NCBI RefSeq assembly: GCF_039654945.1
Contig: NW_027361741.1
Location: 35,216,001 to 35,280,000 of the forward strand
Direction: 5' to 3'
Source: Dendrobates tinctorius
Lineage: Eukaryota
DNA length: 64,000 bases
A program made the position numbers and the translations under genes. The notes under the pieces were generated by a model. It had not been told where the DNA came from and searched no databases. It saw only the letters and a list, made by a program, of their open reading frames with translations. Below are positions 1-64,000 of this stretch, piece by piece. The stretch's first letter is position 1; every line of letters starts with the position of its first letter.

Positions 1-2514
1 AAACTGGACACAATATTCCAGATGAGGTCTGACCAAAGAGGAGTAGAGGGAAATAATGACTTCACGTGATCTAGACTGTATGCTTCTGTTAATACATCCT
101 AGAATTGCATTTGCTTTTTTTGCTGCTGCATCACACTGTTGACTCATATTCAGTTTGTGATCTATTAGTATACCCAAGTCTTTTTCACATGTGCTGTTGC
201 TTAGGCCTATTCCTCCCATTCTGTATATGCTTTTTTCATTTTTATTGCCCAGATGTAGTACTTTGCATTTTTCCCTGTTAAAAACCATTCTGTTAGTTGC
301 TGCCCACTTCTCCAGTTTATTTATATCTTTTTGAATCCTCTCTCTCTCTTCTCTAGTATTAGCTATCCCTCCTAGCTTTGTGTCATCAGCAAATTTAATC
401 AGTTTACCCTCAATTCCTTCATCTAAATCGTTGATAAAGATGTTGAACAATAAAGGGCCCAGGAGAGAGTCCTGTGGTACCCCACTTGAGACATTCTTCC
501 AACTGGTTGTGCAGCCATTTATGACCACTCTTTGGGTCCGATCACTAAGCCAGTTATGAATCCACCTAACAGTTGCCTTGTCCATTCCATACTTAGTCAT
601 TTTTTCAATAAGGATTGTATGAGATACTTTGTCAAATGCTTTGCTGAAGTCAAGATATACTATATCTACAGCATTTCCTTGATCCACCCAATCAGTGATT
701 CCATCATAGAAGGAAATTAAGTTAGTCTGACATGACTTATTAGTTACAAACCCATGCTGACTCTGTTTAATCACTTCATTCTTATCCAGGTACTGACATA
801 CATGTTGTTTAATAATTTGTTCAAAGATCTTTCCTGGTATAGAAGTCAGACTCACCGGCCTATAGTTGCCTGGGTCCACCTTCTTCCCCTTTTTGAAGAT
901 AGGAACAACATTTGCTCTTCTCCAGTCTTCTGGGACTTCTCCTGTTCTCCAAGAATTTTCAAATATTATGGAGAGGGGTTCAAAAATTTCTTCTGCTATC
1001 TCCTTCAGTACTCTGGGGTGTAATTCATCTGGACCTGGAGACTTGAATTCATTTAGGTTAGCTAAGTGTTTCCTCACTATCTTTCTGTTTATAGATATCC
1101 TGGATTCTTCTATTCCCTTAATAGGACAGTGAAGAACAGTTGATGTCACATTTCCTTTCTGAGAGAAAACAGATGCAAAATAGGAATTTAAAAGTTCGGC
1201 CTTCTCAACATCCTGTCTTACCATTTCATCATTTTCATCCTGTAAAAATCCTATAGCATCTTTGACTTTTCTTTTACTTTTGACATATCCCCAAAATCCT
1301 TTATTATTGCTTTCGACATCTCTTGCAAGCCTCAATTCATTGTCAGCTTTAGCTAATCTGATTTGTGCCCTGCAGGTTCTGCAGACAGCATTATATTCTT
1401 CTTTAGATATGCCTCCCTCTTTCCATTTTATAAACATTTCTTTCTTCCTTTTTAGCATGTGCTTAAGTTCTATGTTCATCCATCCTGGCTTCCTTAAATG
1501 CTTCCTATTCTTCCCTCTTTTCGGAATTGTTAACAATTGTGCTTTGAGAATTTCATTTTTCAAGATTTCCCATCCTTCCTGGACATTTTTGTCTTTAAGG
1601 ATATCCAGCCATTGGATCCCTCCAATTCTCTTTCTGAATCCCTTAAAATCTGCCTTTCTGAAATCTAACCTTGACGTCTGAGTCTTCACAGGTCTTCCTC
1701 CTCTAGTTATCCAAAATTCTAAAATAGCATGGTCGCTACCTCCTAGGGTCCCAGCCACTTTTACCTCCTCAACCATTTCCTCCCTGTTTATAAGGATTAG
1801 ATCCAAGGTAGCAGTTCCCCTTGTTTTCTCCCCTACCTTTTGGAAGATAAAGTTGTCAGCAAGAGAGGATAAGAATTTCCTTGACCTGTTAGTTTTGCCT
1901 GAGAGAGATTCCCAACAAATGTCTGGATAGTTGAAATCTCCCATGACAACTATGTCATATTTTTGGGAGAACTTGGCCATTTGATGCATAAAGAGTTCAT
2001 CCATATCTTCAGCTTGCACAGGCGGCCTGTAGTAAATGCCTACAATGGTGTCCTTTCCATTGTTCTGTCCTTGTATTCTTACCCAAACAGTTTCCACAGA
2101 ACTCCCAGTCTCTGAAGCTTCAATCTCTGTGCAGATATACGCGTTTCTAACATACAATGCGACACCTCCTCCTCGTTTATCAAGTCTGTTTCTTGCAAAT
2201 AAGTTGTATCCTTCTAGTCTTGTATTCCAATCATGTGTATTGTCCCACCAAGTTTCAGTGATTCCAATGACATCATATTTCTTTTCCTGCGTTAGTGGTT
2301 CCAATTCTCCTTGTTTGTTGCCCATGCTTTGTGCATTAGTATAGAAACATTTTAGTTTGTGATTGGTTTCTCTTTCTCCAATATTTTTATTAATTAGATT
2401 CTTTTGTCTTTGTTCTTCCTTTCCACTTCTAATAGCAGAGTTCTCAATAGCATTTGTCAGGTGTATGGCTTTTTCTAGTCTTTTGCTTCCCTTCCCATGT
2501 TGTTCTAGTTTAAA
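1..2514 (-). CDS. CR1 ORF2 (APE endonuclease + reverse transcriptase), runs off window
   Basis: Reverse complement of the 701-aa ORF at 49151. First ATG is at 2325, but the frame is open from 2586. The A6 run near 231-236 keeps frame where copy 2 (A7) is frameshifted. No terminated minus-strand ORF is listed here, consistent with an open frame to position 1. Confidence 0.85.
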
Positions 2515-3467
2515 GCTCTCCTTACAAGTGTAGCAAGACGACTTCCAAATACATGTTTTCCAGTCTTCGTAAGGTGCACCCCATCTCTAGCAAGTAGTCC
2601 ATCGTAAAGGTACCTCACTCCGTGATCCAGAAATCCAAATCGTTGCTGACGGCACCATTGACGTAGCCAGTTGTTCACCTGCAGAATCTTATTCCACCTC
2701 CTTGTTCCATGGCCATCCACTGGGAGGATGGAAGAGAAGACCACCTGCGCTCCCAGTTCTTTCACTTTCTTGCCTAAGTCTTCAAAGTCTCTGCAGATGG
2801 TTTCCAGGTCGTTTCTTGCGGTGTCATTTGTCCCCACATGTAGTAGCAGGAATGGGTAGTCATCTGTAGATCTGAAGAGTCCTGATATCCTGTCAGACAC
2901 ATCTTTAATTTTTGCACCTGGAAGACAGCACATTTCTCTTGAAGTTATATCCGGTCTGCAGATAGCGGCCTCTGTTCCTCTCAACAGGGAATCCCCCATG
3001 ACCACCACTCTCCGTTTCTTCTTCACAACATTTTTCTTTCTCCATCCAGGAGGACTCTGAAGGCGTACAAGGTTGCTGTTTGTGGGCAAAGTCTTATCCT
3101 GATGTATTTCTTCATTGGTTTCCTGCGTGAGAGCCTGGCACTGGTTTCTGAGCAGTATGGGTGCTGACTGCCTCCTGATCCTCCTGCTTCTCTGGTTCAC
3201 ATGTCTCCATTCCTCTGTTTCTTCAGGTGCACTTCGAATTTCTTCTCTTTCTGTAACATGAAGAGATAATTCTGCTCTGTCCAAGAACTCTTCACCTTCC
3301 TTAATGATCTTCAACGTAGCTAACCTCTCTTCGAGACTTTGCAACTTTTCCTCCAACAGGGACACAAGCTTGCATTTGTGGCATGTGAAGTTTGGCTTTT
3401 CCACTGGTAAATCTGTGAACATGTAGCAAGAAATGCAGCTCACCAAATGGCTCCTGGCCTCTTCCAT
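2505..3467 (-). CDS. CR1 ORF1 protein (zinc finger, leucine zipper, SGNH/GDSL esterase-like domain)
   Basis: From ATG 3467: CISC..CHKC zinc finger, LLEEKLQSLEERLATL coiled coil, GDSL, GTND and DGVH motifs; ends RRALN*. Confidence 0.9.
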   Translation of the reverse strand: MEEARSHLVSCISCYMFTDLPVEKPNFTCHKCKLVSLLEEKLQSLEERLATLKIIKEGEEFLDRAELSLHVTEREEIRSAPEETEEWRHVNQRSRRIRRQSAPILLRNQCQALTQETNEEIHQDKTLPTNSNLVRLQSPPGWRKKNVVKKKRRVVVMGDSLLRGTEAAICRPDITSREMCCLPGAKIKDVSDRISGLFRSTDDYPFLLLHVGTNDTARNDLETICRDFEDLGKKVKELGAQVVFSSILPVDGHGTRRWNKILQVNNWLRQWCRQQRFGFLDHGVRYLYDGLLARDGVHLTKTGKHVFGSRLATLVRRALN

Positions 3468-3508
3468 ATTGAGATTTCTTAAAAACGATGAAAGATGAGT
3501 CAAAAATA

Positions 3509-3802
3509 TGGGAATATGCAGATGATCTCCTCAAGACTCTTCCCCTGGTTTTCCGATTTCCTCTTTTCAGCTGCAACAGCCAAAACCCAGTGATCGTTGA
3601 GCTCGCGGAGACTCTTCACTTATCCCAGAAGGCACTGGGAATATGCAGATGATCTCCTCAAGACTCTTCCCCTGGTTTTCCGATTTCCTCTTTTCAGCTG
3701 CAACAGCCAAAACCCAGTGATCGTTGAGCTCGCGGAGACTCTTCACTTATCCCAGAAGGCACTGGGAATATGCAGATGATCTCCTCAAGACTCTTCCCCT
3801 GG
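3509..3802. repeat. 127-bp tandem monomers (about 2.3 copies) in CR1 5' UTR
   Basis: tgggaatatgcagatgatctcctcaagactcttcccctgg recurs at 3509, 3636 and 3763. Confidence 0.92.
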
Positions 3803-5480
3803 AGTGTGACCAACCTGTCAGTCAGTTCTCCAAGCGATGCTACAGATCGCTTGGAAAACGCTAGCATTTTGCAAGCTAAATACGCTTGCAAAATGCTAGT
3901 TTTTCCGCGGGAAAATCGCGGGAATTTAAAATGCGATTTTCCCGCGGACTGGAATTCCGGAATTCTCGCGGTAATTTCCGCGAGAGTTCCGGTACGTGTG
4001 CACTTTAAATTTAACCTCTTAACAGCCAATGACGGACATAGTCAGTTATTGGCCGCCTCCCTCTGTTTGGTGCAGGCTCTGGCGATAAGCCTACACCTTT
4101 TCCGGCACATGACAGCTGATCTGATCAGCAGACAAGTGCCCGGAACAGCCGCAGGTGGAGTCGCGATTCACCCGTGGCTATTAACATGTTAAATGCCACA
4201 GTTAAATGCCCCTAGCTAACAAGTTCACGATTGATGAATATGCAAGATAGCAACCAATGTCAATAGTCCTCACTCTCTTGCGAGTCCCTGTATATTAATA
4301 CATGTACCGTGGATCCAAGTTGCAAACCTAAATGCATATCTCATAATAACGCTAGAAACAACATGTTTTAATAAGACATGTTCACATAGTACAGTAGTGC
4401 GGGCAGACCGCCAGCAGAAACTTCAGCACACATTTCACTGAAAACAGCTTTGCGGAACCCAGAAAAAAACACAGGCACAAGTAATAGACAGCAAAGACAC
4501 ATCCCACAGATATAGGCAAACAACCAAATTGCTTTAGCCAATTGGGGACTGTTATTGTGGAAGCTCCAGTGAAATTACCGCAGAATCATTCCTGAAGGAG
4601 ACCTTTAGATTACATTTTAATAGCCTCTTCATCTGACTTTTTCTAAGTAGACCCCCAGTAATGTTTCATATCCTGATCTCAGCACTTCTTAAAAATATAC
4701 AGGGTATTTTCATATTACTTGTTTTTTTCTTAGAGGGAATTGGTCATTTCATTCAAACTCTGTCTCCTTCCCCAAACCGATTACTTGAATGTTTAGGCTG
4801 TGAGAATATAAACAATTCTATACCTTTAATATATAAAATCACTGCTGTATTGTATAGAAAAAAGGCAAAAGTGATATGCAAAAAAAGGAAAAAGTGATAT
4901 GCAAAAAAGGCAAAAGTGATATGCAAAAAAAGGCTAGAAGTGCTCTGGGCAAGAATGGAGCACTTCCACGGTCTCAGCTGTTTTACCTTTGCTGGTTATA
5001 AAAATGGGCGGGGCCCCATGTTGTTGTTTTTTTCATTCATTCTTTTATTTATTAGATTAATAGCTGTAACATACAACATACAAGGCACCTAAGGGAGCCA
5101 TTTTTTATAATCTGTCCTGGTGTTGTGAAATTAGATGTCTACTGTATCTAATTATCTATCTACCTATCTATCAAGGGTCTTTTCACAAAGTTTGCAAACC
5201 TTTAACACGTAAAAATCATTATTTTCTGCAAGGCATTTTATTCACAAGTGTGTCACACGGACACGCGACACTGATAACACCGGTATGGTTTTTCCAGTAA
5301 CTGTATCATCAGGACGTGCGAAGGGGGATTTAGGCAGTGTATTCACGATGACATTTTGGTGAGTTTTAGACACAGCGTATTTTTGCTGCTTCAAAAACGC
5401 AGCGTCTTAGGTTACATGGCTGGTCCATACAATCAGGGCAACTGTTACCACCAACCTTTCGTGTCTACCTCTTTCCTCAT

Positions 5481-5657
5481 AGACTGTAAGCTTGCGAGCA
5501 GGGCCCTCTTTCCGCTTGGTATTTGTTATAATCTATGTGATTATTGTTATGCTGTAATGTCTATCGTCTGTACAAATCCCCTCTGAAATGTAAAGTGCTG
5601 CGGAATATGTCGGCGCTATATAAATAAAATTTATTATTATTATTATTATTATTATTA
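5481..5657 (+). mobile_element. L2-like LINE/SINE 3' end with (TAT)n tail
   Basis: agactgtaagct...tgtaaagtgctgcggaatatgtcggcgctatataaataaa followed by (tat)n. Confidence 0.7.
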
Positions 5658-8600
5658 CATTCCCACCATGAGTATTTGGTGAGTTTTTGATATTGTAGAT
5701 TTTCTGCACCATTTCTGCACCTATTATGTAAATTAGGGTGCAGAAAATCTGCAACATTAAAAACTCACCATATACTCATTGTGAGAACGTAGCCTTAATG
5801 CTAAAAATGAAATCCACCTTCTGGGCCCCGCAGCCATGCTTTTTTTATTTTCCTTGGCTCCTCTATAGGGAAATTTTGGTTTCTTGCTTTGTGCTGTATA
5901 AATGAATTAGTGATGCTGCGCCATAACTCAGTGCACATGAAGGCACAAGGATGAAGTATTGTTTGTGCTCTTCCTCTTATCAAGGTGGCTACAACACCGC
6001 TGTCTATGTATTCCAATACACGTGTATGTGTGAAAGGGACGGAGTATAAAGTTAAGGGTTAGGTTCCCACAATTAGCTTTTGGTGAGTTTTTGAAGCAGC
6101 AATTTTTTATTTAAAACATTACAGCTTTATTTCACACGTGACATACCAAAGAGGAACAAAAACCGCTGTGTTAAAAATACACAAGAATATAAAAATGCAA
6201 TGACGCAACACAAGGTACCTAATTTAGCTAACAGATAAAAATCTGCAACATCAAAAACTCACCAAATACTCATTGTGGGAATGACGCTTAATATAGAGGA
6301 AAAAAAACTCTCACAAGAGATTCTCTTTAACCATGTGCTTGAAATGGAAGGACGACCATCGTTAGCATTAATATGTCTGTCTGCATTTGGAGCTAAAATC
6401 TGACACCCTGTGGAGAGAAAGGGAACTGCAGTAACAAAAGGCAGGAGTAGAACAAAAAGGCCATGTGGTTAACATAGAAGAATGCCCTATGTCTGTCTAT
6501 ATTTGCCAGTTGGGTTGTACAAAGAGTACGGAGCCAGAGCAGCATGGCCGGTCATAGGCGCTGCAGATCAGCTTCCTTTCACATCAATAGGAGCAACTAC
6601 AGGTGTAAGTCAGAGAAGAATAAATGGAAATAACCAGCTCACCCACATTCCGGCTCATTGAATCCTCGGCCTGGAAACACAACCCCTGCTTGATGTTGTT
6701 TGTGAACAACTTTCTGTGGTGTAAATCAACAGGAAAAAAGAATCTGCAACACATTTTGTATTCATTTTGCTATATTCTGATGAGGAAATGGGGGAGTGTG
6801 GAAAATGGAACTGGGATCCTTTCCAGATTTTACTACGAAGCCCTATGGTTACTTGCCGTGTTAGACAGGGGTGCCAAGGGCCCACCGGTAACTTTGACTC
6901 TGGCAACCCACTGTTCAGCCACATGCAAATATTACATTACCTTCATTCATAAATGTGCCTGTGCTTCTATATAATAATAAACTGGGTGTCTTGTAAAGTG
7001 GAATCCGTCAGCAGGATTTCACCCCCAAACTATTTATATGTGCATGTAGCTCTTTCTAAAATGCAGGGAAAAACGGAAGGCCTCACCGTGTCAATGTGCT
7101 TGGTAGCCTTGAATTTGCCAGCAGCGATCCAAAAAATTCTGTCTGATCACAATGAGAGGAAAAAAAAAAGTTGCAGGATCACACAGCTGAATAATAAAAA
7201 AAAACAATTATTCTTTATTTCACACCCCATAGGGTGTGAAATAAAGAAGTCCAGAAATACCATTGCATGACCAGTCCATTCCTTAATTACTGAGAAATCA
7301 GTGTTTGAATTGATATGCAAATGAGGCTGTAGATCTGAAGCCTCCGTCACTCCAGCTCTATTGTCCACCCAGCGCCACCTCTTCCTGCATGACTGATGGC
7401 TCCTTTGCCTGAAGTCATACAGCATCAAGGCTGTCAGTCAAGCAGGAGGACGCAACACTGGGTGGGCAAAAGAGCTGAAGTGACAGGGGCTTCAGATCTA
7501 CACATAGTTTACAAGCCTCATTTGCATATAAATTAAAAGGTTGATTTCTCAGTTACAGAGGAACAGACTGGCCATGTAAAGGTATCATTGTGCTTGTGTG
7601 TGAAAGAGCTAATTTCACATATAAATAGTTTGGGCTGTAAAATCCTGTTGGCAGATTCCCTTTAATGGGAACCTGTCACCATCAAAAATGCTACTAACCT
7701 GCAGATGTGGGGTCAGTATGCAAGTTAATAGCTTTTCTAACCTGCCTGGTGAATGCACGTAGCCAAATGCTGTGGAGAGAAAATGAACTTTATTCTCTCC
7801 GGCAGCATTCGGTTTGAGTCACGGAGTGGCGCAGGTTCAGTCACCGCTCTGAGTATACAGAGCGGTCACTGTAACTGCGCCCTAGGCCCTGACTGACACT
7901 GGCCCCGCATTAGAGCTGTCAGTGAGTGCCAGGGATGCGGTTACAGCTGCTGCTCTATATACTCAGAGTGGTGACTGAACCCGCGCCAATCCCGTGACTC
8001 AAACCGAATACTGCCGGCTATGTGCGGGCGCCGGGCAGGTTAGTAACGCTATTGCAAAAAATGAAATAAAGAGCGATCAAAAGATTGTATCTACACCCAA
8101 ATGTTATCAATAAAAACGTCAGCTCGGCGCGCAAAATATAAACCCTTACCCGGCCCTAGATCCCAAAAAATGGCAACTTTTTTTTGGGAGAAACTTTGGA
8201 ATTTTTTTTCCACTACTTAAATAAAAAAGAACCTAGACTTGTTTGGTATCTATAAACTCGCAATGATCTGGAGAATCATAATGGCAGGTCAGTTTTAGCA
8301 TTTAGCGAACATAGTAAAAAACCTTTATACTGCAATTTCATCGCACTTTGAATATTTTTCCCGTATTCAAGTACACAATATGGTTAAATCAATGTTGTTG
8401 TTCAAAAGTACAACTTGTCCCGCAAAAAAACAAGCCATCACATGGCCATATTGACGGAAAAATAAAATTATGCCTCTGGAAAGAAGGGGAACAAAAATGG
8501 GAAACTCAGTAAAAAATGGAAGATACCCCTGGTCCTTAAGGGGTTAAATGAATGTATAGATGCCACCTTTGTCAGTACACAGTGAATATGGTGTATTATG

Positions 8601-8711
8601 CCAATTCCTGCTTGCATAGGGATTGACCTTTAACCCCAGGGGACCAGTCCAAGCCTGGTTGCTTGTACCACTACCTTGTGTATTGTGTTTCTACTGCAGC
8701 AACATTATATA

Positions 8712-10864
8712 CAGCTCTGGCAAGAAATTAAGGGACCACTGCAAAATTTTCAGTTTGTCTGATATTTCTCTTTATAGGTATATTTTTGAGTAATATGTAA
8801 ATTGCTCTTTTATTCTATAAACTACTGAACATGTCTCCGAATTTCCAAGCATTAAATTTTGTATTTATTTTCAGAAAATGAGAAATGGTCAATAACAAGA
8901 AATGCAGTGCTTGCAGACCTCAAATAATGCTAAGAAAACAAGTTCATAATCATTTAGAAACAACAATACTAATGTTTTAACTCAGGAGGAGTTCAGACAT
9001 CAATAGTTTGTGGAATAACCATGATTTTTAGTCACAGCTTTCATGCATCTTGGCATGCTTTACACCAATCTTTCACATTGGTTTTGGGTGAACCTTATGC
9101 CACTGCTGGTACAAAAATGTAAGCAGTTCTTCTGTTTGATGGCTTGTGCCAATCCATCTTCCTCTTGATTACATTCCAGAGGTTTTCAATGGGGTTCATG
9201 TCTGGAGATTGGGCTGACCATGACAGGGATTTGATGTGGTGGTCCTTCATCCACACATTGATTGACCTAGCTGTGTAGCATGGCACATTGTCCTGCTAGA
9301 AAACCAATCCTCAGAGTTGGGAACATTGCCTGAGTAGAAGGAATCAACTGTTTTTCCAGGATAACCTTGTATGCGGCTTGATTCATACGTCCTTCGCAAA
9401 GATTAACCTGCCCAATTCCAGCCTTGCTGAAGCATGCCCAGATCATCACCGATCCTCCACCAAATTTCACAGTGGGTGCAAGACACTGTGGCTTGTACAC
9501 CTCTCCAGGTCTCTGTCTAACCAATAGACGACTAGGTGTTGGGCAAAGCTGAAAATTAGACTCATCAGAGAAGATTACCTTACTCCAGTCCTCTATGGTC
9601 CAATCCTTATGGTCTTTGGCAAACTTCAGCCTGGCTCTCCTTTGCTTCTCATTGAAAGGCTTTTTTCTAGCTTTACATGACTTGAGCCCTGCCTTTAGGA
9701 GCCTGTTAGAAACTGTTCTTGCTGTGCACTTCACCCCAGCTGTCATTTTCCATTCCTTTTGTAGGGCACTTGATGTTATCTTGCGGTTGCTGAGTAATAT
9801 TCGAATCAGATGACGGTCATCCCGGTCAGTGGAGAGTCGCTTTCACCCTCTGCCGGTCTGTAGCTTTGATGTCCCTAATGTCTGCTGCTTGACCCTGCTG
9901 TAAAGGACTGCCGTCTTAGGCCTGTTTCACACTTCAGTTTTTTGTGTCAGTTAAAATCCGCCAAAAAGGCGGATCCCTTTGTAAATGATGTGAACAGATG
10001 CTGCCGGATCCGTTTTTTTGACGGATCCGCCGAATGAAGATTTTTAAAAGAACCGCTGCCCGGGAAGGAGAGAGAGAGGGAGAGAGAGGGAGAGAGAGAG
10101 AATTTTTGTCTGTCCGCCAGAAATGATTTCCTCCTGAGTGAGAGAGAGGAGAGAGAATTTTTGTCTGTGCGCCAGAAATGATTTCCTCCTGATTTCATTC
10201 CTCCGGGCATGCGCTGAATAAAAATGTGGATCCTGCAGTAAAAAAAACGTTACATGGTCCGTCCAGGCATCTCGGCGGACGACAAAAAATTGACGGATCT
10301 GCAAAAAAACGGATCCAACGGAGGGCCATCCATCAAGATCCGCCGGTAATGCAAGTCAATGGGGGAAAAAACGGATCCGCCAAAAAAAATGGCGGATCCG
10401 TTTTTTTGCAAAAACGGCTGATTTTGACTGATGGTCAAAAACGGAAGTATGAAACAGGCCTTAGACTTTTTAAGGATGGAGGCAACATGACGCTCACTGT
10501 ATCCCTCTGCTAGTAAAGCCAGAATTGAGCCCTTCTTTTCCTCACTCAAGGCTTTTCTTTTCAACTCCTTTGGCATGGTTAAAAGTTATTTTTTCATTCC
10601 TATTACTTTCGGGATATGACTAGCATTTGTTTTGCCATCCAGCTTGTCCTATTGCAAGAGGATTGTGAACACCACAGCAGGGTTTTTTATACTTTCCTTC
10701 GTTAAATAAGATTTGGTTCAGGTGATCACCTAATCAGAAGCACATTAAGTAGAATGAGGTGTACTCTGGTTGGAATTCAACTGACACTGGAATGGCTGTC
10801 CGACATGTAGAGAAGCTGATTTTTATAAAACTGTGCAGTGGTCTCTTACTTTTTGAAAGAGCTG
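8712..10864 (-). mobile_element. Tc1/mariner transposon with disrupted transposase
   Basis: TA-flanked TIRs cagctctggcaa...gaccactgca / tgcagtggtc...gagctg; transposase pieces WSKVIFSDES, FGGGSVMIW, SPDMNPIENLW in ORFs 9095-9746 and the N-terminus at 10576. Confidence 0.93.
9919..10460. mobile_element. PIF/Harbinger-type MITE nested in the Tc1 transposase gene
   Basis: TIR ggcctgtttcacactt / aagtatgaaacaggcc, TTA target duplication on both sides, internal cggatccg repeats. Confidence 0.88.
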
Positions 10865-11770
10865 TACAATATCCTTGTAGTGTGACATCACTGCTTCCTC
10901 TCGTGCTATATTATTACTCTTCCGTGACATTATTGTGTGCATTAGTCTGGAGCTATGACATCACTTTGTATTTAGTGTGTTCATTATCGCTTTTATGTTG
11001 TATTACCTCCGTACTGTGACACCAGTGTGTACATTTCTTCCCAGTACATGTTTAAATATAAGGAGCCATAGTTACCGTACTAAGTATCCCTATGCAAGCA
11101 GCTCAGCCATTGGGGCAGTCAGGTGATCAGATTTGGTCTGAATGCATAGACCTAGTCTAGATCAGGGGTAATCTTGGCCCTCGCTTCCCCTTTTGACTCC
11201 TTCCCAGCTTGTGACTTGTATTAACTTGTTCAAATAATTGAATGGCTTATTCCCAATATCACAAGCTATTCCCCAGCCTCTCCCATGGGGTCCGAGTATG
11301 GGCAGGGGATAACTTGTAAATTAGGGAATAAAGCTTTAAGGCATTTTTTTATTTCAGGGCTGGAGTGTAGCCATGAACGCACGTTCCCTGCCCCAAGTAT
11401 TATACTCCGCAGCCGCCGTCTTCTGCTCTTCCCGCGCCGCCATCTTGTGCCCGCAGCTTCGGACTGACTGGTCACATCCTGTAGATAGAACACGACCGGC
11501 GCGGACGGCTGCTGGTGAGTATAAGGCCGGGAACTTACATTAGTGACACCACTCTAAAAAAAGAATCTCCTACAGTAGTGCATTAGCGCAGATTTGCATT
11601 TATGGCTACAAATTCTCCTATTTTCTATTGATTTTGACCCCATGACAATAGTGAAAGCAATAAGAATCCTTCATGACAGGGACGTGACATTGGGAGTCCT
11701 CACACCACAGCAGACATTTCCTCCTCCGCATTGTCCTCCACATTCCCATTTCCTACCCACCCAGCTCCTG

Positions 11771-11840
11771 CACGTGACGCATGCGCACTCACAGATGACA
11801 TTTGCGCTCGCCTGCGGGCAAGAATTTGAACGCATGCGCA
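11771..11840 (+). promoter_or_regulatory. COX6A1 proximal promoter: E-box plus two NRF1-like sites
   Basis: CACGTG at 11771-11776; CGCATGCGCA at 11778-11787 and 11831-11840; 80-150 nt upstream of the ATG in CpG-rich sequence. Confidence 0.75.
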
Positions 11841-11918
11841 TCACGCCGGTTCCCTCCCCTTCCGGTGCCTTGGAGAGCAGGCTTCTCACGTCCGCATCCG
11901 CTCTCAGTGAGGGACATC

Positions 11919-12018
11919 ATGGCGGCGCTGGGCAGACTCTCTGGCGTACTTGGTCGTTCGGTGGCTAACCGCGGGCGCTTGTTTTCTGCGGCAGCGCATG
12001 CTGAGCATGGGGATGCAG
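11919..12018 (+). CDS. COX6A1: Cytochrome c oxidase subunit 6A1, coding exon 1 (mitochondrial presequence)
   Basis: ATG at 11919; [33 protein letters not shown] is Arg/Ser/Ala-rich like a transit peptide; donor CAG|gtatag at 12018/12019 (phase 1). 6A1 rather than 6A2 is inferred from synteny with TRIAP1-GATC-SRSF9. Confidence 0.93.
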
Positions 12019-12134
12019 GTATAGGGCGACAGCAGTGCGGCAGGGGTGGCCGGTACTGTGGGTCACCTTCAGCAGGCCGCTGTCAGTGAAGGTCACCCCG
12101 CGGCAGCGGCTCATCTCTACTTCTCTCCCCGCAG

Positions 12135-12274
12135 CTCGCACATGGAAGATCCTGACCTATGTGGTGGCGCTGCCTGGTGTGGCTGTGTGCATGCTGAACG
12201 CGTACCTGAAGGCGCAGCACCATGAGCCCCGGCCGGAGTTCGTAGCCTATGAGCACCTGCGGATCCGGACCAAG
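12135..12274 (+). CDS. COX6A1: COX6A1 coding exon 2 (transmembrane helix)
   Basis: Acceptor ttctctccccgcag|; [47 protein letters not shown]; donor AAG|gtagtg. Confidence 0.96.
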
Positions 12275-12331
12275 GTAGTGTCTCATCCTGGGGGAGGGGG
12301 GTCAGTGATGGCACTGTGACTGGTCACCGGT

Positions 12332-13322
12332 CTGCAGCGTCCCCCCCCCCATGGAGGTGATCGGGGCAGATGTGTGATTACATGTACACTGATCTGCAGC
12401 ACCATCTCCCCACCATGGAGGTGATCGGGGCAGATGTGTGATTACATGTACACTGATCTGCAGCGTCCGCCCCCATGGAGGTGATCGGGGCAGATGTGTG
12501 ATTACATGTACACTGATCTGCAGCGTCCCCCATGGAGGTGATCGGGGCAGATGTGTGATTACATGTACACTGATCTGCAACACCATCTCCCCACCATGGA
12601 GGTGATCGGGGCAGATGTGTGAGTACATGTACACTGATCTGCAGCGTCCCCCATGGAGGTGATCGGGGCAGATGTGTGATTACATGTACACTGATCTGCA
12701 GCGTCCCCCATGGAGGTGATCGGGGCAGATGTGTGATTACATGTACACTGATCTGCAGCGTCCCCCATGGAGGTGATCGGGGCAGATGTGTGATTACATG
12801 TACACTGATCTGCAGCGTCCCCCATGGAGGTGATCGGGGCAGATGTGTGAGTACATGTACACTGATCTGCAGCACCATCTCCCCACCATGGAGGTGATCG
12901 GGGCAGATGTGTGAGTACATGTACACTGATCTGCAGCGTCCCCCATGGAGGTGATCGGGGCAGATGTGTGATTACATGTACACTGATCTGCAGCGTCCCC
13001 CATGGAGGTGATCGGGGCAGATGTGTGAGTACATGTACACTGATCTGCAGCACCATCTCCCCACCATGGAGGTGATCCGGGCAGATGTGTGATTACATGT
13101 ACACTGATCTGCAGCTTCCCCCCCCCCCCATGGAGGTGATTGGGACATTTGTGTGATTACATGTACACTGATCTGCAGCACCATCTCCCCACCATGGAGG
13201 TGATCGGGGCAGATGTGTGAGTACATGTACACTGATCTGCAGCGTCCCCCATGGAGGTGATCCGGGCAGATGTGTGATTACATGTACGCTAGACGCCAAC
13301 CTGCAGTGTAAGTGATTACATG
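12332..13322. repeat. Minisatellite, 57/64-bp variant units, ~16 copies, at start of COX6A1 intron 2
   Basis: Unit ctgcagcgtcccccatggaggtgatcggggcagatgtgtgattacatgtacactgat. Confidence 0.96.
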
Positions 13323-14226
13323 TATACATTGTCTGCCAATCCTTATTCTATTCCTGTCTGTGGCATTAAAGTTTGACAGATGAGACCTAGGAAAATCTGA
13401 TCTGTGACTTTATTTTTTTTATTGTTGTTGGCGCTTCCTGTAAAGTCACTTCTGCGCGGTCTCCTCCAGTGGAAGTCCAGACCACAGTGGAGCTGAGATC
13501 ATTTAGCCGTTAACCAGAGATTTATTGGTTAAGGTTGTCTACAATGACCTTCAGTGACGGGCTGCTCGGAAAACACCATGTAAAATCTCTAGTGAACCTC
13601 AGATTCCCAACCTGCTACATGAATGTCGTTGGGAACAATTTTTTTTCTATTTAGTATATTGGATCGCTAGAAAGTAAAATCTTTTACTAGAATTGGCTCC
13701 TACAGATTAGTTTGAGTCCTGTAAAAGCCGGTCTAGCAACATGCAGCTGAATACTCCTGCTTTATATTCCAAACTTTAAAGGGGTTGTCCAGATTTCACT
13801 TCCATTATTCCATAGGCCCTGAGACGTGTAAAATAACGAATGCACCTGATACTCGCACTTCCCGATCCAGAGCTGTCTGTCTGCCACTGCCCTAGTCATT
13901 GATCAGCCGCAGCGGTGATATCACTTCTCCATTGAAGGCAAACATTGGGCTCAGAGGCTCTGCATATCTAGACAGCACAAGCTGCTGAACCAAGTGATTG
14001 GCTGCAGTGGTGACATTATAAACAAAAATAGACCAGAGCAGTGGCAGAGAGTAGACCTTGTTGGACCTGAGGAGGGTGAGTGAGAGCTCAGTTACGTTAT
14101 CAACCTGCCAGCCTGTAAATTTAAAAGAAAAAAAAAACGCGTAAAGCAAGACAGCCTTATTCAGCATTAGTCACCATTAACACATTGGAGGGGCATTGTG
14201 CTGCTACTGCTTTTCAATATGTTTAA

Positions 14227-15472
14227 CACCTTACTGCCATTGGACACAATAGTACGTCCAATGGCAGTACCCCCGCTTTGATCAGGGATCCAGCAGTGAG
14301 CCCGCATCAAAGCGGGACATGTCAGCTGTTTTGAACAGCTGACATGTGCCCGCAATAGGCACAGGTGGAATCGTGATCCACCCGCACCTGTTAACTAGTT
14401 GAATCCCGCTGTCAAACGCTGACAGCGGGATTTAACCAGCGCTTCCGGCCACCGGACTGGAAATACGCTCATCGCCGACCCCCGTCACGTGATCGGGGGT
14501 CAGTGATGTGTTGCTGTAACAACCTGAGGTCTCCTAGAGACCACTGGTTGTTGAGGCATTGCTATGAGCGCCACCCAGTGGTCGGCGCTCATAGCAGTGC
14601 TGTAATTCTATTACATATAGGAGATCTTCTCATCACCTATATGTAGCAGAGCCAATCGAGATGTGGATGCTTCTAGCCTCCCATGGAGGCTATTGAAGCA
14701 TGCCAAAATTTAAAAAAAAGTTTTAAAAAATATGAAAAAAAAATAAATATAAAAGTATGAATCACCCCCCTTTTGCCCCATTAAAAAAAAAAAACAATAA
14801 AAAAAAAAAAAAATCACACCTACACATATTGGGTATTGTTGCGTTCAGAATCGCCCGATCTATCAATAAAAAAAAGATTAACCTGATCACTAAACGACAT
14901 AGCGGGGGGAAAAAAAGAAACACCAGAATTATGTTTTTTTTGGTCGCCCCGACATTGCATTAAAATGCAATAACGGGCGATCAAAAGAACGTATCTGCAC
15001 ATAAATGGTATCAAACATCAGCTCTGCACGCAAACCTCACCCAACCCCTTATCATGATAAATGGAGACATATGGGAAAATGGCGCAAATTATTATTTTTT
15101 TTTAGCGAACTTTGGAATTTTTTTTTCACAATATGATAAAAACAGAACCTAGACATGTTTGGTATCTGTGAACTCGTAATGACCTGGAGAATCATAATTG
15201 CAGGTCTGTTTTAGTATTTAGTGAACCTAGCAAAAAAGCCAAACAAAAAACAAGGGTGGGATTGCACTTATTTTTGCAGTTTCACTGCACTTGGAATTTT
15301 TTTTCCCATTTTCGCGTACACGACATGGTAAGACCAATGATGCCTTTCAAAAGTGCAACTTGTCCCCCTCACATGGCCATATTGACAGAAACATAAAAAA
15401 GTTATGGCTCTGGGAAGAAGGGGAGCGAAAAACGAAAACGCAAAACCGAAAAAAGCTCTGGTCATTAAGTGG
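14227..15472. mobile_element. TTAA-flanked non-autonomous DNA transposon in COX6A1 intron 2
   Basis: TTAA|cacctt ... aagtgg|TTAA; homologous to 20304-21676, 8055-8543 and 62895-64000. Confidence 0.8.
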
Positions 15473-15622
15473 TTAAAATTGATAACTGGATATTACCTTT
15501 TCCTTTGTAAAAGGGATGTCCGCAGTGATTGCATATGGTCAGAATGAATGATTAGTAACACCTAATTTTCAATTTATTCGTACTTTTCTAGCAAGAATAA
15601 CCAGAACAGCACTTCTTAGTTT

Positions 15623-15833
15623 TATTATGCTTCGCTTACATAGCGCCATCATATTCCACAGCGCTTTACAGACACCATCACTGTCCCCATTAGGGCTCAT
15701 AATCTAAATTCCCTATCAGTATGTCTGGAGTATGGAGTATCTGCAATCTCCTTGCAGATGTCCTTGGTGGGATTTGAACCCAGGACCCCAGTGCTGAAAG
15801 GCTGCTGTGCTAATAACTGAGCCACCGTGCTGC
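15623..15833 (-). mobile_element. tRNA-derived SINE
   Basis: Minus strand gcagcacggTGGCTCAGttattagcac (A box) and GGTTCAAATCC (B box); 3' end ggcgctatgtaag and AT-rich tail. Confidence 0.82.
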
Positions 15834-16904
15834 GGTTACTTGTAAACGGGTCCATTGTATTATGGGGAATAAATGTACTCAGAAAGCCAGAAATGACAGG
15901 AGAAATGAAAGATTCTTTTTTTTTTTTTTAAGTAACTTGAAAAGATCAGAGGATGATCTCGGTTCCTCTAAGTTCAGTTGTGATGTTATAGTCATACATT
16001 GGTGCAGGGCTGCAGAGTGGGTTGTATGATGGATTCAAAGTAAAAATCGGCATGTAAACCCATCTGGTGTAAAAGGGGGTGTCCACTACTTGGACATCCC
16101 CCTTCTTAACCCCTATGTTTACCCCTTGTAAAATAATACTTATACTCGTAGTGAACAACCCCTTAAAATGGAAGCCATCGTCAGAAAATGTTTTTACATA
16201 TGTTTTTACATATGCATCTATTATATGCATCTATCATATGCATCTATTATAACACATTTTTTTTGCCAATTTTTTTTAACATTGCAATTGTCAAAGCGAC
16301 CACTAGTTTTGTTTTTTTTGGTGCATACTTCCTATTTTTCAGAAAGTTTACAGCGGGCTCCACATCAAGTAGAGGCAGGATTACAGCGCCGGGGTAACAA
16401 CTCCATAAACAGCTGACAACACAGGATTTAGCAATCGCAATAGTTGATGTCACAGTTCCCTGCTCCTCCTCCCTTCTAATGCCACCCACGTCTGTCATCT
16501 GATGTCTTCTATGATGGCCAGTCTGTTGTTAGGTATCGTAGACAGTGCCTTTACTATACACAGCAATGCTGCGTCAGTATGGCTGTACATAATGCAATCA
16601 ATGAAACACTAGCAGGCTCAGGTCCCCTAAGAAGACTAACAGTGTTTGTTTTTTTTAACTTTTTCCTTTACTTTTAAAACATAATAAAAAATATAATCAT
16701 TTGCGTCACCTCCCTTGTCCCCAATTAGTAATACAGAAATGAAGGAAAAATGCAAACATTTAGTATCGGTGTCCAGAAAATTCAGATCTATCTAAATAGA
16801 GAATTAAAGGGAACTTGTTCCCAGTGTTTGTACTGTGTGAACCAGTGCCATCACATTTCTGAGTGCCTGGACTTCATTACACAATTGTGTCCATCATCCC
16901 CTAA

Positions 16905-17258
16905 GGCTGTGTGCACACGCTGCGGATTTTGCTGCGGACCCAAAGCAGTTTTTGCTGCGGTGTACAGTACCATGATTCCCTATGGGAATCAAAAACCGCA
17001 ATGCAGACGGTGCGGAATTTTCCGCGCGGATTATCTGCGGTCTTCAATCCGCAGAAAGAATTGACATGTCAATTCTTTCTGCGGATTCTCCTGCGGTTTG
17101 CCATCTCCTCCATTTGAGGAGATGAAAAACCGCAGGGCAAAACCGCAGAGCAATCCGCAGGTAAAACCGCAGGTCTTTTGACCTGCGGTTTCACATGCGG
17201 ATTTTACAAAATCCGTGCGGATGAATCCGCACCTAATCCGCAGCGTGTGCACACAGCC
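16905..17258. mobile_element. PIF/Harbinger-type MITE
   Basis: TIR ggctgtgtgcacacgctgcggatt / aatccgcagcgtgtgcacacagcc with TAA duplication; nested in a TTAA/AGG (T2/Kolobok-like) MITE at about 16805-17909. Confidence 0.88.
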
Positions 17259-18698
17259 TAACTCCCCCTGTATACCACCAAAAATACCTTTTTATTTTCA
17301 CCGCGTTGTATGTAAATGCTTTTAGTTATATCCTCCTTACCTCGGGCTTTGATTGATGTGGATGACGAGTCCAGTGTCCTCTACATAGCAGATCTTGTGC
17401 CTATGCATTAGCATTGTCGGCTCATGCAGGCGCACTTTGCTCTGCCCTGCTGCTGGCAGACCGCAAATAACTGTGCATCAGCCCAGAAGATGTCATTCTG
17501 GTGAATAAGTTCCTGTAAAAAAAAAAAAAAAGCTAGAAAGATGATTTTCGGGTGCATGCGCAGTTAAATTTTGTGCTCTGCCCCCAGTAGGACAGAGCAA
17601 CATGTGCCTGTGCAAGCTCACAATGCTAATGCCTATGCCCGAGAGCTTTCGGCTATGTGGATGATGCTAGATGCATCATCCACATCAATCAGTGCCCAGA
17701 TGACTGCTTTTGGGAGCAAGGAAGGCAGCACAGATGCCTAGTAAATGACGCCCATCTGACCGAACCAAAACCGTTTACACACAGCACGGGGAAAATAAAA
17801 AGGTATTTTTGCTGGTATACAAGGGAATGATGGACACATTTGTGTGGCGCAGTACAGGCGCTCAGAAACGTGGTAGTGTTCACACTAAAAAAAAAAAAGT
17901 TTCCTTTAATCAGATCTGTGAAAACTATAAAAGGGGGAAAAAAACGAAATACCAGAATTGCAGATTTTCATGTTTCCACAACTCCACAAAAAATGTAAAA
18001 TATTTCACTTTATCCACTATAGATTTATCTAATGATTTGCTTGGTTTAATAGTTTAATATCAGGAGAAGTCTTGACGCTTTTTTTTATTTTTTTTTTTAT
18101 TATTATTATTATTTGGAAAATACAAACCCTACACTTGCAGACTGAACAAATTTGAATTCGAGAGCCTAGGAGGCACGTGTAAATTTTTTTTGGAAATGCT
18201 TTTCAAAAGTTTGCATTTATCTGTGTGGGTAAAATATTAACAAAAATATTCTTGTAACATATCTGTTGAAAGCCTCTACAGTTCTGAGTTCAATGATGTT
18301 TTTTCCATTTCTCTATCTTGGTTCTGCCCTGAGTTATGAGGAGAAACGTAAACAGCATGCAACTCAGAAATTCATATTTAAAAAAAATAAAATTAAAGAT
18401 TAATATTTTTCTTCACATTTTGCATTCTCACACACTTTCCAGAGAGCACAATTACAAGATAACTAAAAATAAATAGAGGAAACCTGTGTCTGAACTCTGG
18501 AGTGCCTGACCCAGGGCTAATAGGTCTGAGAATTTCCCTTAAAACGAGGTTTTTGAGTTAGCAGTTTTTAGCTGGCATTACATGGGGGTATACGGAGTAT
18601 AGAGTTGGGTATATGTAATACAGTAATATACCATTTATGGTAATGGTGTAGTAAAGCTCTTTATCTTGCATTTACTGGAGTATGTGTTGTTTTTACAG

Positions 18699-18797
18699 AA
18701 ATTCCCTTGGGGAGACGGAGTGAAGAGCCTTTTCCACAATTCCCACACAAATGCTCTTCCCACCGGCTATGAAGAGTCTGAGCACTCCGAGCATTAG
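18699..18797 (+). CDS. COX6A1: COX6A1 coding exon 3
   Basis: Acceptor ttttacag|; [32 protein letters not shown] contains the FPWGDG..LFHN family signature; 112 aa in total; AATAAA at 18924-18929. Confidence 0.96.
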
Positions 18798-19482
18798 CCC
18801 TTGGACTCCTTGTTATCTGGACCAGTGTGGTGTATGGGCCCATAGAATGAGCTGGGATCACGCTATTGTATTTAATGCTGTACATGCCCACTAACCTTCT
18901 ACTGCTGCGGTAGAAGTTGTCTAAATAAAGTGTCTGGTTGGACCTCTATGCGTTGAGTGATCCTTTAACTATGGAGCCTGTGCTTTGTAATGTCTAAATC
19001 TGCCTCCTTTCAGTATTCTGTCTCAGTGGGTGCCCGCTCTGGTGGAATAGACTGTAGCAGTTATTTGAAGTTACAGAGACACCAGGACAGACAGCGAGGA
19101 GTTACGAGAAGCTGCACAAGTCTGTAAGTATGCACATTATTAATTTTTTTTGGCGCCACTCTGCTCTCGTGAAATGAACGCAGGGAGATGATGTGATGCT
19201 ATGACAGCTGGACATCAGCTGAAGGCCCCTGTGCCTGTCGTGATCTCTTCCGTGGCTGGCTTCATAGAGGTCTGTGATTTTCACTAAAGATAGTAATACT
19301 GTGGTAGAACCGTCACATCTTCAGGTCCCCTAAGAGTAACCAATTAAAGCTTTTAAACAAAAATTTGTATCTCCTCCCCTCCCCCCTTTTCCAATTCACA
19401 ATAAAATCAAGTTGCCGGTAAATGCTGTAATAAGAGAAACAAAACAGTTTTTTTTTTTTTTTCGCTGTTGCAATAACGCTAA

Positions 19483-20235
19483 GTCTATGTGCACACATTG
19501 TGTTTTTTGTGTTTTCGCAGTGTTTTTCCGCTGCGGAATCGCCGCGAAAACGCAAAAAAAAACCCACGCATCCCATGCAAATCCTATGGGATTCCGCAAT
19601 GCTGTGCTAATGCTGCGGATTTTTCCGCTGCGGAATCACATAGCGGAAAAATCCGCAGCATGCCCATTCTTTTTGAGGAATCGCGGCGATTCCACACCCA
19701 TAGGAATACATTGGTCAGCTTACTTTCCGCATGTGGCTATGCCCACCATGTGCAAAGTAAGCGGATCATGTGCGGATGGTACCCAGGGTCTGGAAGAGGG
19801 GAGACTCTCCTCCAGGCCCTGGGTACCATAATCCTGTAAAAAAATAAAAATAAAAAAAGTGATATACTCACCCTTCGGCGGCCCCTGGAGTCCTTCCCGC
19901 CTCTCATCACGCTCCTGGCATCTTCCGGTCCTAGTAATGCTTTGCGCAAATGACCAGAAAGCATTACTGTGACCAGAAGATGCTGGGAGTGCCGCAGAGC
20001 AGATCGGGGCCGGTCTGAAGGTGAGAATAACAATATATTTTTTTATTATTATTTTAACATCCTACCTATCGCATTTCCAAGCGATGCTAATCGCTTCCAA
20101 AGCGCAAGCATTCCACAAGCGAAACGCTTGTTTTCCGCGGGAAAAGCGCACGCGAATTCGCATGCGTTTTACCCACGGCGGGAGTGCGGAAATGTGGAAA
20201 TTTCCGCAGCATTTCTGCAACGTGGGTACATAGCC
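19483..20235. mobile_element. PIF/Harbinger-type MITE
   Basis: gtctatgtgcacaca ... cgtgggtacatagcc flanked by TWA; tgcgg/ccgca-rich arms. Confidence 0.78.
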
Positions 20236-20303
20236 TTAAAGAAAAAAAAAATGAAGCAATCGAGGTATAGTATGTAACATTTTATTTAAATTCTATAAAT
20301 TTA

Positions 20304-21676
20304 CCCCTTCCTTACCGATGACGGAATAGTACGTCATCGGTAAGGATCCCCTGCGTTGAGGTTGGGCTCCAGCGGTGAGCCCACCTCAAAGCCGCGACAT
20401 GTCTGCTGTTATAAACAGCTGACATGTGCCCGCAATAGGCGCGAGTGGAATCACCATCCCCCTGTGCCTATTAACTCAGGGTTTCCCAACTCCAGTCCTC
20501 AAGGCACACCAACAGATCATGTTTTCAGGATTTCCTTAGTATTGCTCAGGTGATAATTGCTTCACCTGTGCAATACAAAGGAAATCCTGAAAACATGATC
20601 TGTTGGTGTGCCTTGAGGACTGGAGTTGGGAAACCCTGTATTAACTAGTTAAATCCCGCTGTCAAAGCTGACAGCGGCCTTTTAAATAGCATGCCGGGCT
20701 GGAAGTGAGCTCATCGCCGACCCCAGTCACGTGATCGGGGGTTGACGACGCGTTGCCCTGGCAACCAGAGGTCTCAGACCTCTATGGTTGTTGCAGGTGG
20801 ATCACTTTGAGCGCCGTCCGGTGGCCTGTGCTCAAAGCACTGCAGTAAATCTGCTACATATGGGCGATCTGCTCATCGCCCATATGTTGTGCATGCTTCA
20901 AGCCTCCTATAGAGGCTATTGAAGCATGCCAAAAGTAAAAAAAGAAAAAAAAAACAACTTTTAAAATACCCCTTTCACCTCAATCAAAATAAAAACATTA
21001 GGTATCACCGCTTTCAGAATCGCCCGATCTATCAATAAAAAATACATTAACCCGATCGCTAAACGGTGTAGCGAGAAAAAAATTAAAAAGCCAGATTTAC
21101 GTTTTTTTTTTTTTTGGTCGCCGCGACATTGCATTAAAATGCAATAACAGGCGATCAAAAGAATGTATCTGCACAAAAGTGGTATTATTAAAAACGTCAG
21201 CCTGGCACGCAAAAAATAAACCCGCACCCGACCCTAGATCACGAAAAATGGAGACGCTACGGGTCTCGGAAGATGGCGCAGTTTTATTTATTTTTAACAA
21301 ACTTTGGAAAAAAAATTTTCACCACTTAGATAAAAGAGAACCTAGACATATTTGGTGTCTATGAACTCGTAATGACCCGGAGAATTATAATGGCAGGTTA
21401 GATTTAGCATTTAGTGAACCTAGCCAAAAAGCCAAGCAAAAAACAAATGTGGGATTGCACATTTTTTGCAATTACACCGCACTTGGAATTTTTTTCCCGT
21501 TTTCGAGTACACGACATGCTAAAACCAATGGTGTCATTTAAAAGTACAACTCGTCCCTAAAAAAAAAAAAAAAGCCCTCACATGGCCATATAGATGGAAA
21601 AATAAAAAAGTTATGACTCTGTAAAGATGGGGAGGGAAAAATGAAAATGCAAAACCTACCCCTGGTCGTTAAGGGG
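20304..21676. mobile_element. TTAA-type non-autonomous DNA transposon, same family as 14227-15472
   Basis: ccccttcc ... aagggg|TTAA; shared blocks such as gggcgatcaaaaga and gaacctagacatgtttgg. Confidence 0.8.
20477..20638. mobile_element. hAT-type palindromic MITE (162 bp)
   Basis: TIR cagggtttcccaactccagtcctcaagg / ccttgaggactggagttgggaaaccctg; exact 8-bp TSD tattaact at 20469-20476 and 20639-20646. Confidence 0.92.
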
Positions 21677-22312
21677 TTAAAGTATTGATTACTAATCTCT
21701 GTCCCTCACATTATACAATCTCTAGTGTTGTGTATATGCCCCCCTAAATTTGTTGCCATTAGTTACCATCTGAAAGTTAATTTTTAATTTTGTGTTGTCT
21801 CTATAATACAAACTAAACATGCCATATCCAGTGAAGTATGAGCCCTGAATTTAGCATTCATGCACTCTTCTTCCCATTCATGTCTATGAAATTTCTGAAA
21901 ATGGAGTATAAAAAAAGTCTTATCTAAATGAAGAAGAAAGGCTTAATCGTTCCAAGGTTGAGGGTGCGGTATGTTCTCAAATCTTGCTATTATTTTAGAA
22001 ATGCTCAAGCTGTGATCTTGATGTAATTTTTCTCTTTCACATGTAATGCCTAAATGCTTCCCATAAATAGTACTAACAAGCGACGCTATAATAATAAGTG
22101 TGCTATTCGTTGTCTGTTTCATTATAGGAAAGGACAAACTAAAGTAACGGTAGTGATGAAACTCACAATAGACTCCGTTGACCTTAATGGGCTGGACTTC
22201 TGTCACTCTTGCCATTTTAACATCAGCTCAAGTACAGGTGCTTCTCACAAAATTAGAATATCATCAAAAGTTAATTTATTTCTGTTCTTCAATACAAAAA
22301 GTGAAACTCATA

Positions 22313-24468
22313 CACTGCGTGCAGAATTATTAGGCAAATTGTATTTGAGAGGAATCTTTTTATTATTGAACAACTATGTTCTCAATCAACCCAAAAGACT
22401 CATAAATATCAAAGCTTAATATTTTTGGAAGTTGGAGTGGGGTTTTTTTTAGATTTGGCTATCTTAGGAGGATATCTGTTTGTGCAGGTAACTATTACTG
22501 TGCAGAATTATTAGGCAACTTAATAAAAACCAAATATATACCCATCTCTCGTTTATTTTCACCAGGTAAACCAATATAACAACACAAAATTTAGAAATAA
22601 ACATTTCTGACATTCAAAAACCAAAAAAAAAAAAAAAAAAAAAAATCAGTGACCAATATAGCCTCCTTTCTTTACGATGACACTCAAAAGCCTTCCATCC
22701 ATAGATTCTGTCAGTTGCTTGATCTGTTTACGATCAACAGTGCGTGCCGCAGCCTCCCAGACAATGTTCAGAGAGGTGTACTGTTTTCCCTCCTTGTAGA
22801 TCTCACATTTTATGAGAGACCACAGATTCTCTATGGGGTTCAGATCAGGTGAACAAGGGGGCCATGTCATTATTTTTTCTTCTTTTAGACCTTTACTGGC
22901 CAGCCATGCTGTGGAGTATTTGGATGCATGTGATGGAGCATTGTCCTGCAGGAAAATCATGTTTTTCTTGAACGATACCAACTTCCTGTACCACTGCTTG
23001 AAGAAGGTGTCTTCCAGAAACTGGCAGTAGGTCTGGGAGTTGAGCTTCCCTCCATCCTCAACCCGAAAAGGTCCCACAAGTTCATCTTTGATGCCAGCCC
23101 ATACCAGTACCCCACCTCCACCTTGCTGGCATGTGAGTCGGAGTGGAGCTCTCTGCCCTTTACTGATCCAGCCTCGGGCCCATCCATCTGGCCCATCAAG
23201 AGTCACTCTCATTTCATCAGTCCATAAAACCTTACAAAAATCTGTCTTAACACATTTCTTGGCCCAGTCTTGACGTTTTATCTTATGTTTCTTGTTCAAA
23301 GGGGGTTGTTTTTCAGCCTTCCTTACCTTGGCCATGTCCCTGAGTATGGCACACCTTGAGCTTTTTGATACTCCACTAACGTTGCAGCTCTGAAATATGG
23401 CAAAACTGGTGGCAAATGGCATCTTGGCAACTTGACGCTTGATTTTCCTCAATTCATGAGCAGTTATTTTGAGCCTTTTGGTTATCAACACGCTTCTTGC
23501 GACCCTGCTGGCTATTTGCCATGAAACGCTTGATTGTTCGGTGATCACGCTTCAAAAGTTTGGCAATTTCAAGACTGCTGCATCCCTCTGCAAGACATCT
23601 CACAATTTTTGACTTTTCAGAGTCTGTCAAATCTTCTGACCCATTTTGCCAAAGGAAAGGAAGTTGCCTAATAATTAAGCACACCTTATATAGGGTGTTG
23701 ATGTCATTAGACCACACCCCTCCTCTTAACAGAGATGCAAATCATCTGATTTACATAATTGGCAGTTGGCTTTCAAGCCTGTACAGCTTGAAGTAGGACA
23801 ACATGTATAAAAAGGATCATACACAAACAGAGAGCACAGAATGACAATTGTGCAGAAATATCCTGCAGTAAAACATATATTACAGTAGTCAGCAAGTGCT
23901 GATGAAAAGATAACAAATACAGGGTATTTAGTCGATATACTTTTTTTTGCAAAAAAATGTATCAAGCTGCTTCACCGCGTCAAGGTAACCCTATTGAAGC
24001 AGTCCCTATCTAATGTATTTAAAACCTGAACATGTGAACAGTGTATAAATGAACAGGATGAAGATAGGCCACTTCCTAGTATGGGCACGTGGTGTAAGCC
24101 AGCTCTTTATGTGCATGTCACACAAGAGAGGGGTGGGGTCTCTCAAATCATGCATAGGCACGGAAAAAACTGGATTAAAAACACATATGAACAAGTCGGT
24201 AGGACACTGTTTATACCACCCACGGACTCAAACACAAACCGAGAGCACAGAATGAAATTGTGCAGAAATATCCTGCAGTAAAACATATAACAGTAGTCAG
24301 CAAGTGCTGATGAAAAGATGATAAATACAGGGTATTTAGTCGATAGGTTTTTTTGCAAAAAAATATATCAAGCTGCTTCACCGCGTCAAGGTAACCCTAT
24401 TGAAGCATATGTATAAAAAGGATGATGTGATCAAAATACTCATTTGCCTAATAATTCTGCACACAGTG
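22313..24468 (-). mobile_element. Tc1/mariner transposon, transposase split by frameshifts
   Basis: TA-flanked TIRs cactgcgtgcagaattattaggcaaa / tttgcctaataattctgcacacagtg; ORF 22646-23548 has VLWTDE, FLQDNAPSH, SPDLNPIENLW (DD34E); HTH N-terminus in ORF 23454-23717. Confidence 0.95.
23821..24407. repeat. Insertion with ~180-bp direct repeats inside Tc1 (possible Penelope-like pseudo-LTR remnant)
   Basis: 23821-24000 is repeated at 24232-24407; atgtataaaaaggat is duplicated on both flanks. Confidence 0.7.
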
Positions 24469-25172
24469 TATAGTCATTACACACAGAGGATCTATTTCAA
24501 GTGTTTATTTCTGCTAATGTTGAGGATTATGGCTTTTGTGTTGAACTGAAATTATCTTTTTGATATTCTAACTTTGTTAGAAACACCTGTATTTCAGCAC
24601 GCTGCTCTTTGAAGGGTGGACACCTGAGTCTGCGTTCCCAAGATGAGCTTTTGAGATTGCAGGTTTTCTGCACCCATTAATTAAAATGGGTTACTTGCAT
24701 TCGAAAAAACGCAGCGTCAAATGCTCACCAAAAACTCATCGTGGGAACGAAGCCTAACATTACATAGGAAATTAAAGTTAATGTATTACAGAAGCCCTCC
24801 TTCCGTTAGTGTTTTTATCATCTTAATATATTTCAGCCATGGTACTATGTAGCACTGTGTACTGACAATTGCTCATTTTGCCTTTCTGCCCAGTTAATTC
24901 TCGCTACTCTATGTAGAAACAATAAATCTCTTTTCCTTGCATTTATCTTTCCCCTCTTCAACTGCTGACCGAGCTGCCTTTTGCAGTGGCTCATAACTCC
25001 ACAAGTAAAACTTACCTCCTGTTTCTACACAGAGCTTGCAAATTGTCTCTTCAGAGAGGAAGAGTAGAAATCTAGTGTCACTTATAGGAAGTAGCAATTA
25101 TAAAAGTCAATGTCGAACCTTTATCCAGCCTTGTTACATGACTTAGGATAAAAGCCTAAACCAGAATTTCAA

Positions 25173-25215
25173 TTTGCAGACACTGTTTTGGAGTACTGTC
25201 CCTCATCAGTGCAAA
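25173..25215 (-). ncRNA. Minimal type I hammerhead ribozyme motif, probably inactivated (G12A)
   Basis: UUUGCA CUGAUGA GGG acagua CUCC aAAA CAGUG UC UGCAAA: 6-bp stem I, CUGAUGA box, short stem II, GAAA mutated to AAAA, minimal stem III, GUC site. Confidence 0.7.
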
Positions 25216-26641
25216 GTGTGAGAGCTTAGGATGATTCAGCTTGTCAGTTTTTGATCATGTAAAGGCATAGACCAATGGAATGGAAATGGAAAACAAAAGT
25301 TTACTGCTTAGAAAGGCAAAATGAGCAATTGTAAGTACACAGGTCTACATAATATGATGCCGGCAATATATTAAGAGGATAAAAAGTTTGATGGGAGGAG
25401 AAGGGCTTCTTTCAGCATACATAGGTGTAATGTACTAGTGCACCTCTAAACATGTTAAATAAAGTTATGGCCACTAGGGGGCAGGATAAAACTATTCCAA
25501 TACACAGCACTTGGCTATGTGTTTCCAGTATCTTCATATGTGGTTGATTTAACAAATGTCAGCTTGTAGCAATAGCAAGAAAACCGGTCAATGATAAAGT
25601 GTGAACACAGCCACTATACACATGAAGGGATGAGTCCTTGTAACTCCAAAGTAAACTTAACTAAAAGTTAAGAGCGAAAGTGTTCCGATAAGGTGTTATC
25701 CGAGCACACGCAGGTGCTAACCGAGTGACTTCAGCGTGCTGGAATCGTATGTGTGAGTCCCCTAGGCTGTATGTCTTGCGGCGGTTCGATAATTGCATCA
25801 CATGCAGGGATTGCATACCGCAGGGGCATCCCTGCATATGTTGCGGCTGTCAAACAGCTGTGGGGCATGCTGGTGCGGGGACTTAAACATATTATTTGCG
25901 CACGTTCGATCATCACTAGTTATAAAAACCTTCCTGACCCTACTGATTGGGCCACATTCAGCTGTATCGGAGCATTGGTGGGAGAATGAAATGTGATCAT
26001 CTCGTTATATGCAGAAAATCATCCTGAAAAGCCTTTTCTGAATTGTTAGATGACCTACTGCACTAGCCTCAGGAGGCCTATATATGCGCACAGTGTAGAT
26101 CCACTAAGCTCATGCACAAGACTATTCCAAATCAGAGCTTATTGTCCGCTCCATGACTGTTCCATATCTCTGCATGCCTCCGATTATACCTTGAAGCCAG
26201 CAGTGTAACTTTTTACCCAAGAGACAATGCAAAAATCTCCTCAGGGTCCCCAACTATAATGGGGTTATTAATAGTATTGGTAGTCACATATGGGCCAAAG
26301 GGACCTTTTGGGTCTCCATAATTTCTTCCCCCAGGTGCAACTACAACCCTTGGTCTCACTCTAGTTACACCACTGCTTGAGGCACAGTGTTTTGGCACAC
26401 AGCATCACAAATCATATTACAGGTATTCGTCCTGTCCATGGGCATTACACAACAGCAAATATTGCCAGATTACAGATCTAATGCAACACTAATGGGCTCA
26501 ATTACACATTTTATACAGAATGTAAAAAAAAGCACCCGTGTTCCTTAGCTGCCAAATAATTTAGGCATTTCCCCTTAAAAAGTAATTTTATAAGTGTGGT
26601 CCAAATTGATTTGAACACCCATCAATCTAAAAATTGAGTCA

Positions 26642-26851
26642 ATTGATGAGGTTGTGAAAGCGTGTGTTATTCTGCAGAATTACATCCTGGTAAAAGAGCG
26701 ACCCAACGTGGAACCTCTTCATTCCATATTGCAGGATTACCAAGGTCACCCACTGAGGACAACAGTGGAAGTTGCCTGAATGAAGGACAAATTTGCTGCC
26801 TACTTTGTTTCTGATATTGGACGTGTGGCATGGCAAGATGAAATGGTTTAA
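26642..26851 (+). pseudogene. C-terminal fragment of a Harbinger/PIF DDE transposase
   Basis: IDEVVKACVILQNYI...DKFAAYFVSDIGRVAWQDEMV* resembles the HARBI1/ALP1-like C-terminus (KACxxLHN; R..F..YF...G.V.WQ); not an intact ORF. Confidence 0.72.
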
Positions 26852-27434
26852 GCCGCTAATAAGTAAAATGTACCTGTAATGTTTGCTGACTTTAATACTA
26901 AACACCTTGACTATATCACCTGTTAATACGTCACTCAACAATACACACATACTAAAATAAAGAGATAAAGAAAACACAGGGATTGTGAAAAATAAGAATT
27001 ATTAACAAAAAAAAAAAATTGTTTAATTTAACACTTCCTGGACCTGCTCATTCATGAAGAACGTTCCCATAGACAGTAATGTGTTTTGACGCACTTCATC
27101 TGCATGCGTATGGCTGCACATATTTGAAGCCTCAAAAAAAATGCAACATGTTGCGTTCGCCGCACACCGCGAAACGATGCATGCATCCGCAAGCAAACGC
27201 ATGTTCCTGCGTACACCATGCTAAAGATATGTACGCATGATGCATGCGGATCAAATGCTGCGCAGATATGCAAATGTGAAACCAGCTTGAGGTAGGATAT
27301 ACAAGGTAAGGCAGAGGAACCACAAGCACGTCATCATGCCCCCATGCACTTCCAGACTTAACTTCACAACATGATTTCTCACTGTTTCAGCAGCACTTTG
27401 GGGGTCATAAAGGGATAATTACCTCATCTTTTAA

Positions 27435-30091
27435 CCCCTTCCCAATATTGTACATACCCCATGTATCATAGCAATTTTGAGCGCTCAGAAGCTGACACCT
27501 GGCTCTCACTGCCAGGAGCACCACACCCAGCAGTTTAACCACCTAAATGCTGCATTCTACATTAATTTTAGCATTTAGAAGGCAGGGAGCTCCTTATCCC
27601 CTCCAATTGTTGCCCCCACGATGTCGAGAGGGTCCAATTGTTGCCATGGTTACCCCGGGTCACGAGGCTAGTAAGCTTGTTAGGTTGAGTTCATACTGCG
27701 TTAGGGGGGGTGCGTTTAACGCATCCATTACATAGCAGCGTTAACGCTATGTAACAGATGCGTTAACGCACCCATAGATGGCAATAATGTAGCGCATCGC
27801 TAATGCATGTCATAAGCGGCACACAATAGCAATGTGCTGTCTTTTGGTGACGGACCCTCGGACATGGTCTGCAGCGTTCGAGGGTCCGTCGCTGCTAGCG
27901 CGATCGCGTTAGAGAGTAGCGTCAATGCAGTCCGTCAACGCTATGTGTTGAACGGACTGCGTTAACGCTATGTGAACTCAGCCTTAGAGCATGTTCAGAG
28001 AAAGGTCTAACAAGCTTGTGTGTCAGTGCACAACCGAGTTATAACACATTGTAATGCAAGTGCACTGCTGTGCTTTATAACTGCGAGCAGACTGAAAATA
28101 GTTCTAATACAAACGTAAACTTGTCCTGCAAAAAACAAAGCCCTTACATGACTGTCAGCCAAAATATGTAGACGTTATAACTTTTAAAATATGGTGATGA
28201 AGTCTTTGTGTGTGACAGGTGCCAAACAGAAAAAATCCGAGCTTAATCTGGTATCGCTGTAATCGCACCGACCCGAAGAAAACAGTTGCCTAATCACTTA
28301 TACTGCAGGAGGAACGGCGTAAAAAATAAAACCAATTCTTCACCTGCTGAATTGTTCATTCTACCGCCCAAAGATCACAAGTAAGGCTCGGCGTACATTT
28401 ATCCTGTGCTCTCCGCTGAGTGCTTACACCGCGGTTTTCGTGTAAATCTCTGAGATACGCGATTCAGGCGGAACCTCTGGCGGAAGATTCCCTATAATGA
28501 TGCAGATAATGCTGTCTGGCCTATGAGCATGCGATGTCCGTCTTTATTAGATGAGCATAAAGTGACGTTGGCTACAGTTTTGTGCTCTTCTAAAAAGGAC
28601 AACGCTGAACAGAGGCCAATCATGGTCCAGAGTAAGGCTATGTGCACACGCTGCGGATTCTGCTGCGGTTCCGCAGCGTTTTTGGCCCTGCGGATCCGCA
28701 GCAGTTCTGCAGACATGGTACAGTACTATGTTATCCTATGGGTCTTCAAAACCGCTGTGCCCACGCTGCGGTTTTTTCCACAGTTTTGGTGCGGTTTACA
28801 GACCGCAGCATGTCAATTCTGCAGATTCCGCAGCGGTTTGACACCTGTTCCATTGTCCAGGTGTCAAACCGCAGGTCACTTTACCTGCGGATCCACGCGG
28901 AAAAACCCGCAGATGAATCCACAGCGTGTGCACATAGCCTTACTCTGCTGCCTCATTTCAGTGAGTGCCTTCCTCAGGGGGGTTTCATCTAAATAACGTC
29001 ACTGGGAGACTTAGCGCGGGATAAACGTGATCCAAAATGTTATGTAAAATGTTCCCAACAAAAGCTTCAATTCAATCCACAAAAAAAAAAAAGCAAGCCC
29101 TCACTCAGGTCCGTCATCTGTTAACAAAAATATAAGGGGCTTCCATGTTAATGATCATACAAAGGCTCCTCACCGTTCAGCAAAATTCTACACTCCCAAA
29201 TCCAAATGCCCTCCTCCCTTCTGAGCCCCAGTGTGTCTAAACCATATTTAGCATACACATTTTTGAAGTGTTAAGAGTCCACCAGATTTATGGGTGCGTA
29301 TCTCCAGAAGCACGGCTGCGTATACTCAATTCCCAGTAGAGAATGTAAAATCTGGGGCCAAAACAAAATTTTGGTGGTAAAAATGTAGTTATTTTGTCTT
29401 CACTGCCCAATGGTATAAAATTCTGTGACACACCCATGGTGTCAATATGATCACTGCACCCCTAGATGTATTCATTGAGGTCACTTATTTGGGGGGGGTT
29501 TCTGCTGTGTTGGCACCTCAGGGGCTCTGCCAATGTGACATGGCACCCACAAACCATAACAGTAAAATCTACACTATAATATGGTGTTCCTTCCCATTGG
29601 AGCTTTGCACTATGCCTCAAAAGTAGTTTACAAGCACATATGTGGTAATGGTGTACTCAGGACAAATTGGACAACAAATTTTGGGTTCAAATTTTCTTGT
29701 TACCCTTGTGAAAATAAAAAAATTTGCTGATCAATTTCTAACCTTTCTAACTTCCTAACAAAAGAAAAACTATGTTTCAAAAATGAAGATTTAAAATAGA
29801 CATGTGGTAAATGTCAATTAGAAACTATTTTGTGTGACATTTCTGGTTTAAGGGCTTAAGAATTAAAAGTTTGGAAACTGCAAAATATTCCAAATTCCCT
29901 AGATTTTCACAAATAAACGCAAGTCAATGTGAACAAATGTTACCACTATCATGAAGTACAATATGTCAATAGAAAAAAAATCTCAGAATCAGTTGAAGAG
30001 TTCAAGTTATTACCACATAAAGTGACACTGGTCAGAACTGTAAAGTTTGGCATGGTCATGAAGGCGAAAACAGGCTTGGGGGCTGAAGGAG
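27435..30091. mobile_element. TTAA-flanked non-autonomous element related to 43034-46679 (opposite orientation), with nested MITEs
   Basis: TTAA|ccccttc ... aaggag|TTAA; the 29400-30090 segment is reverse-homologous to 43034-43900. Confidence 0.7.
28636..28939. mobile_element. PIF/Harbinger-type MITE, same family as 16905-17258
   Basis: TIR ggctatgtgcacacgctg / cagcgtgtgcacatagcc. Confidence 0.85.
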
Positions 30092-31340
30092 TTAAAGGGC
30101 TACATTGTCAAATTTTTTGGTGGGAGTTGGGCAAGCCGTCTTCCCTTACACCTGGTCGGGAGGCCTCGATACACTGAATGGTTGGCGGGTTCAGATGACT
30201 TGGGAGAGTTGCTTCAATTTGCATTTAGAAAGAAAAAAAAAAAACTTAACACATCTGCTGTACATATGATCCTCCTATACAATATTACTAAATAACAGCA
30301 CTAGTAAATAAAACACCGAATACTAACTTTTAGGTTTCTGCTGTTCAGAGAATTAGCTGTAACAACCCCTGATGTGTATTCGAGCATGGGAATCAACCGT
30401 TCAATCTAAAGGAAGGATTTCACAAAGGAAAGCAAGTATATTCAGGGGGCTCTGGAGCGGAGACCCCTCCACACAGGGCAGGTCCCACCTCTAACAGCAG
30501 CTACCAGAGCTAGCTCGGATCAGCGCAGCTTAACCACTTAAATGCCACTGTCAGGAAAAAACAGCAATATTTAAGAGGCAGATCTATTCTGGTGAGAAGT
30601 TATGATTGACGCCTCCCCATCCCACCCATTGCAGTGATTATGCCCCCCCAGTTAATTTGTCAGGGGACAAAATCCCCCCCCTCCATTAGCTGGGCAGCCT
30701 ACTTTTATCTAATACACAAGGGGGTCTTTACCAAAGGGGTGACCCTTCACACACTGTTGCTTTGTACAGTGCTGTGTGTTACCCGGACGGTAGTGACACG
30801 AGAAATAGAGAGGCAAGGACTTACAGGATGCCGGGTCCAGCATCCACTCTGGTACCCTATGGCAGCCGGGCCAGAGAAGATTCCTAGGTTGGCACTCAAA
30901 TACGAAAATCCTGGGCCGCTCTGGGGTTTACCAGACCCCTGCAATGTCGCAATGTTACTAAGCGTTGCAGGGGTCTTGTAATCGCCACAGGCGTCCGGGA
31001 GGAAAGATCCGGCCACCATGGATTACTGGCGTGGACGCCGGACCAGGGTAGTGCGAATCTTAGGAAGGGGAGCAGGAGCGGCAAGATTCTAGAGAGGAAA
31101 GAAAAAGTGCATAATTTATGTATTAAGGAAGCCACCAGTACATAAAAAAGTAATTTATTCTTATATACAGGGAGGAGTAGAAAGCTGCGCAGTACGAGGA
31201 GGCCGCCCGGCGGCGTGACCTTACATCGGCCCCTCCAGAGTGACCTCAATAGGGGACAATCCACAGCCCCCATTATAGTGTGTACTGGGGGCAGGCAGAA
31301 GCAGGAGGCTGAGGCCCCAACACTAGGACCCTGGTGCCAG

Positions 31341-31859
<519 letters not shown>

Positions 31860-31934
31860 ATGTGGCTGCAAATGGCAGCTGCTCGCTGCTGGCGGCCGAC
31901 GGCGCTGAAGCGGTTGCTGTCCCTGCACACTAAG
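31860..31934 (+). CDS. GATC: Glutamyl-tRNA(Gln) amidotransferase subunit C, mitochondrial, coding exon 1
   Basis: MWLQMAAARCWRPTALKRLLSLHTK is transit-peptide-like; donor AAG|gtaaag; head-to-head with TRIAP1. Confidence 0.85.
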
Positions 31935-32011
31935 GTAAAGGCTTGTCGGGTAAGCAGTGTGCCGCCGGCAGGGAGCAGCAGTCCGGTCACCATGTGAACT
32001 TTGCCTTTCAG

Positions 32012-32059
32012 GTACCGCAGAATCCGACTTGGAGCATTGAAGCCGACACAAGCAAGCAG
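32012..32059 (+). CDS. GATC: GATC coding exon 2 (48-nt, phase 0-0)
   Basis: Acceptor ttgcctttcag|, VPQNPTWSIEADTSKQ, donor CAG|gtaatg; keeps frame between exons 1 and 3. Confidence 0.75.
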
Positions 32060-34570
32060 GTAATGGCTTCCTTATGAGCCCAGCCTCCATCATAACCGGG
32101 GCATGGACGGATAATACAGATTGCCCAGTAATCACCTCAGTGTGCTGAATAACATGACAAATAATCTAGACTTACTGCTTCCACCAATCGGTATCTTATG
32201 TAAACTTCGTCAGATTCTGCTCCTGGAAAAATGCTTATATTGCTTGTATTAGACCAGCTGGGAGCATTGGCACTTGTCTGGGAGGCAAATATTGTTTCTC
32301 CCCTTTATCTAGCAATCTGGGCCATTAATATTGTGTTGTCCAGAAATTGACAATCCCCAAAGAGTAATAAAATGATCCTCGTCACATAAAATGACAGCAT
32401 GTCCTAGTCACTCGTCAGAATGGGCTGGAGTCAAAACACAGCTCCCGAGACCCGTGTCTCAACTGTCAGAGGAGCTGAATCTAAGCACATACCAGTCAGC
32501 GCTGTGACAGGAGAAATACATGTCTTCGGCTGGGTGAAAAACTCCTTTGTGCCCAGTCAGCTGAGAAGATTTATGTCTTCTCTTCAATACGTCCAGCTTG
32601 CCCTGGAATTGTGACTAAGATGGGCTACTAGTTGAATTACATGACTCTGGCCATTTTATTACATTCTTGGAGACCCCTTTTAAGGTTTTTCTCTTTTTTT
32701 TTTCCCCATCTCATCTTTTCATGGACAAGATGGGAATAACTGCTTTTAGGTCCTGGCTGCACGAAGCTGTCTCCCATAGAAATGAATAGTAATTGTGGAA
32801 ACAGGGTAGCGCAGCGAGCGATGTGATTGCCTCTCCTGAGCAGATATGCCAACTGCATGCTTTGTGGCAATGTTTGTATAACGCCCGATCATTTCTATGT
32901 GTTACGCCAGCAGTGCTCTACAATGTTTGTATTGCCGACTCTGGTGGTCAGGACATAGAAGCAGTTATTCCCGTCTTGGCCAGGAAAGGCACAGATGTGG
33001 TTAACCCTTTATCACAGAGATCACAATTTGTTACTGACAGGACTTCAGACGTCTTATGTGTCATGACCGCCGTTCTTCTGACCCACACTCAGCAGCCTCA
33101 CATACCCATGATCCCGTCAGGAGACCCACAGCCCGTTCATGTACGGTGGTCCGGACGTCTGAACTTCGCCTTAGCTAGCTTACACTAACTTGTTCTGGAA
33201 GTTACTTCAATGGTGCTGCTTTGTAAAACGAAAACCAGCTGATCTGTAGAATGTGAAAATTAATAAAAACTGAGGCGAGGTTCTTGTACCAGTGGAAACT
33301 TCTCTTGCTCGCCAACCTTATCAGACGGCCCCATTCCCCCGAGAGAGGCAGTAAGTGTGGTTTTTGCCTCCATTAGGCTGGTATACCTTTTCCGCCGTGT
33401 GGAATTTTGCAGCACACTGCTCTAGTGTCAGACGCATTCTGAAGTGCAAGGGGGAAAAAATGCGTAAATATAATATATTGTGCTTAGCGGTTTTTTTAAA
33501 TAGCCAAAATATAAATGTTACAAATGTTTGTGCCAAACAGATGTGAAAGTTGCATTTTTTTTAACCAATAAAATGTATTGCGTTCAGATTAGTTGTCACT
33601 TCTTCCTCTGTGTGATCGTTCAACTCAAGTTAACCGTAAAATTACCACCAAAAGTTAGAAATGTTAGTTATGCTTTCCTGATCTCCACCACACACACACA
33701 CGGCGCATGTCAGGTGTGGGAGTATGAAGTGGGCTCATGAGCGGAGCCTGTAACAACCGACATAGGAGCTGGGCTCCAATCGCTACTGTTAACCCCTTCA
33801 AACATCAATTTCTGATGGCAACATTTTAAGGGAACTTGTCACGTCTAATGATGCTGGTAAAGGAACTCTTCTCAACTCAGGATGACTGTTGAAACAAAGT
33901 ACTTCTGCTCGGTGCTTCACAGCGAGGCCAGTCATTTATATACACCTTCCCACATGCTTCTGGCTTCATAGGGCCGTAGGACGGATATGGAGTGAAAATG
34001 TATATAGATGATTGGCCCTGCCGTCAAGCACTGCATGTCTGAACGTGATTAAACAGTGAATGTCCCTTTAAATGATTGGCCATGGCATGAAGCATTGACC
34101 AGCGGGATTTCATAAGTCATCCTGTGCAGACAGTCCTTTTAAAGGGAATCTGTCACCCCCTGGGATGTGTATAACCTATTGATATGGGCATATAGGTAAT
34201 AGAAATGTTACACTAGTCCTACCTGTCTGCCACATAGTAATGGTTTTGATAAGAAATGTTATTCTTTGTTATTGATTTCTTCCAAGCTGCGGTGGCCTTG
34301 ATGAAATCCCTGCCTCCAGTCTTCATTGTAATACTTGCCCCCTCCCATTAGCATCGGTTATGGCCCTGGAATTCCTCAAGAATAGATACCTCATCCTCCC
34401 TTCTATGAGCACTAAGTATTACAATGAAGACAGGAGGCAGGGATTTCTTCCAGGCACCATGCGCCCCAGAGCCTGTAAGAAATCATTAACAAATATAACA
34501 TTTCTCAGTATCAAGACCAATGAGGCATACAGGTAAGACTAGCTTAACATTTCTATTACCTGTATGCCCT

Positions 34571-34831
34571 TCATTTGCACAAGGAAAGACTAGAAGCAAT
34601 GGGATGAAACTGACTGGGACGAGACAGATTAGATTTTAGAAAAAAACTTTTTGACAGGGTGATCAATGAGTGGAACAGGCTGCCATGAGCGGTGGTGAGC
34701 TCTCCTTCAATGGAAGTCTTCAAACAGAGGCTGGACAGACATCTGTCTGAGATGATTTAGCAAATCCCGCATGGAGCAGGGGGTTGGACCAGATGACCTA
34801 GGAGGTCCCTTCCAACTCTACCAATCTATGA
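34571..34831 (+). mobile_element. CR1 3'-terminal fragment in GATC intron 2
   Basis: Matches 51690-51950 (tcatttgcacaaggaaagactagaagc...ccaactcta..atctatga). Confidence 0.92.
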
Positions 34832-36263
34832 CAAATTTAAACTACATATGGATCTAGCTATTTGTAGCTACATAGGTGTACAGCTTAAATAGCTTCAGGT
34901 TGTGTTACAATCCCTGATGGTTAGATAATGTCGGCAGTCCTTTTGCTTGTCACTACTTATACAACTTGAGGCTATTTGAGCTGTACACTTATTTGTTGCC
35001 AAATAAGGACTCCACTAGTGCAGCAATTTGCTTATGATACATTTAACCAGGCAGGACCAGTAAGTTTAATGTGCACCTTTATGTATAATTTGCACTCTTG
35101 ACTCATTTTAAATAAGCAGTTAAGTGTTATTTTGGATTGGCTACAATTAGATTTTTTGGGCCTCTGGCTACTGGAAAGTGCTGTGGAATATGTTGGCGCT
35201 ATAGAAATAAAATTGGATTTAATTAGTCCCTACAGACACCATTGAGCAATTTTGGTGTGATGAAAATGACAGCTTGCGCTGTAAAAAAAAAAAACCTCCT
35301 ACAGCTCAATTACCAGACGAGTAAAATAGTTGTCTTTTTCTAACACCTTAAATATCAATTTCAGATTTTTAAGTAGATGCAGCTTGGTAGCAGCATGATC
35401 ACATGGAACTGAAAATCATGATTTTAAGTTACTTTTACAATACAATGAACACAATGTCTGCAATTGCATCATTGCTTTTTTTTTTTTCTATAGATTAGTG
35501 CTATTTTTCCCTGCATAGTATTTGATTAAATCGGATTCAAAACCTCAACTCTTGCTTGCTGCAAAATACAAGTCCTTGTATTGCTGGGAAAAAGTTGCTT
35601 AAAAAAAAAAAACTGCAGTGGGAAGGGGTTAAAGTTAGTATTAGATGGTATAGCATTTTAAAGGGAACCAGTTAGAGTACTAAGCATTAGACAGACCGGA
35701 GTTTGCCTTAGTGGAGCAGTGAGTACAGGGAGAAAATGAAATTTTACTCACCCTGCGGCTGCTCGCTACCAGTTAGTCGCCGCTCACTATACACTTAGCA
35801 CATTACCCCTATATCCACAGGTTTGTGATCACTGCAGGTTCCCTTTAATTGGATCTATTTTAATGAACATCTGCCATCTTGCTCACTTATGGCAGCATAA
35901 GTACAAATACTATCTTACCCTTTTCTATCTATAGAGAAAACCAAAAGCAAAACACAAAACAAATATCCTGGAATAAAAAAGTATATTGCAAAAATTGCAT
36001 GAAGGTAGTAATAATAGTAATAAGGGTATTTAGTTAACATAATTTTGATCAAAATAATGTAGAAGCCATCCCGCCACGGCAACCCTTGTGGGACAGTCCT
36101 AACTCTTGTATTTAAAACCTTTCCACTTGTCAAGTGACGTAAATGTGAACAAGGACAGAGGGACTGAACCACCAATAATAGTATAGGCCAGACAGGATGG
36201 ATTTTCCAACTCAGAAACAGGGCGGTCACACCCTTATATGCACAGAATGCACAATGAAACAAG

Positions 36264-36345
36264 TGAGAAACTGGGTCTGAGCAGAAAAAGTAAATTAATG
36301 TGCATGCACATTAATTTACTTTTTCTGCTCAGACCCAGTTTCTCA
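36264..36345. repeat. Perfect 82-bp spacerless palindrome
   Basis: 41-bp arms exactly complementary about tgca|tgca (36304/36305). Confidence 0.95.
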
Positions 36346-36460
36346 TTTCCCTTTTCTATCTATATAATATACTCTTGTTCTGTATTAAGTCTATCCAGCA
36401 TGCTAATGCAAGTCATTTCAGGAAACCTTATTAGTGTGAAAAAATACTTATTTTTTTTAG

Positions 36461-36630
36461 GACTGTCATGTGTCTACAGCTGTAATAGATCACCTAGAAC
36501 GACTGGCATTAGTTGACTTTCGCAACCAAGAGGGAGTAGAGCGCTTGGAGAGAGCAATTCATTTTGCCAATCAGCTGCACCATGTGAACACAGAAGGTGT
36601 TGAACCACTGTCATCAGTGTTAGAGGACAG
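36461..36630 (+). CDS. GATC: GATC coding exon 3
   Basis: ttttttttag|; [57 protein letters not shown] matches the GatC core ([16 protein letters not shown]); donor AG|gtatag. Confidence 0.95.
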
Positions 36631-36697
36631 GTATAGTATAAAGTAGGGTCCTCCAACCTACCAAATGAGTTAACTAAAAATCCTGCTTCTTTTGTAG

Positions 36698-36801
36698 GAT
36701 ACTTTACATGAGAAATGACGCAGTCACAGCTGGGAACTGTACAGACCTACTACTAGAAAATGCAAAGACTGTTGTTGAAGATTATTTTGTAGCACCTCCC
36801 G
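36698..36801 (+). CDS. GATC: GATC coding exon 4
   Basis: tttgtag|; [34 protein letters not shown]; donor G|gtattc. Confidence 0.95.
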
Positions 36802-36880
36802 GTATTCATATATAATATACTATGTAAATGTAGAGATGTAATTGTGCAGTGGAAGCTGATATATTCTTCTATGCCAACAG

Positions 36881-36942
36881 GAAACATTCCTTTGCCACCC
36901 CAGGACCATGTATACCTCTCTTCCACCAAAGATGATCCGTGA
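36881..36942 (+). CDS. GATC: GATC coding exon 5
   Basis: gccaacag|; (G)NIPLPPQDHVYLSSTKDDP*; 152 aa in total with exon 2; AATAAA at 37037-37042. Confidence 0.92.
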
Positions 36943-37460
36943 CTTGTGTGAAAACAAAGAATGCCGCACTAGGAAACCTCACTGTTTTATTAGGACAGCT
37001 ACAGATGTTTATTTTATCCAACTGAAACACTTTCATAATAAAAGGAAACACATACAAACTTGATCGGGGATTAAAAGTTATTTCAAATAATATCGTTCTA
37101 ACAAATTTGTGGGAGTAGATCTATATAGAAGACAAACATCAACATTCCCTTATGTTTGTCTCAGCGCCACAGCATTCCACCTTGCTATATCCCGTATACC
37201 TATCATTCACTGCACACTTACTCAAACATCAGATCAGGCAAAATACTGTGTTGCCTCCTTAAACGATGACAGAAATTGAAAGAAACCATAAACGTCTGAT
37301 GTACAGAGCACACGACTCCTAAAAAATCAAATAAAAACAAAACGTAATACGGGCAGAAAATAATGGTATAAAAGACAGTTGATGAAATCCATCAGTTGTG
37401 GAATGTAAGAGCAGATGGTCTTCAGACTTAAACGCATAGAAAGTGTCCCTGCGTGGCAGC

Positions 37461-37598
37461 TCAGTACTGTCGGAAGGGGGAGGCATAACGGGGGGAACGA
37501 CGACTTTGATAGGGAGAATCACGGCCCCTAGAGCGGGATCTGGATCGGGAATAGCTGGCATTCCTCTCAGCACAGACCCGGATGTAAGAAGTTTCACC
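37461..37598 (-). CDS. SRSF9: SRSF9 coding exon 4 (short RS domain)
   Basis: ccattctag|; [45 protein letters not shown]; 225 aa in total. The short RS tail and synteny distinguish it from SRSF1. Confidence 0.95.
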
Positions 37599-37680
37599 CT
37601 AGAATGGAAAAAAAAAAATCATAAGATTCCTCTCTGTACAATGGTTTACAATATAAGGAAATACATATAAGCCACCTTAC

Positions 37681-37853
37681 TTCATGAGAACGAAACTTTG
37701 TGTCATCCAGCTTCCTCAAAGCATATTCCATGTCTTCCTTGCGAATAAACTCCACAATCCCCATTCCATCCTTGTGTACATCAGCATAGCAGACATCTCC
37801 AGCTTCTCTCATATGATCTTTCAGATCCTGCCAACTCCCTGATGGGGGAAGCC
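37681..37853 (-). CDS. SRSF9: SRSF9 coding exon 3 (pseudo-RRM2)
   Basis: gtttcag|; [58 protein letters not shown] with the SWQDLKD signature; donor GAA|gtaagg. Confidence 0.96.
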
Positions 37854-40129
37854 CTGAAACAAGAGAATTATATTGTTTTTATGGGTGTGGAAAGAACAGG
37901 GGTTGTTACAATGGGAATATAGGTAGATGCCAAACAGGAAGGATAAAAAGATGGCTGCGTCTACATAACAATATTCACTCATGATCACTTGTATGCTACA
38001 ATAATAATTTGCACTTAAAAAAAGTACTGGTCTGGTCTCTAGTCAAGAACTCAAGAATCCATGGCATCTCTTCTGATTTGTAGAGTCAGCATGACTTCAT
38101 AGTTGCTGGCATAATAAATAATCAGACGAGGCACTGGGGATGGCAGCAGGTAAGAGGTCAATCACAGGGCTCCAGGCCAGCATCCAGACTACTGATGTGA
38201 CCACGGTCTACCTATCAAGAGTGCAGTTTGAACTGTGAAAACTGACAGATTTAGTTTAAACAGAAAAAAAACAAAACAAAAAAAAAAAAAAAAACACATT
38301 TGGGCTTCTAAGGGAGTGGTTTTGCCTTCCAAATAATTGCTGTACTGTGTATACTTGTAGGAGTAGTAGAGGTAATTTAGGACCATGCCAATGACACTGC
38401 CAGTGAGCACAAGCAGCAGAGGGATGCTACCAAACAGACCATATTTGGAAATTCTCTATCCATAGAATAAGGGATAGCTTGTTGATCGCTGGGGGCCCAG
38501 GCACTGTGCTCTGCCATCTGTGGCAGTCCCATAGAGAATGAATTGAGCAAAGTTGCGTATACTCAACCATAGCTTCATTCAGAAGAGGCTCAGCGGTTGA
38601 GTACGGTAGTTATTTGACTTCCAAACTTTAAAAAAGGCGCATTCAGAATATGTACAAAAACAAAGGAAAACCTGATAGTCAAGCTGTTATAACACATTTA
38701 AAGACTTATATGGGAGTCAATGGACATCTTGTCCTGATCTGTTCTAATATTGCTGAATTTATTCTGAAATTTACATTTCATTCAAATGTTTACATGGCTC
38801 TCTCCTCTACTGTAATGCCTGGTGTTTGGGGAACCTCTAGTTTAAGCTCTAGGGGCTAAGATTTACTCCAAAGACAAACACCACACAGACAGTACATCTG
38901 CTTCCTTTAACACATTACCACCATGTGCGGTGAGCAAAATAAAGAAGAACCCTGGGGAACCCTCCTACCAACAAAGCCACTAATCAGAAGTGAACACTTG
39001 GCAACAGAAAGCTTTATAGCAGGAGTCTGCAAGAAGATACATGCAAATTCCAGGTGACTTATGCAAGATGGCAGGACAAGCATGCCTGCTAGTTTAGGTG
39101 GCTGTGCCAATCAGCAAAGCCACCTTAATCTAAAGATCTTCAACCTTGCAACTTAAAGGAAAGCCATAATTAGAAAAGGACTTGGTGATTAAATCAGGTT
39201 TTTGGATTACATGTAATATAAAAAGGCATTTTTCTCATATCATGATCTTTATTTAAAAAAACAAACTGGCTGCTGAGGCTTGTTTTAGATTCATACTCCC
39301 TGTTCTTTTGGAATTTTCAGCAGCCTCTTTGCAAGAAGGATTACAATGTAAAGCGACACTTACACACCAGTGATAACACAGGCTCCATTAATCACAATAG
39401 GCCATGTCACAGCTGACCCTGCTCCCCTGCCTTCATAACGACCCTTGCACAGGCTCATTAGGTGCTTTAATACAAAAGCTAGGGTCTGGATGTGCACATT
39501 GTGCCAATGTATATGTCTTGTCTCCTGAAACATGAGTTATCAGTCCCAGTGGCCAGTGCGAAAATTGATAATTGTTATTTTTTATACAGATTGTGATATG
39601 GAGAAAAAGGTAAAACCCTCATTTAAACAAGTTAAATTTTGATGATTTCTTCCCTTTACGATGTAGCTTTAAATCACCACAAATGTTATTTTACCCTTGG
39701 AGTGGTGCTTCTAATCTAAGGTCCCTGACCCTACTTTTAGAACTCCCCTCAACTGCCTTCATCTTTTCATCGCTCCTGTAGACCTCTGGCAGTTTGTGGC
39801 CTGCAGGGTCACTCCAGTGTTCCATGGAGCGATCCGGAGATTACTCCTCAATGCTAGACTATGAGAGCCTTGTTCTGGCCTCATTCTGGCTCTCAGACTT
39901 GCATTGAAAGCTTGTGACAATTTCTGACTTCTCGCCAGTCAGAAGCTGCAGTCACAAGATGGCGCCGCAGGATTGGAGCCAAAAGGTGAAGATGTCGGAG
40001 GGAGTGTATGAGATCAGGGGGACCTTACATTAGTAGCACCACGCCATTGCTGAGAAAACGCTGGAGTGGTGTTTTAGGCATTAGTAGATATCCTTCAGAA
40101 AGTCAGTGCAACTAAGCATGTAGTCTCAC

Positions 40130-40827
40130 TGGTCATTGAAGGGATTATTAACACAAAAAAAGGAGTAAAAGTCCAAAATATTTTAGAAACGTAAGAAATT
40201 TATTATACATGAAAATAGTACTGACAATTATAAACATCTACAATGAAGGAATCGGGTAATATCCGCTGCTAATTGTCCTGTCCATATAATATCAAGTAAA
40301 AAAGAGCCAAGTGCTTCTTGTAATGATGGGCCATAAAACCGGGACACAAGTGTAGGGAAAAACCCAGGTGCGCATCCTGAGAAACAACCCCGTTATCCCA
40401 TGCTAAAGTGCTTACCCGCTGCACTTGTCTTGGAGCATACGATGGGTAAGCACTTTAGCACGGGATAGTTTCTCAGGATGCGCACCTGGGTTTTTCCCTA
40501 CACTTGTGTCCCGGTTTTATGGCCCATCATTACAAGAAGCACTTGGCTCTTTTTTACTTGATATTATATGGACAGGACAATTAGCAGCTGATATTACCCG
40601 ATTCCTTCATTGTAGATGTTGTTTATAATTGTCAGTACTATTTTCATGTATAATAAATTTCTTACGTTTCTAAAATATTTTGGACTTTTACTCCATTTTT
40701 TTGTGTTAATATGTTATGTGGGAGTGTCCATCATCGATCCCCTGAGTCATAATTTTACAAATGGTAACTCGCCTGGGGTACATTTCAAATTGTTCCATAT
40801 GGTATTGTTTTATGGTCATTGAAGGGA
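40130..40827. repeat. Fold-back insertion: ~270-bp inverted arms, ~100-bp tail, 15-bp direct repeats (Penelope-like architecture)
   Basis: Arms 40146-40417 and 40444-40711; tggtcattgaaggga at 40130-40144 and 40813-40827. Confidence 0.85.
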
Positions 40828-42683
40828 GTCTGTTAGATGATTATTTTCATAGCATTCTAATAGTATCCTCAAATATCCTGAAAGGGCTGCCCAAGCCATA
40901 TGTAACGTTTATTGCGGCATCATGCCTCACTTTCTTGCTGTAAACTCCAGGACAATTCAGAGTCGCGTGCCGGCTAGTCAAGCGTATGTAAAACAAAAGT
41001 AAATATTCACCCCTACCCACACCCATAATCTTTCCCACCACCTTCGCCGGCATCAGGGATAGTTAGGGTGCAACCAGGCGGCCATCTTACATGCACGAGG
41101 ATCGCATTGAAATGCTAGGACTTGCTGTTGGCTCTCCTAGCCTGACAGCATACATGCAGCTGACAGCAAATCATGTATAAGGGCTATGGACACGTTTGGG
41201 ATATTTTTTACCAAATGCATACATTTAATAGAGTTTTATTACAAATGTGGCTTCTACAGCCTTTGTGTACTACAATGAGTGAAGTCAGGAGAGGAGCTTA
41301 TTCTGAAATCGGGGTTCATAGCGACTGGGTTCTGCAGACATTATTGGGGGCCAATCCCCTTGTTCTTCCTGAGATAAGGAGAACTTGGCAGAACAAGAGC
41401 TGGTGTATCGTAGACAGCCATCCAAGCCAAATATACATAGATTCAAATGGGCACTGTAATTTTAACAGTAGGAGCCATTATACTTTCTTTTGAAGGGAAA
41501 TAAATAGCTTAAGTCGATCTAGTCTTGCAAGAAGGACAGGCAGCACAGTAATGTGTCAGGTTAAAAGTATACTAAAGCCTATAGAAAGGTAAGAACCAAA
41601 CAAGCACAAACACTGCAGGTGCAACTTTCTAGCATGCATACAAGCTCATCCCTTTGCTGGACTCACAGCTACACTGCAGTGTAATTTTCTCCATGACTGC
41701 TACTTCTGTCTGCGAGTTTCCCAATTAAACAGCAGGAATCCTGTATGATTAGTATACATCACAGCAGATGGTAACCTCCCACCAACTGAAAGACCAGTGC
41801 AAATTAGAGGTAAAGCCTGTAGAGGGGCAAACTGGTTAAAAATGCAGGACTTAAGTCATAATGGCGAGAAAAGAGGTTATTTATTGTGTACACACATGAC
41901 AGCTTATGATTAAAAAGCTACTTGAAAGTATAATTACCCATTAAGTGAAAATAAACGCCCATAAAACGGTACAATACATTGCATACATTTAAATGCAAGC
42001 AATTGGGGCTAAAAAAAGTCATGTTTGCAGTTTTCATTAAAAAATGCTGCACAGTTCGCCCTCTATAGCCTCTGTATAAGGACAAATTCAGACAGCTCTA
42101 CAAATTGGACTGAGATCAAAACACAGTCTAGCCAACCCAAGCATGACAGTAGCATAGAAATACATGAAGCCGTCATGCTCGGGGCGGGAGAGCCACCAGC
42201 CAGTCCATGGACTGTGTTCTGATCTCAGCCCAATTCATATGGCTGTGACTGCGCACTTACACAGTATTGCTGGCTGCAGAATGAGTTAATGGGCTGTCTA
42301 CATTCTCTTTATATTTTATCAGATGTGTTGGGGACATGATTTTGTGGTACTTACCATTATGCAGGTATGACAGGTTCTCCCGTTCTTGTTACTGCAGTTT
42401 CCTCAGACTGCACAGCTCTCGTGTCCTTACAATGGCGGCTGGTGGAGGAATATGTGACCAGTCCTGTCCATCAGTCTCCTCCAACAGAAAACCAGTTTTC
42501 ATGCGAGGCTTTTAATTGGACAAGACTGGTGGACAGGTTTGGTCACGCGCTCTTCCACCAGCAGCCATTGTATGGACAGAAGAGCTGTGCAGTCTAAGGA
42601 AAGCTGCAGTAACAAGAGCAGGAGGAGAACCTGTCAGTCATACTTATAAGTGCTACAAGATCATGTCCCCAACACAAAAATAA

Positions 42684-42887
42684 AGCATGGTGGCTCAGTG
42701 GTTAGCACTGGGGTCCTGGATTCAAGTCCCACCAAAGAGTTTGCATGGGCTTCCTCTGGTTTCATCCCACACTCCAAAAACATACAGATAGGAATTCTAG
42801 CTTGTGAGCCCCAATGGGGACAGTGACTACGTCGTCGACAAATAATGTGGAATTAATGGCGCTATACAAGTGAGTAAAATAAATAAT
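42684..42887 (+). mobile_element. tRNA-derived SINE, same family, internally deleted
   Basis: ggtggctcagtggttagcac, ggattcaagtccc, 3' ggcgctatacaag...aaataaataat. Confidence 0.8.
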
Positions 42888-43669
42888 GTAGCCATCCCAG
42901 CTACCTCATTCAGCAGTCAGAAATAGACAGTGTAATACAGAAGATTTTGGAGGCAAATGGTGCAAAAGTTAATGCGACCCAATTGCATGGATTTACAGAA
43001 AAAAAAAAAAAAAGTGACCACAAACCCCTTTAACCCCTTCACTACCAAGGGTGGTTTGCACGTTACCTACCGGGCCAATTTTTACAATTCTGACCACTGT
43101 ACCTTTATGAGGTCATAACTCTGGAACGCTTTCATGGATCCTGGTGATTCTGACATTGTTTTCTCGTGACATATTGTACTTCATGTTAGTGGTAAAATTG
43201 CATTCAAATAACTTGCGTTTATTTGTGAAAAAAACGGAAATTTGGCGAAAATTTCGCAATTTTCCAACTTTGAATTTTTATGCCCTTAAATCACAGCGAT
43301 ACGGCACACAAAAAACTTAATACATAACATTTCCCACATGTTTACTTTACATCAGCACAATTTTGCAACCAAATTTTTTTTTTGCTAGGAAGTTAAGGGT
43401 TAAAATTTGACCAGCGATTTCTCATTTTTGCAACACCATTTTATTTTTAGGGACCACTTCACATTTGAAGCCACTTTGAGGGGTCTATATGATAGAAAAT
43501 ACCCAAAAGTGACACCATTCTAAAAACTGCACCCCTCAAGGTGCTTAAAACCACATTCAAGAAGTTTATTAACCCTTTAGGTGCGTCACAGGAATTTTTT
43601 GAATATTAAAAAAAAATGAACATTTAACTTTTTTTCACAAAAAAAATACTTCAGGTTCAATTTTCTTTA

Positions 43670-45050
43670 TTTTACCAAGGGTAACAGGAGAAATTGGACT
43701 GCAAAAGTTATTGTGCAATTTGTCCTGACTACGCTGATACCTGATATGTGGGGGGGAACCACTGTTTCGGCGCATGGCAGAGCTCAGAATGGAAGGAGCG
43801 CCGTTTGACTTTTTCAATGCAAAATTGGCTGGAATTCAGATCGGACGCCATGTCACGTTTGGCGAGCCCCTGATGTACCTAAACAGTGGAAACCCCCCCA
43901 AGTGACCCCATTTTGGAAACTAGACCCCCCAAGGAACTTATCTAGATATGTGGTGAGAACTTTGAACCCACAAGGGCTTCACAGAAGTTTATAACGTACA
44001 GCGGTACAATTAAAAAATCATATTTTTTCCACAAAAATGATCTTTTCACCCACAATTTTTATTTTTCCAAGGGTAACAGGACCCTAAAAGTTTTTGTGCA
44101 ATTTGTCCTGAGTACGCTGATACCCCATATGTGGGTGTAAATGACTATTTGGGCGCATAGCAGAGCTCGGAAGGGAAGCAGCGCCATTTGACGTTTTTGG
44201 CTAGAATTGAGATCGGACACCATGTCGCGATTGGAAAACCCCTGATGTACCAAACCAGTGGAAACCCCCCACAAATGACACCATTTTGGAATCTAGACCC
44301 CCCAAGGAACTTATCTAGATGTGTGGTGAGCACTTTGAACCCCCCAGTGCTTCACTGAAGTTTATAACGTCCGGGCGTGAAAATAAAAAAATCGTATTTT
44401 TTCCACAAACATGATCTTTTAGTCCCCATTTTTTTATTTTCCCAAGGGTAACAGGAGAAATTGGACCCCAAAAGTTGTTGTCCAATTTGTCCTGAGTACG
44501 CTGATACCTCATATGTGGGAGAAAACTACTGTATGGGCACACGTCGGGGCTCGGAAGGGAAGTAGTGACGTTTTGGAATGCAGACTTTGATGGAATGGTC
44601 TGCGGGTGTCATGTTGCGTTTGGAGAGCCCCTGATGTACCTAAACTATTGAAACTCCCCACAAGTGACCCCATTTTGGAAACTAGACCCCCCACGGAGCT
44701 TATCTAGATGTGTGGAGAGCACTTTGAACCCCCAAGTGCTTCACAGAAGTTTATAACGCCTGGGCGTGAAAATAAAAAAAACATTTTTTTCCGCAAAATT
44801 ATATTTTTGCCCCCAGTTTTTTATTTTCCTAAGGGTAACAGGAGAAATTGGACCCCAAAAGTTGTTTTGTAATTTGTCCTGAGTAGGCTGATACCCTACA
44901 TGTGGGGGTAAAACACTGTTTGGGCACATGGCAGAGCTTGGAAGGGAAGGAGCACCATTTGACTTTTTCAACGCAGAATTGGCTGGAATTGAGATCAGAC
45001 GCCATGTTGCCTTTGGAGAGCACCTGATGTGCCCAAACAGTGGAAACCCC
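43670..45050. repeat. About 385-bp tandem repeat, ~3.6 copies, inside the TTAA element
   Basis: aagggtaacagga...gtcctgagtacgctgatacc recurs near 43677, 44068, 44444 and 44831. Confidence 0.85.
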
Positions 45051-45061
45051 CAATTATAACT

Positions 45062-45222
45062 CCAACCCTAACCTCAACACACCCCTAACCCTAATCTGAG
45101 CCCTAGCCCTAACCCTATCCCTAACCCTAACCCTAGCCCTAACCCTAGCCCTAACCCTAGCCCTAACCCTAGCCCTAACCCTAGCCCTAACCCTAGCCCT
45201 AACCCTAACCCTAACCCTAGCG
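45062..45222. repeat. Telomere-like (CCCTAA/CCCTAG)n tract
   Basis: Alternating ccctaa and ccctag hexamers read directly. Confidence 0.93.
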
Positions 45223-48200
45223 GGAAAATGGAAATAAATACATTTTCTTTTAGTTTTATTATTTTTCTCTAACTAAGGGGGTGATAACGGGGGGTTTGAT
45301 TTACGATTTATGGTGGTTTTTATGTTTGGCGGCTGTCGCACGCTAAAAGACGCTTTTTATTGTAAAAATAGTTTTTGCATCACCACATATTGTGAGCTAT
45401 AATTTTTCCATATTTTGACCCACCGAGTCATGTGAGGTCTTATTTTTTGCGGGACGAGTTGACGTTTTTATTGGTACCATTTTCGGGCACGTGACATTTT
45501 TTGATCGCTTTTTATTCCGATTTTTGGGATGCAGAATGAACAAAAACCAGCGTTTCATGAATTTCTTTTGGGGGGTGCGTTTACACCGTTCTGCGTGCGG
45601 TAAAATTGATAACGCGTTTTTATTCTTCGGGTCAGTACGGTTACAGCGATACCTCATTTAGGTCGTTTTTTTATGTTTTGTCGGTTTTTTGCAATGAAAA
45701 CAATTTTATATAAAAAATAATTATTTTTGTATCGCTTTATTCTGCGAGCTATAACTTTTTTATTTTTTTGCGGATGATGCTGTATGGTGGCTCGTTTTTT
45801 GCGGGACAAGATGACGTTTTCAGCGGTACCATGGTTATTTATATGCGACTTTTTGATCGCGCGTTATTGCACTTTTTGTTCGGTGGTATGATAATAAATC
45901 ATTATTTTTTGCTTCGTTTTTTATTTTTATTTTTTAAGGGGTTCACTAAAGGGGTTAACTAATGGGACAGTTTTATAGGGCGGGTCATTACGGACGCGGC
46001 GATACCAAATATGTGTACTTTTATTGTTTTGTTTTTTTTTTATTTTCAAAAAATGGATTTATTGGGGAATATTTTTTTTTTTTAACTAATTTATTTAGCG
46101 ATTTTTTTTAAATTATTTTTAACACTTTTTTTTTTTTTTTTTTTACTTTATTACCTTGTCCCAGGTGGGACATCACTGTCCTGTGACAGATCGCTGATCT
46201 GTCACATCACAGATCACTGTGACAGATCAGCGATCTGTCACAGGCATTGCTGCAGACTTCCTCATGCCTGCGCTTTGCAGGCACTGAGGAAGCCAGCTTC
46301 CGAAGGCCCCCGTCGCCATCTTGGATTCGGGGGCCTGGAGGAAGGGAGTCCCCCGCAGCAGCGCTGCACATTGCGCTGCCGTGGGGGGCTCAGGGAAGCA
46401 CGGAGGGAGCCCCCTCCCTGCCGATGCTTCCCTTTAACCCCCGGTACACCGCGATCGCGTTTGATCGCGGTGTGCAAGGGGTTAACGTGTCGGGGGCGGT
46501 CCGTGACCGCCCCTGACACATTGTGCCGGGTGTCAGCTATGATAATTAGCTGACACTCGGCCGCGATCAGCGGCGCTCACCACGTGGGCGCCGCTGATCG
46601 CGATGACGTAATATTCCGTCCATGGTAATTAGGTCCATGGTCACATGGACGGAATATTACGTCAATTGTAGGTAAGGGGTTAAGTTTGGCAATCTGCACA
46701 TTACCACAGGTCAGGCCTCAACCCCCCAATGATCAGCATGTTTTACCATTGGAAGCTGCAGCAGAAGGGAAAATGTAGTATTGCATGCTGGCTTCAGACT
46801 CTTAGCAAAGTATGAAATACACCTGCAGAGCATGGACCTGTATTACAGTCTTTGTGCTGCCTCCGATCTTTACCAATTCTTATACTTGTTTTGGAAAATT
46901 GAAAGGGTTATTAAGCCCTGGTGGCATTTTCCTAAGGATAAAGTAGTGGACAAGCTCCAACACAATCAGTCTGTGTGCATAGGCCGTCATTGTTCTCGGT
47001 AGCTCAATGACACAGTTTAAAGGGAACCTGCAGATATAGGGTTAATCTGCAGGTTAATAGCGTTATGAAGTTGCCCAGTCACAGAAGTAAAAACGTGGTA
47101 CCCAGAAGAATGTTAACTATTTGTCCTATAAGTCGCCAGCTTTCAGTCATCCAGGATTGCCCAACACAGCTACAATCACTGCTGTAATGATAAATCCTAT
47201 CTACACAGAATCTTATCCGTAGCTGCTGCCACCTAGCTCAGTAATGGGAAAAGGTCTCCACCGAATACAGACTGTACCACAGTATGGAGAATTCTGATAA
47301 TGAGTGATCAATCCTGGCATAGAAAGAAACAGGTCTCTGAGAAGATATATTAAAAAGTTGCTTATTTTCATGCGTACTCTGGATTTACAAATGAGCAACT
47401 GTCATTTTAATTACCAGAGTGAAGACTGCATGATTTCAAAAAAAAAAAAAAGAGGGGGGGGGGGGGGGGGGATTCACAATACCACTTGTTTCTTAAAGTG
47501 GCAGCAATTCATGTGAGTTATCAGACTGAACTGGATTGTGTGTACAAGAGGAGGAGTATAACACTATTTCTGGTCATTACTTTTTAATTGATGGTCTGGG
47601 TCTGACTCCTGGCACCTCCGCCGATCAGCTGTTATCGGCCAGAAGTACTAACTTGTGGAGCTGGCCATCTACACATCCGCCTGCTATTCAAATCAATAGG
47701 AGGCGGATGTGTAGTTCCCTTCGGCAGCCACTATCAGAAGATGGCCAGCTCCGAAAGCAAGCACTTCCAAGTTCCGGCGGCAGCCAACGATAACAGCTGA
47801 TCAGAAGGGGAGCCGGGTGTCGCTCTCAGACTTTCATAACCAATCAAAAAGTAGGGGGCAACCTCTTTAAAGCACTTATAAAGAGCTTATTCAGGACTTT
47901 AACAATGTGCCGAAGAACTAACAGACAGGTAGTTACCAACTATTGGCTAGCACAGAGCTGTTACAAACCACCACTGCCAGCGATACTGTGGCTTCTGCTG
48001 TCGTCACGTCAACAAAGCAGCTTCTTGTCTTCCGCTCTATTGATGGTGCGGAACTGCCTGAAAGAAGCCGGCTGTCAATCAGCATGATGTCGGCAGTCAT
48101 ACCCCATCAACAGCAGTCTTCAAGGAGAGCAGCTGAATTGGTGGCACGAGTGGTTGGCGACTGCTTTAAGCTGGCAGAGGTACAACAGGTAGGTTCCTTT

Positions 48201-48587
48201 GTCAGCAACTACCCGCTTGTTTTTAGGCACTTAAGCAAATAAATCAGTAACACTGAGCTCTGGAGTGAGGTAGAAACGGGTTAGAAAGCCCAATATGATA
48301 CTTCTATGCACTCGTATGTCCCTTACTCCTTCTCGCTCCACAAGTTTGTGCTGGTAGTTCATCTGGTCTTGAACAAGCCTGATTTATGCTATTTCTTGAA
48401 TCAGATTTTTTATTAAACATTCAGGAATCAATACAGAAAGAATATGACATCTTATATAGCTAGTAAAAATTACATTGAGAGCAGATATTTAAAGGGTAAA
48501 ACTCTTCCTGTGTAGATTTATGCTATTTCTCAGTGTATATGGTGAACTCAGGAGGCAGGAGGAGAGCAACAAGTGGCTAAAACTTAT

Positions 48588-51500
48588 CAGAATATCAGGA
48601 CTCTTCAGACATACAGATGACTACCCATTCCTGCTACTACATGTGGGGACAAATGACACCGCAAGAAACGACCTGGAAACCATCTGCGGAGACTTTGAAG
48701 ACTTAGGCAAGAAAGTGAAAGAACTGGGAGCGCAGGTGGTCTTCTCTTCCATCCTCCCAGTGGATGGTCATGGAACAAGGAGGTGGAATAAGATTCTGCA
48801 GGTGAACAACTGGCTACATCGATGGTGCCGTCAGCAACGATTTGGATTTCTGGATCACGGAGTGAACTACTTATACGATGGACTACTTGCTAGAGATGGA
48901 GTGCACCTTACGAAGACTGGAAAGCATGTATTTGGAAGTCGCCTTGCTACACTTGTAAGGAGAGCTTTAAACTAGAACAACATGGGAAGGGAAGCAAAAG
49001 ACCAGAAAAAGCCATACACCTGACAAATGCTATTGAGAACTCTGCTATTAGAAGTGGAAAGGAAGAACAAAGACGAAAGAATCTAATAAAAATATTGGAG
49101 AAAGAGAAACCAATCACAAACTAAAATGTTTCTATACTAATGCACAAAGCATGGGCAACAAACAAGGAGAATTGGAACTACTAACACAGGAAAAGAAATA
49201 TGATGTCATTGGAATCACTGAAACTTGGTGGGACAATACACATGATTGGAATACAAGGATAGAAGGATACAACTTATTTGCAAGAAACAGACTTGATAAA
49301 CGAGGAGGGGGTGTCGCATTGTATGTTAGAAACACGTATATCTGCACAGGGATTGAAGCTTCAGAGACTGGGAGTTCTGTGGAAACTGTTTGGGTAAGAA
49401 TACAAGGACAGAACAATGGAAAGGACACCATTGTAGGCATTTACTACAGGCCGCCTGTGCAAGCTGAAGATATGGATGAACTCTTTATGCATCAAATGGC
49501 CAAGTTCTCCAAAAAATATGACATAGTTGTCATGGGAGATTTCAACTATCCAGACATTTGTTGGGAATCTCTCTCAGGCAAAACTAACAGGTCAAGGAAA
49601 TTCTTATCCTCTCTTGCTGACAACTTTATCTTCCAAAAGGTAAGGGAGAAAACAAGGGGAACTGCTACCTTGGATCTAATCCTTATAAACAGGGAGGAAA
49701 TGGTTGAGGAGGTAAAAGTGGCTGGGACCCTAGGAGGTAGCGACCATGCTATTTTAGAATTTTGGATAACTAGAGGCGGAAGACCTGTGAAGACTCAGAC
49801 GTCAAGGTTAGATTTCAGAAAGGCAGATTTTAAGGGATTCAGAAAGAGAATTGGAGGGATCCAATGGCTGGATATCCTTAAAGACAAAAATGTCCAGGAA
49901 GGATGGGAAATCTTGAAAAATGAAATTCTCAAAGCACAGTTGTTATCAATTCCGAAAAGAGGGAAGAATAGGAAGCATTTAAGGAAACCAGGATGGATGA
50001 ACACAGAACTTAAGCACATGCTAAAAAGGAAGAAAAAAATGTTTATAAAATGGAAAGAGGGAGGCATATCTAAAGAAGAATATAATGCTGTCTGCAGAAC
50101 CTGCAGGGCACAAATCAGATTATCTAAAGCTGAAAATGAATTGAGGCTTGCAAGAGATGTCAAAAGCAATAATAAAGGATTTTGGGGATATGTCAAAAGT
50201 AAAAGAAAAGTCAAAGATGCTATAGGATTTTTACAGGATGAAAATTATGAAATGGTAAGACAGGATGTTGAGAAGGCTGAACTTTTAAATTCCTATTTTG
50301 CATCTGTTTTCTCTCAGAAAGGAAATGTAACATCAACTGTTATTCACTGTCCTATTAAGGGAATAGAAGAATCCAGGATATCTATAAACAGAAAGATAGT
50401 GAGGAAACACTTAGCTAACCTAAATGAATTCAAGTCTCCAGGTCCAGATGAATTACACCCCAGAATACTGAAGGAGATAGCAGAAGAAATTTTTGAACCC
50501 CTCTCCATAATCTTTGAAAATTCTTGGAGGAAAGGAGAAGTGCCAGAAGACTGGAGAAGAGCAAATGTTGTTCCTATCTTCAAAAAGGGGAAGAAGGTGG
50601 ACCTAGGCAACTATAGGCCGGTGAGTCTGACTTCTATACCAGGAAAGATCTTTGAACAAATTATTAAACAACATGTATGTCAATACCTGGATAAGAATGA
50701 AGTGATCAAACAGAGTCAGCATGGGTTTGGAACTAATAAGTCATGTCAGACTAACTTAATTTCCTTCTATGACGGTATCACTGATTGGGTGGATCAAGGA
50801 AATGCTGTAGATATAGTATATCTTGACTTCAGCAAAGCATTTGACAAAGTCTCTCATACAATCCTTATTGAAAAAATGACTAAGTATGGAATGGACAAGG
50901 CAACTGTTAGGTGGATTCATAACTGGCTTAGTGATCGGACCCAAAGCGTGGTTGTAAATGGCTGCACATCCAGTTGGAAGAATGTCTCAAGTGGGGTACC
51001 ACAGGGCTCTGTCCTGGGCCCTGTATTGTTCAACATCTTTATCAACGATTTAGATGAAAGAATTGAGGGTAAACTGATTAAATTTGCTGATGACACAAAG
51101 CTAGGAGGGATAGCTAATACTAGAGAAGAGAGAGAGAGGATTCAAAACGATTTAAATAAACTGGAGAAGTGGGCAGCAACTAACATAATGGTTTTTAACA
51201 GGGAGAAATGCAAAGTACTACATCAGGGCAATAAAAATGAAAAAAAGCATATATAGAATGGGAGGAATAGGGCTAAGTGACAGCACATGTGAAAAAGACT
51301 TGGGTATACTAATAGATCACAGACTGAATATGAGTCAACAGTGTGATGCAGCAGCAAAAAAGGCAAATGCAATTCTAGGATGTATTAAGAGAAGCATACA
51401 GTCTAGATCATGTGAAGTCATTATTTCCCTCTACTCCTCTTTGGTCAGACCTCATCTGGAATATTGTGTCCAGTCTTGGGCACCACATTTTAAAAAAGAC

Positions 51501-51953
51501 ATCAACAAACTGGAGCAAGTTCAGAAAAGAGCGACCAGAATGGTGACCGGTCTGCAAACCCTGTCTTATGAGGAAAGGTTGCAGGATTTGGGAATGTTTA
51601 GTTTGCAAAAGAGAAGACTGAGAGGAGACTTAATAGCTGTCTACAAATATCTAAAGGGCTGTCACATTGTAGAAGGATCAACTTTATTCTCATTTGCACA
51701 AGGAAAGACTAGAAGCAATGGGATGAAACTGAATGGGAGGAGACACAGATTAGAAAAAACTTTTTGACAGTTAGAGTGATCAATGAGTGGAACAGGCTGC
51801 CACGAGAAGTGGCGAGTTCTCCTTCAATGGAAGTCTTCAAACAGAGGCTGGACAGACATCTGACTGGGATGATTTAGCGAATCCTGCTTTGAGCAGGGGG
51901 TTGGACCAGATGGCCCAGGAGGTCCCTTCCAACTCTACGATTCTATGATTCTA
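48588..51953 (+). mobile_element. CR1 LINE, 5'-truncated, in SRSF9 intron 2 (antisense to host)
   Basis: ORF1 3' half (to 48975); ORF2 49151-51256 then frameshifted in an A7 run into 51237-51767; 3' tail ...ctacgattctatgattcta (ATTCTATG-type CR1 repeat). Confidence 0.96.
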
Positions 51954-52903
51954 AAAACTGTCATTCACCTCAACAGAAAAAAATATGCCACGTTTCTTAT
52001 ATTCGCTTGCATAATTTACTTAAAAAGGTATTCCCATCTTCGAGATCTTATCCCAATATGTAGTAAGTGTGATAATATTAGCAAGTGCCTCCAATTAGAA
52101 ATGTACTATAGTTCGTCAGATTCGCTATGTCACTTACCTCAGGTAGGGCATTGCAGTAGCTTAGGTGTCCATGTTTCCGACCACTAAAAAGTGAGTTTTA
52201 TAGTCCGCAAAATACGGCAACTTAATTTTCTCCCTGTAATTGCTCTTTTAGTTAGACAGCTGAACAGGTAAAGGGAATCTGTCATTAGATTTTTGCCACC
52301 TAATGGGAAATCAGCATCCGCTGATTCCAGTGGCTTGTCACTTATTGGGCTGCTTAGTGTAGTTTTAATAAAATCACTTAGCACTAGATTATGACTATAG
52401 AACTAGAAAACCTGCTGCCATGTAGTCCTCCATATTCACAAGCTCTGTATAAACTCATCCCTGCCACTGATTGGTAACTTTCTGCCTATACACAGTGTAC
52501 ACAAAAAGATGTCAGTGGTGCGGTCAGGGCTATACAGAGCTCAGTACAGAGAACTGGCATATCTACAGCAAAGAAAATTAGACTAAACAAAATATAAAAA
52601 TATGTTCAATTCCTCCTTTATTCTCCCTTTTCTTTCCATTTAGCATATACTTCATATATAATTATAATGAAACCTTCTCAGTGTTACCAAAGATCAGCCA
52701 TGTCCACCTCACCTCCTCCCTGTCCTGTGTGTGGCTGTAAGACAACTGGCTGCAGCAGAAGTCTCCAAGATGTGCAGAGTCTGCAACAATTAGCTAAAAG
52801 GGTAGATCTTCAGTGGGCCACCAGCAAGCAATGGACCCCATCAGCAGATTCTCCATTTGTTCTCTGCATGATTTCTACTAGACTGACTGCAGACAACTAT
52901 ATA

Positions 52904-54490
52904 CAGTATGTATGGAAAGTATTCAGACACCTTCATTTTTCACTCTGTTTCATTGCAGCTATTTGGTAAACTCAAAAAAGTTCATTTTTTCTCATTAATG
53001 TACACACTGCACCCCATCTTGAGTGAAACAAAATCAGAAATTTAGACATTTTTGCAAATTTATTAAAAAAAAAAAACAAAACTGAAATCTCACATGGTCA
53101 TAAGTATTCAGACCCTTTGCTCAGTATTGAGTAGAAGCACCCTTTTGAGCTAGTACAGCCATGAGTCTTCTTGGGAATAATGCAACACGTTTTTCACACC
53201 TGGATTTGGGGATCCTCTGCCATTCTTCCTTGCAGATCCTCTCCAGTTCCGTCAGGTTGGATGGTGAACATTGGTGGAAAGCCATTTTCAGGTCTCTCCA
53301 GAGATGCTCAATTGGGTTTAGATCAGGGCTCTGGCTGGGGCAGTCAAGAATGGCAACAGTTGTTCTGAAGCCACTCCTTTGTTATTTTAGCTGCGTGCTT
53401 AGGGTCATTGTCTTGTTAGAAGGTGAACCTCCAGCCAAGTCTGAGGTCCAGAGCACTCTGGAAGGTTTCCATCCAGGATCTCTCTGTACTCTGGCCGCAT
53501 TCATGTTTCCTTCAATGGCAACCAGTCATCCTGTCCTTGCAGCTGAAAAACACCCACATAGCATGATGCTGCCACCACCATGTTTTACTGTACTGTTGGG
53601 ATTGTATTGGGCAGGTAATGATCAGCTTAGAATTATCACCAAAAAGGTCTATCTTCGTCTCATCAGACCAAGGAATCTTATTTATCAGTGTCTTGGAGTC
53701 TTTCATGTATTTTTTTTTTATCAAACTCTATACCTGCAGGCTTTCATATGTCTGGCAGTAAGGAGAGTTTTCCATCTGGCCACTCTGCCATAAAGGTCTG
53801 ACTGGTGGAGGGCTGCAGTGATAGTTCCACAAAGTCAACTTTCTCCCATCTCCCTACTGCATCTCTGGAGCGCAGCCACAGTGATCTTGGGGTTCTTCTT
53901 TACCTCTCTCACCAAGGCTCTTCTCCCACAATTGCTCAGTTTGGCTGGACTGCCAGGTCTAGGAAGACTTCTGGTGGTCCCAAACTTCTTCCATTTAAGG
54001 ATTATGGGTCACTGTGTTCTTAGGAACCTTGAGTACTGAAGAAAGTCTTTTGGCCAGATCTGTGCCTTGCCACAATTTTGTCTGAGCTCTTTGGCCAGTT
54101 CCTTTGACCTGCACTGTGAGCTGTGAGGTCTTATACAGACAGGTGTGTGCCTTTACAAAGTCCTATCAGTTTAAATAAACACAGCTGGATTCCAGTGAAG
54201 GAGTAGAACCATCTCAAGGAGGATCAGAAGGAAATGAGGAAATGGACAGCATGTGACTTAAATATGAGTGTCTGAGCAAAGGGTCTGAATACTTATGACC
54301 ATGTGATTTCAGTTTTTTGTTTTTTTTTTAAATCTACAAAAATTTCTACATTTGTTTTTTTCTTAGTTAAGATGGGGTGCAGAGTGTACATTAATGAGAA
54401 AAAAATGAGCTTTTTTGAATTTACCAAACGGCTGCAATGAAACAAAGCGTGAAATATTTTAAGGGGTCTGAATACTTTCCGTACCCACTG
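52904..54490 (-). mobile_element. Degenerate IR/DR-type Tc1 transposon in SRSF9 intron 2
   Basis: About 220-bp TIRs with outer (aaagtattcagac) and inner (taagtattcagaccctttgc) direct repeats; remnant WSDETKI in ORF 53512-53724. Confidence 0.9.
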
Positions 54491-55528
54491 TGTCTAATCT
54501 GAACATCCACTTCTAGGTTAAGTGTTCCTTTAATACACTGTTTTTAAAGGCATTATATTACAGAGAAAGGGTTGTGTCCCTTGTAAGAAAGACACAGAAA
54601 ATGCTAAACCAAACAGTTTTTGGCTAATAGGAGGCCTGAACTAGCAAAGAGGACTCAGTTTTGAGTATGATGCATGTATGTATGTGGATAGGTGCATGCA
54701 TGGCAGCATGACAGTCACCTCGGTGTGGAGCGCTCCTCTCAATTCCCGCAGCAGCCAGCTGTGGCAGCATAGTAGATAGGCTTTCAAGAAATCCCATGTC
54801 CACTATGCGTCCACAGATGCCTGTGGATCACCTGCAGAGATGGACATGCGGCATCTCTTTCCAGGCCGCAGCATGTCAAATTCTCTTACTTCACCAACAG
54901 ACTGTATTGGATATGATAAATAAGCACGGTTCAGTGAACTCATGTGGATTTACCTGTGTTCAATAGACGGCAGCACTTTGGACGCAGCGAACATGCGTCG
55001 ATTGTGTGCACCTGACCTTACTGATTCTGCTATTTCACGGTGCCTAGTGGCCAAATATTACACTGTGCTATCTTGGGGAACAGGAATACGTAGATGTTAT
55101 ATGCTGCCCACCGACTTACTAAGAAATTAAGCCTATACTTATCTGACAAATCTGTCACAGCTCAGTTTACAGTTGCTGCAATTACTACATCTTTGCCTAT
55201 ACATAACTGGCTGCAGCAAATGACCTGGGGCCAGTGACTGACTGCATGTGGCTAGACCAGCACTGCGATTAGGCAAAGCACTGGAGTTACAGCCGATGGC
55301 AGGGGAGTATAGGTTTGGTTACGCCAGGTTAGCCAATTTTCTTCCAATTAAAAAAAAAAAAAAACTTCAGTTTAATTGTAGAGCAAGGCCAAGACTTTAC
55401 AGAGCACGGCGCAAACGTGGTGGGAGCTGGAATTTATGCCAAAAGCTGCAGGACTGAGGGGCTTATGTGCCAATCAAATTGGGGACTTAAGACACACATA
55501 CATTTATATATGGTGTTAGATGCTGAAA

Positions 55529-55531
<3 letters not shown>

Positions 55532-55578
<47 letters not shown>
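55532..55578. repeat. (TA)n(CA)n microsatellite
   Basis: Read directly. Confidence 0.95.
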
Positions 55579-55580
<2 letters not shown>

Positions 55581-55910
55581 CATATACGTTTAGGTATATA
55601 TGTTCCTTACGTATAATAGCTAAATGACTGGCCCAATTTCCCCATATTTGCCACACGAGTAAATCAGGCATTTACGCAGGTAAGAGACACGCTTGCAAGA
55701 AAATAAATGAAAAAAAGGCCCTTCCTCGTAACATACACAGTTTACACAAATGCACCCCCTTCTCATGCCACGTTCACACACACTTGTACAGTTCTTACGC
55801 CATTAGCTCGGGGGTCGCCTCATCAGGCCCTAGTGACCACACCGTGGCTCCCACCAGCACATGACCACTGGCCTTGTGAGGCCCCCTAGCGGGCAGCTCC
55901 AGTGCATTAC

Positions 55911-56080
55911 CTGAGACGAGGACTCTGTATTCAGATCGCCGGGATGGGGGCCCATTTCTCCCGCGGGGGCCTCCGTATCCGCCCCCTCCTGATCCCCGGT
56001 TTGACCTGGGAAACTCCACGCGTAACCGGCAAGACCCGAACTCGTATCCGTTGCGTCCAAACACGGCGTCCTCCGCATCC
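55911..56080 (-). CDS. SRSF9: SRSF9 coding exon 2
   Basis: ctgctctcag|; [56 protein letters not shown]; donor CAG|gtaatg. Confidence 0.95.
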
Positions 56081-56365
56081 CTGAGAGCAGAAGAACAGAA
56101 CAATGAGGCGGCGCTCTCCCTCACGGAGTGCCACAGTCAGTCTTTTACCTCAGTATTTATAAGCCGGGACACTATACTAGAAGCACGGCGCCACTTGTGG
56201 ATCATCACCCACGCCTGGCTGAGGCTTCCACACACCGAGCGCAGGCACGTGGCCTAACAAAGCCGCAGTCGGGCCTAGGACCCGGAAGCCTCCGCCCCCT
56301 CCCGCAACACGCGGTCAGCGCCTGCACCACGGAAACACGCCGCACACTCTGGGGGCGCCACTCAC

Positions 56366-56562
56366 CGAGGATCCTGGAAACTGATGAAGGCGAACGGTGC
56401 GGCGCCGCTGCCCCCGCGATTCTTCAGCTCGACGGTACGGATCCGCCCGTATCGGTGGAACAACTCCTCCAGCTCCTTCTCCCGCACATCGGCAGGTAGG
56501 TTCCCCACATAGATGCGCCCATCCCCAGAGCCCCGTGCGTTCTCCCGCTCCCAGCTAGACAT
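56366..56562 (-). CDS. SRSF9: Serine/arginine-rich splicing factor 9, coding exon 1 (RRM1 start)
   Basis: [66 protein letters not shown]; RNP2 IYVGNL, RNP1 PFAFISF; donor CG|gtgagt. Confidence 0.95.
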
Positions 56563-56785
56563 CCTGTCGCTTCCTGTGACCGGCCGCGCGAAGCACGGCG
56601 GGAGACCACCGGAAGTACCTAGAAGCGGAAGTGCCAGCGGGGTCGAGCCTTAAAGGCAAAGTTACAGCGGGAGCGCGCAGAGCAGAGATGGTCACGACGG
56701 AAGCCGTGGTGTGCCACATGCAGTGCCTCATCCTTCACCCGAGCTTTACTATAGCGCACAGCCATGGGGGAAATGGCGGCGTGAT
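56563..56785 (-). promoter_or_regulatory. SRSF9 5' UTR/promoter with ETS (GABPA-like) and YY1 motifs
   Basis: ccggaagt at 56609, gcggaagt at 56625, cggaagc at 56698, aaatggcggc at 56771; CpG-rich. Confidence 0.7.
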
Positions 56786-57094
56786 GGCTGGAGTGTACTA
56801 TGGAATGTAAATCATGTGACACCTGCCGCTGTCCGGTAACAGTGTGCTGCCATGTACAGGGGTGCAGTAATGGAGGGCGAACGGTGCCACCCTGCTCCCG
56901 GTGGAGAAGCCCCTCACATCTTCGGAAGAGCCCCCCACAGTATACACTAAAGGGGCTTCTTATAGATGCCTTTATTTACTGCGTCACTGACTGACAGACT
57001 GTGGAATGTCACCATGTCACAAGCCCGCAGCTCCATGTCGGGGGACGGCACAGATCTCTGCTCTGCACTGGTGGAGGGGTCTGTGTCATGTCCA

Positions 57095-57960
57095 CTCATC
57101 CATGCTCTCACCCATGTCATCTCATCCATGCTCTCACCCATGTCATCTCATCCATGCTCTCACCCATGTCATCTCATCCATGCTCTCACCCATGTCATCT
57201 CATCCATGCTCTCACCCATGTCATCTCATCCATGCTCTCACCCATGCCATCTCATCCATGCCATCTCATCCATGCTCTCACCCATGCCATCTCTTCCATG
57301 CTCTCACCCATGCCATCTCTTCCATGCTCTCACCCATGCCATCTCTTCCATGCTCTCACCCATGTCATCTCTTCCATGCTCTTACCCATGTCATCTCATC
57401 CATGCTGTCACCCATGTCATCTCATCCATGCTCTCACATGTCATCTCATCATTGTCCTCTCATCCATGCTCTCACCCATGTCATCTCATCCATGCTCTCA
57501 CCCATGTCATCTCATCCATGCTCTCACCCATGTCATCTCATCCATGCTCTCACTCATGTCATCTCACCCATGTCATCTCATCAAGATCCTCTCATCCATG
57601 CTCTCACCCATGTCATCTCATCCATGCACTTATCCATATCATCTCATCCATGCTCTCACCCATGTCATCTCATCCATGTCATCCCATCAAGATTCTCTCA
57701 TCCATGCTCTCACCCATGTCATCTCATCCATATCATCTCATCCATGCTCTCACCCATGTCATCTCGTCCATGCTCTTATACATGTCATCTCATCATTGTC
57801 CTTTCATCCATGCTCTCACCCATGCTCTTATACATGTCATCTCATCTCTCATATATGTCATCTTATACATGTCATCTCATCCATGCTCTTATACATGTCA
57901 TCTCACTCATACTGTCACACACATGCTGTCTCATACATGTCTTCTTATCCATGCATACTC
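57095..57960. repeat. 26-bp minisatellite upstream of SRSF9, decaying rightwards
   Basis: Unit ctcatccatgctctcacccatgtcat. Confidence 0.95.
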
Positions 57961-60146
57961 ATAGGTGCCGTCATAAACCTATTCCAAGATTGTCGCTGGT
58001 ATCCAGACCCTTATACTCATCTAATCATAGTGTTGAATAAATGTTGAGCTGTGAATGGTTGCTATGGGTCAGTTTTCTCTTACCAGTTTTTGAGGCCAAA
58101 GAATGCTAAAAAAGGGGAAATGTTACTAACCTACTTCAAGAGTTTGGAGTTTTTTATTTTTTTCTAAAAGTGACAAAAACAACATTTTTCCATGATGTGT
58201 ATTAGAATTGAGCTAAAAGTCAGTAGCACATGGCTGCTAGGTCACAGTCCTGCATCTTTACATTGCAGCACAATGCATGTATGACGTTGTGGCAGCCACT
58301 AACCAGAAGTGCCAGTGATGTCGCAGGTAGTTGCTGTGTCTCAGGGCTCTGTTACGGTGGCTACGGGCTACCAGTGTTGCAGCTAGATCAGGGTCCTGCT
58401 AATCTTTTTACTCAAATCTATTTTCTCATACACATAGACGCCAGTAGGAAATAACATTACAATCAAGACCAGTTCTGACGATTCAGGGACTCCATGGAAT
58501 CTCCTGTCCTGTGGTATCTGGCCCCATCATCTGTAAGCCATGAGGTTGGGCCTCCATGGATCCGACTTGTTTTGACAGTATTTCTTTTCCTGAACCATTG
58601 TACTGTGACTGCAGCGAGTATTACTCTTAAGGAGGCCACTAACAATAGGAAATACCCATGCCATGAAGGGGAGTACTTGCTATGCAACTATAGCTGGTGG
58701 TATGTATCACAGTGAGGCTAGGGCTACAAGGTGACTTTGCTCATGACACAGTTTGCTACTGTTCACAGCTATGTCATAGCAAAATACAAGTGAATGGGGT
58801 TGCATTGTGATCCTGAGAGTACTGTGACAAACAAGACCCCAAAAAATCCAACCGGGTCTGATTCTTGGCGACTTGCTTGTCACAGTACTTCATTCATTTG
58901 TATTGCACTGCAGTGTAGCAGCGACACATAGCAATCTTTGGCTACGTGACCAAAGTCGCTGTGTAGCCCCATCCTAATATTCAGCTGAATGCAAGGACCA
59001 AAGGTTTCCCTACAGATCAGTGCCTACAGCAGCACACTTCCTGCACCAACGTGCGTTCTTAGGCGCAGTCACACTAGTGTATAACACAGCAAATGCTTTG
59101 CAGTGTTGGGGCCCAGTGTTATACTATGGGGCAGCTCGTAGCAGCGGTTATTTTCTTTTGCCGATACGTCATGAGAGAACAATTGCAGCATGCTGTGATT
59201 GACAGTGAGATTCAACTCACTCCCATACAAGTCTTTGGCAGCTTGTTAAACATCGAGCTGCACTCGGATGTCATCCCAGTGCAGTCTGATATACGCCGAG
59301 ACATGCAATGGAGATGGAGAAGTTACTTTCTCCCTCTCCTCCGCACCTGTGCTGCGATCCTCTCGTGAGAAGATCGGAGCACTGACACTCGGCTCCCACT
59401 TGAAGCAGATCAGGAGCCGAGGGTCATTAGCTCTCGCACTGGATGCCATACGGTGGTCTGTTTTCAGCCTTATGGCGTAGCTGTTAATGCAGAGATACTC
59501 AGCCAGCCACCTAATGTAAAAGAAATTGTGATTAGACAGACCAGGCTACCTTTGTCCTTTTCTCATGCACCCATTTTAGGTGCTTTTGCTGGTGGGCAGA
59601 GGTCAGCATGGGCAGCTTGAGGGGTGTGTGCCTATACTGGCCTATGTACAGCAAGCTGCCATGCACTAGATTTTGACACCTGTATATCATAGCCAGCTCT
59701 AAGGCCATATGCACATATTCAGTATTTGGTCAGTATTCCACATCAGTATTTGTAAGCCCAAACCAGGAGTGAGTGATAATCCAGAAGTGGTGACGTGTCT
59801 CTATTATACTTTTCCTCTGATTGTTCCTCTCCTGGTTTTGGCTTACAAATACTGAGGCAAAATACTGACCACACACTGAACATGCGCACGTGGCCAAACA
59901 TAACCCTTCTGTGGATTAAAGTAAGATGACAAGTTCTTGATCCCAATGCGTGGGGAGTCTTGTATGGCTATAAACATATTGTCAGTTCACTCTACTCCCT
60001 TGGGTCACTTTTGGCAGGTGCTAATCGCTGCATACCAAGAAAACCCCTCAAGACCTGTTTTAATGATGCTTTAGTCATATTATGACCCTTGTCCACATCA
60101 CAGAGATCGTGCTTGCCTATTTTTATGCTTCCAACGCATCACCATA

Positions 60147-60341
60147 GGCCGGGGTCAGACTTGTGAGAAACTCACACGAGTCTCGCACGTCAATACCCGG
60201 CACTTCTGCCGGCACTCAGACCGGAGCGTTCAGCTGCGTAGAAATACATGCAGCCACACACTCCGGTCCCGAGTGCCGGTGGCAGTGCCGGGTATTGACG
60301 TGAGAGACTCGTGTGAGTTTCCCGCAAGCCTGACCCCGGCC
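60147..60341. mobile_element. Near-palindromic Harbinger-like MITE
   Basis: ggccggggtcagacttg...caatacccggcac / gtgccgggtattg...caagcctgaccccggcc. Confidence 0.85.
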
Positions 60342-60445
60342 TTAAAAAGAGTGAGTGGTTACTAGCCCTAAATACTCTGACCACTAGTGATGGGTCGTTC
60401 GCAACCATGCTGAAACAAAGAGCTGGCTCCCTTCTGTGACTGATG

Positions 60446-60834
60446 NNNNNNNNNNNNNNNNNNNNNNNNNNNNNNNNNNNNNNNNNNNNNNNNNNNNNNN
60501 NNNNNNNNNNNNNNNNNNNNNNNNNNNNNNNNNNNNNNNNNNNNNNNNNNNNNNNNNNNNNNNNNNNNNNNNNNNNNNNNNNNNNNNNNNNNNNNNNNNN
60601 NNNNNNNNNNNNNNNNNNNNNNNNNNNNNNNNNNNNNNNNNNNNNNNNNNNNNNNNNNNNNNNNNNNNNNNNNNNNNNNNNNNNNNNNNNNNNNNNNNNN
60701 NNNNNNNNNNNNNNNNNNNNNNNNNNNNNNNNNNNNNNNNNNNNNNNNNNNNNNNNNNNNNNNNNNNNNNNNNNNNNNNNNNNNNNNNNNNNNNNNNNNN
60801 NNNNNNNNNNNNNNNNNNNNNNNNNNNNNNNNNN
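60446..60834. other. Assembly gap (389 N)
   Basis: Run of N. Confidence 1.
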
Positions 60835-62894
60835 GGTCGGGTTTCACGAAACCCGATCCAACCAAAGTCGCTCAACTCTACTGGGTATCTTTATGGCTAT
60901 TGGCCCCTTCCCAGAATATTAATACCAGCCCTCAGCTATCTGCTTTTCCTAAGCTGGTTAGGAAAATTTAGAGGGACCCTATGACTTTTTTTTATTTAAT
61001 AAGCTCGATAGACAGCGGGTGCTGACTCCAACTCTCATCAGCGTTGCCTGGTTGCGCTGATCACAGGGAGACAAGGTGGCAATGATGAGAGTTGTAGTTA
61101 GGGCTATTGCCAGGTGGTGTGTGCGGACTACAACAGTCAGCAGCGTCACCTGGTTTCTCTGATCGCAGGGAGATCAGGAGACAATGATGAGTTGGTATCA
61201 GCAACTGGCATCTTGGAATAGCGCTAATTGTACTGCTTTTTCCAGAAGCCATACTGATGGTGCACATGGACACAGATATTTCCAGTACTAGAAAAACTAG
61301 TACCGGTGCCATTAGGACGTGTGAAAGATGCCTAACTTGGGGCCTGCAGATTGGACTGCATTTTCATGGTGACAGGTTCCCTTCTAATCCACAGACCACT
61401 CCTCTATAAATCCAAGCCAGTACCCCAGAACAGCACTGACTTCTGTACACTAATGGTTTCACCAGAGCTAGCAGGCACAGAAGGTACATGTACAGCACAC
61501 TGCCATTCACTTCCACAGCATCTAGCACCCTCTGCAGCCTACTTATTGTCCTTGGGTGTTCCCGCTCATTCTCAAATCACTGAGAAAACCTGATTAGACA
61601 TGTTGAAAGCCAATATTTCTGTTCCCTCTTCCCACACAATCTGCTGTCATCTGAACGACAGGAAGAGTCATTTTCAACTTTTTTTTTTCTGACTGATGTT
61701 GAGAACTGGAGCGTTTTTGAACCCCGCAGCGTTTCAATTCTTTTCAGTGTTTTTATGCAATTTTTTTCATCCATAGAAAGCAATGAGAAAGTGCAAAAAT
61801 GCTGCAAAACAAATTTTTTGGCAGCTTTTTTTTTGTTAATAAAACTAATTTTATTAAACATGTACTGTAGACGAATAATGCATGTAATCTGTGCCAAAAA
61901 ACCCATAGCAAAACCTGTGTTTTGAACTCAGAGGTTTTACTGCCAAGAAAGCAGGTGTTGGCTGCAGAAAAAAATAATTGCTGTGTATGAACATAGCCAT
62001 CATGTTTCAGCAAAAGTTTAGATCTTTGCTTAAATGGGTTGTCTGTGACTTTAATTTTGATGGCCTATCCTGAGGATCAATGTCTGATCTGCTGGGGTCC
62101 GACACCCAGCACCTCTGGCGATTGGTGGCTGGAAATGCCATCAATGTTAATAAAGTCCCAGACAACCCATTTAAACTATTGGCTGTAGTGCTGCAAATAT
62201 TGCTGCCTTACAGAAGGTTTTCATTTCACATGCACAGTAAGACAGGATCTACTATATACCCTGAAGTATATGTCTATAGCATGCACCTGATGGCTGATTT
62301 GCAGACACATACAACCATATGGCCATTTAAGGTTGCCAATACTCCCACACCGCAAATGTGCCCAGATTACAGCTATGTCCGCACACAATCTGTGCCCACG
62401 CAGCAGATATGAAAGCACCGTATTTCTGCTTATAATGCAGTCGCCCAATTACAACTTTCCAGGCCGTTCGGTAGTGTATGGATATAAGATATAAGCTGAT
62501 GGCTCATCTACTGAAAACTGCAGTTCCCCCACTTAACCCTTTCTGTGCCAAGCAACTAGTAGCATTTTATAATATGTCATTTTGGCCTGAACAATAGTCT
62601 CATCACAGAGGTAGCAATCATTATTGTTCCTTTAAAGAGCCCTGCCATATGACCTGGGGTATAAATCCAAATCAGAATCTTCTCATTTGCAGACAACTGT
62701 TTTGGGGGTTCTTGCCGATAGTCAGTGCAGGAGACAGTTGGCGGGGTGAGAGGCCTTAGGCTGGGGTCACAGTAGCGTATAACATCGGATGCGATCTGAA
62801 CTCGGCTCAAACTACTGCGTGCATGGACCTATTGTCATGCTACGGTGATCCGATCCTCTCCCATGCGAGAATCTGATCACAGGTGAGAATAGAT

Positions 62895-64000
62895 GAACCC
62901 CTTCACGACATGCACGGTACATGTAGAGCGCATGTCGTGTCTCTCCCTTTAATGTGGGCTCCGGCGCTGAGCCCACGTTTCCCAGCACATGTCAGCTGTT
63001 TCGAACAGTTGACATGTGCCCCAAACAGCCGCAGGTGGAATTGCGATCCACCCGCGACTGTTAACCTGTTAAATGTTGCTGTCAATCTCTGACAGCGGCA
63101 TTTAATGTGATCGCGCCTGAAGCGCGTCACTAAACCCACTGTGGGTTGCTGGTGGGTTGGCATAACAACTTGGAGTCTGCAGTAGACCCCTGTAGTTGTC
63201 ATTGCTGGATTGCTATGAGTGCCACCCAGCGGTTGGTGCTCATAACAAGTGAGCATTTCTGCTACACACAGGAGATCTGATCATCGCCTCTGTGTAGCAG
63301 AGGCGATCGGTTTATCGTAGCTTCTAGTCTCCCATGGAGACCTTTGGAAGCAAGTGAAAAGCAAAAAATGTTTTTTAAAAAATAAACAAATATAAAAGTT
63401 TAAATCACTCCCCATTTTCCCCTTTCAAAATAAAACAATTAAAAAAAAATACACATATTTGGTATCGCCGCATTCAGAATCGCCCAATCTATCAATATAG
63501 AAAAAGAATTAATCCGATCAGTAAACTGTGTAGTAAAAAAAAAGTAAAAACGCCAACATTACATTTTTTTTTGGTTGCCGCAACATTGTATTAAAATGCA
63601 ATAACGGGCGATCAAAAGATTGTATCCACACCAAAATGATATCATTTAAAATGACAGCTCAGCAAGCAAAGAATAAGCTCTGACCCAACCCAAGATCACG
63701 AAAAATGGAGACGGTACAGGTCTCGGGAAATGACGCAATTTTTTTATTTTTTAACAAACTTTGAAATTTTTTCACCACTTACATAAAAATGAACCTAGAC
63801 ATGTTTGGTGTCTACAAACTTGTAATAACCTGGAGAATCATAATGGCAGGTCAGTTTTAGTATTTGGTGAACATGGTTAAAAAAAAAAAAAAAAAAGTTG
63901 AGGAATTGCAATTTTTTTTTCCAATTTCACCGCACTTGGATTTTTTACCCGGTTTCCACTACACAATATGGTAAAACTAATGGTATCGTTCAAAAGCACA
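62895..64000. mobile_element. TTAA-type non-autonomous element, runs off window
   Basis: aaccccttcacgac start; homologous to 14227-15472. Confidence 0.78.

What the first reader, a model, noticed from the sequence alone, without database searches (positions are those of the whole stretch)
2325..2586. CR1 LINE ORF2 appears wired for -1 ribosomal frameshifting at a U_UUA_AAC slippery site
Seen: on the minus strand ORF1 ends AGA GCT TTA AAC TAG, so the heptamer T_TTA_AAC (2514-2508) is correctly phased and abuts the stop. The -1 frame from there reads through about 60 stop-free codons of A-rich linker (KLEQHGKGSKRLEKAIHLTNAIENSAIRSGKEEQRQKNLINKNIGERETNHKLKCFYTNAQS) into ORF2. That frame has no AUG between its upstream stop (2589-2587) and 2325, and the first APE-endonuclease motif (LKCFYTN) lies before that AUG. 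Established: U_UUA_AAC is the X_XXY_YYZ site used by coronaviruses, while ORF2 of well-studied LINEs such as L1 is usually explained by reinitiation. Inference: this CR1 makes an ORF1-ORF2 (gag-pol-like) fusion by -1 frameshifting. Caveats: I see no clear downstream pseudoknot (only GGGAAGGGAAG and the adjacent stop). The truncated copy keeps the heptamer (48966-48972) but lacks 4 nt (taat) in the linker, which breaks the -1 register. I cannot check whether this has already been reported for CR1.
Basis: partly seen in the sequence, partly recalled or inferred. Interest (0 to 1): 0.85.

Follow-up and report, generated by a model that had tools for sequence, protein, structure and literature searches.

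The report
Conserved -1 frameshift site in CR1
The junction between the two genes of this frog CR1 jumping element carries a slippery sequence (U_UUA_AAC plus a stop codon) that is kept base-for-base in related elements from rays to birds. CR1-type LINEs therefore most likely make their endonuclease/reverse transcriptase as a frameshifted fusion with the first protein, which I did not find described in the papers I could search.

Summary

**In the window.** A CR1 LINE lies on the minus strand. ORF1 (esterase type, 3467-2508) ends GCT TTA AAC TAG. The endonuclease/RT frame is -1 and open from 2586 to the window edge. It has no AUG before the first endonuclease motif.

**Within the family.** Thousands of contigs from three organisms show no common indel in the linker. 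The 4-nt loss in the second copy is therefore private.

**Across 20 diverged lineages** (ray, sturgeon, eel, frog, turtles, lizards, snake, alligator, birds):
- ORF1 ends NNT TTA AAC plus a stop, and the stop varies (TAG/TGA/TAA).
- The residue before Leu varies (A, T, S, G, Y, H), but its third base stays T.
- Leu is always the rare TTA, while nearby wobble bases vary freely.
- The linker (93-267 nt, unconserved) is open only in the -1 frame: 11 stops against 202 and 213.
- No conserved RNA structure follows. A G-run starts 10-13 nt after the heptamer in 17 of 20.

**Best reading.** This is an ancient -1 programmed frameshift that makes an ORF1-ORF2 fusion. It is untested experimentally. Two other first-stage notes flagged the same motif on other copies in this genome.

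The parts
2508..3467 (-). CR1 ORF1 coding sequence: 320 aa with a Cys-rich N-terminal part and an SGNH/GDSL esterase domain, ending ...VRRALN.
   Evidence: Translation. Pfam Lipase_GDSL_2. Matches the solved ZfL2-1 ORF1 esterase 4C1B at E 3.8e-22. 97% identical to a Dendrobates tinctorius protein.
2508..2514 (-). Slippery heptamer T_TTA_AAC, phased as GC[T TTA AAC] in the ORF1 frame. This is the proposed -1 shift site.
   Evidence: Conserved in 60 of 70 other copies and in lineages from ray to bird.
2505..2507 (-). ORF1 stop codon TAG, directly abutting the heptamer.
   Evidence: A stop sits at this exact place in 66 of 70 other copies, but its identity varies: TAG 50, TGA 13, TAA 3.
2486..2496 (-). 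G-rich tract GGGAAGGGAAG, starting 12 nt after the heptamer. Candidate 3' stimulator; role inferred.
   Evidence: A G-run starts 10-13 nt after the heptamer in 17 of 20 lineages, against a background of 0.009 GGGG starts per nt.
2356..2508 (-). Linker read in the -1 frame: 51 codons, LEQHGKGS...NHK, poorly conserved, with no stop and no ATG.
   Evidence: Linkers of 56 copies carry 11 stops in the -1 frame against 202 and 213 in the other two frames.
1..2355 (-). ORF2 body: the APE endonuclease starts at LKCFYTNAQS and is followed by the reverse transcriptase. It is open to the window edge.
   Evidence: Pfam Exo_endo_phos, Exo_endo_phos_2 and RVT_1. tblastn to other CR1 loci.
2515..2586 (-). 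Part of the -1 frame that is open upstream of the heptamer (24 codons, no ATG). Probably not translated in that frame.
   Evidence: In other lineages this open stretch shrinks to 1-8 codons.
2323..2325 (-). First ATG of the ORF2 frame. It lies inside the endonuclease domain, after the YTNAQS motif.
   Evidence: The matching residue is Leu in turtle, snake and alligator elements, so this Met is not conserved.
3509..3802 (-). Tandem repeat (about 127-nt period) in the 5' part of the element. It runs from just 5' of the ORF1 ATG at 3467 to 3802.
   Evidence: Self-BLAST. Repeating 5' subunits in CR1-group elements are described in PMC13343379.
48588..51953 (+). Second, 5'-truncated copy of the same CR1 (97.4% identical). 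Heptamer at 48966-48972. It lacks 4 nt in the linker near 49083-49087, has a further frame break in the RT region, and ends in an 8-nt microsatellite.

Best explanation
The ORF1-ORF2 junction of this CR1 LINE is a programmed -1 ribosomal frameshift cassette.

Most ribosomes translating ORF1 read ...GCU UUA AAC, terminate at the abutting stop, and release the esterase-type ORF1 protein ending ...ALN. A minority slip one base back while UUA and AAC sit in the P and A sites, re-pairing on UUU and AAA. Possibly a second chance arises when AAC is in the P site and the slowly decoded stop is in the A site. These ribosomes then read CUA (Leu), the 51-codon linker, and the endonuclease/reverse transcriptase.

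The result is an ORF1-linker-ORF2 fusion (...ALN-LEQH...) at a low ratio to ORF1p, in the gag / gag-pol manner.

**Shown:**
- the geometry of the site;
- the family-wide -1 register;
- nucleotide-level conservation of NNU UUA AAC plus a stop across jawed-vertebrate esterase-ORF1 LINEs;
- a linker that is open only in the -1 frame;
- the lack of a conserved AUG.

**Inferred:**
- that slippage actually happens, and how efficiently;
- that the adjacent stop and the G-run 10-13 nt downstream act as stimulators in place of an RNA structure.
For: **1. Geometry in the window.**

**2. Family level.** No indel at 5% or more in 2200-2900, and no variant in the heptamer or stop, among thousands of contigs from three organisms. 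A subfamily does vary in the two codons just upstream, including synonymous changes.

**3. Cross-lineage DNA.** The ORF1 end is GCT TTA AAC plus a stop in Chelydra, Pelodiscus, Zootoca, a snake, Alligator and Grus. It is also so in 59 of 70 copies overall. Other lineages read:
- ACT TTA AAC in Varanus;
- TCT in L029;
- GGT in the ray Narcine, TAT in an eel, CAT in a sturgeon.

**4. Synonymous-site signal.**
- In the 29 codons upstream, Leu is TTA in 5 of 100 cases, Ala is GCT in 8 of 34, and Asn is AAC in 7 of 12.
- The last three codons are nevertheless fixed.
- Wobble conservation is 0.29-0.76 upstream against 0.94, 1.0 and 1.0 in the last three codons.

**5. Protein tails.** Among 88 distinct database ORF1 tails ending LN, 13 different residues occur at -3. 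Only 2 tails have a residue lacking an NNT codon, against a 20% background (binomial P about 8e-7). At -4 such residues make up 33%.

**6. ORF2 frame.**
- ORF2 is in the -1 frame in 55 of 64 copies.
- The linker is 93-267 nt, always a multiple of three, and unconserved.
- It carries 11 stops in the -1 frame against 202 and 213 in the other frames.
- The -1 frame is closed 1-2 codons before the heptamer in several lineages and holds no ATG there.
- The only nearby Met, in SMGNKQ, is Leu elsewhere.

**7. Literature.**
- U_UUA_AAC is among the most shift-prone heptamers on mammalian ribosomes (PMC5009743).
- A zero-frame stop 3 nt 3' of the shift site is needed for -1 shifting in PEMV (PMC5009743).
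- A linear motif 11 nt downstream stimulates PRRSV frameshifting through bound protein.

**8. G-run.** It starts at +10 to +13 in 17 of 20 lineages.
Against: - No conserved hairpin or pseudoknot follows the site. RNAalifold finds 0 pairs, and the 100 nt downstream fold no better than shuffles, with z from +2.0 to -1.5. There is no Rfam match.
- Two lineages have G instead of T as the first base of the heptamer. One is L089 (GAG TTA AAC), whose -1 frame is still open to the endonuclease. The other is the decayed Ranitomeya copy L001.
- The G-run also encodes Gly-x-Gly in the -1 frame, so part of its conservation could be at the peptide level.
- The LINEs whose ORF2 translation has been studied (L1, SART1) use termination-dependent reinitiation, not frameshifting (PMC2881922; PMC3894237).
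- No trans-frame peptide, ribosome profiling or reporter data were available.
- Most loci are single genomic copies, some of them decayed. Many come from one metagenome host, so the lineages are not fully independent.
Confidence: 0.78

Rival explanations
1. Termination-reinitiation, as in SART1 or L1. The ribosome ends ORF1 at the stop, the 40S subunit stays on the RNA, and it restarts without an AUG in the -1 frame nearby. The conserved TTAAAC-stop and the GGGA-containing G-run would then be retention signals, similar to the UGGGA core of calicivirus TURBS (the TURBS comparison is from my own knowledge, not from a paper read here).
For: - ORF2 translation that depends on ORF1 translation is the established mode in the studied LINEs (PMC2881922; PMC3894237).
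- A stop sits at exactly the same place in 66 of 70 copies, with variable identity.
- There is no RNA structure of the kind usual for frameshifting.
- The G-run often contains GGGGA or UGGGA.
Against: - There is no AUG at or near the stop in the -1 frame in any lineage.
- This model does not explain why the conserved block is, in the right phase, one of about 30 canonical slippery heptamers out of 16,384.
- It does not explain why the base before TTA stays T while the amino acid changes.
- The known retention motifs lie upstream of the restart site, whereas the G-run lies downstream of the stop.
Confidence: 0.1
2. Independent internal initiation at a non-AUG codon (or an IRES) inside the linker. 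ORF2p would be made separately, and the heptamer would be unrelated to ORF2 expression.
For: - The review PMC3894237 raises IRES-type initiation as a possibility for LINE ORF2.
- The linker is long enough in some lineages, up to 267 nt.
Against: - The -1 frame is stop-free right from the heptamer in all intact lineages. In the first 16 codons of 15 representatives it has 1 stop, against 9 and 25 in the other frames.
- The linker varies from 93 to 267 nt with no conserved sequence or structure apart from the G-run.
- Linker lengths are always multiples of three measured from the heptamer.
Confidence: 0.05
3. There is no recoding signal. The ORF1 protein simply needs a C-terminal ...ALN, and the heptamer is a by-product or a chance match.
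For: The C-terminal LN is conserved at the protein level in 141 database ORF1 proteins.
Against: - Protein-level selection would leave the codons free to vary. Instead Leu is always TTA (5% of Leu codons nearby) and Asn is always AAC.
- The residue at -3 varies among 13 amino acids, yet keeps a T-ending codon wherever DNA was read.
- ORF2 would be left without any means of translation.
Confidence: 0.02

Closest known systems
Coronavirus ORF1a/1b -1 frameshift site (IBV, SARS-CoV: U_UUA_AAC plus pseudoknot)
   Same: It uses the identical heptamer in the same phase, and the downstream polymerase-type ORF is in the -1 frame without its own start codon. U_UUA_AAC is listed among the most shift-prone heptamers for mammalian ribosomes (PMC5009743).
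   Different: No pseudoknot or hairpin is conserved here. The zero-frame stop abuts the heptamer. The host is a cellular retrotransposon, not an RNA virus.
Gag-pol -1 frameshifting of retroviruses and of LTR-retrotransposon-derived genes (for example PEG10; its heptamer G_GGA_AAC is quoted from my own knowledge)
   Same: The logic is the same. An abundant first protein and a rare fusion carrying the enzymes are made from one RNA, with the ratio set by slippage.
   Different: CR1 is a non-LTR element with no protease to cut the fusion. Its first protein is an esterase-type ORF1p, not a capsid protein.
Dictyostelium non-LTR retrotransposons TRE5-A and TRE3-A
   Same: These are non-LTR elements with APE and RT in ORF2. 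They are stated to require a -1 frameshift for ORF2 translation (PMC5911963).
   Different: They are an unrelated clade in an amoeba. I could not check their shift site. No deep conservation of a canonical heptamer is reported in the text I read.
SART1 (UAAUG stop-start coupling) and mammalian L1 (unconventional reinitiation)
   Same: These are bicistronic LINE RNAs whose ORF2 translation depends on ribosomes that have translated ORF1.
   Different: Those systems make a separate ORF2p by restarting. SART1 has an AUG overlapping the stop. CR1 has no AUG and has a phased slippery heptamer.
PRRSV -2/-1 frameshifting stimulated by protein bound to a linear motif, and the PEMV site with a nearby stop
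   Same: In PRRSV an unstructured motif 11 nt 3' of the shift site acts through bound proteins. In PEMV a zero-frame stop 3 nt after the site is required, and any of the three stops works. CR1 has a G-run 10-13 nt downstream and an abutting stop of variable identity.
   Different: The PRRSV motif is C-rich and its binders are known. For CR1 no binder is known and the role of the G-run is only inferred.

Membership tests
Canonical -1 programmed ribosomal frameshift site | Slippery heptamer X_XXY_YYZ in the phase of the upstream frame | tested here: met
   T_TTA_AAC is phased as GCT TTA AAC at 2514-2508.
Canonical -1 programmed ribosomal frameshift site | Downstream ORF in the -1 frame, open from the site, with no usable start codon of its own | tested here: met
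   The -1 frame is open from 2586 to base 1. Its first ATG lies inside the endonuclease domain and is not conserved.
Canonical -1 programmed ribosomal frameshift site | Heptamer conserved at synonymous positions among diverged relatives | tested here: met
   TTAAAC is invariant in 17 lineages, and the first T is kept through six different amino acids.
Canonical -1 programmed ribosomal frameshift site | Stimulatory RNA structure (hairpin or pseudoknot) 5-9 nt downstream | tested here: not met
   RNAalifold finds 0 pairs. No fold is better than shuffles. There is no Rfam match. A conserved G-run at +10 to +13 is present instead.
Canonical -1 programmed ribosomal frameshift site | Trans-frame protein product demonstrated | not testable with these tools
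   No proteomic or ribosome-profiling data were reachable.
CR1-group LINE with esterase-type ORF1 | ORF1 with an SGNH/GDSL esterase domain | tested here: met
   Pfam Lipase_GDSL_2. Match to the ZfL2-1 ORF1 esterase 4C1B.
CR1-group LINE with esterase-type ORF1 | ORF2 with an APE endonuclease followed by a reverse transcriptase | tested here: met
   Pfam Exo_endo_phos and RVT_1. 46-61% identity to reptile CR1 ORF2 over most of its length, lower (about 42%) over part of the Grus copy.
CR1-group LINE with esterase-type ORF1 | 3' end with a short (8-nt) microsatellite | tested here: met
   Copy B ends in TCTACGAT x2.5 at 51934-51953. The 3' end of copy A lies outside the window.
Stop-start translational coupling (SART1 UAAUG type) | AUG overlapping or next to the ORF1 stop, in the ORF2 frame | tested here: not met
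   There is no ATG in the -1 frame near the stop in any lineage.

The most novel reading that the evidence does not exclude
All esterase-ORF1 LINEs of the CR1 group in jawed vertebrates would express their endonuclease/RT only as an ORF1p-ORF2p fusion. These elements are the dominant retrotransposons of birds, crocodilians, turtles and snakes. The fusion would come from a structure-independent -1 frameshift cassette: NNU_UUA_AAC, an abutting stop of any identity, a 10-nt spacer and a G-run. The cassette would have been kept since before the split of cartilaginous and bony fishes. The G-run would work as a linear, perhaps protein-bound, stimulator.
Probability: 0.6. Interest if true: 0.92.

Novelty: new variant of a known kind. 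Interest (0 to 1): 0.85.

Why it matters
How LINEs translate ORF2 is an open question. The reviews I read call it unresolved. The only studied cases restart translation and make a separate ORF2p.

A deeply conserved, canonical slippery site in CR1-type elements would show three things:
- A major vertebrate LINE group uses the retroviral gag / gag-pol strategy.
- Its active enzyme is probably an esterase-linker-EN-RT fusion.
- The ORF1p to ORF2p ratio is set by slippage.

It would also add one of the oldest and most widespread cellular -1 frameshift signals in vertebrates. That signal appears to work without an RNA structure.

There are practical consequences as well:
- "Intact CR1" should be defined by the heptamer and the -1 register, not by an ATG-started ORF2.
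- Gene predictors mis-annotate these junctions.
- The short cassette is directly testable in a reporter.

Tried and rejected
**Downstream RNA structure**
- RNAalifold on 15 lineages found no pairs.
- Single-sequence folds with shuffles gave no signal, and the frog sequence was less stable than its shuffles.
- An Rfam scan gave only a chance-level hit.

**G-quadruplex.** The frog tract has only two G-tracts, so an intramolecular quadruplex is unlikely. This was judged by reading the sequence.

**Other routes to ORF2, rejected from the sequence**
- Transcriptional slippage: the longest runs are T3 and A3.
- Stop-codon read-through: ORF2 is not in frame 0, and frame 0 closes again after 9 codons.
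- Splicing: a donor-like AGGTAAGT lies in the turtle linkers. It is downstream of the ORF1 stop and absent in frog and birds.

**Literature**
- Seven full-text searches and several papers gave no report linking CR1 to UUUAAAC or to frameshifting.
- Three papers were not held: PMC1190309 (Kojima 2005), PMC7528939 (Kapitonov and Jurka 2003), and my guessed id for Wicker 2005.
- The original CR1 ORF papers of 1997 (Haas; Kajikawa) are not in the library. An earlier remark on the -1 overlap cannot be excluded.

**Other dead ends**
- A PDB sequence search with the endonuclease part found nothing.
- I tried to read the last two residues of the ZfL2-1 ORF1p chain (4C1B), but the alignments stop short of them.
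- The homolog search with P0262 was largely wasted. That gene model is a Myc-esterase chimera.
- Expression: no run is on record as RNA. One run guessed to be RNA holds a 1,059-nt contig spanning 2200-2900 without gaps. This is not evidence of translation.
Full report
**What is in the window**

On the minus strand lies a CR1-type LINE that runs off the window start.
- ORF1 (3467-2508, 320 aa) carries a GDSL/SGNH esterase domain. It matches the solved esterase of the zebrafish ZfL2-1 ORF1 protein.
- ORF1 ends AGA GCT TTA AAC TAG.
- The frame one base back is open from 2586 to base 1. It encodes the APE endonuclease, starting LKCFYTNAQS at 2355, and the reverse transcriptase.
- That frame has no ATG until 2325, which is already past the first endonuclease motif.
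- The 51 codons between the heptamer and the endonuclease are an A-rich linker without stops.

The closest database protein (97%) is from Dendrobates tinctorius, so the genome is that frog or a near relative.

**The second copy and the family**

A 5'-truncated copy on the plus strand (48588 to about 51953, 97.4% identical) keeps the heptamer. It lacks one TAAT of a TAAT-TAAT repeat in the linker, has another frame break in the RT, and ends in the 8-nt microsatellite typical of CR1.

To see which linker length is the family's, I laid the contigs of four public runs from three coded organisms on 2200-2900, thousands of them at 85% likeness or more.
- No insertion or deletion reaches 5% anywhere.
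- No substitution reaches 5% in the heptamer or the stop.
- A minority subfamily differs in the two codons just upstream, including synonymous changes.

The -1 register of the window copy is therefore the family norm. Young copies share most bases anyway, so this step says nothing about selection.

**Deep comparison**

I fetched genomic loci around ORF1 homologs from the following:
- Ranitomeya;
- two turtles;
- a lacertid lizard and Varanus;
- a snake;
- Alligator;
- a crane;
- an unknown host.

I also fetched 80 loci from metagenome contigs, almost all from one host-contaminated sample with several bird-like CR1 subfamilies. Later I added a ray, an eel and a sturgeon. ORF1 proteins of these lineages are roughly 33-63% identical to the frog's.

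The results are these.
- Of 70 non-window copies whose ORF1 end could be placed, 60 have TTTAAAC in phase.
- 66 have a stop directly after it (TAG 50, TGA 13, TAA 3), and 59 have both.
- ORF2 is in the -1 frame in 55 of the 64 copies where the endonuclease start was found.
- The -1 frame is unbroken from heptamer to endonuclease in 48 of those 55.
- The exceptions look like decayed copies: a lost stop, indels, or the alligator copy with an indel in the linker.

**Nucleotide-level, not protein-level, conservation**

Among 18 representatives, the 87 nt upstream are on average 56% identical.
- Conserved Leu, Gly and Ala columns use their codons freely.
- The last three codons are GCT TTA AAC in 14 representatives and TCT TTA AAC in one more.
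- In the preceding 29 codons TTA is 5 of 100 Leu codons, GCT 8 of 34 Ala codons, and AAC 7 of 12 Asn codons.
- Across 17 lineages, wobble positions upstream are 29-76% conserved. Those of the last three codons are 94, 100 and 100%. The block TTAAAC plus the T of the stop is invariant.

Where the amino acid before Leu differs, its third base is still T:
- ACT in Varanus;
- TCT in one bird-like subfamily;
- GGT in the ray;
- TAT in the eel;
- CAT in the sturgeon.

At the protein level, 88 distinct ORF1 tails ending LN show 13 different residues at -3. These include proteins from catshark, sawshark, Xenopus and Leptobrachium; a chimaera (Callorhinchus) tail reads ...RALNY and falls outside that set. 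Only 2 tails have a residue that cannot be encoded NNT, against a 20% background. At -4 such residues make up a third.

The stop codon is fixed in place but free in identity. This is the pattern expected if the RNA sequence U_UUA_AAC followed by any stop is what selection sees. It explains why the protein ends LN, rather than the reverse.

**The linker is translated in the -1 frame from the heptamer on**

- Linker length varies (93, 129, 138, 153, 165, 174, 210, 219, 231 and 267 nt counted from the last base of the heptamer). It is always a multiple of three.
- Linker sequence is not conserved.
- In 56 copies it holds 11 stops in the -1 frame, against 202 and 213 in the other two frames.
- In the first 16 codons of 15 representatives the counts are 1, 9 and 25.
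- Upstream, the -1 frame is closed only 1-2 codons before the heptamer in several bird-like lineages and 5 codons before it in Pelodiscus and Alligator. It holds no ATG there.
- The Met of SMGNKQ, the first in the frog ORF2 frame, is Leu in turtle, snake and alligator.

Ribosomes must therefore enter the -1 frame within a few bases of the heptamer and without an AUG.

**What stimulates the shift**

There is no conserved structure.
- RNAalifold predicts no pair in the 70 nt after the site.
- The first 100 nt fold no better than shuffled sequence in ten lineages, with z from +2.0 to -1.5.
- Rfam has nothing.

Two other features are conserved.
- The stop abuts the heptamer.
- A G-run (GGGAAGGGAAG in the frog, GGGGGAAGGGGA in birds, similar in ray and sturgeon) starts 10-13 nt after the heptamer in 17 of 20 lineages. 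The background is 0.009 GGGG starts per nt.

Part of the G-run conservation could be the Gly-x-Gly it encodes. However, by my reading of the sequences printed, the first Gly codon is GGG in most lineages.

Precedents from the review PMC5009743:
- a nearby zero-frame stop is required for -1 shifting in PEMV, whichever stop it is;
- PRRSV uses a linear motif 11 nt downstream, bound by proteins, instead of a structure;
- natural use of G-rich stimulators was anticipated but not known in 2016.

My inference is a low-efficiency, structure-independent site. A LINE needs very little ORF2p, so this would be enough. The stop may give a second chance for the Asn tRNA to slip from AAC to AAA. These points are not shown.

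**Rivals**

- *Termination-reinitiation,* as in SART1 and L1, fits the fixed position of the stop and the lack of structure. It does not explain a phased canonical heptamer, nor the T kept before TTA.
- *Internal non-AUG initiation* does not explain the stop-free -1 frame right from the heptamer.
- *Protein-level conservation of ALN* is contradicted by the codon data.
- *Transcriptional slippage, read-through and splicing* do not fit the sequence.

Points that lower confidence:
- two lineages with G as the first heptamer base;
- the absence of any experimental or peptide evidence;
- the partial dependence among the sampled copies.

**Known or new**

Minus-one frameshifting at U_UUA_AAC is textbook for coronaviruses. 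Gag-pol frameshifting is the rule in many retroelements. Dictyostelium non-LTR elements are said to need a -1 shift.

For CR1 I found nothing.
- Searches combining the heptamer, frameshifting, CR1, LINE and ORF1/ORF2 returned no relevant paper.
- In the part of the large 2016 frameshifting review that is held, CR1 does not occur and the only non-LTR elements discussed are HeT-A, TART and L1.
- Recent CR1 surveys do not discuss ORF2 translation.
- The 1997-2003 papers that first described CR1 ORFs could not be read. A passing remark there on the -1 overlap cannot be excluded.
- Two other first-stage notes of this scan flagged the same motif on other copies in this genome. They repeat the idea rather than supply independent evidence.

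**Verdict**

The feature is real. The comparative result goes well beyond the single copy: the cassette appears to be a shared, ancient trait of esterase-ORF1 CR1-group LINEs. It needs a reporter assay and a junction peptide to be proven.

Noticed in passing
window 3509-3802 (minus strand): The 5' part of the CR1 copy holds a tandem repeat with a period of about 127 nt: 167-nt blocks repeated at that offset, 100% identical. This matches the repeating 5' subunits reported for CR1-group elements.
   Followed up: partly
(P0004 Salvator merianae; L003 Zootoca; L001 Ranitomeya): The frog ORF1 is 69% identical to a tegu lizard protein, and its ORF2 is 61% identical to a lacertid CR1. The related poison frog Ranitomeya gives 62-63% for ORF1 but only 37% for ORF2. 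This suggests ORF1/ORF2 mosaicism or horizontal transfer between squamates and dendrobatid frogs.
   Followed up: no
L002:4045-4055 and L007:6868-6878: The turtle CR1 linkers carry a perfect splice-donor-like AGGTAAGT about 30 nt after the ORF1 stop. It is read as (E/Q)-V-S in the -1 frame. It is absent in frog and birds.
   Followed up: no
proteins P0262, P0047, P0049, P0084, P0079, P0081: Many database gene models fuse CR1 ORF1 to host genes (Myc, NUBP1, steryl-sulfatase, shisa-4) or name it 'Replicase polyprotein 1a'. These are annotation artefacts caused by this abundant ORF.
   Followed up: no
L089:1617-1640: One lineage from an unknown host (ORF1 ending RRELN, two protein clusters) has GAG TTA AAC TGA, so the first heptamer base is G. 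Its -1 frame is still open into the endonuclease. It is a natural variant worth testing for shift efficiency.
   Followed up: partly
window 60446-60834: Run of 389 N (assembly gap or masked stretch). Left untouched.
   Followed up: no
window 25173-25215: Another first-stage note on this window reports a minimal hammerhead ribozyme relic between COX6A1 and TRIAP1. I did not examine it.
   Followed up: no
window 2477 (minus strand): The window copy has T where nearly all family contigs and copy B have C. This makes a TAG in the ORF1 frame 10 codons after the real stop. Several other private substitutions sit at 2538, 2607, 2613-2614 and 2659. None touches the heptamer, the stop or the -1 frame.
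   Followed up: partly
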